Part shown: positions 1-10,791 of the stretch, piece after piece | Layout of the letters: the number at the start of each line of letters is the position of its first letter | How positions within the stretch are numbered: the first letter of the stretch is position 1 | DNA from: a virus | Taxonomy: Duplodnaviria; Heunggongvirae; Uroviricota; Caudoviricetes | Direction: 5' to 3' (one strand) | Virus record (IMG/VR): IMGVR_UViG_2802429244_000006 | Location: 1 to 10,791 of that record | Length of the DNA stretch: 10,791 bases | The notes under the pieces: generated by a model | Told to the model about the DNA's origin: nothing | Database searches by the model: none | Seen by the model: the letters and a program-made list of their open reading frames with translations, nothing else | Translations under genes and position numbers: made by a program

Positions 1-49
1 GATTTCCCACGCGAATTTTCATCGCTTTCACCATCAGCTCCATGCTCAT
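1..49 (-). CDS. Hypothetical protein, N-terminal 16 codons only (gene runs off the window start)
   Basis: ATG at 49-47 (minus) with GGAGG at 60-56, 6 nt upstream; ATG overlaps the TGA of the upstream gene (ATGA). Translation MSMELMVKAMKIRVGN... Confidence 0.4.
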   Translation of the reverse strand, partial: MSMELMVKAMKIRVGN

Positions 50-270
50 AACACACCTCCCAGGCGTTTAAACATTTTTCCGGACTGAAACACCGCCAGT
101 GGATAACTGATGGTGTAGTTACGCCCCAGTAATTCACACACAACTTTCTGGCTTTCGGTGCTGACCAGGCAAACCCGCAGAACGTGACCGTTGCTGGTGG
201 CGAACCACTGCCCCACACGGGGGCAACGGTTGTATCGGTGATACAGCGAATTCACAACGCGACGAATCAT
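46..270 (-). CDS. Hypothetical phage protein (74 aa)
   Basis: ORF-track ORF; ATG at 270-268 overlaps upstream TGA (ATGA); GGAGG 7 nt upstream (282-278). No recognisable domain. Confidence 0.5.
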   Translation of the reverse strand: MIRRVVNSLYHRYNRCPRVGQWFATSNGHVLRVCLVSTESQKVVCELLGRNYTISYPLAVFQSGKMFKRLGGVL

Positions 271-282
271 GGACGCACCTCC
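265..282. repeat. Copy 1 of an 18-nt gene-junction repeat (aatcatggacgcacctcc); 17/18 identical to 456..473
   Basis: Direct comparison of the two stretches; on the minus strand each copy carries GGAGG, the upstream stop and the downstream ATG. Confidence 0.8.
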
Positions 283-461
283 GCTGTTGTGATGTATTTA
301 ACCGGGCTGCCTTTCATTGCGATGGTTTCACACATCTCCGCGGCTTTACGTTCCGCTGTTTTCCTGGATTTATAGCGGCGGTGCCAGACAGATGTATCCG
401 TGCGAACTGATACATCGTTTCTGTATTCCGTTGTAGAAATAATAATTTCGTAACTAATCAT
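267..461 (-). CDS. Hypothetical phage protein (64 aa from the internal ATG; the ORF track extends to 476)
   Basis: ATG at 461-459 overlaps the TGA of the 493-aa ORF (ATGA) and has GGAGG 8 nt upstream (474-470). The upstream ATG at 476 has no SD. Translation MISYEIIISTTEYRNDV...AEVRP. Confidence 0.45.
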   Translation of the reverse strand: MISYEIIISTTEYRNDVSVRTDTSVWHRRYKSRKTAERKAAEMCETIAMKGSPVKYITTAEVRP

Positions 462-473
462 GGACGCGCCTCC
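456..473. repeat. Copy 2 of the 18-nt gene-junction repeat (aatcatggacgcgcctcc)
   Basis: 17/18 identity with 265..282; same relationship to stop/start codons on the minus strand. Confidence 0.8.
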
Positions 474-1939
474 CATTGATTACGGCGGAAAGCGGTGTGA
501 TTCAGGTGGGTTTCAGCTTCACGGAATGCTTCAATACAGCTCTCGTAGTACCGCATTGTGCGCAGACTTAACCCAAGCTGAAGCATCATCAGGCCATCAA
601 GGGTGATGTAATAACCACGCAGGGAGTCACCATAGATGTGATAAGTGCCCGGTATGAAATTGCGGGTAAAAAAATCGCGCGAGCAGTTCAGATACTCGAT
701 TTTGTCGACGATGTTCTGGTGCATGCGCTTGAAGTGGCAGGCAACATGCAGGGAGAAAATAACGGCCTTGCCGTTGACAACTTCAATTTTCAGGTATGGG
801 GAAGTTGGGACTGTAGCCATGATGGCAGCCTCCTTGAGCAGTGAAAAACTTCCACCACCGGAGCTGCGAAACTCATGGGTGGTGAACTGAACAGGGTTCG
901 CAGTACCGGCGCTCAAGGAAACCGGCGAGCCTTTCGGCTCCCCTGCCCAGCCCACCATAATTCTGGCATGCGCGAGCATGGACGATAAAAAAGACGCTGG
1001 CGCGTCGTATATCGCCTCGAGCAATTCCGGGCTGCGACCCCCGGCACCCGCTTTATAAGGTGCGGAGACAGTGTAACGTCCCGAAATTGCAGAATCAATA
1101 TTTAGGCTTGAAACATTCATATGCTTACTGGTATTTTTACTAACGCAAATGTTCTTGGATGTTACTGGCTTACTTCTCTGTGAAGTTGCCTTTACCAACG
1201 TTGAGCGAGCCGGGTCACTACCCGGCTTTTTTTCACCGCTGCCAACCAATAACCTGAAATAACCCCATTTTCGGGTGATACCAGCGAGTCCCTCGCGGTT
1301 CTGCTTCCTCCATAACCCGATAAAAGCAGCCATAAACGGTTCCACAGCAACAATTGCGCGACGTGACAACAATCCGTCCGGCGTCATGAACTCATGGGTG
1401 TCTGTAGGAATTTGATAGGCGTTCACCAGATTGCGGCATTTATCATCTGACAAACCGGTTTTTGCTTTCAGTTGGCGATATCCGGCATAGCCCTCACGAA
1501 TGGTACCCCTTTTGATTTGCTCAACTGTTTCGGCAACATGGCTGACTTTTTCTTCCACCTGAGTGATCCGTTTCTGCTGACGAACGGCTTCAAGAGCCAT
1601 CGCAGCAACCATTTCGATTTCGCTCATTGGCTTACGGATCTGTTCTTCCAGTTCGCGCCAGCGATCTACCAGGCGAGCAGTGAATTCAGGACAGAGCTGT
1701 GCGACGACAATGATGCTGTCGCGCTTACCTTGTTCTCCTTCAAACAGGTAATGCTCATATTGAACTTTAAAACCTAAGTTATTGATTTTCTCGGAAACAG
1801 CCATTGGCGGTTTCCGGATGATGTTTTTAGCAACCAGGCGTTCGATACTACGTTTAACATCTGAGTGCTGACTACCCACCAGCTCTGCGATCTCAACGCT
1901 GGTCATGGATGCTTTATCGTTAAAAATTGCGGTGTTCAC
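458..1939 (-). CDS. Rha-family phage regulatory protein (antirepressor-like), 493-aa composite ORF; possibly a fusion or read-through of two ancestral genes
   Basis: GTG start at 1939-1937 with AAGGAGG 5 nt upstream. N-terminus (MTSVEIAELVGSQHSDVKRSIERLV...) fits the Phage_pRha pattern. Residues about 230-370 are low-complexity (S/K/G/P-rich) and overlap an AT-rich stretch and a plus-strand terminator. A distinct C-terminal region starts near MATVPTSPYLKIEVVNGK. Confidence 0.65.
   Translation of the reverse strand: MNTAIFNDKASMTSVEIAELVGSQHSDVKRSIERLVAKNIIRKPPMAVSEKINNLGFKVQYEHYLFEGEQGKRDSIIVVAQLCPEFTARLVDRWRELEEQIRKPMSEIEMVAAMALEAVRQQKRITQVEEKVSHVAETVEQIKRGTIREGYAGYRQLKAKTGLSDDKCRNLVNAYQIPTDTHEFMTPDGLLSRRAIVAVEPFMAAFIGLWRKQNREGLAGITRKWGYFRLLVGSGEKKPGSDPARSTLVKATSQRSKPVTSKNICVSKNTSKHMNVSSLNIDSAISGRYTVSAPYKAGAGGRSPELLEAIYDAPASFLSSMLAHARIMVGWAGEPKGSPVSLSAGTANPVQFTTHEFRSSGGGSFSLLKEAAIMATVPTSPYLKIEVVNGKAVIFSLHVACHFKRMHQNIVDKIEYLNCSRDFFTRNFIPGTYHIYGDSLRGYYITLDGLMMLQLGLSLRTMRYYESCIEAFREAETHLNHTAFRRNQWEARP
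1208..1233 (+). terminator. Rho-independent terminator-like hairpin on the plus strand, inside the minus-strand Rha ORF
   Basis: Stem GCCGGGT (1209-1215), loop CACT, stem ACCCGGC (1220-1226), then TTTTTTT (1227-1233). Upstream flank is not A-rich, so it is directional for the plus strand. Confidence 0.5.
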
Positions 1940-1976
1940 TGATACCTCCTTACGGATAAATTATTGGGATCACGGT

Positions 1977-2723
1977 TCAGCACTTCTCAGTTACGCGCTT
2001 TTTCCAGAGCCATGCATCCCTATAAGCAGCCTCGATCCCATGGCATATCCGCATATCCTGAAACCAATGCTTCCGTTCCCATATCTGCCAAGATCGAGGT
2101 TTAATGCGATCGCTGATGCCTGTGATGGAGAACATAGCCAGTACGGGTACTTTCAGGCGTCTTCCTTTCTGGATATGCTTACGCCAGTCATTGCGAAGAT
2201 TTGCCCGCATGCTGAAATAAGCACCAACAGGAAATGCAACAAGAAATGCCGCTACCTGAACAAAAAGGAGTCGCCAGAAATTATGGGAATCATCTGGAGT
2301 GAGTTTGTTCTTCTGTTCAATACCAAACCGCGCCTTGTTACCTTCATCTGGACGGTTAGTGCTTTTGGACTTGGCGCCTGGCTCGGACACTGGCTTGCCA
2401 AAAATCGAGATAAGCGGAAAGAGTTCAATGCCGTCGCTGATGAATTGTTCCTGATCCTTGACGCCTTCCGCGAGGGTTGCCGAGACGGAAAACGGGATAT
2501 GCCACATATATCCAGAGACGATTTCAGAAGACTGCGCCCTCACCTGAGCAGCAGACAAGCACGAAGTTACCAACAAGCCGTAGATAACTTTTTTAACGCA
2601 CTGAAAGCTAGTGAGCTCTATGAAGACAGGCGGATTGTTCCGGTTATCAAAACTCCCGCAGAAATTCTTCCCAGCCTTAACACGCTGATTAAGTTTCTGA
2701 AGCATCGCTAAGCACTGTGACAT
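1977..2723 (-). CDS. Hypothetical protein (248 aa) with one predicted hydrophobic segment
   Basis: ATG at 2723-2721 with GGAGG 6 nt upstream (2734-2730), one nt after the stop of the upstream 75-aa ORF; 37 nt before the Rha gene RBS. A 268-aa ORF on the opposite strand (1905..2711) covers the same DNA, so the coding strand is not certain. Confidence 0.5.
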   Translation of the reverse strand: MSQCLAMLQKLNQRVKAGKNFCGSFDNRNNPPVFIELTSFQCVKKVIYGLLVTSCLSAAQVRAQSSEIVSGYMWHIPFSVSATLAEGVKDQEQFISDGIELFPLISIFGKPVSEPGAKSKSTNRPDEGNKARFGIEQKNKLTPDDSHNFWRLLFVQVAAFLVAFPVGAYFSMRANLRNDWRKHIQKGRRLKVPVLAMFSITGISDRIKPRSWQIWERKHWFQDMRICHGIEAAYRDAWLWKKRVTEKC

Positions 2724-2724
2724 A

Positions 2725-2952
2725 TCACACCTCCGATTGCTTACCTTGCCCCTCTTCTGTGTGCGCTAAATCAGGATGGATATACGGGATACTTGGATCC
2801 AGATGGCAGAGAATAGCTACGTCCTCTGGAACACCTCTCGTTTTCCACTTTCCAACACCTTGACTGCCACGAGGCTTTCCTTTCTTTGGGAATCTGCGGC
2901 CAATAGCGGCATTGGTTTTAAATTGAGTTTTTAATATTTCATAAAGGGTCAT
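2725..2952 (-). CDS. Hypothetical small basic protein (75 aa) in the cro-equivalent position
   Basis: First ORF leftward of the divergent region next to the CI-like gene. Weak SD. No obvious helix-turn-helix. Lys/Arg-rich centre (GRRFPKKGKPRGSQGVGKWKTRG). Confidence 0.3.
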   Translation of the reverse strand: MTLYEILKTQFKTNAAIGRRFPKKGKPRGSQGVGKWKTRGVPEDVAILCHLDPSIPYIHPDLAHTEEGQGKQSEV

Positions 2953-3063
2953 TCTTTAGTCTCACACCGGATACTCTGTTATCCAAGAATGTTAAACGCG
3001 AGAATCCAAAGTATCAAGAGATTCTGTTACTTTAGTATCAGCAGCCATGAAAGGAGAAGAAAA
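2953..3063. promoter_or_regulatory. Divergent operator/promoter region (OR-like) between the cro-position gene and the CI-like repressor
   Basis: 111-bp gap between divergent genes. Candidate leftward sigma-70 promoter on the minus strand: TTGATA (3017-3012), 17-nt spacer, TAACAT (2994-2989). GTATCA motifs at 3011-3016 and 3035-3040; the 10-mer aaagtatcaa (3008-3017) recurs at 3747-3756. Confidence 0.4.
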
Positions 3064-3720
3064 ATGAAATCTTTAGGTGAACGCCTCATCAACGCACGAC
3101 AAAAAGCTGGGTTAACGCAAGATGCGTTGGCTAAAAAAGCAGGGGTCACCAGAGTTGCAATCAGTAAAGCCGAGCAAGGCCTTACAAAAAGTTTCAACGG
3201 TGACACCCTTTTTAAAGTCGCAGCTGCACTGCAGTGTTCACCGCAGTGGCTTCAGAGCGGAGATGAAAAAGATAAGCATTGGGAAAATAATGTTAAGAGC
3301 TGCCCACAGAGAGACACAGCACACTCTTACCCTGTAATTAACTGGGTTCAGGCAGGATTATTCGCAACTGCTGGTGATGACTACAACATGTATGATCAGG
3401 ATAACTGGAGGCATTCTGTAAAATACGCTGGTGAGAGGGGGTTCTGGCTGGAAGTGCACGGAGACTCAATGACTTCGCCCGTAGGAATAACATTTCCTGA
3501 AGGAATGTCGATCCTTGTCAACCCAGATAAAGAAGTTTTTTCAGGGTGTTACGTCATCGCCAGAAAAAAATCCACCAATGAAGCAACATTCAAAAAATAT
3601 ATTTCTGAAATGGGAAAGGCGTTTCTAAAGCCCCTTAATCCACAATATCCAATCATAGAAATGGACAATGATTGCGAAATAGTAGGTGTTGTAGTTGATG
3701 CCAGGTGGGATATTTTCTGA
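3064..3720 (+). CDS. cI: Lambda-CI-like repressor (N-terminal XRE-type HTH, C-terminal LexA/S24-like autoproteolytic domain), 218 aa
   Basis: ATG 3064 with AGGAG 7 nt upstream. HTH: LINARQKAGLTQDALAKKAGVTRVAISKAEQG. C-terminal GDSM (catalytic Ser), FKK (Lys) and LNPQYP closely resemble the lambda CI C-terminal domain. Candidate Ala-Gly cleavage sites in VQAGLFATAGDD. The ORF-track start at 2989 lacks an RBS. Confidence 0.9.
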   Translation: MKSLGERLINARQKAGLTQDALAKKAGVTRVAISKAEQGLTKSFNGDTLFKVAAALQCSPQWLQSGDEKDKHWENNVKSCPQRDTAHSYPVINWVQAGLFATAGDDYNMYDQDNWRHSVKYAGERGFWLEVHGDSMTSPVGITFPEGMSILVNPDKEVFSGCYVIARKKSTNEATFKKYISEMGKAFLKPLNPQYPIIEMDNDCEIVGVVVDARWDIF

Positions 3721-3823
3721 CCAGACTCAAAACACAAAAAGAAACAAAAGTATCAAAAATCACTTGCCACACCTTGATACCTTAGTTACCATAAAACAAA
3801 GTTCGTAACTGAGGTATCATCTC
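3721..3823 (+). promoter_or_regulatory. OL/pL-like operator-promoter region with an inverted repeat GTATCAA-N17-TTGATAC (3750..3780)
   Basis: Inverted repeat arms at 3750-3756 and 3774-3780. Candidate promoter TTGCCA (3764-3769), 17-nt spacer, TACCAT (3787-3792). Shares the aaagtatcaa 10-mer with the OR-like region. Confidence 0.4.
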
Positions 3824-4240
3824 ATGATCAATAAAGCTACAACTCTTGACTGTCTTGAAGAACTGAAAAACCTCGGCAGTCTCATTACACTAATAGCCAA
3901 AGCAACGCCAGATGCTACGCTCTCTGGCGATATCGAGTCATGCGCAGGACTGGCATGGGATATGACAAATAGCATATCCAGAAAGCTATCGTCAGCAATG
4001 CTTTTACAGAACAAAAATTCTGCAATCAACAACCGTCTTCGCACCCAACGCGAAGCCTGCGGCTTAACAACCGCCGAACTCGCCAGGCTGCTCGATCTCG
4101 ATGAAGAAATTATCATCCAGTGGGAGAGCGGAGAGTGTGAACCAACCATCAGTATGCTTATCCCACTGGCAAATATTCTTGGCTGCGATCCGATGTGGCT
4201 GTTAACCGGTAAACCAACAGCAGGAGATACTTGCGCATGA
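3824..4240 (+). CDS. Helix-turn-helix (XRE-family) DNA-binding protein, 138 aa, HTH in the C-terminal half
   Basis: ATG 3824 with GAGG 9 nt upstream. HTH-like segment LRTQREACGLTTAELARLLDLDEEIIIQWESGECEPTISMLIPLANILG. First gene after the CI-like repressor on the same strand. Confidence 0.65.
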   Translation: MINKATTLDCLEELKNLGSLITLIAKATPDATLSGDIESCAGLAWDMTNSISRKLSSAMLLQNKNSAINNRLRTQREACGLTTAELARLLDLDEEIIIQWESGECEPTISMLIPLANILGCDPMWLLTGKPTAGDTCA

Positions 4241-4602
4241 AAAAGTTCAAAAACATAACCGTTCTCCATGTTGATTACTTTGATTATACAAACCCGGACC
4301 TTCTCCCGGAGGTTGTAAAAGCAATAGATGTTGCCGATATAGTGATTAGAGGAAAGAGAATTGTCAAAAACAGGCTCGCATGCACTTCAGGAGCAATGAC
4401 AGAAACAACCTCACAGCAAGATAATTACGAAGGCATTTGTCTGGAGCCTGATTCATTTGCGGTAAATGTTTATCATTTATTGCATGCAACACAGGTATTA
4501 CATATGTCCAGTAATCACGAAACGAAAATACTCGGCAGCGAAATTCTGAATTTTGCATGTGAGTATGCAAAAGCTGCTGCCGAAAAAGAATTAGCGCAAT
4601 AA
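4237..4602 (+). CDS. Hypothetical protein (121 aa), translationally coupled to the upstream HTH gene
   Basis: ATG 4237 overlaps the upstream TGA (ATGA); AGGAG 10 nt upstream. No recognisable domain. AT-rich codon usage. Confidence 0.55.
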   Translation: MKKFKNITVLHVDYFDYTNPDLLPEVVKAIDVADIVIRGKRIVKNRLACTSGAMTETTSQQDNYEGICLEPDSFAVNVYHLLHATQVLHMSSNHETKILGSEILNFACEYAKAAAEKELAQ

Positions 4603-4800
4603 CAACAAATATGCTCTGAACGTTTATTACGGTTTTATCGCCGGGGATTGTTACAACCTTTATTCACAGATGGAACTCAGTTATGACTTTCCTGAAAAAT
4701 AAGGCATCGTATAAAACTGCCTGCCTCATTGCACAACATGGAGATTCTTATCTTCATATAGCCAACCTGTATTTGCGCAAAGCATATGGGAGATAAATAA

Positions 4801-4989
4801 ATGAAAGAAAAACAACAGAACATAACACATAAAAAAGTAAGAGTGTTGCTAACCATTGAAAATGGTGAAGTAATTTACTCAAAACATCTGTTGGATAATG
4901 AATTCGTTGGCTGCATGGATACATTTCTGTGGATGGCAAAAAGAGCTGGCTACACGATTATTCCACCAGCAAAGGAGCAAACATTATGA
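4801..4989 (+). CDS. Hypothetical small protein (62 aa)
   Basis: ATG 4801 with GGGAG 8 nt upstream; follows a 198-bp AT-rich intergenic region; stop overlaps the next start (ATGA). Confidence 0.5.
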   Translation: MKEKQQNITHKKVRVLLTIENGEVIYSKHLLDNEFVGCMDTFLWMAKRAGYTIIPPAKEQTL

Positions 4990-5567
4990 ATAATTCAGAG
5001 TTCCGACCAGAAGTTACGCCACATGGCATAAAAATTGGCAATACAACCATTGATTATGTTGAGGCCGTACAGCGACTTAATAATGGTGAATACGATTATC
5101 CAAATTCACACGGTTTAAGAATCCTTCAGTGTCTTGCAGAAGCCGATGATGCCAGATTACTGGGAAGATTTTCAGTCGATATGAAAGTTACTCAATGGCG
5201 CTGGCTGTATGTGACAACGTTTATAAATGAAGAAGAAGGCAAGAACGGCACCATTGATATCCCTAACGATAACGGAACTACAGATCGCGCAGTTATTTAT
5301 AAGGGGAAGCATGGTTGCATGAGTATATACCCAGGACCACTTCGCATTGCCCTGCAGAACCATGTCGAATGGGGATTTATTGAAAAATATGGCGAAGCTG
5401 AAGGCATGGGGCGAGTTCTGTTTCTCTATCAAAAAATGCTCATCGCAGATCCTGATAATGGTTTCATTGTCTCTGCTATGGGGCGCGAAGGGCTTGAACT
5501 CCTTCTGGATGAAATGATTCATGATCTGAATACTCATGGTATGCCAGAAGCACCAGTGACACATTAA
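4986..5567 (+). CDS. Hypothetical protein (193 aa)
   Basis: ATG 4986 with AGGAG (4973-4977) 8 nt upstream; ATGA overlap with the preceding ORF. The ORF-track start at 4929 is an upstream extension without an RBS. No recognisable domain. Confidence 0.6.
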   Translation: MNNSEFRPEVTPHGIKIGNTTIDYVEAVQRLNNGEYDYPNSHGLRILQCLAEADDARLLGRFSVDMKVTQWRWLYVTTFINEEEGKNGTIDIPNDNGTTDRAVIYKGKHGCMSIYPGPLRIALQNHVEWGFIEKYGEAEGMGRVLFLYQKMLIADPDNGFIVSAMGREGLELLLDEMIHDLNTHGMPEAPVTH

Positions 5568-5612
5568 ATATTAAGAAGAATATAATTCTTTCGTTTTTTA
5601 CTAACCGTTTAT

Positions 5613-5720
5613 ATGAAAAGCAACCGTGAATTAAACAGAGTAAAACTAATTTTAATCCTTGCCACAGTGCTGATACTAACTGAAATCATTATTCTCTTTA
5701 TTGCGCTGTCAGTCGGTTAA
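5613..5720 (+). CDS. Putative small hydrophobic peptide (35 aa, one predicted transmembrane helix)
   Basis: Not in the ORF track (under 60 aa). ATG 5613 to TAA 5718-5720: MKSNRELNRVKLILILATVLILTEIIILFIALSVG. No SD, so low confidence. Confidence 0.25.
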   Translation: MKSNRELNRVKLILILATVLILTEIIILFIALSVG

Positions 5721-5743
5721 AAATATCGGGATACCACAGACCA

Positions 5744-5932
5744 ATGAGACTGTATTTCACAATAGTAATTTTACTGGCAATTATCGCATGTATTTACGGA
5801 TTACTTGTTCCGTTCCTTATATCCATGAAGGATACGATAGCAGTTATTTCTGGCTTTGCACTGGCGTTTCTGACCCCGCCCTGCATTTATGCCATTTACA
5901 AGGGGCTTTCTTTCACTAAGGATAAAAGATGA
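5744..5932 (+). CDS. Small membrane protein (62 aa, two predicted transmembrane helices)
   Basis: ORF-track ORF; hydrophobic stretches IVILLAIIACIYGLLVPFLI and AVISGFALAFLTPPCIYAIY; stop overlaps the ATG of the SPFH gene (ATGA). Weak or absent SD; alternative in-frame ATG at 5825. Confidence 0.45.
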   Translation: MRLYFTIVILLAIIACIYGLLVPFLISMKDTIAVISGFALAFLTPPCIYAIYKGLSFTKDKR

Positions 5933-6756
5933 AAAAAATTATTTTTGCTTTAGCCATTGTTCTGCCGACTATTGGCCTTGTCGGTTGCGATCGCGTTGAA
6001 CCAGGTAATGTTGGCATCAAGGTAAATAAACTGGGCGACGACAAAGGCGTCGGTGAGGTGGTCGGTGTTGGTCGCTACTGGACTGGCTGGAATACTGAAG
6101 TTTATATCTTCCCCACCTTCAAGCAAATGAAGACCTACGATGAACCGTTCAGTTTCCAGATGAGTGACGGTACAACCATCGGCTATCACATTGGCGTGGC
6201 CTACAAAGTTGATCCATCCAAAGTTACCACGGTGTTTCAGACCTACCGCAAAGGCGTGGATGACATTACAGACACCGACCTGCGCCAGAAGATCGCCGAC
6301 GCACTCAACCGACTGGCCAGCAAAATGACCACTGACAAATTTATCGACGGCGGCAAGTCTGAGCTGCTGGATGAAGCTCTTAAAGACATTCAGGCAGAGA
6401 TGACACCTATCGGTATTCAGGTAATGAGCCTCTCATATGTGGGTAAGCCGGAGTACCCGCCAACCGTTATCGACAGCATTAATGCCAAAGTCACGGCGAA
6501 CCAGAAAACCCTACAACGCGAGCAGGAAGTTAAACAGCGCGAAGCGGAAGCCAACATGTTGCGCGCGGAAGCTGCCGGACAGGCTGATGCGATTCGCACA
6601 AAAGCCCAGGCTGAAGCCGATGCTATTCGTTTACGCGGTGAAGCTCTGCGCCAGAACCCCGGTGTTATGGAGCTGGAAGCCATCAATAAATGGAACGGCA
6701 CACTGCCGCAATACATGACCAGCGGTGCCAATACACCATTTATCCAGGTTAAATAA
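5929..6756 (+). CDS. SPFH/band-7 (prohibitin/HflK/C-like) domain lipoprotein, 275 aa
   Basis: ATG 5929 with AAGGA 6 nt upstream. Signal peptide with lipobox LVGC (Cys20). Central SPFH-like region and C-terminal Ala/Glu-rich coiled coil (QREAEANMLRAEAAGQADAIRTKAQAEADAIRLRGEA) typical of the family. Confidence 0.8.
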   Translation: MKKIIFALAIVLPTIGLVGCDRVEPGNVGIKVNKLGDDKGVGEVVGVGRYWTGWNTEVYIFPTFKQMKTYDEPFSFQMSDGTTIGYHIGVAYKVDPSKVTTVFQTYRKGVDDITDTDLRQKIADALNRLASKMTTDKFIDGGKSELLDEALKDIQAEMTPIGIQVMSLSYVGKPEYPPTVIDSINAKVTANQKTLQREQEVKQREAEANMLRAEAAGQADAIRTKAQAEADAIRLRGEALRQNPGVMELEAINKWNGTLPQYMTSGANTPFIQVK

Positions 6757-6796
6757 CTTATATGCCCGGCAGGCCGCCGGGCTAAGGGAAAAGCAG

Positions 6797-7156
6797 ATGA
6801 ACACCCATAATGCCCAACCGCAAATAATGAACTATGACCCGAATCTGACGTCATGCGGACGCATGGCAAAACAAACCGTTCGATTAACTTTCGGGTTATG
6901 GGAATACCGCGAAACATTCGAAGTTACTGTCGGCGGCAATCTGACCGGGCTGGATGTTATCAGTTGCGCTATTGAAAGCCTGTACGCAACGCTGCTTTAT
7001 GAAGAAGTCGAGGATGAGCGCGATATCATAGCCACCATTAATATCGGCGGACTGGAATGCAAGGATGAAAACCTGTCCGGAGAGCTCTGGCTTGCCGGGA
7101 TGCTTATCTCAGCAGAAATTATCAGTATTGAACCCGCAACAAACATACGGCTCTGA
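6797..7156 (+). CDS. Hypothetical protein (119 aa)
   Basis: ATG 6797 with AAGGGA 7 nt upstream; in frame with the longer ORF-track ORF 6725..7156, whose start would overlap the SPFH gene. No recognisable domain. Confidence 0.5.
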   Translation: MNTHNAQPQIMNYDPNLTSCGRMAKQTVRLTFGLWEYRETFEVTVGGNLTGLDVISCAIESLYATLLYEEVEDERDIIATINIGGLECKDENLSGELWLAGMLISAEIISIEPATNIRL

Positions 7157-7187
7157 AGTTCTCACTATTCAGAGAGCAGGAGAAAAA

Positions 7188-7430
7188 ATGTTCGCTTTGA
7201 TTAATCAGGGACAGCTGTATACCGACAGTGCCGGTTACCCGGTAAAAATTATTCGCTGCATAAATAACACTGTGTTGTACAGAAGAATGGATGGGCGAAC
7301 ACAGTCGGTAAAAATAAACGATTTTAATGAACTGTTTGAACGACTCGATCACCAGGAATACCGACAAATTCTGGCAGAAACAGAACAGGAAACTCATCTG
7401 AAAAAATTACGAGCCATGAAAAGGAAGTAA
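7188..7430 (+). CDS. Hypothetical small phage protein (80 aa)
   Basis: ATG 7188 with AGGAG 5 nt upstream; in frame within ORF-track ORF 7065..7430. Translation MFALINQGQLYTDSAGYPVKIIRCINNTVLYRRMDGRTQ... Confidence 0.55.
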   Translation: MFALINQGQLYTDSAGYPVKIIRCINNTVLYRRMDGRTQSVKINDFNELFERLDHQEYRQILAETEQETHLKKLRAMKRK

Positions 7431-7433
7431 AGA

Positions 7434-7580
7434 ATGAATAAAGCGTTTGAACTATGGGTACGCCAGCGTTACGGCAATCGCTATGACCTGACGCGAGATG
7501 TTGACGGTTTCTACTGTCGTGAAATTGTGAAACGAATGTTTGAAGTGTGGTGCCACTGCCGTGGGCTGAATGTTGTATGA
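7434..7580 (+). CDS. Hypothetical small protein (48 aa, Cys-containing)
   Basis: Not in the ORF track. ATG 7434 with AAGGAAG 6 nt upstream. Translation MNKAFELWVRQRYGNRYDLTRDVDGFYCREIVKRMFEVWCHCRGLNVV. Confidence 0.4.
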   Translation: MNKAFELWVRQRYGNRYDLTRDVDGFYCREIVKRMFEVWCHCRGLNVV

Positions 7581-7588
7581 GGTGAACT

Positions 7589-7798
7589 GTGGGGCTGGAT
7601 TGCGTACCTATATCAACCTACTGCCGCAACGCAGGAGAAACGGTTGATGCCGTTAACAAACGGATACAAAGAGGAATATGGAAAGAAGGGGTACATGTAT
7701 TAAAAGTCGACGGAGTTAAAGAACGTTGGGTCGACTTAATGGAGATTACAAAATGGGCAAGAAAGAACAAGGATCACTATCTCTCCCTAGAGGAGTAA
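7589..7798 (+). CDS. xis: Excisionase-like DNA-binding protein (69 aa)
   Basis: GTG start 7589 with GAGGTG just upstream; sits immediately 5' of the integrase and overlaps it by 46 nt, as xis does in lambdoid phages. Motif KEGVHVLKVDGVKERWVDL is consistent with small winged-helix excisionase-like proteins. Confidence 0.55.
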   Translation: MGLDCVPISTYCRNAGETVDAVNKRIQRGIWKEGVHVLKVDGVKERWVDLMEITKWARKNKDHYLSLEE

Positions 7799-8925
7799 CT
7801 ATTCGCCAGCATAAAACTGGTAGCACTCTGGTTATCACTTTTACATATAAAGGGGTTCTGTGTCGGGAGCCCCTCTCCAGAATGGAAGTAAACGCGCGCG
7901 GTGTGAAGTACGCTGAGCGTCTGCTGGGAGAAATAAAAAATCAGATTATCGATGGTACCTTCGAATATGCAAAATACTTCCCCAACTCCCAAAAGCTGGA
8001 GTTGTTCGGGGGAGTGAAAAAAAACAAAAATATAAAATCTTACCTGGATGAATACCTGATTATCTGCCAGAACCGTAACCTGTCACCATCGACAATTAGA
8101 GGTTATGAAAAATGCCTGTCGGCGCTGTCAGCATTGCATAAATTTCATGTATCAGAACTGACACCTGCAGTACTAAAAAACTGGATCGCCAACAGAAAAA
8201 CAAAACTGAAAACTATCCGCAATAATCTTTCATTCCTGCGCAGCGCCATAGATGAAGCGGTGACCGATGGTTTGTTAACAATAAATCCTGTCACGCTAGT
8301 CAGCGCCAGCCGGTATCACGTATTGGACAACACACCAGGCAGTGATGATTACGAGGTCGATCCTTTTACACCAGCGGAGACGGCAGCAATCTATGACGCC
8401 TGTCATTACCCGGAATGGCGAAATCTGTTTCGCTTTGCCTTTAATACAGGACTGCGCAGCTCAGAATTGTGCGCGTTGCGCTGGACGGATATAGACTTTA
8501 TCGGCAACACCGCGCATGTTCAGACTGCAAGCGTAGTCGGGGTAATCAAAAGCACCAAAACAAAAGCCGGCACCCGCAAAGTGCAACTGAACAGCGAAGC
8601 GCTGGCGGCTCTTCAGGCACAAAAGCCCTACACGGCGCTAAAGAGCGACTTCATATTCAGCGATCCGAAAACTCGCGCTCCTTGGGCAAACGCAGATGCG
8701 ATCCGAAAAAAAGCCTGGGTACCAACCCTTAAAAAAGCTGGTGTACGCTATCGCAATCCGTACCAGACACGCCACACGTTCGCCACTCGGCACATTAGCC
8801 AGGGCGTTAACCTGTTCTGGCTTGCTGGTCAGATGGGGCATAAAGGACCGGAAATGCTGTTCAGACATTACGGCTCTTACCTTGCAGAATACGATGGAAA
8901 AACGGCGATTTCTGCAACCCCGTAA
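7753..8925 (+). CDS. int: Lambda-type tyrosine integrase (site-specific recombinase), 390 aa from ATG 7753
   Basis: ATG 7753 with GGAG 8 nt upstream (ORF track begins at TTG 7726). N-terminal arm-binding-like region resembling lambda Int; C-terminal catalytic motifs (LRSSELCALRW..., RHTFATRHISQG..., GHKGPEMLFRHYGSY) with the conserved Arg/His/Arg/Tyr pattern. Confidence 0.9.
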   Translation: MGKKEQGSLSLPRGVTIRQHKTGSTLVITFTYKGVLCREPLSRMEVNARGVKYAERLLGEIKNQIIDGTFEYAKYFPNSQKLELFGGVKKNKNIKSYLDEYLIICQNRNLSPSTIRGYEKCLSALSALHKFHVSELTPAVLKNWIANRKTKLKTIRNNLSFLRSAIDEAVTDGLLTINPVTLVSASRYHVLDNTPGSDDYEVDPFTPAETAAIYDACHYPEWRNLFRFAFNTGLRSSELCALRWTDIDFIGNTAHVQTASVVGVIKSTKTKAGTRKVQLNSEALAALQAQKPYTALKSDFIFSDPKTRAPWANADAIRKKAWVPTLKKAGVRYRNPYQTRHTFATRHISQGVNLFWLAGQMGHKGPEMLFRHYGSYLAEYDGKTAISATP

Positions 8926-9057
8926 CGGCAAAATATTTCAAAATGTTGTACAGAATCAGGACGTTATCGGGACAACAATATGTACGTAAAATGCACATAA
9001 TTCATTGTTTGAAAAAATAAATCGTTCATATTCAATAAATTGGATTAATCACGATCA

Positions 9058-9084
9058 CGGGTTCAACTCCCGCCAGCTCCACCA
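9058..9084 (+). other. ssrA: 27-nt copy of the 3' end of tmRNA (ssrA): T-arm 3' side plus acceptor 3' strand ending CCA; interpreted as the att core at a prophage/island junction
   Basis: CGGGTTCAACTCCCGCCAGCTCCACCA matches the E. coli tmRNA 3' terminus as I recall it (...GCGGGTTCAACTCCCGCCAGCTCCACCA). Sequence immediately 5' (cacgatca) does not match ssrA, so this is a fragment, not a complete gene. Confidence 0.75.
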
Positions 9085-9118
9085 CTTTTTAGTTGTTTGA
9101 AGTACAATGAAGTCTACT

Positions 9119-9152
9119 AAGCCCGCACAGCACAAGCTCTGCGGGCTTTTTT
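9119..9152 (+). terminator. Rho-independent terminator
   Basis: GC-rich stem AAGCCCGCA / TGCGGGCTT followed by a run of six T (9147-9152); 35 nt downstream of the ssrA-like CCA end. Confidence 0.7.
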
Positions 9153-9249
9153 ACGTCTATTGTCGTCCAGTGAGAATTGCTGAGAACTATCACTTATGGC
9201 ACCCTGAATGGGACCCACTAAGAAGGGTCCAAAAACCGAGGGTCCCAAA

Positions 9250-10479
9250 ATGGCAAAAATCGCTAAGAAGCTCACTGACACTGAAATCAAAAGCACCAAG
9301 CCAGCCGACAAAGAAATCAACTTGTTTGACGGAGATGGTTTGATACTACGAATCGCTCCCCTCTCGAAAGGAGGAAAGAAGAATTGGTATTTCAGGTATG
9401 CAGTGCCAGTCAGTAAAAAAAGAACCAAAATGAGCCTTGGGACATATCCTCACCTTACACTGGCAAGAGCCAGAGCCTTACGAGATGAATACCTTTCCTT
9501 GCTTGCTAATGGCATTGATCCCCAAGTTCATAACAACGATAAAGCTAATGCCTTAAAGAATGCTACTGAACACACTCTCCAAGCCGTGGCAAGGAAATGG
9601 TTGGATGAGAAGGTAAAGACCTCAGGTATCTCACAAGACCATGCAGCAGACATCTGGCGCAGCTTAGAGAGAAATGTCTTTCCTGGCCTGGGTAATGTCC
9701 CTATCAATGAGATCCGACCTAAGCTCTTAAAACAACACCTTGATCCTATTGAGCAACGAGGCGTATTGGAAACTCTACGCCGCATCATTTCACGTCTGAA
9801 TGAAATCTTCCGGTGGGCAGCCACTGAAGAACTTATTGAGTTCAATCCGGCTGACAACCTTGGTCAAAGATTCAGTAAACCAAAAAAGCAAAATATGCCT
9901 GCCCTTCCCCCAAGCGAATTGCCAAGGTTTATGGAATCTTTGACGAATGCGTCAATCCGGCTGGAAACACGTATGCTAATTGAATGGCAATTGTTGACAT
10001 GGGTTCGTCCGGGTGAAGCCGTTCGCGCAAGGTGGTCTGATATTGATACAACCAACAACATTTGGAACATTCCTGCTGATTTTATGAAAATGAAAAAGCC
10101 TCACAAAGTTCCTTTGAGTAAAGAAGCTTTGCACATCCTTGAATTAATGAAATCAATAAGTGGGCATAGAGAATGGGTTTTCCCCAGCATTAAAGCGCCT
10201 CTTAATCATATGCATGAACAAACAGCCAACGCAGCTATTATCCGAATGGGGTTTGGAGGCGAACTTGTAGCTCACGGTATGCGTTCGATTGCAAGAACAG
10301 CGGCAGAGGCGTCTGGTAAGTTCAGAGCTGAAGTTCTTGAGGCAGCACTCGCCCACTCTAAAAAAGATGAAATTATCGCAGCATACAATCGTGCAGAATA
10401 TCTGATAGAACGACAGAGTTTGATGCAATGGTGGAGTGATTACGTTCAAACTCAAAGAGCTAAAGCTATCGCTGCTTGA
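9250..10479 (+). CDS. int: P4-type (IntA-like) tyrosine integrase, 409 aa from ATG 9250
   Basis: ATG 9250 with GAGGG 7 nt upstream. N-terminus MAKIAKKLTDTEIKSTKPADKEINLFDGDGLILRI fits the P4-integrase arm-binding N-terminal pattern. Conserved blocks DIWRSLER, GVLETLRR, KKQNMP, ARWSDID, HGMRSIART, EAALAH, AYNRAEYL, MQWW. The ORF-track start at 9208 is an upstream extension. Confidence 0.9.
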   Translation: MAKIAKKLTDTEIKSTKPADKEINLFDGDGLILRIAPLSKGGKKNWYFRYAVPVSKKRTKMSLGTYPHLTLARARALRDEYLSLLANGIDPQVHNNDKANALKNATEHTLQAVARKWLDEKVKTSGISQDHAADIWRSLERNVFPGLGNVPINEIRPKLLKQHLDPIEQRGVLETLRRIISRLNEIFRWAATEELIEFNPADNLGQRFSKPKKQNMPALPPSELPRFMESLTNASIRLETRMLIEWQLLTWVRPGEAVRARWSDIDTTNNIWNIPADFMKMKKPHKVPLSKEALHILELMKSISGHREWVFPSIKAPLNHMHEQTANAAIIRMGFGGELVAHGMRSIARTAAEASGKFRAEVLEAALAHSKKDEIIAAYNRAEYLIERQSLMQWWSDYVQTQRAKAIAA

Positions 10480-10791
10480 CTGATACAGGGGATTAGCAAG
10501 AAGGATAGGGATAGCCTGGAAAGCCCATATACTGACGAATGCCCCTTAGCTAAAACATTCTCATCGGATTGAAAGCGCACATGTACATAAAACCAGTATA
10601 AAAACATAAGGTTATATAACTAAACTTTGATACGTATGCTTCCATATGTTTTTAGTGTTTGATATGGTGAAAAAAAGATACTGATGTTTTTTTATGCTTT
10701 CATTGCTTGTTTCCTTAGTGGGCTACCATATGGATTTCTTTGAAAAAACTAATGCTGACAAAAATTCAATAGGTTTTACCTATCAAGATTA

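Follow-up and report, generated by a model that had tools for sequence, protein, structure and literature searches.

Why should a short sequence recur almost unchanged at neighbouring gene junctions of a prophage operon? The stretch analysed here (10,791 nt of IMG/VR record IMGVR_UViG_2802429244_000006; hereafter the window) belongs to an E. coli lambdoid prophage of the phiP27-like/Stx type and is its early-right (pR-type) operon. Its junctions had caught the eye of an earlier reading of the letters alone (the sequence-only reading), which proposed either a local duplication or a conserved element coupling the translation of adjacent genes in fixed stoichiometry.

Read on the minus strand, the junctions at 461, 270 and 49 all fit GGAGG-N6/7-ATGA, bearing out the shared layout that this reading described: GGAGG 473-469, spacer CGCGTCC and ATGA 461-458 at the first; GGAGG 282-278, spacer TGCGTCC and ATGA 270-267 at the second; and GGAGG 60-56, spacer TGTGTT and ATGA 49-46 at the third. 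Open reading frames lie on both sides of each ATGA on the same strand, the upstream stop overlapping the downstream start, and at 3/3 junctions the Shine-Dalgarno (SD) sequence sits inside the upstream coding region with GGAGG 6-7 nt before the ATG; the same stop/start overlaps appear in the PGAP annotation of relatives. Extension of GGAGG to GGAGGTG lengthens the complementarity to the 3′ end of 16S rRNA. The first two junctions share the repeat GGAGGYGCGTCCATGATT (265-282 and 456-473), which is 17/18 identical as had been claimed, has only these two copies when up to 3 mismatches are allowed, and found matches in 0 of 200 dinucleotide-preserving shuffles. A repeat search extended it to 21 nt (19/21 identical, 262-282 versus 453-473; direct orientation, spacing 191 nt) and found no flank similarity beyond. 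The E-(V/A)-R-P tails and M-I heads were likewise as described: the upstream proteins end in ...NQWEARP and ...TTAEVRP directly before the stop, and the downstream proteins begin with MISYE... and MIRRV....

Two gene models needed correction (Table 1). The gene between the repeat copies encodes 64 aa (g64), not the 69 aa of the mechanically called frame, and upstream of junction 461 lies an ASH-family gene of 220 aa, contained in a 493-aa fused frame (458-1939), the product in the window of an in-frame fusion to the upstream Rha gene via single-base deletions. Joint copy A thus comprises an extended SD, the last four codons of the ASH gene (E-A-R-P) with its TGA, and the ATG and first codons of g64; copy B comprises the SD, the last four codons of g64 (E-V-R-P) with its TGA, and the ATG and first codons of the 74-aa gene (g74). 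Searches of Pfam, NCBIfam, PADLOC and PDB sequences returned nothing useful on the function of g64 or g74, whose PHROG matches are families without an assigned function. Among complete E. coli genomes the g64 body occurs in 178 and g74 in 314, and no g74 relatives were found among species-representative genomes. Promoter-like or terminator-like sites were not found in window positions 1-476, and RNA folding of the junctions gave z-scores of -0.4 to +0.2, no better than shuffles, with no significant SD-masking structure. A palindrome or protein-binding site was considered and rejected on inspection: some variants are loosely palindromic, with no centre consistent across variants.

Table 1. Features of the window, with the support for each.
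Feature	Position	Strand	Support
Joint copy A, GGAGGCGCGTCCATGATTAGT	453..473	-	repeat search; same gene boundaries in relatives
Joint copy B, GGAGGTGCGTCCATGATTCGT	262..282	-	repeat search; BLAST HSP ends at 282
g64, optional 64-aa cassette gene, PHROG 7046	267..461	-	joint at both ends; present/absent in relatives
g74, constant 74-aa "anchor" gene, PHROG 1153	46..270	-	precedes replication-initiator gene
ASH-family regulator gene, 220 aa, ASH domain and Rha-like domain	458..1120	-	domain/family matches
Third joint, GGAGGTGTGTTATGA, g74 stop overlapping replication-gene start	46..60	-	sequence; HSP ends at 45-54
Replication-initiator-like gene (O-like, HTH), 5′ end, MSMELMVKAMKIRVGN...	1..49	-	continues beyond window
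GGAGGTGTGATATG: SD, cro-like gene stop, one base, 248-aa gene start	2721..2734	-	sequence
248-aa early-operon gene	1977..2723	-	real gene; conserved C-terminal half
Cro-like 75-aa gene, first of rightward operon, PHROG 4749	2725..2952	-	family match
LexA/cI-like repressor gene, divergent from Cro-like gene	2989-3720	+	divergent orientation

The meaning of the repeat emerged from related prophages. Across about 200 related loci, the same joint precedes the constant g74 and flanks optional cassettes in the slot between the ASH regulator and g74: g64 itself, a 283-aa ASH/Rha paralog (RhaReg), and a 77-aa gene (g77) that carries the joint on its right side and has its left edge within the joint. 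Three E. coli prophages illustrate the pattern. C311 matches window positions 1-282 and 459-4210 with a different 77-aa gene in between; N96 matches 54-282 and 456-927 around the 283-aa gene; and SCU-387 matches 45-473 and 457-1962, carrying an extra gene and consequently a duplicated joint. Homology between the window and these three prophages stops exactly at the joints, which delimit the indels to the base in a three-way alignment, and the presence or absence of g64 among relatives is an exact 191-nt indel. Endpoints of 722 HSPs from the ~200 loci cluster at 282 (88), 456 (52), 459 (11), 469 (11), 473 (65) and 45-54 (140), counts that, like those of the ~200-locus arrangements, include some contigs twice. 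The junction clustering, the joint-variant comparison, the g74 tree and the gene-order segments described below were de-duplicated.

Clustering the flanks of 103 distinct family junctions sorted the upstream 3′ ends into 4 unrelated groups and the downstream 5′ ends into 3; these combine in 9 pairings, every one of which carries GGAGG-N-[GAT][CT][GA][TC]C[CT]-ATGAT[CT]. Among 104 distinct segments there are at least 8 gene orders: ASH-g74, ASH-g64-g74 as in the window, ASH-RhaReg-g74, ASH-RhaReg-g64-g74, RhaReg-g74, RhaReg-g64-g74, ASH-g77-g74, and a permuted ASH-g64-RhaReg-g74 (L109), with RhaReg-RhaReg and RhaReg-ASH orders occurring as well. The interval between joint copies is thus occupied in relatives by g64, RhaReg, g77, extra ASH copies or nothing; the cassette-free ASH-g74 joint is found in 22 distinct relatives. 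Spacing between the 3′ end of the ASH gene and the ATG of g74 is quantised (12, 203, 241/243, 670, 857-902 or 1053-1062 nt), with flanks 94-97% identical to the window. On a neighbour-joining tree of g74, the state of the upstream gene requires 24 changes (minimum 3; shuffled mean 35), an upper estimate because the tree has only 219 nt; in 11 pairs of g74 alleles no more than 3 nt apart the upstream genes differ, and such near-identical alleles with unlike upstream genes occur in several clades. The third joint is also a mosaic boundary, followed in relatives by at least 6 unrelated downstream 5′ ends. In the genomes compared, then, the joint lies at the exact border of optional cassettes. The best-supported meaning of the repeat, which the sequence-only reading missed, is that of an exact boundary of optional and interchangeable gene cassettes.

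How much of this sequence does translation demand? Positions 1-7 and 13-16 of the joint are accounted for by translation signals alone. Positions 8, 11 and 12 are 93-100% conserved across junctions with unrelated flanks, and g64-g74, g64-RhaReg and RhaReg-RhaReg junctions share whole 24-mers such as GGAGGTGCGTCCATGATCCGCTAC. The spacers of 243 other distinct ATGA-overlap 18-mers from the same loci are quite different, so coupling alone does not require the joint sequence; those of junction 49 and of the 248-aa gene junction in the window are also unlike it. A need for a C-terminal proline in coupling was rejected, as the last codon at other ATGA overlaps of these loci specifies Ala, Glu, Val or Thr. 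Spacer variants partly follow the upstream gene (TTCGCCC, for instance, after RhaReg and before g64), which indicates that much of the pattern reflects vertical descent inside each arrangement class, not continual shuffling, and the joint drifts by transitions, like ordinary coding sequence. A pattern combining the joint with the start of g74 gave only 5 matches in unrelated bacteria among species-representative genomes, which we attribute to chance or convergence. Nothing can be learnt from the singleton matches to the joint among unrelated viral contigs, since their sequence was dictated by the pattern used to search.

The layout extends to one further gene. The 248-aa gene is real, and its SD-to-start layout is as had been noted: GGAGG 2734-2730, TG, TGA 2727-2725, T and ATG 2723-2721. 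In the four relatives examined this layout takes the degenerate forms GGAGGTGTGA, AGAGGCGTGA, GAGGGCGTGA and GGAGATGTGA followed by Y-ATG, and degenerate AGAGGCGTGAC, GAGGGCGTGAC or GGAGATGTGAC before the ATG is kept despite different upstream neighbours. A conserved 142-aa gene lies antisense within the 248-aa gene.

We favour, at a probability of roughly 0.64, the reading that the 18-21-nt repeat is a standardised gene joint, serving both as a putative coupling site and as a short conserved cassette-boundary, or linker, sequence. Each copy combines an extended SD, GGAGG[T/C]G; a 7-nt spacer that also encodes the last residues of the upstream gene, E-[V/A]-[R/H]-P; and ATGA, in which the upstream TGA overlaps the ATG of the next gene (M-I-...). 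Ribosomes stopping at UGA may re-initiate at the overlapping AUG, so that the small genes would be translated as one coupled chain. At the level of sequence, the proposal of a conserved coupling element is supported, in that the joint is kept in relatives at every junction of this type; the coupling itself, and the fixed stoichiometry suggested with it, are putative. Because every cassette starts with ATGAT(Y) and ends with GGAGGNNCNNCC, cassettes could be exchanged by recombination or slippage between joint copies. Exchange between any two copies would delete, insert or reorder cassettes while leaving genes whole and preserving the SD spacing and the stop/start overlap, and the joint would thereby act as a short conserved linker for module exchange. 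Recombination within the joint is suggested by the population patterns and by the scatter of upstream genes on the g74 tree. Its length of only 18-24 nt counts against such a role, being at or below what is usually thought efficient for RecA. Red-beta, too, has an efficient length of ~30 bp, longer than the joint (PMC3945230), and no recombinase is recognisable in the early-left operon of the window. A stronger version, in which the joint is more than a leftover of earlier exchanges and the strong SD, tolerated common tail E-V-R-P, head M-I-R/S, overlap and homology patch were selected together in one module of roughly 20 nt as a "plug-and-play" standard, is more tentative and on balance doubtful; if true, cassettes carrying the joint could be inserted, removed and reordered with expression kept, and this phage lineage would maintain a natural means of exchanging cassettes, on a small scale, that needs no recombinase of its own.

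Several other explanations have to be weighed. The joint could merely be a convergent optimal coupling signal whose shared sequence is irrelevant to the exchanges, with cassette boundaries coinciding with gene ends since selection, acting after illegitimate recombination, spares only intact genes. GGAGG, the extended SD bases (T/C, G) and ATGA cover ~11 of the 18 bases, and the same pattern occurs where unrelated ORFs adjoin in viral contigs with no relation to these phages and in high-GC bacteria; illegitimate recombination is the favoured general model of phage mosaicism (PMC3029335), and the joint is short for homologous recombination (PMC3945230). Convergence, however, leaves unexplained why the other spacer bases, the first codons and even whole 24-mers are common to junctions with unrelated flanks when other ATGA overlaps of the same phages have quite different spacers, and illegitimate joins would not give unrelated proteins one E-V-R-P tail and one M-I-R head. 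We consider convergence unlikely. A similarly low probability attaches to an ancestral full array, ASH-RhaReg-g64-g74 with its joints, diversified purely by joint-to-joint deletion (unequal exchange or slipped mispairing), no cassette having been inserted or reordered. Most arrangements are indeed ordered subsets of that array, and direct repeats 191 nt apart are classic substrates of RecA-independent deletion. Deletion would not, however, produce the permuted order of L109, the RhaReg-RhaReg and RhaReg-ASH orders, the alternative g77 cassette with its left edge inside the joint, or the unlike upstream genes on near-identical g74 alleles in several clades.

The local duplication envisaged by the sequence-only reading, taken as a recent tandem duplication of a gene end or start in this genome, would account for two near-identical copies in direct orientation 191 nt apart, but it is highly improbable: the similarity ends at 21 nt, the flanks fall into unrelated clusters, both copies have the same flanks in many other prophages, and the g64 and g74 proteins, whose pairwise comparison had been suggested as a check, are dissimilar (BLASTP, nothing at E <= 100). 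That reading had expected to fail if the similarity were confined to the 18-mer and also absent from relatives. It is confined, to 21 nt, but the joint is conserved at such junctions in related phages, so only half of that expectation was borne out. Equally remote is the idea that the joint is the target of a site-specific recombinase or nuclease devoted to moving the cassettes, as in an integron or homing element. A repeated boundary element around promoterless cassettes in an array would suit it, yet no integron integrase, HNH or homing-endonuclease domains were found in or beside the cassettes, junction RNA and DNA are equally without significant structure in the z-scores given above, and the drift by transitions is that of ordinary coding sequence.

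The standardised joint bears on a long-running debate over the origin of phage mosaicism, which sets homologous exchange at short stretches of shared sequence against random illegitimate joins with subsequent selection (PMC3945230, PMC3029335) and is hard to settle partly because conserved boundary sequences are seldom identifiable. This locus offers an unusually clean natural case, with one 18-24-nt joint at several adjacent boundaries, base-exact indels, and many arrangements among sequenced E. coli prophages, Stx-converting phages included. It is a tractable system for measuring the frequency of exchange at a short patch and the recombination functions involved, and it suggests that one sequence can serve as translation signal and recombination patch. 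The joint also explains the inconsistent gene content and annotation of this region in phiP27-like/Stx prophages.

Comparison with known systems places the joint more precisely. Deletion between short direct repeats by replication slippage was reportedly described by Bzymek and Lovett in 2001; here, 19/21 repeats 191 nt apart would yield exactly the ASH-g74 joint of the 22 relatives, but slippage accounts for losses alone and leaves gains, replacements and the permuted order unexplained. Like integron arrays, the locus has promoterless cassettes, a repeated boundary element and variable content and order. It has no IntI, however, its only integrases being prophage/island tyrosine integrases far from the array, and whereas attC sites are structured and span 57-141 nt, the joint is an unstructured translation signal of 18-24 nt. 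g64, g77 and RhaReg resemble morons in being optional genes between conserved neighbours; morons have their own promoter and terminator, in contrast to window positions 1-476, and the cassettes here are joined to the operon through ATGA overlaps, which g64 has on either side.

Lambdoid early-right operons typically contain ATGA chains (PMC8022706), and the overlaps of the nin region and early-right operons (Kroger & Hobom 1982; Cheng et al. 1995; cited in PMC8022706) likewise join packed small genes in the same operon type, with coupling presumed; a common 18-24-nt sequence is not reported for the nin-type overlaps, and other ATGA overlaps in the loci studied here have diverse contexts. The closest parallel is with lambdoid linkers (Susskind & Botstein 1978; Clark et al. 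2001, HK620; via PMC3029335 and PMC3945230), in which, as those sources relate, alternative modules lacking homology to one another are bordered by a recurring short sequence, and homology between related phages breaks off at it. Short conserved boundary sequences are accordingly presented in PMC3029335, citing Clark 2001 and Susskind & Botstein 1978, as one way in which mosaicism may arise. The literature searched covered these general concepts but gave no account of the joint described here, the original linker papers (e.g. Clark et al. 2001) lying outside its reach. Here, unlike in those cases, the linker is the SD/stop/start joint itself, partly coding a protein tail and head, is only 18-24 nt long, and flanks single small genes in phiP27-like/Stx-type prophages. 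The joint thus adds a clean new case to an idea already familiar from phage evolution, the linkers of Susskind and Botstein and of Clark.

The window represents the immunity/early region of a lambdoid prophage, closely related to prophages of E. coli, to phage phiP27 and to numerous Stx-converting phages. Toward the end of its minus-strand operon lie the genes for a 64-aa and a 74-aa protein (g64 and g74), for which family searches gave no match to any family with known function. Of 5426 complete E. coli genomes, 314 carry g74 and 178 the g64 body. g74 is conserved in >170 loci; the phiP27 RefSeq record has no annotation at its position (L198 1699-1917), where L16 and L17 are separated by 217 nt. 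Farther along on the plus strand, the fragment GGGTTCAACTCCCGCCAGCTCCACCA, which we take to match the ssrA/tmRNA 3′ end, adjoins the prophage and is flanked by integrases; ARAGORN called no full tmRNA in the window, and the succession of integrase, ssrA fragment and second integrase suggests tandem integration at ssrA.

Features of the window, its matches to annotated relatives, and the antisense gene pair in related loci
Feature	Position	Strand	Remark
LexA/cI-type repressor gene	2989-3720	+	divergent from minus-strand operon
cro-like 75-aa gene	2725-2952	-	operon member
248-aa gene	1977-2723	-	operon member, antisense pair
Embedded gene	2283-2711	+	antisense pair, fully embedded
Rha regulator	between 248-aa gene and ASH in operon listing	-	operon member
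ASH-family regulator	458-1120	-	operon member
g64, 64-aa gene	267-461	-	operon member
g74, 74-aa gene	46-270	-	operon member
O-like replication gene, start only	after g74	-	last in operon
Prophage integrase	7589-8925	+	excisionase-like ORF precedes
Fragment resembling ssrA/tmRNA 3′ end	about 9046-9085	+	follows prophage integrase
Second integrase, P4/CP4-57-type	9208-10479	+	after ssrA fragment
E. coli C311 matches	1-282 and 459-4210		different 77-aa gene between
E. coli N96 matches	54-282 and 456-927		283-aa ASH/Rha paralog RhaReg replacing g64
E. coli SCU-387 matches	45-473 and 457-1962		RhaReg as extra gene, joint three times
Antisense pair in relatives	L199 3710-4534; L200 900-1568; L202 3001-3747; L203 2921-3664; L204 3001-3747; L205 15-788
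248-aa gene start layout	2721-2734	-	window
248-aa gene start layout in relatives	L202 about 2987-3003; L203 about 2907-2923; L204 about 2987-3003

Three operon junctions are built alike, as the sequence-only reading described; GGAGG lies 6-7 nt upstream of an ATG that overlaps the previous TGA (minus strand CAATGGGAGGCGCGTCCATGATTAGT, ATGA at 461-458; ACAGCGGAGGTGCGTCCATGATTCGT, 270-267; CTGGGAGGTGTGTTATGAGC, 49-46). The 18-mer pair at 265-282 and 456-473 proved to be the sole match in the window with up to 3 mismatches allowed, and 0/200 dinucleotide-preserving shuffles gave an 18-mer match. This repeat, the joint, reaches 21 nt (19/21 identical) at a spacing of 191 nt, and its surroundings show no further repetition. 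With the Shine-Dalgarno (SD) bases, two extension bases and ATGA regarded as fixed by function, the other seven positions are still identical in both copies; our own arithmetic puts the chance of this at ~6e-5, assuming equal base frequencies. RNA folding showed no significant structure at any of the junctions, and no promoter-like or terminator-like sites were found in window 1-476.

Translational coupling requirements account for this shared sequence only in part. The SD bases (GGAGG plus T/C-G, which match the 16S 3′ end) and the ATGA overlap cover much of the joint; a further 243 distinct contexts of ATGA overlaps from these loci differ considerably from it (e.g. AGTCAGGGCAGCATGAAA, GGCGTGGGACGAATGACG), and the spacers of the window's third and fourth junctions differ from the joint's. 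Within the joint family, spacer positions 8, 11 and 12 are conserved at 93-100%, with mostly transitions elsewhere. Some 24-mers, GGAGGTGCGTCCATGATCCGCTAC for one, recur unchanged at g64-g74, g64-RhaReg and RhaReg-RhaReg junctions. Consequently, proteins with no relationship to one another end in the same four residues and begin with the same two or three; these common ends are a property of the joint, not of the flanking proteins.

Comparison with relatives points to a role that the sequence-only reading overlooked, namely that the joint is, as judged from alignments, a cassette boundary. BLAST matches between the window and three annotated E. coli relatives break exactly at joints, and the junctions concerned all have variants of this joint (e.g. 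GGAGGTGCGCCCATGATT, GGAGGCGCACCCATGATT, GGAGGTTCGCCCATGATT); SCU-387 has RhaReg as an additional gene, which brings the number of joint copies to three. When the ASH-g74, the window's ASH-g64-g74 and the ASH-RhaReg-g64-g74 orders were aligned three ways, the joint bounded the indels to the base, and the cassette of g77, the 77-aa gene, likewise has its left edge within the joint (GGAGGCGCGTC|ATGTGT).

The same pattern held across an IMG/VR sample of 80 loci retrieved via g74 and 119 via the joint pattern. In the first 83 loci, GGAGG-N7-ATGA matched nothing on the operon strand but these joint junctions. The flanks of 103 distinct family junctions (200 nt and 170 nt) clustered into four unrelated upstream ends (ASH, ...NQWEVRP*; RhaReg, ...GSDKE[AV][RH]P*; g64, ...TTAEVRP*; g77, ...DVQEVHP*) and three unrelated downstream starts (g74, MIRR/H; g64, MISY; RhaReg, MIRQ/H/Y) in nine pairings. 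Among 104 distinct 2.8-kb segments after de-duplication, the main orders were RhaReg-g64-g74 (23), ASH-g74 (22), the window's ASH-g64-g74 (11), RhaReg-g74 (11), ASH-g77-g74 (5), ASH-RhaReg-g64-g74 (4), ASH-RhaReg-g74 (2-5) and a permuted ASH-g64-RhaReg-g74 (1; locus L109, with ATGA at all four junctions). Where the flanks share 94-97% identity with the window, the g74 ATG lies at quantised distances from the ASH 3′ end, namely 12, 203, 241/243, 670, 857-902 and 1053-1062 nt. HSP endpoints against all loci cluster at 282 (88), 456 (52), 459 (11), 469 (11), 473 (65) and 45-54 (140), counts that include some contigs fetched twice. The third junction is a mosaic edge too: the g74 3′ end reads GGAGGTG-N4-[A/G]TGA and is followed by at least 6 unrelated replication-gene 5′ ends.

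On a neighbor-joining tree of g74, upstream-gene identity needs 24 changes (minimum 3; shuffled mean 35, shuffled minimum 28), an upper estimate given that the tree is short and imperfect. Eleven g74 allele pairs that lie ≤3 nt apart of 219 differ in upstream gene, and one identical allele has two different upstream genes. Despite the imperfect tree, several independent, recent gene changes upstream of g74 are needed.

ASH and RhaReg are paralogous, each combining an ASH N-domain with a Rha-like domain; extra ASH copies occur in this region (surveyed loci L002 4059-5111, L090, L033/L034, L047), ASH of strain N96 is internally duplicated (350 aa), and homology also frequently breaks at a conserved ~80-nt stretch of the ASH domain (window 1023-1101). 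In the window, Rha and ASH are fused into a 493-aa ORF (458-1939, minus strand) by two single-base deletions relative to C311, near 1319-1330 and 1173-1185, one within a T run; C311 has separate genes, and in the window ASH retains its own ATG at 1120. Either the frameshift is genuine (a Rha pseudogene or a fusion) or the sequence contains an error. In the intergenic stretch between Rha and ASH, a strong terminator-like hairpin (1207-1228, plus strand; 9 pairs, then a T run) lies antisense to the operon.

The 248-aa gene of the pR operon is real: its protein has 9 homologs, most of them 248 aa long, at 38-62% identity; M1 is invariant and the C-terminal half conserved. Codon-aligned opposite its weakly conserved N-terminal half, on the repressor strand, lies a 142-aa gene corresponding to phiP27 L13, whose product carries a hydrophobic N-terminal stretch that by eye resembles a membrane helix. 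This embedded gene is itself conserved (39-75% identity); its frame is intact (142-151 codons) and its product homologous (39-100% identity) in 7/7 diverged loci examined. Within the overlap, substitutions are most frequent at third positions of the plus frame, and outside it at those of the minus frame; for each frame, the chance of staying open is about 1-9% per locus. The phiP27 annotation holds only the plus gene, PGAP only the minus gene. The start layout previously noted for the 248-aa gene was borne out (GGAGGTG-TGA-T-ATG); relatives keep it as [G/A]GAG[G/A]YGTGAYATG (SD, stop, one base, ATG) while the upstream neighbor changes between cro-like, YdaS-like, ORF6N antirepressor and no called gene. 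The layout has the appearance of another joint of the boundary type.

Collectively, these comparisons show that the joint is kept across relatives and marks exact, recurrent edges of optional cassettes. Re-initiation by terminating ribosomes is standard for ATGA overlaps, and most likely ribosomes terminating upstream would re-initiate at the overlapping AUG, assisted by the strong SD. Such overlaps are typical of lambdoid early-right operons (PMC8022706). Most likely, too, joint-to-joint exchange deletes, inserts or reorders cassettes, which would preserve the stop/start overlap, SD spacing and whole genes; losses might arise by slippage between direct repeats spaced 191 nt, and gains and reordering by inter-genome homologous or relaxed recombination. 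This model has several weak points. The joint is a short patch, the Red-beta minimum being quoted as about 30 bp (PMC3945230). Nor was a recognisable recombinase gene found in the window, so functions of the host or of co-resident prophages would be required. Spacer variants, moreover, track the upstream gene in part, and many loci therefore simply inherit their arrangement.

Alternatively, the joint could be a convergent signal, with cassettes moved by illegitimate recombination, but we consider this unlikely, as it leaves the shared spacer, tail and head unexplained. Deletions alone from an ancestral full array are similarly doubtful, being contradicted by the permuted order, the alternative cassettes and the scatter on the g74 tree. 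Two other origins seem very improbable: a dedicated site-specific system, for which neither enzyme nor structured site was found, and local duplication, which the sequence-only reading had proposed and which is contradicted by a repeat that stops at 21 nt between genes for dissimilar proteins. Its other proposal, a conserved coupling-type element, stands, as the joint is kept across relatives.

Joint-to-joint exchange, the reading we favor, is moderately interesting for phage-evolution specialists, and the joint could be used to study recombination at very short homologies experimentally. Boundary-sequence exchange and illegitimate recombination are the two sides of an existing debate (PMC3945230), in which the latter is generally favored because conserved boundary sequences are usually not identifiable (PMC3029335). 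As far as the summary in PMC3029335 conveys it, joint exchange corresponds to the model that Susskind & Botstein and Clark et al. put forward, that of a "short conserved boundary sequence", and the joint would be a new, unusually clear case of this already known phenomenon.

Follow-up and report, generated by a model that had tools for sequence, protein, structure and literature searches.

A single-base deletion in rha probably explains a 493-codon open reading frame across the isrK-C4 RNA module of a phiP27-like prophage, beside a conserved terminator-like hairpin that may end a small RNA

The stretch of DNA analyzed here (10,791 nt; hereafter the window) comes from a phiP27-like lambdoid prophage of E. 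coli and represents its early regulatory region. Its minus strand has an uninterrupted open reading frame (ORF) of 493 aa with a GTG start at 458..1939, as reported in the original prediction, and the features listed there were all found in the sequence where they had been placed. The ORF is several units and not a single gene. The normal order on this strand is rha (235 aa), a 112-nt spacer, an RNA control module of the P1-immI/Gifsy-1 type, and the gene of a 120-aa Rha-like regulator, with the RNA control module consisting of the isrK promoter, the isrK small RNA (sRNA), the C4 antisense RNA, and the target sites of C4.

The rha gene (1233..1939, minus strand), delimited from Pfam and RefSeq homologues and with a native product of 235 aa, is a frameshifted pseudogene in the window. 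That the N-terminus of the ORF is of Rha type, as had been proposed, is confirmed by a match of aa 12–99 to Pfam Phage_pRha (PF09669; 57.2 bits vs. a cut-off of 29.9), and the intact homologue in locus L001 matches PHROG 63, "anti-repressor Ant" (5.6e-48). The full-length frame present in homologues is broken in the window by a 1-nt deletion at 1322..1325, where the plus strand has A4 (T4 in the gene) versus A5 in homologues. The extra base is found in 54 of 54 comparable homologous loci (T5 on the gene strand), and the T4 run is limited to two sequences, the window and a Logan contig identical to it (L004). Pairwise alignments of the window with L001, L002, and L003 have one gap each, all at the same place (∼1326) inside rha. 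The deletion falls in codon 205 of rha, 90 nt upstream of an intact TGA, and adding back one T yields a Rha of 235 aa, which matches that of L001 at 234 of 235 residues, and recovers the native tail, ...GLFQVIGWQR followed by the stop. In the shifted frame the native stop (TGA at 1233..1235, minus strand; located from RefSeq CDS ends and alignment) is missed, and the native C-terminus, ...FYRVMEEAEPRGTRWYHPKMGLFQVIGWQR and stop, is present in the window out of frame.

These comparisons demonstrate the path from deletion to shifted frame to 493-codon ORF. One base has gone from the A5/T5 run at 1322–1325 in this lineage, the shifted rha frame then passes the TGA at 1235..1233 and reads across the 112-nt spacer, and it happens to be in phase with the long open frame of the "ash family protein," producing the 493-codon ORF. 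Judging from the homologous loci, the 493-aa ORF is a lineage-specific accident. The original prediction had suggested that two ancestral genes were fused by loss of a stop codon; separate genes were indeed joined, but the stop codon is intact and it is the 1-nt deletion upstream that shifts the frame. The count of two genes also falls short, as the frame spans rha, the spacer, the isrK promoter, isrK, C4, and the 120-aa gene. The suspected gene boundary is present in homologues, and those in RefSeq have Rha (708 nt) and the "ash family protein" (663 nt) annotated as separate genes ∼110 nt apart. Programmed frameshifting or slippage at the A7 run is ruled out by the location of the DNA difference, 90 nt upstream at 1322–1325.

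The 90%-identity protein cluster that includes the fused protein has 100 members; among the 14 others listed, all are ≤220 aa in length. The exact fused protein is recorded from two samples only, with records in both NCBI and Logan sources, and in a single contig sequence. It is very unlikely that the missing base at 1322–1325 is a sequencing or assembly error and that rha is intact in the real genome: the difference does sit in a homopolymer and one contig sequence alone carries A4, but the run is just 4–5 bases long, the contig comes from two samples, and the protein is recorded from both sources. A genuine, selected Rha–Ash fusion with a flexible linker, consistent as it is with an uninterrupted frame and the same sequence in two samples, is exceedingly improbable and already effectively refuted by the extra base and separate genes in 54 of 54 comparable loci, by a "linker" that takes in 30 codons of rha read out of frame as well as a terminator, a promoter, and two RNA genes, by an Ash part with no coding signature, and by its record for one contig sequence in two samples.

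The low-complexity, partly AT-rich center described for the ORF was borne out. Residues 205–273 are rich in K (13%), S (12%), and G (10%), residues 274–373 are rich in S (16%), A (14%), and G (11%), and the spacer, measured over 1104–1206, is 38.8% G+C versus 45.3% for the whole window. Comparison with homologues establishes that this center reads first through rha out of frame, next through the spacer, and finally through the RNA genes as if they were translated. The center is thus non-coding DNA, and this half of the original finding is an ordinary one.

The C-terminal region, which had been called distinct, is a separate unit (aa 374–493) with its own ATG at 820 and Shine-Dalgarno sequence (AAGGAGG, 835..829). 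This gene (458..820, minus strand) encodes a 120-aa Rha-like regulator and occupies the position of Gifsy-1 AnrP. Its product matches PHROG 995, "transcriptional regulator" (8.5e-57), and scores 28.9 bits against Pfam Phage_pRha, slightly under the cut-off of 29.9. Variable sites by codon position number 32, 31, and 73 of 120 each.

Between the spacer and the regulator gene lie the two RNA genes. The isrK promoter, read from the sequence as TTGATT-17-TACACT (1070..1098, minus strand; +1 at 1063), is nearly invariant across loci, is always joined to isrK regardless of the upstream DNA, and ends 6 nt ahead of isrK position 1. For Gifsy-1, experiments reported in PMC4825925 demonstrated a promoter at the equivalent position. 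The isrK sRNA (987..1063, minus strand) matches Rfam RF01394 (56.4 bits vs. a gathering score of 50; E = 3.4e-10) and has its own terminator, a stem at 1006..993 followed by a U-run at 992..987. The C4 antisense RNA (875..962, minus strand), a homologue of P1 c4 and Salmonella STnc1160, is a full-length match to RF01695 (84.4 bits vs. a gathering score of 45; E = 6.5e-16), and its stems have compensatory changes across loci. The C4 loop, UCCUUGAGC (919..911), can pair without mismatch over 9 nt with the target b', GCUCAAGGA (839..831), and the target overlaps the Shine-Dalgarno sequence (together 829..839, minus strand). The loop, the b' site, and a similar sequence in isrK, GCUCGAGG (1022..1015), exhibit three-way covariation, with at least five matched loop/target variants across loci. 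A second C4 target, UCGCAG (864..869, minus strand), is complementary to CUGCGA of C4 (903..898) and covaries, and a further copy of UCGCAG lies in the isrK loop (1037..1032).

The annotated "ash family" ORF (220 aa, 1120..458) overlies this module. Its N-terminal 100 codons (821..1120, minus strand) overlie the isrK promoter, isrK, and C4, and its last 120 codons (820..458) alone behave as a gene. Despite a match of Pfam Phage_ASH (PF10554) to aa 289–381 of the fused ORF (63.7 bits vs. a cut-off of 26), the N-terminal 100 codons evolve as non-coding DNA; in the 279-nt stretch running from the isrK promoter up to the ATG, the first, second, and third codon positions vary at 49, 45, and 48 of 93 sites, respectively. 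Even so, every distinct module (59 of 59) keeps the frame open and in phase with the ATG downstream, including ones with 3-nt indels, and this is not accounted for by a purely non-coding reading.

The isrK-orf45-anrP region of Gifsy-1 in Salmonella is a characterized relative with a processed RNA, STnc1160, according to the Gifsy-1 passages of Hershko-Shalev et al. (2016; PMC4825925). Both regions have, in the same order, a promoter of their own, a 77-nt isrK with a leaky terminator, a conserved and structured RNA overlain by a short frame, and an antirepressor-type gene, and in both, isrK is complementary to the downstream RNA. The same passages describe a nucleotide sequence that is conserved and an amino-acid sequence that is not, as well as fusion of the frame to the downstream gene in S. 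dysenteriae, and they make no mention of a plus-strand terminator or promoter in the spacer. The two regions differ in their upstream neighbor, which is antQ in Gifsy-1 and rha in the window. They also differ in that the overlying frame in the window is fused in phase to the 120-aa Rha-like gene, the two together carrying one annotation, "ash family protein" (220 aa). Similarly, in c4 of P1/P7 immI (RF01695) and CI RNA of P4 with its seqA/seqC targets, the C4-type RNA precedes the gene it controls and shares a transcript with it, its loop is complementary to that gene's ribosome-binding site, and specificity types arise from matched changes in RNA and target. Unlike P1/P7, in which the controlled gene is icd/ant, the window has a small Rha-like regulator and an extra, upstream target-like copy inside isrK. 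Control of the downstream gene through the loop and its target is established for P1, P7, and P4. It is also treated in the discussion of PMC4825925.

The true intergenic spacer, from rha to the "ash" ORF (1121..1232), is 112 nt in length. Spacers are of three types, A, B, and C; relative to the window, which has type A, type B is 73–75% and type C 85–87% identical. E. coli MEI7BO1-21 (NZ_CM149560.1) has a type A spacer that matches the window at 100% identity across 1104–1245, and O103:H2 12009 has type B. Sequence scanning and folding identified an intrinsic-terminator-like hairpin on the plus strand (1207..1233), GAGCCGGGT-CACT-ACCCGGCTT followed by T7, with arms at 1207–1215 and 1220–1228, a 4-nt loop at 1216–1219, and the T7 at 1227–1233. 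Six of its nine pairs are G-C, and the 36-nt stretch that includes it (1200–1235) folds at −16.8 kcal/mol (z = −3.9 vs. shuffles). A plus-strand hairpin with T7 had been predicted and is confirmed, at 1207–1233 and with a 9-bp stem; its placement inside a gene did not hold, as it lies directly after the native rha stop in genuine intergenic DNA.

We found the hairpin in 48 of 80 IMG/VR loci, 28 metagenome stretches, and 206 of 5426 E. coli genomes, and it occurs in each of the three diverged types of spacer. L012 is the only locus with a changed stem; the loop is variable, and the A/T run is 6–8 long. Even between spacer types that are 73–75% identical, the hairpin differs only in its loop and closing pair. 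The exception, L012, has a single G-to-A change in the stem that gives a U.G pair on the plus strand and C.A on the minus strand. Structure and conservation indicate that the hairpin and T7 are a conserved intrinsic terminator oriented for the plus strand. A second hairpin, GGC..CTTC-loop-GAAG..GCC (1167..1190), is stem-forming in each spacer type, with stems of CTTC/GAAG, CTGC/GCAG, and GGAGCYG/CRGCTCC, such that the sequence varies and pairing is possible throughout. When natural variants are sorted by which strand retains pairing (G.U vs. A.C), the second hairpin gives conflicting results, in favor of the minus strand for two type B variants and of the plus strand for one type A variant; across all natural variants, two fit plus and two fit minus.

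The element appears restricted to this junction. In viral contigs, a pattern search for the conserved block (below) together with the terminator arm found none outside of the rha–isrK junction, with a gap range that left out types A and B and a yield of type C spacers plus two chance matches in coding DNA. A metagenome scan anchored on the terminator and the end of rha recovered only types A, B, and C. The hairpin is absent from eight more distant rha loci of other genera, in which the next gene abuts or overlaps the stop, and these loci show that rha is not generally followed by an antisense terminator. A search of the literature for the hairpin sequences or rha-linked antisense RNAs found nothing.

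Upstream of the hairpin by ∼70 nt is a promoter-like site on the plus strand, TTGAAA-18-TATTTT with a TGn extended −10 (1108..1137; 9/12 consensus match). Both hexamers of the promoter proposed originally are in place (1108–1113 and 1132–1137, with an 18-nt spacer and TG just ahead of the second), but by itself the site is no better than chance; 3 kb of sequence has one such site versus a shuffle mean of 3.5, which is fewer than expected by chance. All three spacer types retain the hexamers and TGn while the 18 nt between them diverge, and this conservation is the sole argument for the promoter-like site. A 20-codon mini-ORF that had been noted in the same region (MLTGIFTNANVLGCYWLTSL and stop) is present at 1121..1183 and is not conserved. 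We rejected it as a candidate; its ATG is ATA in type B spacers and it begins upstream of the predicted start of the RNA described below.

Transcription from the extended −10 promoter at 1108–1137 would start near 1143 and end at the hairpin, giving a predicted RNA of ∼90 nt (1143..1233, plus strand), and its promoter would lie back to back with that of isrK, in a layout like those of OOP and sar. The plus strand of 1143..1233 folds at −31.4 kcal/mol (z = −3.6), and the consensus folding energies are −18.5 kcal/mol for the plus strand and −14.0 kcal/mol for the minus strand. RNAalifold found two compensatory pairs, with little power to detect covariation given only three spacer types in everything searched. 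No Rfam family matched 1100–1260, even at E ≤ 1. Comparison of spacers revealed a conserved single-stranded block, TGTTCTTGGAT (1150..1160, plus strand), that is a possible seed. Within it, GTTCTTGGAT (1151–1160) is kept in almost all variants of the three types, with single-base variants in L007 and L119, the first T of the block is variable in a few type C sequences, and the flanks are poorly conserved. The complement of the block was not found elsewhere in the window. The predicted RNA covers the spacer only. It touches the rha stop (1233–1235), is separated by 23 nt at its 1143 end from the "ash" ATG at 1120, and overlaps neither a coding 3' end nor a ribosome-binding site, leaving no evident cis-antisense target. 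It would be complementary to the rha–isrK spacer in any long early transcript. In construction, with a conserved 5' block, a stem-loop, and a U-tailed terminator, it resembles a trans-acting sRNA.

Two antisense RNAs of other phages can be compared with the predicted RNA: lambda OOP, a short 77-nt RNA antisense to the early rightward genes, and P22 sar, a small RNA in the antirepressor control region (PMC12197685). In the lambda sequence, OOP has its own sigma-70 promoter and a G+C-rich hairpin with a U6 tail and is located just past a regulatory gene; the predicted RNA would likewise be short, with a putative promoter of its own, a location beyond a regulatory gene, and a hairpin and U-tail. 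OOP covers ∼55 nt of the 3' coding end of cII, whereas the predicted RNA would reach the rha stop codon only, and the two have no recognizable sequence similarity. The predicted RNA would also resemble sar, which has its promoter near the start of the downstream gene and its end just after the upstream gene. Unlike sar, its predicted start (∼1143) is upstream of the "ash" ATG (1120) and it covers no translation start. In phiP27, a different hairpin with a T-rich tail is on the same strand directly after the rha stop, with TTGATT-18-TGnTATTGT ∼35 nt upstream (read by eye; 8/12 and under the scan threshold). From this site a sar-like RNA of ∼58 nt is predicted that would span the ribosome-binding site of L15 ant, the gene that follows, and at this L14–L15 junction it would fit the sar layout well. 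We counted the phiP27 hairpin as an independent parallel to the terminator in the window.

What the terminator does is interpreted more cautiously. The most likely reading, to which we give somewhat less than an even chance, is that it ends a ∼90-nt RNA transcribed from the conserved promoter, which would be close to the short antisense RNA offered as the second alternative in the original prediction. It could instead be a plus-strand terminator with no dedicated small RNA, one that insulates against stray antisense transcription. Transcription from the isrK and replication side would be halted before it enters the region of rha, cro, and the repressor, and the promoter-like site would be there by chance. 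The orientation of the hairpin and its conserved U-tract suit a terminator, promoter-like sites are not above chance in the region, the predicted RNA overlaps no cis target, and phiP27 likewise has an antisense-oriented terminator directly after rha. But the −35, −10, and TGn are kept in three spacer types while the DNA between them diverges, and no other promoter-like site was found on either strand of 1–3000 to feed such transcripts. We consider insulation alone unlikely. Less likely still, and in our view rather improbable, is that the hairpins function in the sense (minus-strand) mRNA, as an element between cistrons downstream of rha, such as a 3' stabilizer, an RNase processing site, or an antitermination-type structure, with the A-run incidental. 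The minus strand folds at −27.6 kcal/mol (z = −3.3), two type B variants of the second hairpin give G.U on the minus strand and A.C on the plus strand, and a putative boxA-like C(G/A)CUCAAC, read from the alignment, follows the first hairpin. On the minus strand, however, the stem has no U-tract after it and the conserved run of 6–8 A 5' of the stem has no known role, whereas a plus-strand terminator needs just such a run; in L012 the first hairpin is broken only on the minus strand, and the plus strand has the better consensus fold.

We consider the overall account, of a frameshift fusion over an RNA module together with a conserved plus-strand terminator that perhaps ends a small RNA, to be likely. 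Returning to the reading in which the terminator ends a promoter-driven RNA, it is possible, albeit tentatively so and with the balance somewhat against it, that the rha–isrK spacer encodes a third, undescribed small RNA of the antirepressor control module, with a sar-like counterpart in phiP27. This candidate would be ∼90 nt in length, divergent from the isrK promoter, and have the 5' block UGUUCUUGGAU, and it might base-pair with the long early transcript or be trans-acting. About 4% of complete E. coli genomes have the element, among them those of O103, O111, O145, and some O157 strains.

The locus has implications for annotation as well as regulation. A single-base deletion gave rise to a plausible-looking 493-aa "two-domain" protein, a caution for annotation, and the normal annotation of a 220-aa "ash family protein" masks two known regulatory RNAs beneath a Pfam domain match. 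The Stx-phage-like prophages considered here carry a P1/Gifsy-type RNA switch, isrK plus C4, ahead of a small Rha-like regulator. If the predicted RNA is real, it would be an extra small RNA in the lysis–lysogeny circuitry of these prophages, a group common among pathogenic E. coli.

The minus-strand open reading frame (ORF) of 493 amino acids (aa) at 458..1939 starts at a GTG and has both the Rha-type N-terminus of the original prediction (Pfam Phage_pRha at aa 12-99; 57.2 bits, cut-off 29.9) and a low-complexity centre, rich in K/S/G and further on in S/A/G. One of the origins proposed for it was the fusion of two ancestral genes by loss of a stop codon; the fusion holds, but the stop codon was not lost. 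The region matches prophages of 379 complete E. coli genomes (80-97% identity), and a gene boundary is present in these homologues: RefSeq annotates a 708-nt "Rha family transcriptional regulator" and a 663-nt "ash family protein" as separate genes with ~110 nt between them. Each of three alignments to homologous loci has a single gap at ~1326, inside rha. The gene-strand run at this site is T5 in 54 loci, and T4 is confined to the window and an identical Logan contig from SRR3988073. With one T put back, a 235-aa Rha is restored that is identical at 234 of 235 residues to its homologue in one of the aligned loci and ends in ...GLFQVIGWQR at a TGA (1235..1233) that is still there. The fused ORF is a frameshift fusion that runs over a spacer and known RNA genes. 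Residues 1-204 are native Rha, 205-234 are the rha 3' end read out of frame, and 235-273 are translated spacer (1121..1232; G+C over 1104-1206 of 38.8% versus 45.3% for the whole window). Residues 274-373 are codons 1-100 of the annotated 220-aa "ash" ORF (1120..458), and 374-493 are a 120-aa unit with an ATG at 820 preceded by the Shine-Dalgarno sequence AAGGAGG.

Records of the exact fused protein come from one contig sequence in two samples, and we consider it very unlikely that the missing base is a sequencing error. The representative of the cluster that holds this protein (100 members, 90% identity) is an ash family protein of 220 aa, a length that none of the 14 other members listed exceeds. 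The fused ORF is a lineage-specific pseudogene and not a conserved fusion; that it encodes a real fusion protein is highly improbable.

Two RNA genes lie within the "ash" part of the fused ORF and on its strand. Rfam models identify isrK at 1063..987 (56.4 bits, gathering score 50) and C4 antisense RNA at 962..875 (84.4 bits, gathering score 45), and a promoter (TTGATT-17-TACACT, 1098..1070, minus strand) ends 6 nt ahead of isrK position 1. Promoter, isrK, and C4 are immediately 5' of the 120-aa gene in most of 80 related IMG/VR loci; in a few, isrK is truncated, C4 is undetected, or extra DNA intervenes. The promoter always travels with isrK, regardless of the upstream neighbour. Perfect complementarity links the C4 loop UCCUUGAGC (919..911) to GCUCAAGGA (839..831), a site that overlaps the Shine-Dalgarno sequence of the 120-aa gene. 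C4 CUGCGA (903..898) has two complements, UCGCAG at 869..864 and a copy in the isrK loop (1037..1032). Across loci, the C4 loop (911-919), its ribosome-binding-site target (831-839), and a sequence inside isrK (1015-1022) covary as a triplet, as do 864-869, 898-903, and 1032-1037, the last in the isrK loop. At least five matched variants, or specificity types, of these sites occur among otherwise similar modules, and the C4 stem shows compensatory changes (AGCC/GGCU, CAUC/GAUG, CACC/GGUG, and CAAC/GUUG). With every defining feature tested present, isrK and C4 are members of known families. C4 and its target are arranged as in immI c4 of P1/P7, and the matched specificity types resemble c4 heteroimmunity in these phages. 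Likewise, isrK, C4, and the 120-aa gene are arranged like Gifsy-1 isrK-orf45-anrP, for which a processed RNA, STnc1160, is reported downstream of isrK (PMC4825925).

Some prophages carry the module (promoter, isrK, C4, and small Rha-like gene) two to three times in tandem with a period of 656 nt, and copies within a prophage are each of a different specificity type. Copies are at 1422, 2078, and 2734 in L018 and at 2734, 3390, and 4046 in L082 and L083, whereas six other IMG/VR loci (L059-L063 and L084) have two. In five loci (L065, L068, L073, L080, and L084), those with a divergent gene pair ahead of isrK, a palindrome, AACATAAC-N5-GTTATGTT, is placed just before the isrK -35 hexamer, ~40 nt 5' of the promoter, and may be an operator.

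The Pfam Phage_ASH match of the fused ORF (aa 289-381; 63.7 bits) falls exactly on the DNA of the isrK promoter, isrK, and C4 (821-1120, minus strand). Variable sites at codon positions 1, 2, and 3 were counted in 44 module sequences free of gaps. The segment between isrK promoter and ATG (279 nt) has 49, 45, and 48 of them among 93 each (mean diversity of 0.145, 0.127, and 0.120), and the 120-aa gene has 32, 31, and 73 among 120 each (mean diversity of 0.046, 0.047, and 0.155). Therefore, the Ash-matched stretch evolves like noncoding (RNA) sequence and a real gene occupies the last 120 codons, which also match PHROG 995 (8.5e-57). Counting against a purely noncoding reading, the "ash" frame stays open and in phase in all 59 distinct modules, even where there are 3-nt indels. 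One possibility is translation through the region for coupling, as demonstrated for Gifsy-1 orf45. At the Gifsy-1 locus, according to the same work, the overlying frame keeps its nucleotide but not its amino acid sequence, and in one species it is fused to the downstream gene (PMC4825925). The "ash" ATG in the window (1120) is without a Shine-Dalgarno sequence; in tandem-module loci, the motif GGGAGG-N7-ATGA gives the next "ash" frame a good ribosome-binding site and ATG. The motif appears repeatedly at overlaps between the stop of the 120-aa gene and the ATG of the gene that follows, in the window (458-476, minus strand) and at module junctions of L018, L059, and L082, which suggests translational coupling.

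The plus-strand hairpin of the original prediction is in the true rha-"ash" spacer. It has 9 bp (arms 1207-1215 and 1220-1228), a CACT loop, and a T7 tail (1227-1233) whose final T coincides with the A of the native rha stop; the 36 nt at 1200-1235 fold with -16.8 kcal/mol (z = -3.9). The hairpin is in 48 of the 80 IMG/VR loci, namely all in which the isrK promoter is the immediate neighbour of a rha 3' end of the window type; its A/T run has 6 nt in 3 loci, 7 in 35, and 8 in 10. It is also in 28 metagenome stretches and 206 of 5426 complete E. coli genomes. No Rfam family and no paper in the literature searched covers it. It is a conserved, intergenic, terminator-shaped element, and it is oriented for the plus strand since nothing U-rich lies 3' of the first stem on the sense strand.

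The spacer has only three sequence types, A (that of the window), B, and C, with 73-75% (B) and 85-87% (C) identity to the window. All share the hairpin stem (differing only in the loop and closing pair), the A/T run, GUUGAG(C/U)GA immediately 5' of the stem, and the block GTTCTTGGAT (1151-1160). The promoter-like TTGAAA-18-TATTTT at 1108-1137 was also correctly noted, has a TG ahead of its second hexamer, and is common to the three types as TTGAAA-18-TGnTATnTT, though the intervening 18 nt vary by type; the region shows no enrichment of such sites (1 versus 3.5 expected from shuffles). The 20-codon mini-ORF is likewise present (1121..1183). A second hairpin (1167-1190) differs in sequence by type, yet its stem can still form. 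We tentatively suggest, at slightly below even odds, that the hairpin ends an RNA of ~90 nt starting near 1143, whose conserved promoter would be back to back with that of isrK. Less probably, the hairpin would be a terminator that insulates and serves no RNA of its own. It is still less probable that the hairpin works on the sense strand, where its first stem is not followed by U-rich sequence and a variant in one IMG/VR locus (L012) that pairs as U.G on the plus strand mispairs as C.A. The consensus structure folds at -18.5 kcal/mol on the plus and -14.0 on the minus strand. Evidence for the strand of action is thin: RNAalifold finds two compensatory pairs only, and the second hairpin has natural variants that favour either strand.

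The best phage match to the window, phiP27 (96.9% over 67% of the window), offers an independent parallel. Its rha (L14) is followed by a different gene, ant (L15), and directly after the rha stop is a different hairpin on the same strand, GGCCGG-9-CCGGCC, with TTTCTTATTT as its tail. That two unrelated hairpins share this place and orientation favours a terminator function over a relic; in more distant rha genes of other genera, such a hairpin after rha is absent. A site read by eye in phiP27, TTGATT-18-TGnTATTGT (2162-2191, within the first L15 codons; 8/12, under the scan threshold), predicts an RNA of ~58 nt covering the Shine-Dalgarno sequence and GTG start of L15, a layout like that of P22 sar; site, predicted RNA, and hairpin fall within 2162-2256. 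OOP and sar RNAs are defined in their mode of action by overlap with a coding 3' end or a ribosome-binding site. In its position, orientation, size, and type of terminator, the predicted RNA of the window is like lambda OOP, but it overlaps neither. It may work like OOP or sar, and for lack of this overlap it is not classified with them.

Elsewhere in the window, ORFs at 1905..2711 (plus strand, 268 aa) and 1977..2723 (minus strand, 248 aa) overlap, and Pfam and PHROG give no match for either. In the phiP27 record the plus-strand ORF (L13) is the annotated one, and gene calls on the Logan contig pick the other; the choice bears on whether rha belongs to the cro operon. Within 9039-9152 (plus strand) are a tmRNA fragment with a weak score (14.4 bits) and a match to the two ends only of the IsrM model (56.6 bits), the 3' part of which is a terminator-like hairpin and U-run. 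Just downstream is a 423-aa ORF (9208..10479, plus strand), probably an integrase given the position of phiP27 and Logan integrase calls, and the region resembles an attachment site of a prophage at ssrA.

The composite ORF is ordinary, a frameshifted prophage gene with a frame over known regulatory RNAs. Of residual interest are the conserved candidate small RNA of the spacer and the coincidence of a Pfam "domain" with two RNA genes; the "Ash domain" may here be largely a translated RNA gene.

Follow-up and report, generated by a model that had tools for sequence, protein, structure and literature searches.

Two real protein-coding genes probably lie on opposite strands between positions 1977 and 2723, one wholly inside the other. 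On comparative evidence, the locus most likely represents a rare, well-supported antisense gene overlap. It is found in the immunity (switch) region of a phiP27-like E. coli prophage, which makes up the window, i.e. the whole stretch of 10,791 nt that was analysed. A first-pass annotation had described a plus-strand ORF at 1905..2711 (268 aa, ATG) and a minus-strand ORF at 1977..2723 (248 aa, ATG), overlapping almost completely and each containing a hydrophobic helix. The coordinates proved exact, the two ORFs have 735 nt in common, and the helices were located at about 2331..2399 for the plus product and 2211..2279 for the minus product. The features of the locus are:

1905..2282, plus strand: extension of the plus ORF, 126 codons, partly included in phiP27 L13 (from 2040)
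1977..2723, minus strand: ORF of 248 aa, second gene of the cro-side (early lytic) operon, open over its full length in 18/18 lineages
1977..2285, minus strand: conserved C-terminal domain, residues ~147-248, under purifying selection and made up of a membrane helix and, after it, a Trp/Arg-rich tail
2211..2279, minus strand: predicted membrane helix, residues ~149-171, FWRLLFVQVAAFLVAFPVGAYFS, read from sequence
2265..2270, plus strand: putative ribosome-binding site AAGGAG, 12 nt before the ATG at 2283, kept in 12/13 lineages (AAGTAG in L009)
2283..2711, plus strand: gene of 142 aa, real by the comparisons below, wholly inside the minus ORF, antisense to it and in codon register
2283..2390, both strands: zone in which all three codon positions are slow, covering the first ~36 plus codons and a conserved minus segment ...TNRPDERNEGRIGVEQKNKLTPDDSH
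2331..2399, plus strand: predicted membrane helix, residues ~17-39, followed by KNRDKRKE, read from sequence
2721..2734, minus strand: start of the minus ORF, comprising GGAGG (2730..2734), the TGA that ends the cro-like gene (2725..2727) and the ATG (2721..2723), 10 nt past the stop codon of the plus gene (2709..2711)
2725..2952, minus strand: gene in the cro position, 75 aa, phrog_4749, directly preceding the minus ORF
2989..3720, plus strand: CI/LexA-type repressor (HTH_3 and Peptidase_S24), sharing its strand with the embedded plus gene

With the cII-position gene on one side and cro on the other, the embedded gene is oriented toward cI. Public records disagree on this segment. The phiP27 GenBank and RefSeq records carry only the plus gene (L13, from 2040, 224 aa), PGAP (NCBI) gives only the minus gene, from 2705, as a 242-aa hypothetical protein, and a Morganella NCBI assembly (L039) already has both overlapping genes annotated. 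In most metagenomic contigs the minus ORF was picked by the gene callers, and the plus protein is absent from most annotations of the clade that has both frames. Coding on both strands explains the disagreement over strand. The strand chosen in the phiP27 record is the opposite of that chosen by PGAP, and neither has the extent of the gene right. Gene callers that forbid embedded opposite-strand genes conceal one of the partners. For comparison, 17 diverged relatives were analysed together with the window locus, giving 18 lineages, 13 of which were used in several site-level counts. Both frames occur in lineages from Escherichia, Klebsiella, Phytobacter, Morganella and metagenomes.

The two frames are in codon register, as deduced from the coordinates and confirmed on the sequence: position 1 of each plus codon is opposite position 3 of a minus codon, and the middle positions coincide. 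Antisense stops can therefore arise only from TTA, CTA or TCA. In the window's other genes, TTA and CTA make up 19.1% of Leu codons, and TCA 19.6% of Ser codons. With this usage, the probability that the plus frame is open across all 248 minus codons is ~3e-4, and that the minus frame is open across the 142-codon plus gene ~5e-3. Both values are low, so that openness exceeds chance. Chance as an explanation of the overlap was rejected on this codon-usage expectation, together with the stops present in distant plus-family genes (see below). A 268-codon antisense frame had been noted as unusual; this holds as regards its openness, but only the last 142 codons are conserved open. GC3 and codon usage, suggested earlier as a means of choosing the strand, did not discriminate, GC at positions 1 to 3 and purine content at position 1 being alike for both frames in both halves.

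A second check proposed by the first-pass annotation was to look in homologues for substitutions synonymous in one frame only, which would settle a single coding strand. The answer was split, favouring the plus frame at 2288..2723 (region A) and the minus frame at 1977..2285 (region B). Differences per site in region A were 0.51 at plus third positions, 0.385 at plus first positions and 0.28 at plus second positions, with a pN/pS of 0.26-0.67 for the plus frame and 0.79-1.37 for the minus frame. For region B, the values were 0.41, 0.23 and 0.17 at minus third, first and second positions, respectively, with a pN/pS of 0.17-0.42 for the minus frame and 0.74-1.38 for the plus frame. The third-position asymmetry in the favoured frame was seen in 36/36 pairs, in region A and region B alike, and the selected strand changes at about 2285-2330. 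This pattern shows that purifying selection acts on the protein of each gene, the plus one in region A and the minus one in region B.

The plus frame runs uninterrupted from M(G/S)xIW to (K/R)HR in all lineages. Its product consists of an N-terminal membrane helix, a basic motif RDKRKEFN and a helical C-terminal domain ending in KHR. An exhaustive HMMER search was needed to make its family visible; a word-indexed search of proteins, with the 268-aa plus ORF as query, had returned the phiP27 protein alone. Against 1.84 billion representative proteins, phmmer detected 64 relatives at E<=1e-3 and 14 at E<=1e-10; those of 120-145 aa include many full-length matches, several of them from 1-142 to 1-142. 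In an alignment of 33 members (A2, built from the family P0011-P0073), N49 is invariant, and conservation reaches 90% or more at G31, G35, R42, R45 and L135. The motifs of the family, namely the N-terminal helix, G-H-W-L-A-x-x-R-D-[KR]-R-K-E-F-N and a C-terminal LLxFxx[HR][RK], are all present in the plus product. The AF2 model computed with A2 has a pLDDT of 95.7 and a pTM of 0.77, and places the membrane segment within a long helix (residues 16-67). A fold search with this model gave no significant PDB match, and in BFVD only its own entry, Q8W646. A few family members match PHROGs of unknown function (phrog_13469, phrog_34525). Some are stand-alone genes that have no antisense ORF, which argues against the family matches being systematic mis-annotations. 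In one distant relative (L062), the plus-family gene directly follows an S24/HTH repressor and is encoded on the strand of that repressor.

The earlier impression that the plus product looks protein-like is thus supported for 2283..2711 by the selected frame, the 64 relatives and the model. By these comparisons, the plus gene at 2283..2711 is a real protein gene, and its product belongs to a widespread, uncharacterised family of phage-associated membrane proteins, which is now placed in the phage decision region. The least probable of all the readings we considered is that only the minus strand codes, as PGAP has it, and that the plus ORF is its "shadow". The calls made by PGAP and in most metagenomic contigs agree with it, and an in-register antisense frame is generally poor in stops, but such a shadow would not be expected to concentrate the substitutions of region A at its own third positions in every one of the 36 pairs, nor to have a pN/pS of 0.26-0.67, relatives that include stand-alone genes, a confidently modelled product and a conserved SD and ATG. 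As to transcription, scanning 1700..3100 revealed no plus-strand promoter for the embedded gene and no sigma-70 consensus, and a conserved block 70-110 nt upstream of the gene contained no convincing -35/-10 or CII-type repeat by eye.

The segment 1905..2282, which extends the plus ORF upstream, behaves differently. It is open only in the phiP27 lineage, an event with a probability of ~0.09 in one lineage, and has 1-6 plus-frame stops in every other lineage. Its pN/pS is ~1 in the plus frame and 0.2-0.4 in the minus frame. The extension is therefore probably not coding on the plus strand. These observations bear on the converse proposal, that only the plus strand codes, either as L13 (224 aa from 2040) or as the 268-aa ORF, the minus ORF being the shadow. 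Although the phiP27 GenBank and RefSeq annotations consist of the plus gene alone, and this gene is certainly real, we regard the proposal as highly improbable: upstream of 2283 the plus frame is interrupted in all other lineages and its pN/pS is ~1, the minus frame has there a pN/pS of 0.17-0.42 and 26 invariant residues, and the minus frame is kept stop-free specifically in the clade of this locus.

Nine homologues of the minus product (P0002-P0010) are 243-289 aa long and share 36-62% identity with it. Most related loci have the ORF directly behind a cro-like or ORF6N gene, from which it is separated by 1 nt or which it overlaps by ATGA. In the window, the GGAGG is 6 nt upstream of the ATG, which itself is 1 nt from the cro-like stop. 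The ATG is present in 13/13 lineages, a GAGG 7 nt upstream (GAGG-N7-ATG) in 12/13, and GAGGnGTGAcATGTCACA at the start is kept in 12/13 whichever gene is upstream. Region B has no conserved start codon ahead of its membrane helix, the first conserved one being at residue 172, and the minus gene must therefore begin inside the plus gene. The minus strand had initially been favoured because of its RBS and its fit in the operon. Its RBS, its position after cro and the selection on its C-terminal third do speak for this gene, but the plus gene is no mere look-alike. In alignment A1, the C-terminal domain shows 76% mean column identity, and F149, W150, L152, L153, Q156, F164 and Y169 of the membrane helix are among the invariant residues. 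The opposite strand of the plus AAGGAG encodes part of an invariant minus motif, FWRLL. The minus product had no Pfam, PHROG or NCBIfam match. Neither product hit a PADLOC family at E<=1, and nothing informative came from Pfam, PHROGs, PADLOC and NCBIfam, whether searched with the two long ORFs or with the trimmed products.

Across the whole plus gene, the minus frame is free of stops in 18/18 lineages, down to 28-36% identity between plus proteins. In the 13 lineages, none of the 195 Leu codons and none of the 101 Ser codons of the plus gene is TTA, CTA or TCA, when about 19% is expected from the window's other genes; plus Leu codons otherwise switch freely among CTG, CTC, CTT and TTG. The probability of openness per lineage is 0.003-0.02 with the codon usage of the window and 0.01-0.04 with that of E. 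coli, and at least six deep clades are represented. As a control, distant plus-family genes were inspected, related loci of the family having been found with a narrower alignment (A4): 22 of 25 carry 1-8 in-register antisense stops, with a mean of 3.3 (Fisher p = 2e-9). These counts indicate that the minus frame is held stop-free specifically in the clade with both frames.

Constraint on the overlap is uneven. In a sliding window over ~2290-2400, all three positions differ at 0.2 or less, versus ~0.45 at plus third positions further on. Over 13 lineages, third positions of the plus gene change at a rate of 0.17 within codons 1-10 and of 0.38 within codons 11-20. The slow zone at ~2283..2390 also holds the plus translation start. 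In the overlap outside this zone, stop avoidance is all that the minus frame shows, and the rate at plus third positions in region A (0.51) is no lower than that at the minus third positions of region B (0.41). With the minus pN/pS at ~1 in region A, the first 145 residues of the minus product may thus have no sequence-specific function. In the AF2 model of this product, computed with 9 sequences only, the mean pLDDT is 40.9 and residues 1-147 are below 50.

Such features would also be compatible with two head-to-head genes in partial overlap, in which the minus gene starts internally, at the GTG of residue 61 or the GTG/ATG of residue 112, to give ~135-190 aa, and in which the DNA from 2723 to that start does not belong to the functional protein. 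We consider this arrangement unlikely. The minus frame is without amino-acid-level selection in region A, its N-terminus is modelled with low confidence, and the GTG at residue 61 is kept in 12/13 lineages, the GTG/ATG at residue 112 in 7/13. However, these internal codons lie opposite conserved His codons of the plus gene and could thus be conserved without any start function. More generally, the possible internal starts at residues 7, 61 and 112 were set aside as uninformative, being antisense images of such codons. Short region-B-like proteins do occur elsewhere (96-120 aa in Serratia marcescens and 112 aa in one metagenome, P0106-P0109), so the domain may work without a long N-terminal part. 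An untranslated stretch ahead of an internal start nevertheless fails to explain the total lack of stops in 18/18 lineages, or why an SD and an ATG are conserved at the cro stop. In a variant, the stretch from 2723 to the internal start may be translated only to carry ribosomes, e.g. against Rho-dependent polarity on downstream early genes, but that would itself be a translated antisense overlap. We infer that the N-terminal part of the minus ORF is translated. That an SD and an ATG are kept on each strand speaks indirectly for expression of both genes.

Under the preferred reading of two complete genes, the plus gene (2283..2711) would encode a single-pass inner-membrane protein and be oriented as the cI-type repressor. 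The minus gene (2723..1977) would follow cro in the early lytic operon, its ATG coupled to the cro stop, and its functional part would be the C-terminal ~100-135 residues, with the membrane helix and the Trp/Arg-rich tail. Its N-terminal ~145 codons would be the antisense of the plus gene, in codon register. Within the overlap, the plus gene would set the amino-acid sequence, and the minus gene would impose only a start codon, the exclusion of TTA, CTA and TCA, and an extra constraint on the first ~35 plus codons. The minus ORF may have been born by overprinting, a divergent neighbour having been extended N-terminally across the older gene. The two genes would correspond to alternative states, the minus one being expressed from the cro-side promoter in lytic growth and the plus one from a repressor-directed promoter (PRE/pC1-like, or its own) in or toward lysogeny, and convergent transcription would render them mutually exclusive. 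The plus protein could be a lysogen-side accessory membrane protein, superinfection exclusion or defence being the leading guess for its role.

A broader proposal, which we hold possible rather than probable, is that of a conserved "two-state" module. The lysis-lysogeny decision would pick the strand whose membrane protein is made, one transcription silencing the other. The lytic-side gene would owe its translation start to the overprinting of 143 codons of an older lysogeny-side gene, from which selection would since have excluded TTA, CTA and TCA across several enterobacterial genera. Both proteins might take part in exclusion or in the control of entry at the inner membrane, a role comparable to that reported for the apparently unrelated pair of Fc02 discussed below.

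Several known systems resemble parts of this arrangement. The lambda PRE transcript runs antisense through cro into cI, and pE of phage 186 is comparable. The plus gene likewise lies along the path of an establishment-type transcript toward cI. The antisense stretch of the lambda PRE transcript is not known to contain a protein gene. No promoter or CII site was identified for the plus gene, and the minus product matched neither an HTH domain nor the Phage_CP76 profile that would make it a CII; in three related loci (L034, L035, L039), the downstream minus-strand gene is a separate Phage_CP76 (186 CII-type) gene. Lambda rexAB and P22 sieB are lysogen-expressed exclusion genes adjoining the repressor. 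They share with the plus gene the features of small membrane proteins in the immunity region, oriented with the repressor (compare the gene that follows the S24 repressor in L062), but here no PADLOC, Pfam, PHROG-with-function or NCBIfam match was obtained.

The B3-like Pseudomonas phage Fc02 has the same layout: olg1/olg2, encoded on the repressor strand, overlap gene 10, which follows ner on the opposite strand, and lysogens are reported to produce the forward transcript, the reverse one appearing upon induction (PMC9936078). Gp10 fractionated with the insoluble material, Olg1 is soluble, measures 7.9 kDa and has exonuclease-like similarity, and each of the two gave superinfection exclusion on expression (PMC9936078). 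In both systems, a repressor-directed gene is antisense to the gene that follows a cro/ner-type gene in the early lytic operon. They differ in that the plus gene here encodes a membrane protein of 142 aa, and in that the evidence is experimental for Fc02 and comparative (18 lineages) for the present locus. A tblastn search with both products against 50,697 phage records, among which the presence of Fc02 was not confirmed, matched phiP27 only.

Long antisense overlaps in bacteria and phages are disputed, because most candidates are backed by expression data for young, unconserved ORFs. The embedded antisense genes reported in E. coli and Pseudomonas appear to be young, lineage-restricted ORFs documented mainly by RNA-seq and ribosome profiling (PMC9927249, PMC8850804, bioRxiv 10.1101/2020.11.18.388249). 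The present locus resembles them in having a long ORF inside and antisense to another, with the same question of shadow or gene, and differs in that both partners are conserved across genera and that the embedded gene is the older partner, the one under selection. The evidence here is evolutionary and drawn from many lineages: a switch of the selected strand in the middle of the locus, the exclusion of three sense codons, and a control showing that this exclusion is specific to the clade.

Both open reading frames named in the first-pass annotation, one of 268 aa on the plus strand (1905..2711) and one of 248 aa on the minus strand (1977..2723), were found. From the coordinates, their codons share the same triplets, with plus position 1 opposite minus position 3 and the middle bases coinciding. 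An antisense stop in this register can arise only from TTA, CTA or TCA; in the window's own genes, TTA and CTA make up 19.1% of Leu codons, and TCA 19.6% of Ser codons. With this usage, the probability that the plus frame is open across all 248 minus codons is ~3e-4. The long antisense frame is indeed as odd as had been claimed, and the double ORF is real and non-trivial.

The stretch carrying the locus is 99.7% identical to the Stx2e phage phiP27, and was found in only five of 5,426 complete E. coli genomes, at 99.9% identity. Strand annotation differs between databases, phiP27 records giving the plus strand and PGAP the minus strand. The neighbouring genes and the conflicting calls are:

2989..3720, plus: CI/LexA-type repressor
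2725..2952, minus: cro-position gene
2040..2711, plus: L13 of the phiP27 records, 224 aa
1977..2705, minus: PGAP gene call, 242 aa
downstream of the pair, minus: Rha-type regulator

In Morganella morganii, both overlapping genes are called in one locus (L039, GCA_002417235.1; 3788..4447, minus, 219 aa, and 4001..4438, plus, 145 aa), whereas the near-identical L040 has a single call in the overlap, the plus gene, and an adjoining 91-aa minus ORF outside it. The module is therefore annotated inconsistently even within one species.

A word-indexed protein search with the plus ORF returned the phiP27 protein as sole match; with the minus ORF it returned nine clusters (243-289 aa), eight of them diverged (36-62% identity to the window protein). 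In those contigs the minus homologue is co-directional with a preceding cro-type (or ORF6N) gene, and in most of them the two are separated by 1 nt or overlap at an ATGA. In each of these loci the in-register plus frame has no stop for 146-202 codons, and its conserved part runs from an M(G/S)xIWSEF... start to a ...(K/R)HR-stop end, with stops upstream of that Met. A related locus, L006, has an additional 155-aa gene call (3694..4161), oriented like the repressor and placed between the cro-type gene and the minus-ORF homologue, which suggests that this position accepts further repressor-oriented inserts.

Selection was measured by Nei-Gojobori counts on the codon alignment.

Table. Substitutions in the two regions of the minus ORF (p1-p3 and m1-m3, codon positions 1-3 of the plus and minus frames; region B encodes the C-terminal domain of the minus protein)
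Region A, 2288..2723: differences/site p3 0.51, p1 0.385, p2 0.28; plus pN/pS 0.26-0.67; minus pN/pS 0.79-1.37
Region B, 1977..2285: differences/site m3 0.41, m1 0.23, m2 0.17; plus pN/pS 0.74-1.38; minus pN/pS 0.17-0.42

All 36 pairs showed the asymmetry between codon positions in both regions, and it reappeared when a window was slid along five sequences without gaps, so that alignment could not be its cause. Looking for homologue substitutions synonymous in one frame only, as had been proposed, thus gives two answers: the selected frame is plus in region A and minus in region B. The initial preference for the minus strand was half right, since the minus product is selected in region B and its frame and start are kept, but region A is selected for the plus product. 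Readings in which the plus strand only, or the minus strand only, is coding are effectively excluded.

The plus gene is real, and extends over 2283..2711. Its ATG is preceded, 12 nt upstream, by an AAGGAG kept in 12 of 13 lineages. With the 142-aa product as query, exhaustive HMMER searching of 1.84 billion representatives gave 64 proteins at E<=1e-3, many of them 120-145 aa long and matching end to end, with a hydrophobic N-terminal helix, the motif GHWLAxxRD(K/R)RKEFN and a basic C-terminus in common. AlphaFold2 with the family alignment gave a pLDDT of 95.7. These relatives and this model, together with plus-frame selection in region A, bear out the earlier remark that the plus product looks protein-like. 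Only the phiP27 lineage has an open frame over the initial 126 codons of the 268-aa ORF (P ~0.09), and no plus-frame selection was seen there, so that both this ORF and the annotated 224-aa L13 are over-extended.

The minus ORF is not just a shadow of the plus gene. The region-B domain by itself served as tblastn query, which makes locus retrieval independent of how gene callers treat region A; with loci of more distant plus relatives added, the total is 18 distinct lineages. Comparison of 16 of them gave plus-protein identities as low as 28-36%, and the minus frame is open over the whole plus gene in all 18. Over 13 lineages together, the plus gene has 195 Leu and 101 Ser codons, and TTA, CTA and TCA are absent from them; rare codons and others ending in A occur freely, and conserved Leu columns alternate among CTG, CTC, CTT and TTG. 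The per-lineage probability of an open minus frame is 0.003-0.02 with window codon usage, and 0.01-0.04 if that of E. coli is assumed. As a control, 25 distinct, more distant plus-family members from viral contigs were inspected: 22 contained in-register antisense stops (1-8 each, mean 3.3), leaving 3 of 25 open versus 18 of 18 (Fisher p = 2e-9). One of these three stop-free genes, in locus L048 (~3001..3333, plus), lies under a 239-aa antisense ORF (2872..3591, minus) that had no Pfam match. That ORF could be a high-GC shadow, or overprinting may have happened here independently a second time.

All 13 lineages have the minus ATG, and in 12 of them it lies directly after the stop of the upstream gene in the conserved context GAGGnGTGAcATGTCACA. 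Region B has no conserved start codon before the membrane helix (the first is at residue 172), so the minus gene must begin inside the plus gene; in-frame ATG/GTG codons at minus residues 7, 61 and 112 are conserved, but are the antisense of conserved plus His codons and therefore uninformative. All three codon positions are slow over ~2283..2390 (plus third-position rate 0.17-0.38, versus ~0.45 further on), which is consistent with double constraint, although translation of the plus gene also starts in this zone. That the region-B domain is able to stand alone is suggested by short proteins resembling it (96-120 aa in Serratia, 112 aa in one metagenome). Over most of the overlap the minus frame shows stop avoidance only, without amino-acid constraint, and the AlphaFold2 model of the minus protein (9 sequences) is poor (mean pLDDT 40.9; residues 1-147 <50). 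Its N-terminal 145 residues may thus be a tolerated passenger, translated merely so that ribosomes loaded at the cro-coupled start reach the conserved C-terminal domain. On these sequence comparisons, the locus is probably a conserved, fully embedded antisense gene pair; the main alternative, an internal start of the minus gene and hence a shorter overlap, appears unlikely.

A 14-bp near-palindrome, TGTGACATATCACA (2716..2729), spans the minus start ATG and the stop of the cro-like gene. Most other lineages have the perfect form TGTGACATGTCACA, and 11 of 13 the core GTGACATGTCACA. It could be a candidate protein-binding site, or simply a conserved stop-SD-start arrangement.

Two genes on opposite strands are under selection, the plus gene lying inside the minus ORF, whose frame and start are maintained. 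We infer that the plus family is older and broader than the minus gene; it also occurs alone, e.g. in locus L037, with an antisense stop, and in 22 of the 25 controls. The minus gene would have extended its N-terminus over the plus gene by overprinting, gaining the cro-coupled start. Judging from geometry, it would be made from the cro-side early transcript, and the plus gene, pointing to the repressor, would be on the path of an establishment-type transcript; the next minus-strand gene in three related loci (L034, L035 and L039) is a 186-type CII gene. Such a geometry would place the two genes in alternative expression states, with interference by convergent transcription. For the plus protein, a lysogen-side accessory role, e.g. 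superinfection exclusion, is our leading but tentative guess, suggested by the N-terminal anchor followed by a basic cytoplasmic domain, the orientation with the repressor, and locus L062, where a plus-family gene is directly downstream of an S24 repressor. The minus product was considered as a CII and rejected, having no match among Pfam, PHROG and NCBIfam profiles; neither product matched known defence proteins in the PADLOC models.

The window is distinct from phiP27 itself: 1239..2000 corresponds to the L14 region (98%) and 453..1103 to the L16 region (93%), L15 is missing, and 1104..1238 has no phiP27 counterpart. E. coli GB089 has different genes again downstream of the Rha gene, and the mosaic boundary is on the immediate downstream side of the overlapping pair. 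Two Rfam gathering-level matches, C4 antisense RNA (RF01695, 84 bits, 875..962, minus) and isrK (RF01394, 56 bits, 987..1063, minus), fall within a 493-aa minus ORF (458..1939), which is therefore probably not one protein. A likelier composition of this segment is a Rha-type gene, followed by a pair of small-RNA genes from a P1/P7-type c4-ant immunity module and then by an Ash/L16-like gene. A second pair of long ORFs, out of codon register, overlaps almost fully on opposite strands: 3817..4269 (minus, 150 aa) and 3824..4240 (plus, 138 aa), the latter corresponding to phiP27 L10, an HTH protein.

The closest published architecture is that of Pseudomonas phage Fc02. In that phage, gene 10, which follows ner, is overlapped by olg1/olg2 on the opposite, repressor strand; lysogens make the forward transcript, induction gives the reverse one, and both Olg1 and Gp10 confer exclusion (PMC9936078). 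No sequence relationship to this pair was found by tblastn of both products against 50,697 phage records, a collection that may lack Fc02. The embedded antisense genes of E. coli and Pseudomonas appear to be young ORFs supported mainly by expression data (PMC9927249, PMC8850804). The window pair is the opposite of those, being conserved across genera and known here from comparative data, and is a probable example of a gene overlap of a sort that has been described before but is rare and disputed.

Follow-up and report, generated by a model that had tools for sequence, protein, structure and literature searches.

The closest described systems are the lysis-lysogeny switches of phages lambda, 434 and P22, which together constitute the paradigm for temperate-phage immunity regions built around a repressor and Cro. 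In P22, a cro-type gene is divergent from the gene for the repressor C2, and the annotation places one set of three operators in the interval separating the two and a second set of three at a promoter that lies downstream of the repressor gene and points in the same direction. The annotated P22 cro gene is followed by nutR, and the P22 PL operon begins with the antiterminator gene 24. The operators of P22 are 18-bp dyads, and those of phage 434 are 14 bp long (ACAA-N6-TTGT). A further point of reference is the Stx2e phage phiP27, whose public records hold coding sequences only ('putative lambda repressor' and hypothetical proteins), with operators and promoters unannotated; a full-text literature search returned no description of phiP27-type operators, an earlier proposal in the original phiP27 paper being possible.

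Here, we consider a 10,791-nt stretch of phage DNA (henceforth the window), in which positions 2725-4240 very probably form the switch between lysis and lysogeny (the immunity region) in a temperate phage of the phiP27 family, with a lambda/P22-like layout and a repressor that would act on 14-bp dyads. As in P22, a cro-type gene is divergent from the repressor gene, with three predicted operators between the two and three at a same-direction promoter downstream of the repressor gene. The dyads themselves (GATAC-N4-GTATC, spaced by 32 and 24 bp in the OR-like region) are unlike the 18-bp operators of P22 in sequence, length and OR spacing. They share their length of 14 bp with the operators of 434 but differ from these in half-site sequence, and the conserved block of each half-site comprises 5 bp, as against 4 bp in 434. 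Every feature of a lambdoid CI/Cro-type switch that could be tested here was found and, in concept, the phiP27-type switch holds nothing beyond the lambda/P22/434 paradigm, save for a Cro protein with an unusual helix-turn-helix (HTH) turn.

Element identity and gene neighborhood

Used as a 1.6-kb query, the segment 2700-4300 is 98.9% identical at the DNA level to phiP27 and 83-84% identical to yecE-integrated Stx1a and Stx2a phages, and coverage of 80% or more was seen in 195 of 5426 complete E. coli genomes, prophages of this kind thus being common in the species. In species-representative genomes, the relatives of the repressor are at most 51% identical and are accompanied by other operators, and these loci were set aside. 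The phiP27 genes L10-L12 belong to the same type of element as the window, with a repressor (L11) that is 100% identical, and the six predicted operators of phiP27 differ from those of the window (A-F, below) at a single base, position 6 in the centre of D. Relative to the window, phiP27 has approximately 580 bp extra after L10, namely the gene L09 (5541-6119 of our locus L001), which lies between L10 and L08; the window homologues of the latter two overlap at 4237-4240. In phiP27 as in its relatives, replication/antirepressor genes come first, followed by a 75-aa gene, the divergent repressor gene and an HTH gene and, further on, by xis and int; lambdoid immunity regions have this topology.

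Several neighboring genes depart from their phiP27 annotation or are otherwise of note. The minus-strand ORF at 458-1939 (493 aa) has an N-terminal Rha domain plus an Ash domain, and its phiP27 counterpart is present as two separate genes, L14 and L15, annotated 'anti-repressor Ant'. Directly after the Cro-like gene, two long ORFs overlap on opposite strands (1905-2711, plus; 1977-2723, minus), neither of which has a Pfam or PHROG match; phiP27 annotates the plus-strand ORF (L13, the counterpart of 1905-2711), against the direction of the early-right operon. In the early-left region, the plus-strand gene at 5929-6756 encodes an SPFH/Band 7 lipoprotein that is conserved in phiP27 (L05) and whose homologue in the yecE Stx2a phage locus L002 is annotated 'serine protease'. 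Tandem tyrosine integrases are encoded on the plus strand at 7726-8925 and 9208-10479. The first, with an Arm-DNA-bind_2 domain, occupies the position of phiP27 xis and int, and the second is of a different type, combining Arm-DNA-bind_3 with Phage_int_M, and may belong to a neighboring island. No tRNA genes were found anywhere in the 10.8-kb window.

The repressor

The plus-strand gene at 3064-3720, identified as a repressor gene in a preliminary description of this DNA, indeed encodes a 218-aa CI/C2-type protein with an N-terminal HTH_3 domain (Pfam E = 1e-14) and a C-terminal S24 autopeptidase domain (Peptidase_S24, E = 1e-22). It is 45% identical over its full length to P22 C2, which shares the combination of HTH and S24 domains, and in an alignment of the two the Ala-Gly, GDSM and FKK motifs coincide; from the aligned Ala-Gly, Ser and Lys positions, the repressor is predicted to cleave itself via the S24 domain. 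We place its start at the ATG at 3064, just before which lies AAAGGAGAAG, and not at the ORF start at 2989. This choice is backed by annotated homologues in relatives that are 657 nt long, the same length as 3064-3720, and the cross-genus homologues have similar N-termini (e.g., MNTLAERL). The repressor mRNA differs from that of P22 in having a leader with a Shine-Dalgarno sequence. The immunity specificity of P22 C2 was considered for this protein and rejected at the above level of identity, given the 14-bp dyad and a different recognition helix; because both dyad and helix differ, the window represents a different immunity group from P22.

Predicted operators

As the operator unit we predict a dyad of 14 bp, G(A/T)(A/T)AC-N4-GTATC, with the consensus GATAC-(T/C)(A/T)(A/T)A-GTATC, of which three plus three copies surround the repressor gene in two clusters (A-C and D-F) approximately 0.77 kb apart. 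In the divergent region, the OR1-like site A (GATACTCTGTTATC, 2970-2983) lies around the predicted start of PR, the OR2-like site B (GAATCCAAAGTATC, 3002-3015) overlaps the PR -35 hexamer with its right half, and the OR3-like site C (GTTACTTTAGTATC, 3026-3039) lies over a candidate PRM -10 element. Downstream of the repressor gene, the distal OL site D (GAAACAAAAGTATC, 3741-3754) is located upstream of the PL -35, the core site E (GATACCTTAGTTAC, 3776-3789) lies over the PL spacer and the start of the -10, and the proximal site F (GTAACTGAGGTATC, 3805-3818) belongs to the PL leader, immediately ahead of the ATG at 3824. The preliminary description had approached the same two regions through a shared half-site: its 10-mer AAAGTATCAA was recovered by both reading and search at 3008-3017 and 3747-3756, and GTATCA is present at 3035-3040 as given, while the copy assigned to 3813-3818 is off by one, its actual position being 3814-3819.

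The two intergenic stretches, the divergent region (111 bp) and that downstream of the repressor gene, total 214 bp. They hold five of the 16 copies of GTATCA in the window, where 4.2 copies are expected and none of 200 shuffles reaches 16. A search of the window with GATACNNNNGTATC, allowing up to two mismatches, gave 13 matches where 3.15 are expected, and the same 214 bp account for six of the 13; this enrichment greatly exceeds what chance would give. Because this pattern was picked post hoc, two independent tests were run, a dyad enumeration and a scan with an externally trained PWM. When all dyads with 5-mer halves and spacers of 0-12 were enumerated, GATAC-N4 ranked at the top with six sites; as one of 60 shuffles also reached six sites, this test is only moderately strong taken alone. 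The PWM was trained on 33 sites from six other genera, with the sites of the window excluded. When applied to the whole 10.8 kb, its first six ranks were exactly A-F, with C at the top (19.1), followed by D (16.8), E (16.6), B (15.5), F (10.4) and A (9.9), and the next match in the window scored 8.7; at the same threshold, shuffled windows yielded a mean of 0.68 matches and a maximum of three. The PWM detected no further operator above a score of 8.7 in the rest of the window, including around the start of the Rha/Ant gene at 1940. Site A may be weak, because in the phiP27 clade it has a T at position 10, where all 33 training sites have a G.

Outside the operator regions, GTATCA occurs 11 times (at 239, 408, 1276, 1940, 5671, 8149, 8313, 9341, 10044, 10481 and 10628), as against approximately four expected, an excess that may be due to chance; by the PWM, none of these 11 copies lies within a full operator-like dyad.

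Predicted promoters and operon structure

A consensus scan bears out the earlier observation that sigma-70-like promoter sites overlap the motifs on both sides of the repressor gene. On the minus strand, the predicted PR of the Cro-like gene reads TTGATA-17-TAACAT, with its -35 at 3017..3012 and its -10 at 2994..2989; site B overlaps this -35, and A abuts the promoter. On the plus strand, a PL-like promoter, TTGCCA-17-TACCAT (3764..3792), is predicted to drive the gene at 3824-4240 together with an early-left-type operon towards xis and int. Both arrangements recur at the same positions in all ten type I loci of the cross-genus comparison described below, as TTGATA-17-TANNNT, with an invariant -35, for PR and as TTGnnn-17-TACNNT for PL.

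For the repressor gene, the simple -35/-10 consensus scan detected no promoter. A candidate PRM-like promoter is provided by an extended -10 element, TG-T-TACTTT (3025..3033, plus strand), which lies inside operator C and is invariant as TGnTACTTT in the ten type I loci; a second set of loci, termed type II below, has TGATATATT at this place. We consider this element the likely maintenance promoter of the repressor gene, with the caveat that, the extended -10 being part of operator C too, its conservation could reflect the operator alone. TGnTACTTT is better conserved than an alternative -10 for the repressor gene, the hexamer TAGTAT at 3033-3038.

The first gene of the PL operon (3824..4240, plus strand) encodes a 138-aa protein with a C-terminal HTH_3 domain, in contrast to the P22 PL operon with its antiterminator gene: the window protein is not N-like. 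The part of this gene that encodes the HTH (the gene itself is followed by another at 4237-4602, plus strand) shares 92-99% DNA identity with genes annotated as DicA/CII-like in unrelated Stx and other prophages, which points to mosaic exchange at this position. In the loci of other genera (L048, L050, L052, L054, L056, L057 and L061), a GC-rich terminator-like hairpin with a T-run lies between the repressor gene and D. In the phiP27 clade of E. coli, this interval amounts to merely 20 bp (3721-3740) and has no hairpin, so transcription from the repressor promoter could run into the PL operon.

Conservation, covariation and the reading of the sites

Among 12 E. coli and phage loci of 84-99% identity, the half-sites vary in only 5 of 60 alignment columns and the promoter-only hexamers in 1 of 17, as against 7 of 24 for the dyad centres and 66 of 115 for the other intergenic columns. 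The difference between half-sites and other columns is significant (Fisher p = 6e-11), with the reservation that columns are not phylogenetically independent; operator E is invariant throughout the 12 loci. At a greater distance, seven cross-genus loci possess a recognition helix, V[TS]RVAISKAE[QL]GLTK, that is identical or nearly so, while their intergenic DNA has otherwise diverged. In an ungapped alignment of ten type I loci anchored at site B, the sites, their order and spacing, PR, PL and TGnTACTTT are kept in Photorhabdus, Providencia, Citrobacter, Yersinia, Kosakonia, Xenorhabdus and Salmonella, so that the motif proposed from the window alone is present in the equivalent regions of related prophages in several genera. 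The distances from A to B (32 bp) and from B to C (24 bp) are unchanged in all ten loci. D and E are likewise kept in all ten, at 34, 35 or 36 bp from each other and with constant spacing within each dyad. Of the ten type I loci, four (Citrobacter, Yersinia, Kosakonia and the type I Salmonella locus) yielded no 14-bp dyad at the position of F, and Citrobacter has only a lone GTATC there.

Three loci (L055, L059 and L060), which we term type II, have a repressor with the recognition helix SRVTISKIELG. These loci possess no GTATC in either intergenic region; in its stead, CGAAAC-N4-GTTTCG-type sites occur six or seven times per locus, those designated A', B' and C' again being spaced by 32 and 24 bp. 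Their Cro-like proteins show one consistent helix-3 difference, with RSGQ replacing R[GS]SQ. In a Salmonella locus, L061, the type I helix goes together with type I sites. Thus, at the level of sequence, the half-site covaries with the recognition helix of the repressor, as judged from the three type II loci. Together, the site statistics, the within-species footprinting by sequence variation, the cross-genus retention of sites, spacing and hexamers, and the helix covariation uphold on computational grounds the earlier suggestion that OR- and OL-like regions flank a CI-like repressor gene.

These observations also bear on what reads the sites. It is unlikely that their principal reader is a different HTH protein encoded nearby, be it the 138-aa protein or solely the 75-aa Cro-like protein, and not the S24 repressor. 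The 138-aa protein does have an HTH_3 domain and its gene directly follows D-F, but the gene at this place varies from genus to genus (its product, of 36, 65, 68, 154, 223 or 236 aa, has an HTH in some loci but not in others), D and E persist nonetheless, and this lack of conservation between genera makes the 138-aa protein an improbable binder of D-F. The Cro-like protein, for its part, is conserved together with the sites in all loci; its binding of the same sites is, however, part of the model that we favor rather than a rival to it, and the half-sites change along with the recognition helix of the repressor. The covariation of half-site and helix, taken with the variability of the downstream gene, therefore argues that the sites are read by the conserved repressor and Cro-like protein and not by the 138-aa HTH protein.

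As to the unit that is read, the preliminary description had singled out an inverted repeat with the arms GTATCAA (3750-3756) and TTGATAC (3774-3780), 17 bases apart. As a repeat, this 31-bp element (3750-3780) exists, and it is retained in relatives because both of its arms are. That it forms the operator, bound by one dimer or tetramer, with single GTATCA half-sites serving elsewhere, is nevertheless very improbable: each arm pairs with a partner 4 bp away to give the 14-bp dyads D and E, the distance between D and E drifts from 34 to 36 bp among loci while the spacing within a dyad never changes, and the divergent region has three 14-bp dyads with no equivalent of the long repeat. Moreover, the relative LC567842 has the perfect 14-bp palindrome GATACTTAAGTATC at site A, where the window has GATACTCTGTTATC. 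Related HTH repressors, such as those of 434, P22 (C2) and lambda (CI), bind 14-18 bp, which also counts against an operator of 31 bp. Since the dyad tests give 14-bp units, GTATCAA-N17-TTGATAC is best understood as a composite of two neighboring operators, to which D contributes its right half and E its left half. Finally, the notion that the GTATC words are a product of chance or of AT-rich promoters, devoid of operator function, is the least probable of all: GTATCA is over-represented outside the two regions too, and a shuffle did yield six dyad matches, but neither accounts for an external PWM that selects exactly A-F, for the unchanged position and spacing of the sites in eight genera whose DNA has diverged around them, for the footprint test, or for half-sites that covary with the repressor helix.

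The Cro-position protein

The minus-strand gene at 2725..2952 heads the early-right-type operon and encodes a protein of 75 aa, which we predict to be a DNA-binding protein of the Cro fold. It had been described as lacking an obvious HTH and hence as atypical for its position. At the sequence level, this holds: the protein matches no Pfam family, HTH domains included, even at E<=10, returns only spurious RanBP2 matches from the PDB sequences, and falls in a PHROG of unknown function. An hhalign comparison with P22 Cro has a probability of 2.3%, which is not significant, though the register is as expected (FKTNAAIGRRF[PKKGK]PRGSQGVGKWKTRGVPED in the 75-aa protein against FGTQRAVAKALG-----ISDAAVSQWKEV-IPEK in P22 Cro). 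It does not follow that the protein is devoid of an HTH. The three structures nearest to its AlphaFold model are all Cro proteins (those of N15, Xfaso 1 and P22), and the model has the three N-terminal helices, the HTH in helices 2-3 and the Cro-like fold that characterize the family. Because the predicted structure has the Cro fold, we regard the gene as encoding a Cro analogue with an unusually long turn, and not a non-HTH protein.

What sets the protein apart is a basic insertion, FPKKGKPRG (residues 21-29), between HTH helices 2 and 3. The Cro proteins of lambda, N15, Xfaso 1, P22 and Pfl 6 differ from it in this conserved basic insertion of 5-9 residues, as well as in the absence of Pfam and HMM matches in the 75-aa protein; in comparison with P22 Cro specifically, it combines the inserted loop with the want of a sequence-level match. 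The residues P22 (a proline), G25 and R28 of the insertion are invariant in 35 homologues of the 75-aa protein. The homologues in Yersinia, Photorhabdus, Xenorhabdus, Providencia, Citrobacter, Kosakonia and Salmonella are unusually conserved, at 56-97% identity, and in every locus retrieved the gene is divergent from an HTH_3+S24 repressor gene. The model makes it most likely that the protein is a Cro whose HTH turn contains a conserved basic insertion, and only in this sense is it atypical. It probably binds the same sites as the repressor.

A model for the switch

From the lambda/P22/434 paradigm, we infer the identity of the binder, cooperativity, the order of occupancy, the identity of PRM and cleavage, and on this basis propose the following scheme. 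In the lysogen-type state, a repressor dimer, combining the HTH with an S24 domain whose self-cleavage would be stimulated by RecA, would occupy the 14-bp dyads GATAC-(T/C)(A/T)(A/T)A-GTATC. Dimers at A and B would block PR, with B covering the -35 and A the start region. Because C overlies the conserved extended -10 of the likely maintenance promoter, its occupation would give OR3-like negative autoregulation. On the other side of the gene, repressor at D, E and F would block PL, with E on the spacer and the -10. Upon SOS induction, RecA-stimulated cleavage at the aligned Ala-Gly would free PR and PL, and both would fire; the 75-aa Cro-fold protein would then take the same sites and shut off the synthesis of the repressor.

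Implications

The occupancy of A-F by the repressor would set the induction threshold of phiP27-type prophages, whose relatives carry stx1, stx2a, stx2d and stx2e. With predicted operators and promoters to hand, the induction of Stx phages of the phiP27 family becomes testable with reporters and defined mutants. Further, the type I and type II groups predict superinfection immunity among prophages of E. coli and seven other enterobacterial genera.

More tentatively, and with slightly less than even confidence in the two parts taken jointly, we propose that the phiP27-type switch uses a previously undescribed variant of Cro, with a basic beta-hairpin-like loop (FPxKGKPR) inside the HTH turn, and that it exists in at least two natural specificity classes with identical operator spacing and promoter layout. 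If this is true, type I would be defined by GATAC-N4-GTATC with the helix TRVAISKAEQ and type II by CGAAAC-N4-GTTTCG with the helix SRVTISKIEL, and the two classes would offer a clean natural system for the co-evolution of repressor, Cro and operator into new immunity groups.

Follow-up and report, generated by a model that had tools for sequence, protein, structure and literature searches.

The early-left region examined here has its closest well-described counterpart in phiP27, a complete 42.6-kb Stx2e-converting phage (NC_003356 / AJ298298; Recktenwald and Schmidt 2002). Smith et al. 2012 (PMC3430580) noted already that P27 is without N, cII and cIII; the full annotation of phiP27 lists neither SAP nor Exo, Gam or SSB, and a Rec module is absent throughout. 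Such phages form a published class. A Rec module is missing from 22% of lambdoid phages, and RecBCD aids the growth of one of them, LLS (Zheng 2025; PMC12315714); Rec-less lambdoid phages over-represent Chi (Bobay 2013; PMC3784561).

The window analysed here, a single stretch of 10,791 nucleotides, contains ten small plus-strand ORFs (35-275 aa) between a cI-like repressor gene (3064-3720) and an xis-int module (7589-8925). Positions 2900-7583 are 96.9% identical to phiP27 genes L03-L11, and gene order is shared: cI, HTH L10, L08, L07, L06, SPFH L05, DUF5406 L04 and DUF4222 L03. Judged by sequence, the arm seen here is an early-left operon, preserved intact, from a phiP27-type E. coli prophage of which 10.8 kb is visible. 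The arm type and its lack of Rec, N and cIII genes are already known. We consider it very probable that the window holds the intact PL-type operon of a Rec-less, phiP27-type temperate phage, integrated at ssrA and probably using the host RecBCD-RecA pathway via Chi.

Gene content of the early-left arm

HMM searches of all ORFs across 3824..7580 identified no standard early-left functions (Pfam, PHROGs, NCBIfam, PADLOC), and with a PDB sequence search added, none of the ten matched a recombinase, nuclease, SSB, RecBCD inhibitor, N, cIII or Kil. A first-pass annotation had described about ten genes of 35-275 aa without recombinase, nuclease or SSB signatures, and the profile and PDB searches bear this out. 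It had also called these genes ORFans, which does not hold: nine of the ten fall in PHROG phage families, and by that assignment they are not ORFans. Recognised in the arm are a regulator with an XRE-type HTH, a DUF5406 protein, a DUF4222 protein and an SPFH/Band-7 lipoprotein, the last coupled to a membrane partner of 62 aa.

The arm recurs in 80 viral contigs and in Stx2a/Stx2d phages. The arm stays conserved across these 80 loci in company with different repressors and integrases. The operon's first gene (3824..4240, plus strand, as are all that follow; phiP27 L10) encodes a protein of 138 aa whose C-terminal part is an XRE-type HTH (HTH_3, 1.3e-9). It matches phrog_4739 (1e-83) and also phrog_4836, "CII-like regulator" (2e-39); BLASTP gives no similarity between it and lambda CII. 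Next come a 121-aa protein (4237..4602; phiP27 L08; phrog_5451, 1e-80), whose mechanical ORF call begins at a TTG at 4231 and for which Pfam, PADLOC and PDB searches are all without a match, and a 62-aa protein (4801..4989; phiP27 L07; phrog_340, 3e-24) found in 79 of 80 loci. The latter gene has a good Shine-Dalgarno sequence, GGGAG, and its stop overlaps the start of the 193-aa gene (ATGA); its product shows weak similarity to anti-repressor C-terminal regions in PHROGs. The 193-aa gene (4986..5567; phiP27 L06) is followed by a hydrophobic ORF of 35 aa (5613..5720; 49 of 80 loci) with no Pfam or PHROGs family match and no evident Shine-Dalgarno sequence. Compared with relatives this ORF has 4 synonymous and 6 nonsynonymous changes and is never interrupted; its coding status is doubtful. 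Beyond the membrane pair described below lie the DUF5406 gene (6797..7156, 119 aa; phiP27 L04), the DUF4222 gene (7188..7430, 80 aa; phiP27 L03; PF13973, 5.7e-16; phrog_285, 9e-33; 78 of 80 loci) and a 48-aa ORF (7434..7580; phrog_3871, 5e-36; 66 of 80 loci). The 48-aa ORF and the first gene of the membrane pair, tm62, are annotated in the window and carry no annotation in phiP27.

Six ORFs (121-, 62-, 193-, 35-, 119- and 48-aa) have no assigned function. One or more uncharacterised proteins, whether the 193-aa L06-like, DUF5406 or 121-aa L08-like protein or the small ORFs, might thus represent an unrecognised recombination or anti-RecBCD protein. The predicted structure of the 193-aa protein is a confident mixed alpha/beta model, and a fold search with this model and that of the DUF5406 protein, the two proteins so searched, found no known fold neighbour; Zheng et al. 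2025 add that hidden functions in Rec-less phages are not unequivocally excludable (PMC12315714). We nevertheless regard a hidden function of this kind as very unlikely. The same fold search matched no recombination or takeover function, and Rad52/Redbeta-, RecT-, Erf-, Sak4-, OB-fold- and PD-(D/E)xK-like folds are absent from the two modelled proteins. The candidates are dispensable across relatives, with L06 present in 53 of 80 loci, DUF5406 in 65 and L08 in 62, and unrelated small genes in their place. Finally, the Chi enrichment of phiP27, presented below, is the hallmark of phages that leave RecBCD uninhibited (PMC3784561; PMC12315714).

Intactness, control region and attachment junction

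Loss of recombination and takeover genes by a degenerate or satellite-like prophage was one interpretation offered by the first-pass annotation. In its favour are the absence of recognisable early-left functions from the arm, a visible extent of 10.8 kb only, and the tandem arrangement of the prophage and another integrase island at ssrA, a setting in which remnants accumulate. The gene set is also that of the complete phage phiP27. Set against phiP27 and three further relatives, no ORF shows a truncation or interruption; because all are intact, a degenerate or satellite element is not supported. The repressor, xis and int are likewise intact, and the SPFH gene is under purifying selection. 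The identical gene set occurs in complete Stx2a phages, of which LC567842 and LC567818 carry the arm together with a Q antiterminator and stx. The closest chromosomal relative is E. coli C311, where a complete prophage has the arm next to genes for replication, Q, lysis, terminase, portal and capsid. A phage that shares part of the block, ON416862, is viable: it was induced, isolated and shown to form stable K-12 lysogens (PMC9751135). Homologues of lambda exo, bet, gam, kil, cIII, N, ral and ea genes occur in none of the 80 related loci. Missing recombination genes are ordinary for the phiP27 type and not decay, and we judge degeneracy extremely improbable.

The repressor (3064..3720, plus strand; 218 aa from the ATG at 3064) matches Pfam Peptidase_S24 (1.3e-22), HTH_3 (1.3e-14) and phrog_4 (3e-53). 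Identity is 99.7% to phiP27 L11 and 34% to lambda cI (E 4e-42), and in the lambda alignment the VQAG cleavage site and the GDSM/FKK motifs line up. The 103-bp gap after it (3721..3823) is a putative OL/PL-like control region, assigned from consensus scans. A promoter-like site, TTGCCA-17-TACCAT (3764-3792, plus strand), has GTATCA/TGATAC half-sites around it (3750-3755, 3775-3780 and 3814-3819), and 3775-3789 pairs with 3805-3819 as an inverted repeat of 15 nt. GTATCA occurs 16 times in the window versus 4.2 expected, five of them within the 214 bp on the two sides of cI; the region has 10 promoter-like sites versus 12.4 by chance, which is no excess. The OR-like cI-cro intergenic region (2953..3063) lies outside the interval first annotated and is part of the same control circuit; its motifs are GTATCA (3011-3016, 3035-3040) and a palindrome, GGATAC...GTTATCC (2969-2984).

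The gene just before the operon encodes a homologue of lambda cI, equipped with a self-cleavage domain of the LexA type; this repressor probably shuts the promoter in 3721-3823 through the GTATCA/TGATAC operator half-sites, also present on the cro side. SOS-induced cleavage of the repressor would then yield one transcript of roughly 5 kb encoding, in order, the XRE-type regulator, small phage-family proteins, the coupled tm62-SPFH pair, DUF5406, DUF4222, the 48-aa protein, Xis and Int; any roles of the individual small proteins are likewise putative. A scan of 3824-7580 showed no terminator-like site on the plus strand, in keeping with the missing N antiterminator.

The excisionase (7589..7798, plus strand, 69 aa; phrog_2917, 1.5e-40; annotated as excisionase in C311) has no homology at the DNA level to phiP27 L02. 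The tyrosine integrase (7726..8925, plus strand) matches Arm-DNA-bind_2 and Phage_integrase in Pfam (1.8e-19 and 2.7e-19) and phrog_1; its start is uncertain, either TTG 7726 or ATG 7753. The whole phiP27 xis-int module is unrelated in DNA to that of the window, and the difference in integrase is in keeping with different attachment sites, ssrA for this prophage versus yecE for phiP27. The sequence CACGGGTTCAACTCCCGCCAGCTCCACCA at 9056..9084 (plus strand) is presumably the 3' end of ssrA (tmRNA), named partly from the known E. coli ssrA sequence and partly from a partial Rfam tmRNA match (9039-9084, E 0.018). A terminator-like hairpin downstream (about 9121-9152; scan match 9134-9148) is read as the ssrA terminator, and 9056..9084 as a candidate attR-like junction of prophage and chromosome.

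The tm62-SPFH membrane pair

The one residual curiosity of the arm is an uncharacterised pair of membrane genes. The first, tm62 (5744..5932, plus strand), encodes 62 aa with two predicted membrane helices and matches phrog_1130, "membrane protein", in the moron category (2.5e-23). Its stop overlaps the SPFH start (ATGA, 5929-5932), it precedes SPFH in 79 of 80 loci, and its synonymous to nonsynonymous changes versus relatives range from 3:0 to 3:2. The second (5929..6756, plus strand; phiP27 L05) encodes a 275-aa SPFH/Band-7 lipoprotein (Band_7, 3e-31; phrog_200, 3e-114). With 53 synonymous and 6 nonsynonymous codon changes versus relatives, it is clearly under purifying selection. A lipobox, LVGC, lies at residues 17-20 and is followed by Asp at +2, so by the +2 rule the protein is predicted to reside in the inner membrane, facing the periplasm.

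Among bacterial SPFH proteins, HflK and HflC share the SPFH/Band-7 domain followed by a coiled-coil-like segment, which is Ala/Glu/Gln-rich in the window protein. HflKC SPFH domains sit at the periplasmic face of the inner membrane, matching the place predicted here. The best solved relative is HflK (7vhq_E, E 4e-4), although matches to HflC/HflK models are weak (23-26 bits vs cutoffs of 134-159). The window protein would be anchored by its lipobox cysteine, whereas HflK/C have an N-terminal membrane helix; its partner is the 62-aa two-helix protein, with no NfeD match reported by the Pfam search.

The first-pass annotation had alternatively suggested that accessory cargo replaced the usual genes. 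Cargo has some merit: tm62 and SPFH, perhaps with DUF5406 and DUF4222, could be a horizontally acquired moron cassette without a lytic role that serves the lysogen, for instance through superinfection exclusion or host regulation. G+C rises to 50-53% across 6001-7000, over the tm62-SPFH pair, versus 37-44% in the flanks; PHROGs places tm62 in its moron or host-takeover class; and the SPFH gene is found in other phage types and, by itself, on plasmids of ~94-112 kb. One member of the DUF4222 family is RgdR (ECs1581, OI-51 prophage, EHEC O157:H7), a prophage regulator of host virulence genes that acts on type III secretion (PMC10877973). The window protein is likened to RgdR by domain family, being likewise small, prophage-encoded and almost all DUF4222 domain, but reads RMDGR and does not have the RGD tripeptide of RgdR. 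Against a cassette, these genes are co-oriented and tightly packed within a repressor-controlled operon, with no separate promoter detected upstream of tm62 and no flanking terminator; PADLOC defence models give no match, and the literature holds no experimental data on any phage SPFH lipoprotein. We hold the cassette possible but rather unlikely; it is compatible with an intact phiP27-type operon. Of replacement of a Rec module there is no sign; the entire phiP27-type lineage is without one, and phiP27 is rich in Chi.

Chi sites and comparison with known phages

Chi occurs 17 times in phiP27, where Markov models of order 1, 3 and 5 expect 1.6, 4.9 and 6.5, and not at all in lambda. Twelve of the 17 sites are on the top strand, and on the virion map eight of these twelve lie in the right half; the 12:5 orientation is not significant alone (p = 0.14). 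The window has three sites versus about 0.2 expected from composition, in 10.8 kb of prophage seen. One, GCTGGTGG at 4963..4970 (minus strand), falls on the top strand when phiP27 is read in virion orientation and equals the phiP27 Chi at 4266. These counts suggest that phiP27-type phages probably rely on host RecBCD via abundant Chi. The phage type is without a Red/Gam-like module by design, with Chi in phiP27 mostly on the strand and map half met by RecBCD entering from a free cos end; concatemer formation and protection from RecBCD would then probably be left to the host RecBCD-RecA pathway, as published for the Rec-less, Chi-rich class.

Like the lambda PL operon, the arm lies beside a cI homologue in the same place and direction, ends in xis-int, is probably transcribed early under repressor control and includes several small genes that look non-essential, comparable with the ea/orf genes of lambda. 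Lambda has N, ral, ea10, cIII, kil, gam, bet and exo, whereas the window arm has none; the first operon gene encodes an HTH protein here and N in lambda, and the distance from control region to xis is about 3.8 kb versus about 6.5 kb. With HK97-like heads and sheathed tails, phiP27-type virions are not lambda-like.

On our analysis phiP27 matches the published class with no Rec module and high Chi (Bobay 2013; Zheng 2025), although the main text of Zheng 2025 does not name it. The LLS type shares the absence of SAP, exonuclease, SSB and RecBCD inhibitor from the early-left operon. The left operons of LLS and ST64B carry yfbR, yfdQ and yfdP homologues, a gene content unrelated to that of the window. 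In LLS and P1, Chi is concentrated toward the right end, as in the virion map of phiP27, where Chi is the commonest octamer.

Gene content and control of the early-left operon

The immunity region in the window is divergent and includes a repressor gene (3064-3720, +) for a protein of 218 aa with HTH_3 and Peptidase_S24 domains by Pfam. A gap of 103 bp on the 3' side of this gene is followed by ten tightly packed, co-oriented ORFs. These encode, all on the + strand, proteins of 138 aa (3824-4240; XRE-type HTH by Pfam), 121 aa (4237-4602), 62 aa (4801-4989), 193 aa (4986-5567), 35 aa (5613-5720), 62 aa (5744-5932; tm62, with two predicted membrane helices), 275 aa (5929-6756; Band_7/SPFH by Pfam), 119 aa (6797-7156; DUF5406 by Pfam), 80 aa (7188-7430; DUF4222 by Pfam) and 48 aa (7434-7580). 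An excisionase gene (7589-7798, +) and a tyrosine integrase gene (7726-8925, +) follow. The first-pass annotation gave the number, sizes and layout of the early-left ORFs accurately. Its description of them as ORFans was wrong: all ten except the 35-aa ORF, which has no PHROG family, belong to PHROG families with E-values from 1e-23 to 1e-114, and four carry Pfam domains. The DUF4222 domain is that of RgdR, which is encoded by a prophage and regulates type III secretion in EHEC (PMC10877973). Literature searches returned no functional study of DUF5406. The 138-aa HTH protein carries the PHROG label "CII-like regulator", which is kept as a family annotation only, because BLASTP gave no alignment to lambda CII.

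One stretch inside the operon, the gap of 198 bp between the 121-aa and 62-aa genes (4603-4800), is low in G+C; Rfam matched nothing in it, and neither a promoter nor a terminator was called there. The annotation of the Stx2e phage phiP27 places a 59-aa ORF, L09, on the opposite strand here, at window positions 4677-4856 (-), overlapping the gap.

Over its full length the repressor aligns with lambda cI (34% identity, E 4e-42), with the VQAG self-cleavage site and the Ser and Lys motifs in register. The hexamer GTATCA occurs in 16 copies in the window versus 4.2 expected, five of them within the 214 bp that the two intergenic regions flanking the repressor make up together. On the left side, a promoter-like TTGCCA-17-TACCAT (3764-3792) is flanked by half-sites at 3750-3755, 3775-3780 and 3814-3819 and by an inverted repeat of 15 nt. 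From these motifs, the two intergenic regions may be read as OL/PL and OR. No terminator-like site was found on the + strand within 3824-7580, consistent with the operon having no N antiterminator.

Profile searches of the ORFs in 3824-7580 against Pfam, PHROGs, PADLOC and NCBIfam matched no strand-annealing protein, exonuclease, SSB, RecBCD inhibitor, N, cIII or Kil. The absence of recognisable recombinase, nuclease and SSB genes, noticed by eye in the first-pass annotation, is thus borne out, with no standard early-left function found among these ORFs. A single-strand annealing protein of the Redbeta/RecT, Erf, Sak or Sak4 type was missing by Pfam, PHROG and NCBIfam, and neither of the two modelled proteins (193-aa and DUF5406) has a Rad52-like or RecA-like fold. 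For a partner exonuclease of the lambda Exo or RecE type, or an HNH enzyme, the same three collections gave no nuclease family match in the operon. A RecBCD inhibitor of the Gam, Abc2 or Mu Gam type found no match in Pfam, PHROG, PADLOC, NCBIfam or 80 related loci; one of the small ORFs might conceivably still hide such an inhibitor. The 193-aa, DUF5406 and 121-aa proteins, searched by sequence against the PDB, had chance-level matches only (E >= 0.27), and a Foldseek search of the 193-aa model against BFVD gave nothing below E 0.07. In PADLOC-DB v2, no defence model was matched by tm62, SPFH, the 193-aa protein (phiP27 L06), DUF5406 or DUF4222, and the sole matches were those of the HTH domain of the 138-aa protein to the HTH part of the RmrA and capH models. 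Since a strand-annealing protein, an exonuclease and a RecBCD inhibitor were each sought and not found, the operon is not of the kind that bears a Rec module.

Several features were observed on the early-right side. Strong Rfam matches to the C4 antisense RNA (RF01695; 875-962, -; 84.4 bits, gathering score 45) and the isrK Hfq-binding RNA (RF01394; 987-1063, -; 56.4 bits, gathering score 50) fall between Rha-like and Ash-like coding parts, so that a mechanically called ORF of 493 aa (458-1939) is really Rha, RNA genes and Ash. The Rha-RNA-Ash stretch is a P1/P7 immI-like antisense control module of the early-right arm. An extra GTATCA copy (1940-1945, -) lies directly upstream of the Rha start codon (1939), a placement suggestive of possible control of Rha, too, by the repressor or by a different regulator. 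Between cro and Rha, two long ORFs overlap almost fully on opposite strands (1905-2711, +, 268 aa; 1977-2723, -, 248 aa). The + strand is annotated in phiP27 (L13), and the - strand by RefSeq in E. coli C311, the strain with the closest chromosomal relative of the arm. Neither member of the pair has a significant Pfam match, the - strand ORF has no PHROG match, and relatives vary at only three sites, each of them a third codon position in the + frame.

A phiP27-type left arm in complete relatives

Window positions 2900-7583 match genes L03-L11 of phiP27 at 96.9% identity with synteny kept; identities for individual genes range from 92.6 to 99.7%, with no internal stops or frameshifts. Judged by synteny and identity, the arm is classed as a phiP27-type left arm. 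Relative to phiP27, novelty is confined to the xis-int module and to ssrA as the attachment site.

The sequence CACGGGTTCAACTCCCGCCAGCTCCACCA at 9056-9084 is what we take to be the 3' end of ssrA (tmRNA), from an Rfam search in E-value mode and from reading of the sequence. ARAGORN called no tRNA or tmRNA gene in the window. On one side of the ssrA fragment is the prophage integrase, and on the other a second integrase (9208-10479) of the P4/CP4-57 type, with Arm-DNA-bind_3, Phage_int_M and Phage_integrase domains. A terminator-like hairpin 3' of the fragment, taken for the ssrA terminator, lies with it between the two integrases, both within 9039-9152; a partial match to IsrM falls at 9075-9152. 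Because the ssrA 3' end and the hairpin separate the two integrases, the arrangement indicates that the ssrA site is occupied in tandem by a phiP27-type prophage and a CP4-57-like island.

The arm is widespread. DNA of 3824-7580 was matched in 946 of 5426 complete E. coli genomes, in 79 of these over at least 80% of its length, and complete Stx2a phages integrated at yecE carry the arm in this compact form (cI, HTH regulator, small genes, SPFH, DUF5406, small ORF, xis, int). The 80 most similar viral loci keep the arm, with varying repressors and integrases: 19 of them share this cI, and integrase matches average only about 28% identity. All 80 lack homologues of lambda exo, bet, gam, kil, cIII, N, ral and ea within 8 kb upstream. 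Some variant loci lack the 193-aa gene or DUF5406 and have other small phage-family genes in their place; the replacements are phrog_1737, phrog_1886, an anti-repressor and phrog_3007, with no strand-annealing protein, exonuclease or Gam among them. The slot 3' of SPFH is a place where cargo is exchanged. Some relatives have an anti-repressor (phrog_1726) and a 189-aa phrog_3007 protein in place of DUF5406 (9618-10187 in locus L058 and 8872-9621 in locus L056); the latter protein is labelled "RusA-like Holliday junction resolvase" and shows weak similarity to DNA polymerase processivity factors.

The window stops within the early-right region, and the replication, Q, lysis, terminase and head modules lie beyond its 10.8 kb. 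In C311 the arm adjoins DnaC-/DnaB-type replication genes, Q, holins and endolysin, the P27-family small terminase, portal and HK97-type capsid genes, and the adjoining phiP27-type modules are present in both C311 and phiP27. These relatives bear on the suggestion, made when the missing functions were first noticed, that the element is a degenerate or satellite-like prophage. Comparison with four relatives revealed no pseudogenised or truncated gene, that is, no internal stop or frameshift, and the repressor, xis and int are all intact, so the machinery of lysogeny and excision is present. Relatives that carry the arm, C311 and phiP27, have complete late regions. Phage ON416862, which shares part of the block, has been isolated after induction and lysogenised K-12 strains stably (PMC9751135). 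With ORFs intact, relatives complete and a related phage viable, the degenerate or satellite reading is unsupported. That the Red/Gam/N/cIII set is missing where immunity and integration are lambda-like is no evidence of decay; a left arm free of Rec genes is the norm in a common and viable lineage to which Shiga-toxin phages belong. As a practical matter, such arms should not be flagged as defective prophages.

The tm62-SPFH gene pair

The translationally coupled genes for tm62 and the SPFH protein overlap by ATGA at 5929-5932, and tm62 lies 5' of SPFH in 79 of the 80 most similar loci. Relatives of the SPFH protein are encoded on 404 IMG/VR contigs. In the SPFH gene, codon changes against the more distant Stx2a relatives are 53 synonymous versus 6 nonsynonymous, which clearly points to purifying selection. 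The SPFH lipobox, LVGC, is followed by Asp at +2, and by the +2 rule the protein is predicted to be an inner-membrane lipoprotein that faces the periplasm. HflK is the only solved relative by sequence (E 4e-4). Scores of 25.9 bits versus a cutoff of 134.4 for HflC, and 23.1 versus 159.4 for HflK, place the protein outside both families; it passes only the general SPFH/Band_7 domain model (109 bits versus a cutoff of 23.6).

The G+C content is 50-53% over the tm62-SPFH stretch versus 37-44% in the flanks. The SPFH gene alone (about 5983-6722) is found at 75-86% identity at 241 places on E. coli plasmids; among the matches listed these plasmids are 94-112 kb in size and could be phage-plasmids, and one Punavirus record is among the phage matches listed. 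The gene passes from one phage type to another separately from the other arm genes. Replacement of the region by accessory cargo, the other explanation offered at first for the missing functions, finds some support for the tm62-SPFH cassette, from its distinct G+C and the occurrence of its gene alone on plasmids; no defence model was matched.

Literature searches found no functional characterisation of a phage SPFH lipoprotein, and one paper states that its role in phage genomes "remains unclear". We consider it rather improbable, as a specific proposal, that the pair is an early membrane module of the phage, forming a periplasm-facing, HflKC-like SPFH assembly at the inner membrane that would either modulate FtsH/HflKC, in the place of cIII in the lysis-lysogeny decision, or block the entry of DNA from superinfecting phage. 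The pair is well conserved and unstudied, and is present in hundreds of E. coli prophages.

Chi sites and comparison with known systems

The complete phiP27 genome has 17 Chi octamers (GCTGGTGG), which makes Chi its commonest octamer, rank 1. Expected counts are 1.6, 4.9 and 6.5 under Markov models of order 1, 3 and 5, and the maximum in 200 simulations was 14; lambda has 0 Chi sites. Twelve of the 17 are on the top strand (12:5, p = 0.14), and 8 of those 12 map to the right half of the virion map, on the stretch that runs from the replication genes to cos. The window has three Chi sites, where composition predicts about 0.2; one, at 4963-4970, falls within the operon. No Rec module was found anywhere in the complete phiP27 genome, judged by annotation only; a GIY-YIG nuclease and an HNH endonuclease are encoded elsewhere in it, neither of Rec-module type. 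Smith et al. (2012) noted the lack of N, cII and cIII in phiP27 (PMC3430580).

A class of phages with no Rec module and high Chi content has been described (Bobay 2013; Zheng 2025, PMC12315714). Bobay et al. found Chi to be over-represented in lambdoid phages without Rec genes (PMC3784561). In the Enterobacteriales lambdoid panel of Zheng et al. 2025, 22% had no Rec module, with high Chi density there, and growth of phage LLS was aided by RecBCD (PMC12315714). By two of three features, the arm appears to fit this class. A recognisable Rec-module gene is absent from the window and, by annotation, from phiP27, and Chi over-representation with top-strand and right-part skew was counted on the phiP27 genome, the prophage in the window being visible in part only. 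The third feature of the class is growth aided by host RecBCD and RecA; by the published signature of such phages, host RecBCD-RecA would be used in place of phage-encoded recombinases. The missing early-left functions are a real observation with an ordinary meaning that the literature already explains, and the result agrees with a trade-off, already established, of recombinase genes against Chi sites. The arm is like the lambda PL operon in its position, its control and its xis-int terminus.

Follow-up and report, generated by a model that had tools for sequence, protein, structure and literature searches.

The locus considered here raises the question of whether a very short hydrophobic reading frame lying in a gap between two phage genes is a functional membrane-protein gene, a toxin, a leader of the genes that follow it, or a stretch of non-coding DNA. 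The gap (5568..5743, 176 nt) is situated between the stop codon of a 193-aa gene (5567) and the ATG of a 62-aa gene (5744), in the 10,791-nucleotide stretch of DNA from a virus that was analysed as a whole and is referred to as the window. The frame, referred to as ORF35, is encoded on the + strand (5613..5720 in the ORF listing of the window), starts with ATG and has 35 codons followed by a TAA stop. Its translation, MKSNRELNRVKLILILATVLILTEIIILFIALSVG (35 aa), and the gap match exactly, in that listing, the 35-aa hydrophobic single-helix ORF in a 176-bp gap that had been pointed out in an earlier, sequence-only reading of this DNA. Its product is predicted to begin with a basic stretch (residues 1-11, net charge +3) and to continue as a hydrophobic helix of 23 residues, with an invariant T23-E24 pair and a maximum 19-residue Kyte-Doolittle mean of 3.06. 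The frame stops exactly after the helix, which is usual for small membrane proteins.

ORF35 is preceded by a 5' spacer (5568..5612, + strand), an AU-rich leader devoid of a Shine-Dalgarno (SD) sequence, and is separated from the start of the 62-aa gene by 23 nt (5721..5743, + strand), in which 5 changes are seen across the copies compared. A weak hairpin, GAAGAAT-ATA-ATTCTTT (5575-5591), is predicted in the 5' spacer, with CG and a run of six T residues (5592-5599) after it, an arrangement that is terminator-like with an AT-rich stem. This element has been rejected as a terminator: it has two G-C pairs only, is not called in the scan, and its T-run is interrupted in several haplotypes. A TATAAT hexamer (5581-5586) has likewise been rejected as a promoter, having no usable -35 element (19-nt spacing) and being mutated to AATAAT or TATAAC in 15 haplotypes.

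The gene upstream of the gap (4986..5567, + strand, 193 aa) has a PHROG match to phrog_1515, a family of unknown function, and is annotated by PGAP in relatives. A 1-nt deletion near its 3' end (window position 5551; column 32 of alignment A1) has been observed in 16 of 53 haplotypes, and moves the stop codon 9 nt upstream, resulting in an allele-specific C-terminus. Downstream of the gap is a 62-aa two-helix membrane protein of phrog_1130 (5744..5932, + strand; E = 2.5e-23), which is under clear purifying selection. The possibility that ORF35 and the 62-aa gene are the two parts of one split gene was rejected, as their frames differ and the members of phrog_1130 are about 66 aa long, with nothing missing. 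The 62-aa gene is overlapped by ATGA with the gene of a 275-aa SPFH/Band 7 lipoprotein (5929..6756, + strand; PF01145, 3e-31; phrog_200), which has a signal peptide with an LVGC lipobox.

The order of genes on the + strand is an S24/HTH cI-like repressor, HTH genes, phrog_340, phrog_1515, the gap, phrog_1130 and SPFH, followed on the 3' side by DUF5406, DUF4222, excisionase and integrase. This order identifies the window as the early-left arm, from repressor to integrase, of a phiP27/Stx-phage-like, lambdoid-type E. coli prophage. An operator-like motif, TGATAC-N4-GTWAC, occurs at four sites in the window where 0.26 would be expected, on both sides of the cI-like repressor gene. A motif scan places one of these on the OR side of the gene (3026-3040) and three just 3' of it (3741-3755, 3775-3789 and 3805-3819, + strand), and a pL-like promoter, TTGCCA-17-TACCAT (3764-3792, + strand), overlaps one operator-like site. 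From these sites and this promoter we infer that ORF35 lies in a repressor-controlled operon of the pL type, for which the region 3741..3819 would be the putative control region.

Other parts of the window have also revealed features that bear on its annotation. Matches to the Rfam families C4 antisense RNA (875-962, - strand, 84 bits) and isrK (987-1063, - strand, 56 bits), both above the gathering scores, lie inside an ORF on the - strand (458..1939) that encodes a 493-aa Rha+Ash protein, and the same DNA gives a Pfam Phage_ASH match at aa 289-381. The annotation as an 'ash family protein' and the C4/isrK RNA genes compete for the same sequence. A sub-threshold fragment resembling the 3' end of tmRNA (9039-9084) and a partial IsrM-like match (9075-9152) are found between two tyrosine-integrase genes (7726-8925 and 9208-10479), and this suggests that the prophage occupies ssrA, with a second island that has its own integrase in tandem to it. 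The related prophage of SE11 and C311 is found at another site, with a different integrase.

The region of the window matches, at 93-98% identity, prophages found in 133-146 of the 5426 complete E. coli genomes, phage phiP27 and a set of Stx2a/Stx2d-converting phages. Within this clade ORF35 behaves as part of a mosaic cassette of 156 nt (5588..5743, + strand), at both ends of which the homology to relatives that lack ORF35 breaks. Homology ends about 20 nt past the upstream stop, the relatives H77-H80 matching 5520-5587 only, and is found again from about 5 nt ahead of the 62-aa start codon, H1 matching from 5739. Comparison of the cassette by blastn-short with the ORF35-less relatives and with the rest of the window gave no significant similarity. 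In the slot 3' of the phrog_1515 gene ORF35 is present in 38 of 54 IMG/VR loci and an unrelated 92-aa gene in the other 16. The joints of the cassette thus fall at gene borders and the cassette is variably present among close relatives, as is characteristic of accessory cassettes; an own promoter and an own terminator, features of classical morons, were not found for it. The orphan gene of 92-93 aa (MSNQNKINVFQVESKHKT...) that fills the slot (L007, 1551-1829; L008, 1551-1832) is without a PHROG match; it begins 3 nt past the upstream stop, and its copy in L007 overlaps the start of the 62-aa gene.

The 62-aa gene and the SPFH gene have been found as a module without ORF35 in three loci (L007, L011 and L012), 13 metagenome contigs and two representative genomes, so that ORF35 is an optional companion of the SPFH module. 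Loci with neither ORF35 nor the 92-aa gene have the pair either preceded by other genes (L011) or on P1-like phage-plasmids (L012). In these phage-plasmids (about 90 kb, non-mobilizable; L012, 1731-1967) the same SPFH lipoprotein is encoded with 89% nt identity, and its gene is preceded by an unlisted 78-aa homologue of phrog_1130 that overlaps the SPFH start, indicating a two-gene membrane module common to lambdoid prophages and phage-plasmids.

A profile search of 1.84 billion representative proteins has revealed no homologue of ORF35 outside the clade, returning its own family and one further entry, P0004. The latter was considered as a longer homologue and rejected, being a frameshifted chimeric gene call that runs from the upstream gene into ORF35. 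An exact look-up of six ORF35 peptide variants in a collection of 15 billion proteins found none, and the family has no match in Pfam, NCBIfam, PHROGs or PADLOC at permissive E-values. A tblastn search of phages and plasmids with the peptide returned no match, phiP27 included, an outcome that is due to the low-complexity filter. A scan of genome contigs with the upstream protein gave no match, and a flank-pattern scan of representative genomes identified ORF35-less alleles only, in Shigella and E. coli. ORF35 is annotated in none of the records inspected, which include six genomes annotated by PGAP, the GenBank and RefSeq entries of phiP27 and DFAST annotations of Stx2 phages. Three metagenome gene calls of 35 aa do correspond to ORF35 (89-91% identity to a padded 44-aa query).

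The 20 nt upstream of the ORF35 ATG are gttttttactaaccgtttat, and over this stretch the best anti-SD duplex has a free energy of +1.2 kcal/mol, in contrast to -5.3 to -7.9 kcal/mol for the neighbouring genes, which confirms the earlier remark that a Shine-Dalgarno sequence is absent. In a predicted fold of the window sequence most of the start region is free of base pairs, and such an unpaired start would be compatible with SD-independent initiation. In the Ribo-seq analysis of EHEC an SD motif was present in just 35-45% of translated novel small genes (PMC5597208), and for this reason the missing SD is not disqualifying for ORF35. A search for the peptide string in the searchable literature and in the Sakai Ribo-seq supplements gave no match, and no experimental evidence of its translation was found there.

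The length of ORF35 by itself is unremarkable, an ATG ORF of at least 35 aa being present on the + strand in 3.9% of dinucleotide-shuffled gaps. When a 19-residue Kyte-Doolittle mean of at least 2.5 is also required, the proportion falls to 5e-5 of shuffled gaps, and on shuffling of the 108 nt of ORF35 itself a frame that is open and equally hydrophobic is obtained in 1e-5. The hydrophobicity is due to a three-base periodicity with T at codon position 2, a position that T takes in 17 of the 23 codons of the helix, compared with a local T content of 39% (P = 8e-4, a post hoc value). An empirical null composed of ATG ORFs of 30-45 aa in the six frames of 1.27 Mb of fetched loci points in the same direction, since the variants of ORF35 occupy the top 16 hydrophobicity ranks among 1170 distinct ORFs. 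Taken together, the shuffles and the empirical null make a pure chance ORF in an AT-rich spacer very unlikely, and the sequence of ORF35 either codes, or recently coded, for a membrane helix.

For the analysis of selection 85 copies of ORF35 were considered, namely those of the window, 8 annotated records, 60 IMG/VR contigs and 16 metagenome contigs. When a pattern anchored only in the downstream gene was used, it recovered the identical set of 60 IMG/VR contigs and 23 ORF sequences, and the retrieval is therefore not biased toward intact frames. The 35-codon frame is free of indels and stop codons in 85/85 copies and starts with ATG in 84/85, the sole exception being an ATG to ATA change in L044 (IMGVR_UViG_2737471857_000010, 2501-2503). 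Conservation of the frame in relatives, a point named in the sequence-only reading, is thus borne out, with low power in a clade of at least 93% nt identity. Over the 27 inferred changes a neutral simulation gives one disrupting change or fewer with a probability of 0.44, and in so shallow a clade the retention of the frame is weak evidence. Indels are distributed unevenly, with none in the 108 nt of ORF35 and three indel columns in the 45-nt 5' spacer; they fall in the T-run of this spacer, which is also substituted, and at the end of the upstream gene. The 5' spacer has accumulated 0.33 changes per site.

Synonymous changes in ORF35 number 9 of 27 against 8.3 expected (P = 0.46), which is neutral-like, and the same test on the adjacent 62-aa gene gives P = 0.0009. 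The replacements that have occurred in ORF35 are conservative, being exchanges within I/L/V/F, A/V/T and N/S/D. Radical replacements in the helix are absent where 2.9 would be expected (P = 0.03), the summed change in hydropathy gives P = 0.026, and a score based on BLOSUM yields P = 0.036 for the frame of ORF35 as against 0.45-0.94 in the other five frames. The same score for the 62-aa gene in its true frame gives P = 0.0007. The ratio of changes at 0-fold and 4-fold sites is 0.43 for ORF35 and 0.31-0.34 for the neighbouring genes. Judged from these sequence comparisons, selection on ORF35 appears to act mainly on hydrophobic character and not on the exact sequence, with a weak and frame-specific signal.

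These results have to be weighed against explanations in which the peptide has no role. The main rival, possible if somewhat doubtful, is that ORF35 is non-functional, either a relic, such as the N-terminal signal-anchor of a gene truncated at the formation of the cassette, or an untranslated spacer that is intact because the clade is young. The non-coding option of the sequence-only reading stands to this extent, that the shallow clade, the neutral-like synonymous ratio and the neutral probability of so few disruptions all fit it, as do the missing SD, the lost ATG in one copy, the absence of annotation in the records inspected, the lack of distant homologues and the confinement to relatives that are at least 93% identical. 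The hydrophobic periodicity would be expected as well of a remnant of a genuine membrane gene. Against a non-functional ORF35 are the shuffles, which exclude pure chance, and the conservative replacements, which are seen in the ORF35 frame only (P ~0.03); the freedom of the 108 nt from indels next to a spacer with three indel columns argues in the same sense. A relic is further opposed by the profile search, in which no longer homologue with a matching N-terminus was found, and by the end of the frame exactly after the helix.

The other two explanations concern the RNA. ORF35 could be an upstream ORF in which translation and not the product matters, the ribosomes re-initiating at the SD-poor start of the 62-aa gene or unmasking it and so setting the expression of the module. 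The arrangement of the starts lends itself to such a role, as the AUG of ORF35 is the first after the stop of the upstream gene and that of the 62-aa gene is likewise the first after the stop of ORF35. The sole SD-like element of the 62-aa gene in ORF35-linked alleles is GGGA (5728-5731, 12 nt before the ATG; -4.1 kcal/mol), in contrast to a strong AGGAGG in ORF35-less alleles; the weak-SD gene (window 5721-5746, compared with 1815-1830 of L007 and 2494-2508 of L011) is still under clear purifying selection in the ORF35-linked allele. Folding of the window sequence predicts base pairs between codons 27-31 of ORF35 and the start of the 62-aa gene. Coupling by unfolding of this hairpin has nevertheless been rejected, for the hairpin is no better than shuffles (z = -0.42), the AUG has a pairing probability of about 0.5 in other haplotypes, and several polymorphisms break the predicted pairs without compensation. 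A gap of 23 nt is long for classical coupling, neither a terminator nor an antiterminator is present in the scan, and a strongly hydrophobic, conservatively evolving peptide would be left unexplained, all of which makes this explanation very unlikely. The leader peptide for the membrane module that had been considered earlier is poorly supported in view of the same observations and of the occurrence of the module without ORF35. Still more improbable, to the point of being nearly negligible, is a type I toxin-antitoxin locus with ORF35 as a membrane-depolarising toxin and an antisense RNA transcribed from the minus strand at about 5570-5680. The size, the single helix and the short basic N-terminus of the peptide fit the general description of such toxins (PMC12648545), the minus strand could adopt the palindromic hairpin (5575-5591) as well, and one promoter-like site, CTGACA-16-AATGAT (5712-5685, 9/12 match), is present on that strand. 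The number of promoter-like sites is at or below chance (2 against 3.7 expected in shuffles), no terminator-like site was found by scan on either strand of 4700-6100, Rfam gave no match in the gap at E-values up to 1, and the RNA structure of the gap is not significant on either strand (z = +0.23 on the + strand and +1.19 on the - strand), so the antisense sRNA signal that was to be looked for on the minus strand did not appear in these consensus scans, which can miss an antitoxin RNA. Neither an own promoter nor a structured, SD-sequestering 5' UTR has been found, the models of the Hok/Ldr/Ibs/ShoB/TisB/Zor/DinQ type in NCBIfam and Pfam give no match, and an antitoxin would be needless for a frame co-oriented in a repressor-controlled operon. 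By the defining features given for the class (PMC12648545), all those tested are missing bar peptide size and hydrophobicity, and the type I label suggested at the outset is not supported.

What survives of the translated, toxin-like peptide proposed in the sequence-only reading is the small membrane peptide, which is best supported by the periodicity, the frame kept in all copies, the conservative replacements and the cassette. ORF35 is probably a genuine gene for a small membrane protein, if a minor one, and not a classical toxin-antitoxin locus. In its fuller form, to which we would give about an even chance, this reading takes ORF35 to be a real, unannotated accessory gene that encodes a single-pass N-in/C-out inner-membrane peptide, produced from the early-left transcript and acting at the host membrane. 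ORF35 would be transcribed within the repressor-controlled early-left (cI-to-int) polycistronic mRNA. Its translation may start without an SD on the unstructured AU-rich leader (AUG AAA ...) or may re-initiate after the upstream gene, the latter being thinkable because no other AUG intervenes after the upstream stop. The product would insert as a single-pass helix with the N-terminus in (K2, R5, R9 and K11), the C-terminus out and a buried Thr-Glu pair. As an accessory membrane factor of the phage, it could then target the host envelope once the prophage is induced or a cell is infected, in the manner of a host-takeover, kil-like or exclusion-type protein, and may act with the adjacent module of the 62-aa protein and the SPFH lipoprotein.

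A more specific proposal, speculative and rather unlikely, is that ORF35 is a young, lineage-restricted gene, possibly of recent birth, since no homologue is found outside the clade of at least 93% identity. It would be either an antitoxin-free kil-type effector that depolarises or otherwise incapacitates the inner membrane of the host on induction, or an allele-specific third subunit tuning the complex of the 2-TM protein and the SPFH lipoprotein. A kil-type ORF35 would need no antitoxin, as the CI-like repressor would silence it.

If translated, ORF35 would be an unannotated membrane peptide in the early region of phiP27-like and Stx2-converting prophages, and a further case of SD-less small membrane genes of phages being missed by annotation pipelines. 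Roughly 2.5% of the complete genomes of E. coli contain these prophages, among them those of O145, O157 and other STEC strains. As it adjoins an SPFH lipoprotein module of phages, it could also be of use in elucidating the role of that module. The ATG to ATA change in L044 provides a natural start mutant or knock-down allele of ORF35 that is experimentally usable.

Comparison with known systems assigns ORF35 to no new category, and its main value is that of a well-defined and cheaply testable small-protein candidate in relatives of Stx phages that are of medical relevance. Type I toxins are described as proteins of less than 60 aa with one transmembrane helix and short terminal extensions, encoded on mobile elements (PMC12648545). 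ORF35 resembles those of Enterobacteria (Hok/Gef, Ldr, Ibs, ShoB, TisB, ZorO and DinQ) in its size, its one predicted helix and its location on a mobile element. Unlike them, it lies within an early operon of a phage, in the orientation of the surrounding genes, and is without a detectable antisense RNA gene, own promoter, structured 5' UTR, SD or family similarity. The arrangement is also reminiscent of uORFs and translational coupling in polycistronic phage mRNAs, ORF35 being directly upstream of an SD-poor gene with a first-AUG arrangement; it departs from coupled uORFs in its stop-to-start distance of 23 nt and in a predicted hairpin that is no better than chance and is not conserved.

AcrZ, MgtS and YohP represent a class of small E. 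coli inner-membrane proteins that were found by Ribo-seq or tagging. Small inner-membrane proteins are 30-50 aa long, single-pass, missed by pipelines and often encoded beside larger membrane partners (see also PMC12648545). ORF35, which is encoded beside a 2-TM protein and an SPFH lipoprotein and has been missed by pipelines, resembles this class, from which it differs in being a candidate only, proposed from its sequence, in being restricted to one shallow prophage clade, and in that the neighbouring module occurs without it. A further likeness is to lambda kil, Qin ydfD and HK97 gp15, small genes for host killing or exclusion found in the early-left or moron regions of lambdoid phages. Such genes are dispensable, vary between related phages and act on the host envelope or division. 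ORF35 differs from them in having no sequence relationship to them in the profile search and a purely inferred function, and from classical morons in having no promoter or terminator of its own. It would resemble them in being a small accessory gene in a repressor-controlled position.

Follow-up and report, generated by a model that had tools for sequence, protein, structure and literature searches.

A phage two-gene membrane cassette pairs a small two-helix protein with a predicted lipid-anchored SPFH/band-7 protein

Results

Two real genes and a doubtful ORF at the locus

We analyzed a 10,791-nucleotide stretch of a Caudoviricetes genome (IMG/VR record IMGVR_UViG_2802429244_000006, positions 1–10,791; hereafter, the window), focusing on three ORFs that a sequence-only reading had grouped into a membrane module of the early-left region. 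All three were found exactly at 5613–5720, 5744–5932 and 5929–6756 on the plus strand. Two of them, encoding the 62-amino-acid partner and the SPFH lipoprotein, are real genes, both under purifying selection, and together they form a genuine two-gene membrane cassette (5744–6756) that encodes a small two-helix protein and a predicted lipid-anchored SPFH/band-7 scaffold protein. The features of the locus are as follows:

3764–3792, plus strand: pL-like sigma-70 promoter match downstream of a cI-like repressor gene (TTGCCA-17-TACCAT, 9/12; a consensus match only)
5613–5720, plus strand: 35-amino-acid hydrophobic ORF of doubtful coding status (no family match, weak selection, patchy presence)
5744–5932, plus strand: partner gene, encoding a predicted 62-amino-acid two-helix inner-membrane protein (phrog_1130 match, pN/pS, conserved position upstream of the SPFH gene)
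5918–5932, plus strand: putative translational-coupling junction, read from the sequence (AAGGA at 5918–5922, ATGA at 5929–5932)
5929–6756, plus strand: gene for the 275-amino-acid SPFH/Band_7 lipoprotein (Pfam, PHROGs, AlphaFold2, Foldseek)
6764–6782, plus strand: GC-rich hairpin GCCCGGC-AGGCC-GCCGGGC lacking a T tract, 8 nucleotides past the SPFH stop codon

The SPFH lipoprotein and its partner

The longer protein matched the Pfam Band_7 model (PF01145) over residues 22–208 with 109.2 bits (cutoff 23.6; E 3e-31) and the 'lipoprotein' family phrog_200 with an E value of 2.7e-114, and structure prediction agreed, which bore out the original call of an SPFH/band-7 lipoprotein. Its elements run from a signal peptide (MKKIIFALAIVLPTIG) through the lipobox LVGC (residues 17–20, ending in Cys20) and an Asp at +2 (-DR) to an SPFH domain (approximately residues 21–177), a long helix (178–242), and a conserved C-terminal KWNG-LP segment. 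By sequence reading, the N terminus satisfied the lipobox pattern [LVI][ASTVI][GAS]C followed by Asp; Cys20 was kept in at least 90% of 102 aligned homologues, and the Asp was present in 98 of the 111 close enterobacterial homologues that had a locatable lipobox Cys (120 scanned). Selection on the gene was strong in frame (pN/pS of 0.13, versus 2.1–2.6 in the other two frames). The AlphaFold2 model (mean pLDDT 82.3) contained a 65-residue helix at 178–242, and its top Foldseek matches were HflC/HflK, prohibitin, and erlin (E 1e-14 to 1e-12). The alignments to HflK/C, prohibitin, erlin, and stomatin chains spanned 240–300 columns (E 1e-14 to 1e-11), and whole chains of flotillin and QmcA were also among the matches. 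As modeled, the protein has the architecture of a full-length protomer, with a membrane anchor, an SPFH domain, a long coiled-coil helix, and a C-terminal segment.

In Enterobacterales, Asp at +2 is the rule for retention of a lipoprotein in the inner membrane. Because of its Asp, the SPFH lipoprotein is predicted, from its expected lipidation and sorting, to remain in the inner membrane facing the periplasm. An inner-membrane location also fits the observation that ~15–20% of SPFH relatives have a plain transmembrane anchor in place of the lipobox Cys. Elsewhere in the family the +2 residue is Tyr (N4 gp20) or, in many distant relatives, Ser or Thr, so some members could be outer-membrane lipoproteins.

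The 62-amino-acid partner has two hydrophobic helices, matched phrog_1130 ('membrane protein'; E 2.5e-23), and had a pN/pS of 0.23 in frame versus 1.4–1.6 off frame. It is predicted to adopt an N-in/C-in topology with a short periplasmic loop of ~9 residues that carries the family motif P-x-L-I-S-x-x-D/S-T (here VPFLISMKDT), and it ends in a basic tail (KGLSFTKDKR). Conservation within the partner family reached 87% for L at +2, 80% for I at +3, 86% for V at +11, and 93% for G at +14, figures that exclude two residues already fixed by the search pattern. A Pfam search with eight diverse partners from phages and bacteria returned no significant match, and the partner of the window had none.

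The AAGGA Shine-Dalgarno sequence of the SPFH gene sits within the 3′ end of the partner gene, whose TGA stop overlaps the SPFH ATG. This overlap, together with the phrog_1130 match, upheld the reported ATGA coupling to a two-helix membrane protein. Pairing was obligate among close viral loci, with all 79 of those having upstream sequence carrying the partner with the identical overlap; a 4-nucleotide overlap was also present in P88, a Salmonella prophage, and Luteibacter, and N4 had one of 8 nucleotides.

A widespread pair with natural fusions

The SPFH gene matched 383 of 50,697 phage records and had DNA matches in 570 of 5,426 E. coli genomes (~10% of complete genomes), and the cassette matched DNA in 224 phage-plasmid-sized plasmids. 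Temperate carriers of the pair comprised lambdoid, P2-like, P1-like, and SSU5-like phages, and virulent carriers included N4 (gp19–gp20) and PVP-SE1, with members of the family also in phiCbK and Bruynoghevirus; Stx2-converting phages also had the cassette, and chromosomal copies of the pair occurred in Dyella, Leptospira, and Bacteroidales. The pair is a mobile cassette that moves across phage types. It is also already catalogued, as PHROGs 1130 and 200 (the N4 gp19–gp20 type), with both HMMs matching adjacent, co-oriented genes that in the window overlap by 4 nucleotides, and the window holds one more copy of it, not an oddity of the early-left arm.

We then considered 80 species-level loci. 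The partner lay upstream as a separate gene in 62 of these and as a fusion in 3, such that a partner recognized by the strict motif was directly upstream in 65 of 80, with five variant fusions in addition. This upstream partner was kept from Enterobacterales phages to Dyella, Leptospira, Bacteroidales, and Dependentiae, and every partner tested matched phrog_1130. SPFH relatives without a recognizable partner were found in Sutterella, Sphingomonas, a crAss-like phage, and Pseudomonas phage TL. When neighbors of the 80 loci were clustered, only the partner was conserved across lineages; a BlaI/BlaR1-type envelope-stress sensor pair lay divergent from the cassette in 24 loci, all from Dyella and related Rhodanobacteraceae, a neighborhood restricted to those bacteria. 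Of 150 cluster representatives, 12 had the partner fused to the SPFH N terminus, as did 5 of 104 profile hits, and one such fusion was chromosomal. The fusions run from two helices through a third to the lipobox Cys and the SPFH domain, an order that gives a self-consistent topology. These natural fusions argue for physical cooperation of the two proteins, and they combine with the cross-phylum conservation to support strongly the suggestion that the small protein is a dedicated membrane partner.

Operon context

Judging from sequence signals, the pL-like promoter probably drives an operon extending from 3824, by way of the cassette, as far as xis and int; the first gene of this operon (3824–4240) matched the 'CII-like regulator' family phrog_4836 (E 2.3e-39). 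Between pL and the cassette the plus strand had no terminator-like match. Our consensus scan of the window, in which promoter and terminator counts were at or below shuffle expectation, found no promoter or terminator belonging to the cassette itself; the only promoter match near the spacer upstream of the partner (5756–5784) was inside the partner ORF. With respect to the features of an autonomous moron, the window had no promoter match ahead of the partner, and its 3′ element was the hairpin without a T tract. This hairpin, the probable 3′ limit of the cassette, failed the terminator consensus scan; the 70 nucleotides downstream of the SPFH gene folded at -21.9 kcal/mol. A stable hairpin or clear intrinsic terminator followed the SPFH stop codon in P88, SSU5, N4, the Salmonella prophage, and PVP-SE1 (RCS47 had a weaker fold), and clear terminator-like hairpins stood on both sides of the pair in N4, SSU5, and the Salmonella prophage. 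The neighborhood consisted of early, replication, or recombination genes in the phages examined: an early operon in P88, the interval between the genes for a single-stranded DNA–binding protein and DNA polymerase A in the Salmonella prophage, the position after a recombinase in SSU5, and that between gp18 and the gp22 endonuclease in N4.

The 35-amino-acid ORF

The ORF at 5613–5720 encodes a charged N terminus followed by a 24-residue hydrophobic stretch. It was intact in 21 related alleles in addition to that of the window. Both observations are in keeping with a three-gene module, in which the peptide might serve as an additional subunit or as a small toxin or regulator that works alongside the two proteins. 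Against such a module, the ORF was present in only 49 of 80 close loci, with unrelated DNA in the rest, and was missing from 30 of 79 otherwise near-identical cassettes; P88, RCS47, N4, SSU5, and the Salmonella prophage showed no counterpart beside their pairs. The ORF had no Shine-Dalgarno sequence ahead of it, had lost its start codon in one related locus (L025, ATG to ATA), matched no family in Pfam, PHROGs, or PADLOC, and is given no annotation by PGAP. Purifying selection on it was weak (pN/pS of 0.52, versus 0.83–1.2 off frame), and its variable sites were distributed 10/4/9 over the three codon positions, with no third-position bias. A permissive Rfam search of 5560–6800 found no RNA family and thus gave no support for interpreting the ORF as an antisense RNA or a type I toxin, and a minus-strand promoter-like match at 5712–5685 was within chance expectation. 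We consider a three-gene module very unlikely; the ORF is lineage-specific, has weak support as a gene, and should not be counted as part of the cassette. Of the three-gene arrangement originally suggested, the two-gene part stood and the 35-amino-acid ORF fell away.

Comparison with known systems

The sequence-only reading had not recognized the arrangement as described, yet the same pair was found in known phages. The SPFH lipoprotein is 100% identical to phiP27 L05, upstream of which the partner ORF is unannotated. P88 gp11–gp12, SSU5 061–062, and N4 gp19–gp20 (annotated as membrane protein and lipoprotein) contain the same two families in the same order, with SPFH proteins 93%, 80%, and 62% identical, respectively, to that of the window. 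In all four phages the two genes overlap or are a few bases apart, and nothing essential differs from the window. A search of the literature turned up no functional work on phage SPFH lipoproteins, N4 gp19/gp20, or phiP27 L05. The SPFH match is significant and the conserved synteny comes with no known function, and thus the sequence-only reading was not refuted on its own terms.

Among solved structures, the E. coli HflK/HflC–FtsH complex gave the best matches in sequence and fold. HflK, HflC, and prohibitin are the nearest solved relatives by sequence, and HflK/C share with the window protein the SPFH fold, the long wall helix, the C-terminal segment, and (by prediction for the window protein) a periplasmic bulk. 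However, identity is ~17%, and the NCBIfam equivalog cutoffs were missed by a wide margin (25.9 versus 134.4 bits for hflC, and 23.1 versus 159.4 bits for hflK). Moreover, HflK and HflC are two SPFH paralogues with N-terminal transmembrane helices, whereas the window encodes a single SPFH protein with a predicted lipid anchor and a 62-amino-acid hairpin protein.

SPFH–NfeD operons (QmcA–YbbJ, stomatin–STOPP) likewise combine an SPFH gene with a gene for a small membrane partner, and QmcA was among both the structural and the profile matches of the window protein. QmcA faces the cytoplasm, whereas the window protein is predicted to be exported. We rejected an NfeD-type partner, as the window partner has no NfeD/OB-fold domain and the eight partners had no significant Pfam match. 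In Bacillus subtilis, the SPFH protein YdjI (SamI) reportedly depends on the membrane partners YdjG/YdjH and PspA and acts in handling membrane stress (PMC8581546; bioRxiv 10.64898/2026.02.06.704340). It resembles the window system in having small dedicated membrane partners, but it is cytosolic, its partners are unrelated in sequence to phrog_1130 as far as compared, and the window has no PspA-like gene nearby.

Two-component spanins are recognized by a lysis-cassette location, a periplasmic coiled-coil i-spanin, and a small proline-rich o-spanin. We rejected this identity for a pair that lies in the early-left operon and consists of a 275-amino-acid SPFH lipoprotein and a partner with a loop of only ~9 residues. 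Likewise, the labels 'serine protease' and 'transposase fusion protein' borne by some relatives are legacy similarity notes, with neither domain found by Pfam.

Discussion

We tentatively propose, at somewhat less than even odds, that the cassette encodes a two-component 'split' SPFH protomer that, as lytic growth begins, would build a ring facing the periplasm from the inner membrane. The 62-amino-acid protein would form a helical hairpin in the inner membrane, its two termini lying on the cytoplasmic side and its conserved PxLISxxS/DT loop exposed to the periplasm. Export of the SPFH protein would be followed by lipid modification at Cys20, its Asp at +2 would hold it in the inner membrane, and translational coupling would supply the two proteins in roughly equal amounts. 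By analogy with HflK/C, prohibitin, and erlin, the two proteins may assemble into a ring or cage, with SPFH domains and the long helix making the wall and the partner hairpins making the transmembrane palisade; in HflK/C the SPFH proteins contribute this palisade through their own N-terminal helices. Transcription from a pL-type early-left operon implies that the cassette would be made after infection or induction and not in the lysogen. During lytic development the ring might then enclose part of the inner membrane, or a host client residing in it. Such a role, which probably concerns membrane-protein quality control, access, or integrity, would be a general one of value to both virulent and temperate phages and is unlikely to be specific to lysogeny.

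In an alternative explanation, the pair would act as an HflKC mimic that tunes the lysis–lysogeny decision, with the ring capturing or shielding FtsH or displacing HflKC and thereby altering the turnover of a CII-like activator. Lambda CIII alters CII turnover from the same operon, and the cassette lies in a pL operon whose first gene matches a CII-like regulator; the sequence relationship to HflK, HflC, and prohibitin and the predicted periplasm-facing topology, shared with HflK/C, also favor a mimic. The idea did not originate with the sequence-only reading: it has been put forward for SPFH genes of phages, along with the caveat that such genes also occur in obligately lytic phages (PMC8540360; PMC4936722). 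That caveat extends to our data: the family is conserved in virulent phages (N4, PVP-SE1-like phages, phiCbK, Bruynoghevirus) and at ordinary chromosomal sites, where there is no lysogeny decision to be made, which weakens the case for lysis–lysogeny control. With a single SPFH gene in place of a K/C pair and with HflC/HflK model scores far under their cutoffs, we judge this alternative unlikely.

A role that would serve virulent and temperate phages equally is superinfection exclusion or envelope protection, in which an early periplasm-facing ring would block DNA entry by later phages or stabilize the inner membrane against holins, abortive-infection pore formers, or envelope stress. Early membrane proteins and lipoproteins are the usual agents of exclusion (T4 Imm and Sp, T5 Llp, phi80 Cor, P22 SieA). 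In N4 the gene immediately before the pair is gp18, whose annotation, 'superinfection exclusion, similar to P22 gp17', is itself a note of similarity. The BlaI/BlaR1-type sensor pair beside the Dyella and Rhodanobacteraceae loci would suit protection from envelope stress, as would the reported action of B. subtilis SPFH proteins in membrane-stress pathways (PMC8581546). However, the chromosomal copies imply a housekeeping role and not an anti-phage one, and we found no experimental report. Nor did PADLOC-DB v2 match any defense model to the three ORFs at E values up to 0.1 (the neighbors gave only generic HTH matches, on the 3824–4240 gene); with the genes also residing in a repressor-controlled early-left operon, the suggestion of a membrane-based defense found no backing. 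Exclusion or protection is an explanation that we hold to be somewhat improbable. A benefit to the lysogen on an animal host, through a lipoprotein that is exposed or released in vesicles as a TLR1/2 agonist, has a possible precedent in Pasteurella multocida PM0222 (Pmorf0222), described as a 25–35 kDa HflK/C-like protein of a lambda-like prophage that activates TLR1/2 and is found in outer-membrane vesicles, and whose deletion attenuates virulence (PMC9872710). Stx2-converting phages also carry the cassette. However, PM0222 is a putative member of this family, and its vesicle location and virulence role are a poor fit for an inner-membrane protein made early in lytic growth. The genes lie in a repressed early operon with no promoter of their own, the Asp at +2 points to inner-membrane retention, and the family is common in virulent phages and environmental bacteria; we consider lysogenic conversion very improbable.

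Returning to the split protomer, a broader and more speculative reading, which we offer with considerable doubt, is that the pair represents a distinct and ancient class of bacterial SPFH machine, a lipid-anchored, periplasm-facing cage with its transmembrane fence built from a separate hairpin subunit, that diverse phage lineages would have repeatedly captured to reprogram an inner-membrane process. Candidate processes could include FtsH-type proteolysis, DNA entry, and envelope-stress signaling. If this reading is true, N4 gp19–gp20 and their relatives would be a general, undescribed device for host takeover or exclusion. A client that proved to be FtsH or a DNA-entry route would reveal a new mechanism of phage takeover or exclusion. 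If deletion leaves infection unaffected, the pair would stay among ordinary accessory genes. SPFH cages (HflK/C, prohibitin, erlin, flotillin, stomatin) are a current topic of structural biology, with clients that are mostly unclear, and a minimal version made of two genes, which the cell can do without and which genetically tractable phages carry, would offer a convenient model for cage anchoring and contents. The cassette is also common, with carriers among Stx2-converting phages and among virulent phages of the types used for therapy (N4-like, PVP-SE1-like, Pseudomonas, and Klebsiella phages).

A lipoprotein of the SPFH family and its small membrane partner

The gene at 5929–6756 had been proposed from its sequence to encode an SPFH/band-7 lipoprotein, and profile searches bore this out: its 275-aa product significantly matched Pfam Band_7 (E = 3e-31) and phrog_200, annotated 'lipoprotein' (E = 2.7e-114), was 100% identical to the L05 protein of phage phiP27, and began with a signal peptide and a lipobox, LVGC, followed by Asp-Arg. 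The proposed coupling to a 62-aa membrane protein likewise held, in that the partner ORF (5744–5932) encoded two hydrophobic helices, overlapped the SPFH start as ATGA, and matched phrog_1130 'membrane protein' (E = 2.5e-23); an AAGGA Shine–Dalgarno sequence lies 6 nt 5′ of the SPFH start codon. Among related loci, in-frame pN/pS was 0.13 for the SPFH gene (54 alleles) and 0.23 for the partner gene (29 alleles), compared to 1.4–2.6 off-frame. Both ORFs are genuine genes under selection.

The sequence-only reading had joined these two genes to a 35-aa ORF at 5613–5720 in a three-ORF membrane module (5613–6756). That ORF is present, but we do not count it as part of the module. Its pN/pS was 0.52 (0.83–1.2 off-frame) with no third-position excess, and it had no Shine–Dalgarno sequence, no family match in Pfam, PHROGs, or PADLOC, and no annotation by PGAP. 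It was kept in 49 of 80 near-identical cassettes, with unrelated DNA in its place in the others, and its start codon was mutated in one related locus (L025). Its coding status is unproven, and we consider a three-gene version of the module very unlikely.

The cassette lies in the early-left operon of a lambdoid prophage

The window corresponds to the left arm of a lambdoid Escherichia prophage of the phiP27 type, and its DNA at 5560–6800 shares 98.1% identity with phage phiP27 and 98.2% with E. coli UMNF18. Around the cassette it contains the following features:

458–1939, minus strand: Rha/antirepressor region
2725–2952, minus strand: cro-like gene
2989–3720, plus strand: LexA/cI-like repressor
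3764–3792: pL-like promoter match
3824–4240: HTH gene with a match to a 'CII-like regulator' PHROG, separated from the cassette by several genes of unknown function
6797–7156: DUF5406 gene, after the cassette
7191–7430: DUF4222 gene
7589–7798, plus strand: excisionase
7726–8925, plus strand: integrase
9208–10479, plus strand: second integrase, P4-type (NF007246, 438.9 bits against a cutoff of 434)

This gene order puts the cassette inside the early-left operon. A promoter scan found no promoter-like match in the spacer 5′ of the cassette, and a terminator scan of the plus strand found no terminator-like match ahead of it.

The pair behaves like a mobile unit

Searching with tblastn, we found the SPFH protein in 383 of 50,697 phage records, including N4-like, rV5-like, Bruynoghevirus, phiCbK-like, crAss-like, and Lak phages. 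SPFH DNA was present in 570 of 5,426 complete E. coli genomes, and the gene was present in 224 plasmids, 219 of which were typed as non-mobilizable; among the matches listed, these plasmids were mostly ~90–117 kb, which is the size of phage-plasmids. The partner, with the same overlap, was kept in all 79 close viral loci having upstream sequence. P2-like phage P88 carries the pair as gp11 (67 aa) and gp12, which overlap as ATGA, SSU5 as genes 061–062, a Salmonella prophage between the genes for an Enc34-type ssDNA-binding protein and DNA polymerase A, and the virulent phage N4 as gp19 'membrane protein' and gp20 'lipoprotein' (62% identity, 8-nt overlap). In the P1-like phage-plasmid RCS47 (L003, 3731–4775), a 78-aa partner ORF, which the RefSeq record leaves unannotated, shares 20 nt with the lipoprotein gene, and in PVP-SE1 (L177, 2145–3379) genes 116 (partner) and 118 (SPFH) are separated by a small gene, 117. 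N4, SSU5, and the Salmonella prophage have terminator-like hairpins on both sides of the pair; the window has, 3′ of the SPFH stop codon, a GC-rich hairpin that lacks a T tract. Overall, the pair behaves like a mobile two-gene cassette.

Several loci showed variations. In P1-like phage-plasmids the pair is flanked by upl/plp on one side and, on the other, by a tRNA gene with ban next after it, and its site in RCS47 is presumably the place of tciABC in reference P1. Gene 117 of PVP-SE1 encodes 54 aa without a hydrophobic stretch, and related phages of Klebsiella, Raoultella, Proteus, and Cronobacter have a feature annotated 'transcriptional regulator' next to the partner gene, with the partner match ~220 nt from the SPFH match. 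In Shigella flexneri (L092) and E. coli ECMA0423 (L093), the partner gene is gone 5′ of the SPFH gene (~3750–3990), and the DNA there resembles by eye what we take to be an IS1 end; these would be natural partner-less alleles with an orphan SPFH lipoprotein gene (96% identical). Anchoring is also variable within the family: the proteins of Ruegeria phages DSS3_MAL1 and RpAliso (P0334 and P0365) have a plain N-terminal hydrophobic anchor in place of the lipobox Cys, and neither crAss-like cr128_1 (L178), with a membrane protein gene downstream, nor Pseudomonas phage TL (L174), whose upstream gene has a single C-terminal helix, has a recognizable phrog_1130-type partner.

The partner is conserved beyond phages and sometimes fused to the SPFH protein

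A full HMMER scan returned 3,019 clusters (50% identity) at E up to 1e-3 and 228 at E up to 1e-30, with most members being 270–300 aa and having a lipobox Cys. Scanning species-representative genomes yielded 80 loci, from Enterobacterales, many Dyella and other Rhodanobacteraceae, Pseudomonas, Leptospira, Bacteroidales, Saprospirales, Dependentiae, Sphingomonas, and one cyanobacterium. At 62 of the 80, a separate two-helix ORF with the loop motif P-x-[LMF]-[ILV]-S-x-x-[STD] ended right at the SPFH gene, at 3 the partner was fused to SPFH, and 5 more had variant N-terminal two-helix extensions. Diverse partners had no significant match in Pfam; those of Dyella, Luteibacter, and a Dependentiae bin matched the phage family phrog_1130 (E = 1e-5 to 2e-7). 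Motif-alignment positions that were not used in the search were also conserved (L at +2, 87%; I at +3, 80%; V at +11, 86%; G at +14, 93%).

Fusions accounted for 12 of the 150 cluster representatives and for 5 of the 104 profile hits. They consist of two helices, a basic linker, a third helix, the lipobox Cys, and the SPFH domain, and one is chromosomal in a bacterium, next to rpsP and RNase R. Such Rosetta-stone proteins offer the strongest support for physical cooperation between partner and SPFH protein. The fusion topology is self-consistent and agrees with the positive-inside rule as applied to the 62-aa partner, whose C-terminal tail is basic (KGLSFTKDKR) and whose loop is neutral.

At 24 loci of Dyella and related Rhodanobacteraceae (L107–L156), genes for a BlaI-type repressor (Penicillinase_R, E = 3e-25) and a BlaR1-type M56 membrane peptidase (E = 1e-49) are divergent from the pair (~950–3400, minus strand, with the SPFH gene at 4001). 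This neighborhood, a synteny confined to one lineage, could tie the pair to envelope-stress sensing or a membrane protease.

Structure and predicted membrane placement

An AlphaFold2 model of the SPFH protein (102-sequence alignment, mean pLDDT 82.3) began with the signal peptide as a helix, followed by an SPFH domain rich in beta structure, an unbroken helix (178–242), and a C terminus of lower confidence. In Foldseek searches of the PDB (E = 1e-14 to 1e-7), nearly the whole chain aligned to HflC/HflK, prohibitin 1/2, erlin 1/2, and stomatin, as well as to the SPFH-plus-helix parts of flotillin, QmcA, and major vault protein; all of these proteins build large rings or cages. The closest proteins by profile-to-sequence search were HflK, QmcA, and prohibitin (E = 3e-6 to 1e-4). 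Failure of the protein, by a wide margin, against both the HflK and HflC equivalog models argues that it is a distinct SPFH subfamily and not an HflK or HflC ortholog.

Among 120 close enterobacterial homologs scanned, 98 of the 111 with a locatable lipobox Cys had Asp at +2, which in Enterobacterales is a Lol-avoidance signal for inner-membrane retention. In ~15–20% of distant relatives, a plain transmembrane anchor replaces the Cys. Together with the fusions, these features predict that the SPFH domain faces the periplasm from the inner membrane, as HflK/C do.

A split-protomer model and its alternatives

We propose that the pair is a split SPFH protomer, in which the lipoprotein would form the cage wall and the hairpin partner the transmembrane fence that HflK/C provide by their own N-terminal helices, with translational coupling serving to match the amounts of the two proteins. 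Based on the position of the cassette and its promoter-free upstream spacer, the pair would be made from the early operon upon infection or induction. Because it is kept in virulent phages and at ordinary chromosomal sites, its basic activity should be general, such as fencing an inner-membrane patch or a conserved host client, and a lysogeny switch as such is unlikely. We hold this architecture and general role, taken jointly, as a tentative model that falls a little short of probable.

Superinfection exclusion or envelope protection would suit the early timing and lipoprotein nature of the pair, the adjacency of the N4 pair to gp18 (annotated as exclusion-related), and the divergent BlaI/BlaR1 genes of the 24 Rhodanobacteraceae loci, but no PADLOC model matches the cassette, and we regard such a role as somewhat unlikely. 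That phage SPFH proteins mimic HflKC has already been published as speculation (PMC8540360; PMC4936722); for the window phage, a mimic that adjusts how stable a CII-like protein is would be an appealing idea, given its first pL gene, but it leaves N4, phiCbK, and Dyella unexplained, and we consider this reading unlikely. A virulence lipoprotein, the role reported for P. multocida PM0222 (PMC9872710), fits poorly with both a repressed operon and Asp at +2, and seems extremely improbable.

The sequence-only reading did not recognize this arrangement as a described system. Both genes have long been in databases (phiP27 L05; N4 gp19 and gp20) with PHROG families, and in that sense the window holds one more copy of known genes; our literature search found no functional study of the pair. 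Nor did it find recognition of the small membrane protein as an obligate cross-phylum partner, sometimes fused, or of a lipid-anchored, putatively periplasm-facing SPFH subfamily with a non-NfeD partner. The wider kind to which the pair belongs is an SPFH scaffold with a membrane partner.

Other features of the prophage arm

The first two genes after the pL-like promoter (3824–4602, plus strand) matched phrog_4836 'CII-like regulator' (E = 2.3e-39 and 6.7e-4), and the first (3824–4240) contains an HTH_3 domain as well. In a lambdoid phage, it would be unusual for a CII-type activator to be encoded in the early-left operon and not to the right of cro. Two Rfam matches above gathering score, C4 antisense RNA (875–962, minus strand, 84.4 bits) and isrK (987–1063, minus strand, 56.4 bits), lie inside the 493-aa open frame at 458–1939 (minus strand), which has Rha domains at both ends. 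This ORF is thus probably a read-through artifact spanning two Rha-like antirepressor genes and an intervening P1/P7 immI-type C4/IsrK control region. The longest ORF for the integrase shares 73 nt with that of the excisionase. Translation of the integrase probably begins at an internal codon, and its E. coli UMNF18 counterpart is annotated as frameshifted. A search of the window with ARAGORN gave no complete tRNA or tmRNA. Just past the prophage integrase, a weak match to the tmRNA 3′ end (9039–9084, E = 0.018) and a partial match to IsrM (9075–9152), together with the adjoining P4-type integrase, suggest that the prophage is at ssrA, in tandem with a CP4-57-like island.

Follow-up and report, generated by a model that had tools for sequence, protein, structure and literature searches.

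A 27-nucleotide ssrA fragment between two integrase genes: the probable right junction of a phiP27-like prophage in an ssrA gene beside a P4-type island

The window, by which we mean the whole stretch of 10,791 nt that was analysed, is 100% identical over its 10,791 bases to contig JABWNY020000046.1 of assembly GCA_013369085.2 (L004), and closely similar DNA is present in many E. coli genomes. Toward the right end of the window lie two integrase genes, each beside one end of its own element, with a copy of the 3' end of the tmRNA gene ssrA between them (Table 1). The stop codon of the left integrase gene at 8925 is separated by 132 bp from this fragment, which is in turn separated by 165 bp from the ATG of the right integrase gene at 9250, in close agreement with the distances of 130 bp and about 165 bp given in the initial annotation of this DNA. 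The two integrases share 26% identity over 182 residues of the catalytic region, and their arm-binding domains differ.

Table 1. Genes and sites at the junction of the two elements, in window coordinates.
Feature	Position	Strand	Description
Excisionase gene	7589..7798	+	69 aa; overlaps the start of int; PHROG 2917, E 1.5e-40
Left (tyrosine) integrase gene	7753..8925	+	390 aa from ATG 7753; PF12167 Arm-DNA-bind_2 and PF00589
P arm of the prophage attR	8926..9057	+	Aligns to the P arm of LMessi attP and to other relatives, not to ssrA
Candidate arm-type Int sites in GACAACAATATGTACGTAAAATGCAC	8971..8996	+	Tandem ATGTAC (8980-8985) and ATGCAC (8991-8996), 11 bp apart
IHF-like site ATTCAATAAATTG	9030..9042	+	TTCAA-N4-TTR, about 16 bp from the core
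Displaced ssrA 3' end	9058..9084	+	3' part of the T-arm, 3' strand of the acceptor, CCA
ssrA trailer and predicted rho-independent terminator from the island	9085..9154	+	Hairpin 9119-9148 followed by a T run
GGGWCC(C) repeats TGGGACCC, AGGGTCCAAAAA, AGGGTCCCAAAA	9209..9250	+	Direct repeat D1, inverted repeat I8
Right (CP4-57/P4-type) integrase gene	9250..10479	+	409 aa; PF13356 Arm-DNA-bind_3, PF22022 Phage_int_M and PF00589

The ssrA fragment, CGGGTTCAACTCCCGCCAGCTCCACCA, occurs once in the 10,791-nt window, on the + strand, and none of 200 dinucleotide-preserving shuffles contained a match to it even when up to three mismatches were allowed. It had been described from the sequence alone as a copy of the tmRNA 3' terminus, and comparison with host genes bears this out exactly: the annotated ssrA gene of E. 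coli G47-1, which is 363 nt long, ends in precisely these 27 nt (L001 3001-3027), and so does the ssrA gene of K-12. Since ARAGORN found no tmRNA gene in the window, and since the Rfam tmRNA model gave a weak match to its 3' end only (9039-9084, 14.4 bits, E 0.018), 9058-9084 is a fragment and not a gene. The Rfam match was accordingly not retained as an RNA gene, being confined to the 3' end and far below the gathering score.

The left element is a prophage related to phage phiP27. Over 67% of its length, the left part of the window matches phiP27 at 97% identity, and it encodes a cI-like repressor, Rha/Ash proteins and an SPFH-domain protein. The phiP27 record itself has no match at the int-att end, and the element is therefore a mosaic of a phiP27-type genome and a PhiNP-type integration module. 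The reading frame of the left integrase is open from a TTG at 7726, upstream of the ATG used here. Its product belongs to the PhiNP/phiES15/LMessi family, with PhiNP and phiES15 as the nearest relatives that have been studied: identity is 86-89% with the integrases of phi467, LMessi, PhiR12 and Cronobacter phiES15, and 68% with the PhiNP integrase of Citrobacter. The catalytic motifs R...HxxR...H...Y align to those of Tn1549 Int, which is also a better structural match than lambda Int, the match to lambda Int structures having an E value of 7e-5 and covering only the core-binding region (residues 93-247). The initial annotation had called this enzyme a lambda-type integrase. This description is apt for the layout, with xis and int directed toward att and a separate arm-binding domain in the integrase, but it does not hold for the subfamily, as the arm domain is PF12167 and not PF09003 and the enzyme is not close to lambda Int. 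Given this arm domain and the marginal match to lambda Int, lambda-type can serve as a loose label only.

Between the left integrase gene and the fragment lies DNA that had been described as AT-rich, and its composition agrees with this: GC content is 0.28 in 8950-9049, against approximately 0.5 in the flanks, and about 0.28-0.39 across the P arm. The same segment had been proposed to hold arm-type Int binding sites. The block GACAACAATATGTACGTAAAATGCAC is the best-conserved part of the P arm in an alignment of seven relatives, including Cronobacter phiES15 and phi467, and in a reconstructed attP 22 of its 26 positions agree with those of a block from the P' arm of a related attL, a score reached by none of 2000 shuffles. 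LMessi carries the same tandem ATGYAC pair in both of its arms, and we consider the pair in the window to be plausible arm-type Int sites. Closer to the core, the element TTCAA-N4-TT(G/A) is kept in all seven aligned P arms. It may be an IHF site, as ATTCAATAAATTG differs by one mismatch from the IHF consensus WATCAANNNNTTR. The conserved ATGYAC block, the TTCAA-N4-TTR element and the arm-binding domain of the integrase together support the predicted arm-type and IHF-like sites. The module resembles the Int/Xis/attP module of lambda in its xis-int order, in the direction of int toward attP, in an integrase that has a separate domain for arm binding and is predicted to be heterobivalent, and in an AT-rich arm, which here contains candidate repeated sites and a likely IHF site. 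It differs from lambda in its arm domain (PF12167 here, PF09003 in lambda) and in its target, which is the tmRNA gene here and an intergenic attB in lambda.

The right element is an island of the P4 type, approximately 7.5 kb long in contig L004, which extends past the end of the window. Its integrase is of the P4/CP4-57 type, scoring 439.1 bits against the NCBIfam model NF007246 for CP4-57-type integrases (cutoff 434) and giving PDB matches to the arm (N-) domains of CP4-like integrases. The island carries defence-type cargo, encoding, in addition to the integrase, a 399-aa protein, an ABC-3C middle component (MC3), an LmuB_C-domain protein and a DUF6119 protein. The sequence between the fragment and this integrase gene is part of the island and begins with a trailer, 9085-9154, that is 100% identical to the sequence after intact ssrA in phage-free genomes. 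The trailer includes an inverted repeat (9119-9131/9136-9148) that is 92% complementary and terminator-like, with a predicted folding energy of -22.7 kcal/mol and a z-score of -3.05, and this hairpin is predicted to end ssrA transcripts in phage-free strains. A partial match to IsrM (RF02763) at 9075-9152 was rejected: it scored 56.6 bits, where the gathering score is 376, and covered the ends of the model only, with 253 nt of the middle absent, and it is explained by the ssrA trailer sequence rather than by an IsrM gene. The GGGWCC(C) repeats immediately before the start of the P4-type integrase gene may be arm sites for the island Int or operator sites, and K-12 CP4-57 has an analogous AGGCCCA/TGGGCCT triplet of other sequence in the same place. 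A promoter scan of 8800-9400 found none, and hence no promoter can be named for the P4-type integrase gene.

The nature of the junction emerges from a four-way alignment of attachment sites, with attB taken from the phage-free strain G47-1, in which ssrA is followed by the same P4-type island, attP from the free phage LMessi, attL from strain numer 3 and attR from the window. Upstream of the 27-mer, the sequence of the window resembles the LMessi P arm rather than ssrA, and downstream of it the window is identical to G47-1 attB; numer 3 attL is ssrA on its left side and an LMessi-like P' arm on its right. As aligned, these four sites have the B-O-B', P-O-P', B-O-P' and P-O-B' pattern of integrative recombination, and on this alignment the window carries attR (P-O-B') of a phiP27-like prophage. 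In the genome of free LMessi the core (L013 2833-2859) is located between P and P' arms that are homologous to the window attR and to numer 3 attL, so that the site is present in its free form in a phage. In phiES15 an attP is annotated at the same sequence, and the 25-bp site published for PhiNP falls inside the 27-mer CGGGTTCAACTCCCGCCAGCTCCACCA. PhiNP has been shown experimentally to integrate at this 25-bp site at the ssrA 3' end in E. coli K-12 (PMC6456863). PhiR12_1 was left out of the comparison because no core was found within 1.5 kb of its int. Against attL of the closest complete genome, numer 3, the block of identity extends over 32 bp (9058-9089), adding CTTTT to the 27-mer; where the downstream DNA differs, attL and attR are identical over 27 bp, and as the block drops to 27 bp in this way we regard 27 bp as the constant core. 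For the purpose of annotation, the exact right end of the prophage is thus 9084/9089, and the limits of the neighbouring defence island are likewise exact.

An intact ssrA gene had been expected at the far left end of the prophage, and one is present there in related complete genomes that share the junction. The contig of about 30 kb that contains the window ends short of the left end of the prophage, and the complete gene was therefore sought in close relatives. In numer 3, in which the junction region is 96% identical to the window, a complete tmRNA gene, to which ARAGORN assigns the tag ANDENYALAA, stands at the opposite end of the prophage, 46.5 kb to the left. In E94, E92, STEC306-308 and cq9, attL is annotated as ssrA at a distance of 38-43 kb from attR. 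Intact ssrA thus lies 38-47 kb upstream of the fragment, in the same orientation, in relatives with the same junction, which is the arrangement of a displaced gene fragment in the Islander definition of a prophage or genomic island integrated at a tDNA. The phage P' arm, as seen in numer 3 attL, supplies the restored ssrA with a hairpin terminator of its own.

Each of the two elements is also found where the other is absent. An identical left Int protein occurs without an island, with the chromosomal csiD/glaH region next to it, in three loci (L005, L008 and L011). In other loci the same protein lies beside one of three other P4-type islands with different cargo (L006 and L009 among these loci) or beside a true P4-like satellite that carries psu and ogr/delta (L007 and L019). 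The island in turn adjoins intact ssrA without the phage in L001 and L020. As each is found without the other, and as the left int is found with several different islands, the two elements are independent; each comes with an integrase and a fragment of its own, as in a tandem array whose members also occur separately elsewhere. The initial annotation had proposed that two unrelated elements are stacked at the same ssrA site, and both the four-way att alignment and the separate occurrence of each element sustain this proposal. Among the matches listed, 9058-9600 is 100% identical to at least four genomes in which intact ssrA abuts the same integrase gene, and 99.8% identical to two more. A query with the junction matched 1,338 of 5,426 complete E. 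coli genomes, mostly in the P4-type integrase part only, and these matches adjoin ssrA among those listed. The phage xis-int-attR module is present in 131 of the same 5,426 genomes, and this particular pair of elements in eight.

The far end of the island lies outside the window. No third good copy of the core was found at the right end of the island, in the window or in any of the loci compared, when up to six mismatches to the 27-mer or up to three to its last 17 nt were allowed, and a generic search for direct repeats over the island returned only chance AT-rich repeats. A decayed distal copy was revealed only by anchoring the search on the conserved chromosomal flank ATCATGATTRGACGG. It is located at L004 18868-18876 and reads CCCCAGC-----CA, followed by ATCATGATTAGACGG. 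A further core copy had been predicted at this end of the P4-type element, and such a copy is present in damaged form. The related suggestion that each element duplicated the att core is correct as history; today the middle copy is common to both elements and the distal copy has decayed. Precise excision of the island is doubtful, as the distal copy is reduced to CCCCAGC-----CA and there is no good third copy. In K-12 CP4-57 the distal copy, annotated as psaA, reads TCCGCCAGC-CCACCA. Distal-copy damage of this kind has been tabulated for islands with P4 integrases at ssrA, and in K-12 the damaged copy inactivates tmRNA upon excision of CP4-57 (PMC10107115, Table 1).

We consider it very probable that the locus is the right junction of a phiP27-like prophage of approximately 40-47 kb that was inserted in an ssrA gene already beside a P4-type island. 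An older P4/CP4-57-type island of about 7.5 kb would first have integrated into ssrA. The phage Int would then have recombined the host gene, at its 3' end, with an attP in which the 27 terminal nt of ssrA are duplicated, the crossover probably falling in or close to the T-loop portion of the 27-mer. A complete ssrA gene would have been left at the far (left) end of the prophage, provided by the phage with an identical 3' end and with the phage's own terminator, and the P' arm (CTTTTGAYAGGAC...) would be joined to this intact gene some 40-47 kb to the left of 9058. The original 3' end of ssrA would have been displaced to 9058-9084, where it would still be joined to the trailer and terminator of the island, 9085-9154, and to its integrase gene. 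The segment 9058-9084 is at once the core of the prophage attR and the proximal, attL-side copy of the P4-type island. The arrival of the island before the phage is suggested by parsimony and by the population counts, and either integrase may be active at present.

The same junction could in principle have arisen in the reverse order, with the phage entering first and the P4-type island then inserting into the 27-nt fragment displaced to attR. A displaced fragment retains the extreme 3' portion of the gene, and it is in this portion that P4-type islands leave their block of identity; the copy at attR in K-12, TCCGCCAGCCCACCA, comprises only the last 15-17 nt of the gene, so that a 27-mer might suffice as a target; and tandems of elements of the same family do exist (DX6). 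However, an island arriving in this way would have met an attB whose upstream context was the phage P arm and not ssrA. In addition, 9058-9600 is 100% identical to phage-free genomes that carry ssrA with the same island, and the identical Int occurs in at least five downstream contexts, which is a better fit to a recently mobile phage entering existing ssrA-island sites than to islands captured repeatedly by attR. We regard the reverse order as very unlikely.

Still less credible is that the window holds part of a single composite element that has two integrases and is mobile as a whole. Such an element might be read from the GenBank record of "phage phi467", which covers both integrases, and from the recurrence of the same junction in eight complete genomes, but the phage integrase and P arm are found without the island, the island is found without the phage, and free LMessi has the P-O-P' arrangement with no island sequence. 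As evidence for a phage with both integrases, phi467 was itself rejected: the core sits between its two integrase genes, as in the window, and the record is therefore a deposit of a prophage region that runs past attR. It is similarly almost inconceivable that the 27-mer is a chance match, or the leftover of a deletion in a copy of ssrA, with no relation to site-specific recombination. The window does contain a fragment only, but the shuffled sequences did not reproduce it, its left breakpoint is the point at which attP and attB diverge in all relatives, and E. coli has a single ssrA, which is intact at attL in related genomes; the four-way att alignment refutes this reading.

An arrangement of this kind is already known, and the same junction is present in annotated RefSeq genomes. 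That elements integrate into tRNA and tmRNA genes and restore them, that displaced fragments form the ends of islands, and that tandem arrays arise is all established (PMC4383910), reportedly also in the work of Williams in 2003. Tandem arrays at tDNAs are documented, with the tmRNA gene the most enriched target: an element bearing an integrase interrupts ssrA but brings a 3' end that makes the gene whole again, so that its far end is recognised by the displaced fragment, and insertions that follow one another build up arrays whose members each carry an integrase and a fragment (PMC4383910). The window has exactly this pattern and does not differ in kind from other arrays of islands at ssrA. 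PhiNP, phiES15, LMessi, PhiR12 and phi467 resemble the prophage described here in having an integrase of the same family with xis upstream and an ssrA 3'-end core in attP, and it differs from the PhiNP group in that its remainder is phiP27-like, with 97% identity in the early region. The island likewise resembles CP4-57, a cryptic prophage of K-12 whose integrase, IntA, represents a well-studied type: in both, int lies directly downstream of ssrA in the same direction and encodes the same set of domains, the element supplies the ssrA terminator, and the distal copy is damaged. In contrast to CP4-57, the island here has another left-arm sequence and other cargo, its distal copy is more decayed, and it is separated from the working ssrA gene by a prophage.

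It is this last difference that offers a mildly new angle, and no more than that, in that a prophage lies between the working ssrA gene and an island whose excision would otherwise scar it. Since the phage supplies the working 3' end of ssrA, and since the island is joined only to a displaced and non-functional fragment, it is possible, if somewhat doubtful, that the prophage uncouples the tmRNA gene from the "rescue switch" of CP4-57-type islands, in which excision is linked to inactivation of tmRNA. A related reading, to which we give the same tentative weight, would make the "native" trailer that follows ssrA in island-free E. coli a relic P' arm of this phage family, with a terminator derived from the phage. 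If uncoupling does occur, an island that excised by itself would leave its scar in the spare fragment only, while excision of the whole array, or of the phage and then the island, would still inactivate tmRNA. The locus provides a clean worked example of a tmRNA gene collecting mobile elements in series. Its practical value is small, although integration by this phage family, relatives of which carry the LT-II and Stx toxins, might be predicted with the aid of the att core and the candidate arm sites, and the layout of the two elements bears on whether excision of the island can still switch off tmRNA in such strains.

The 'native' ssrA trailer and terminator, found at positions 11333-11490 of L005 (a genome carrying the same left integrase and no island), 24587-24740 of L012 and 18877-19030 of L004 (contig JABWNY020000046.1, which contains the window), occur in island-free strains and also in the distal flanks of CP4-57 and of the P4-type island of the window. 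In alignment with the P' arm of the phage family, this 'native' trailer was 77% identical over aligned positions, with an alignment score of 60 compared with 16 +/- 6 for shuffled sequences (maximum 43). The 'native' trailer and terminator look like a relic left by an older prophage of the same phage family.

The junction in the window gave a partial match to a known small RNA. Positions 9075-9152 of the window match the 329-nt Rfam model of IsrM at its two ends only (~20 positions at the start, ~57 at the end), scoring 56.6 bits where the gathering score is 376, and the 253-nt insert of IsrM is absent there. STM2763 of Salmonella is a P4-type integrase. The IsrM locus in Salmonella lies between STM2762 and STM2763 (PMC2330248). 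The form of the match suggests that IsrM begins within a fragment of the ssrA 3' end and runs, through the 253-nt insert, to an ssrA terminator supplied by an island.

Related prophages were also present at ssrA elsewhere. In E. coli DX6 (L018 2941-2990), a related integrase, P arm and core are followed directly by the P' arm of another member of this phage family, and this arrangement is a same-family tandem at ssrA. In E. coli strain numer 3, genes annotated as the A and B chains of heat-labile enterotoxin IIA (L002 777-1922) lie near the lysis module of a closely related ssrA prophage. The phage phi467 record (L016, GenBank LN997803; 8028-12119) extends beyond attR into the CP4-57-type island. 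In this record the left integrase is broken into two ORFs, int is separated from the core by an additional ORF, and the core itself is 3 nt shorter (CCACTTTTT versus CCACCACTTTTT). The short-read Logan contig SRR3988073_363, identical to the window, ends at window position 9087, 3 nt past the 27-nt ssrA 3' end, which is where a break would be expected if the repeated core stopped the assembler.

Within the prophage, a single ORF with Rha and Ash domains, which are encoded by two separate genes in relatives, contains matches to both C4 antisense RNA and isrK, and the stretch coding for its Ash domain coincides in position with these two RNA structures.

RNA and protein features overlapping at the Rha/Ash locus of the window
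Feature	Position	Strand	Evidence
C4 antisense RNA	875-962	-	84.4 bits, exceeds gathering threshold
isrK	987-1063	-	56.4 bits, exceeds gathering threshold
493-aa ORF with Rha and Ash domains	458-1939	-	Pfam

Other copies of the P4-type integrase are accompanied by Gabija-like UvrD/OLD genes (in the phage-free strain G47-1) or by a sensor kinase/response-regulator pair. The P4-type island of the window itself has its cargo just beyond the right end of the window (L004 12942-18306); this cargo encodes a 399-aa protein, the ABC-three-component middle component MC3, an LmuB_C-domain protein and DUF6119, and looks defence-related.
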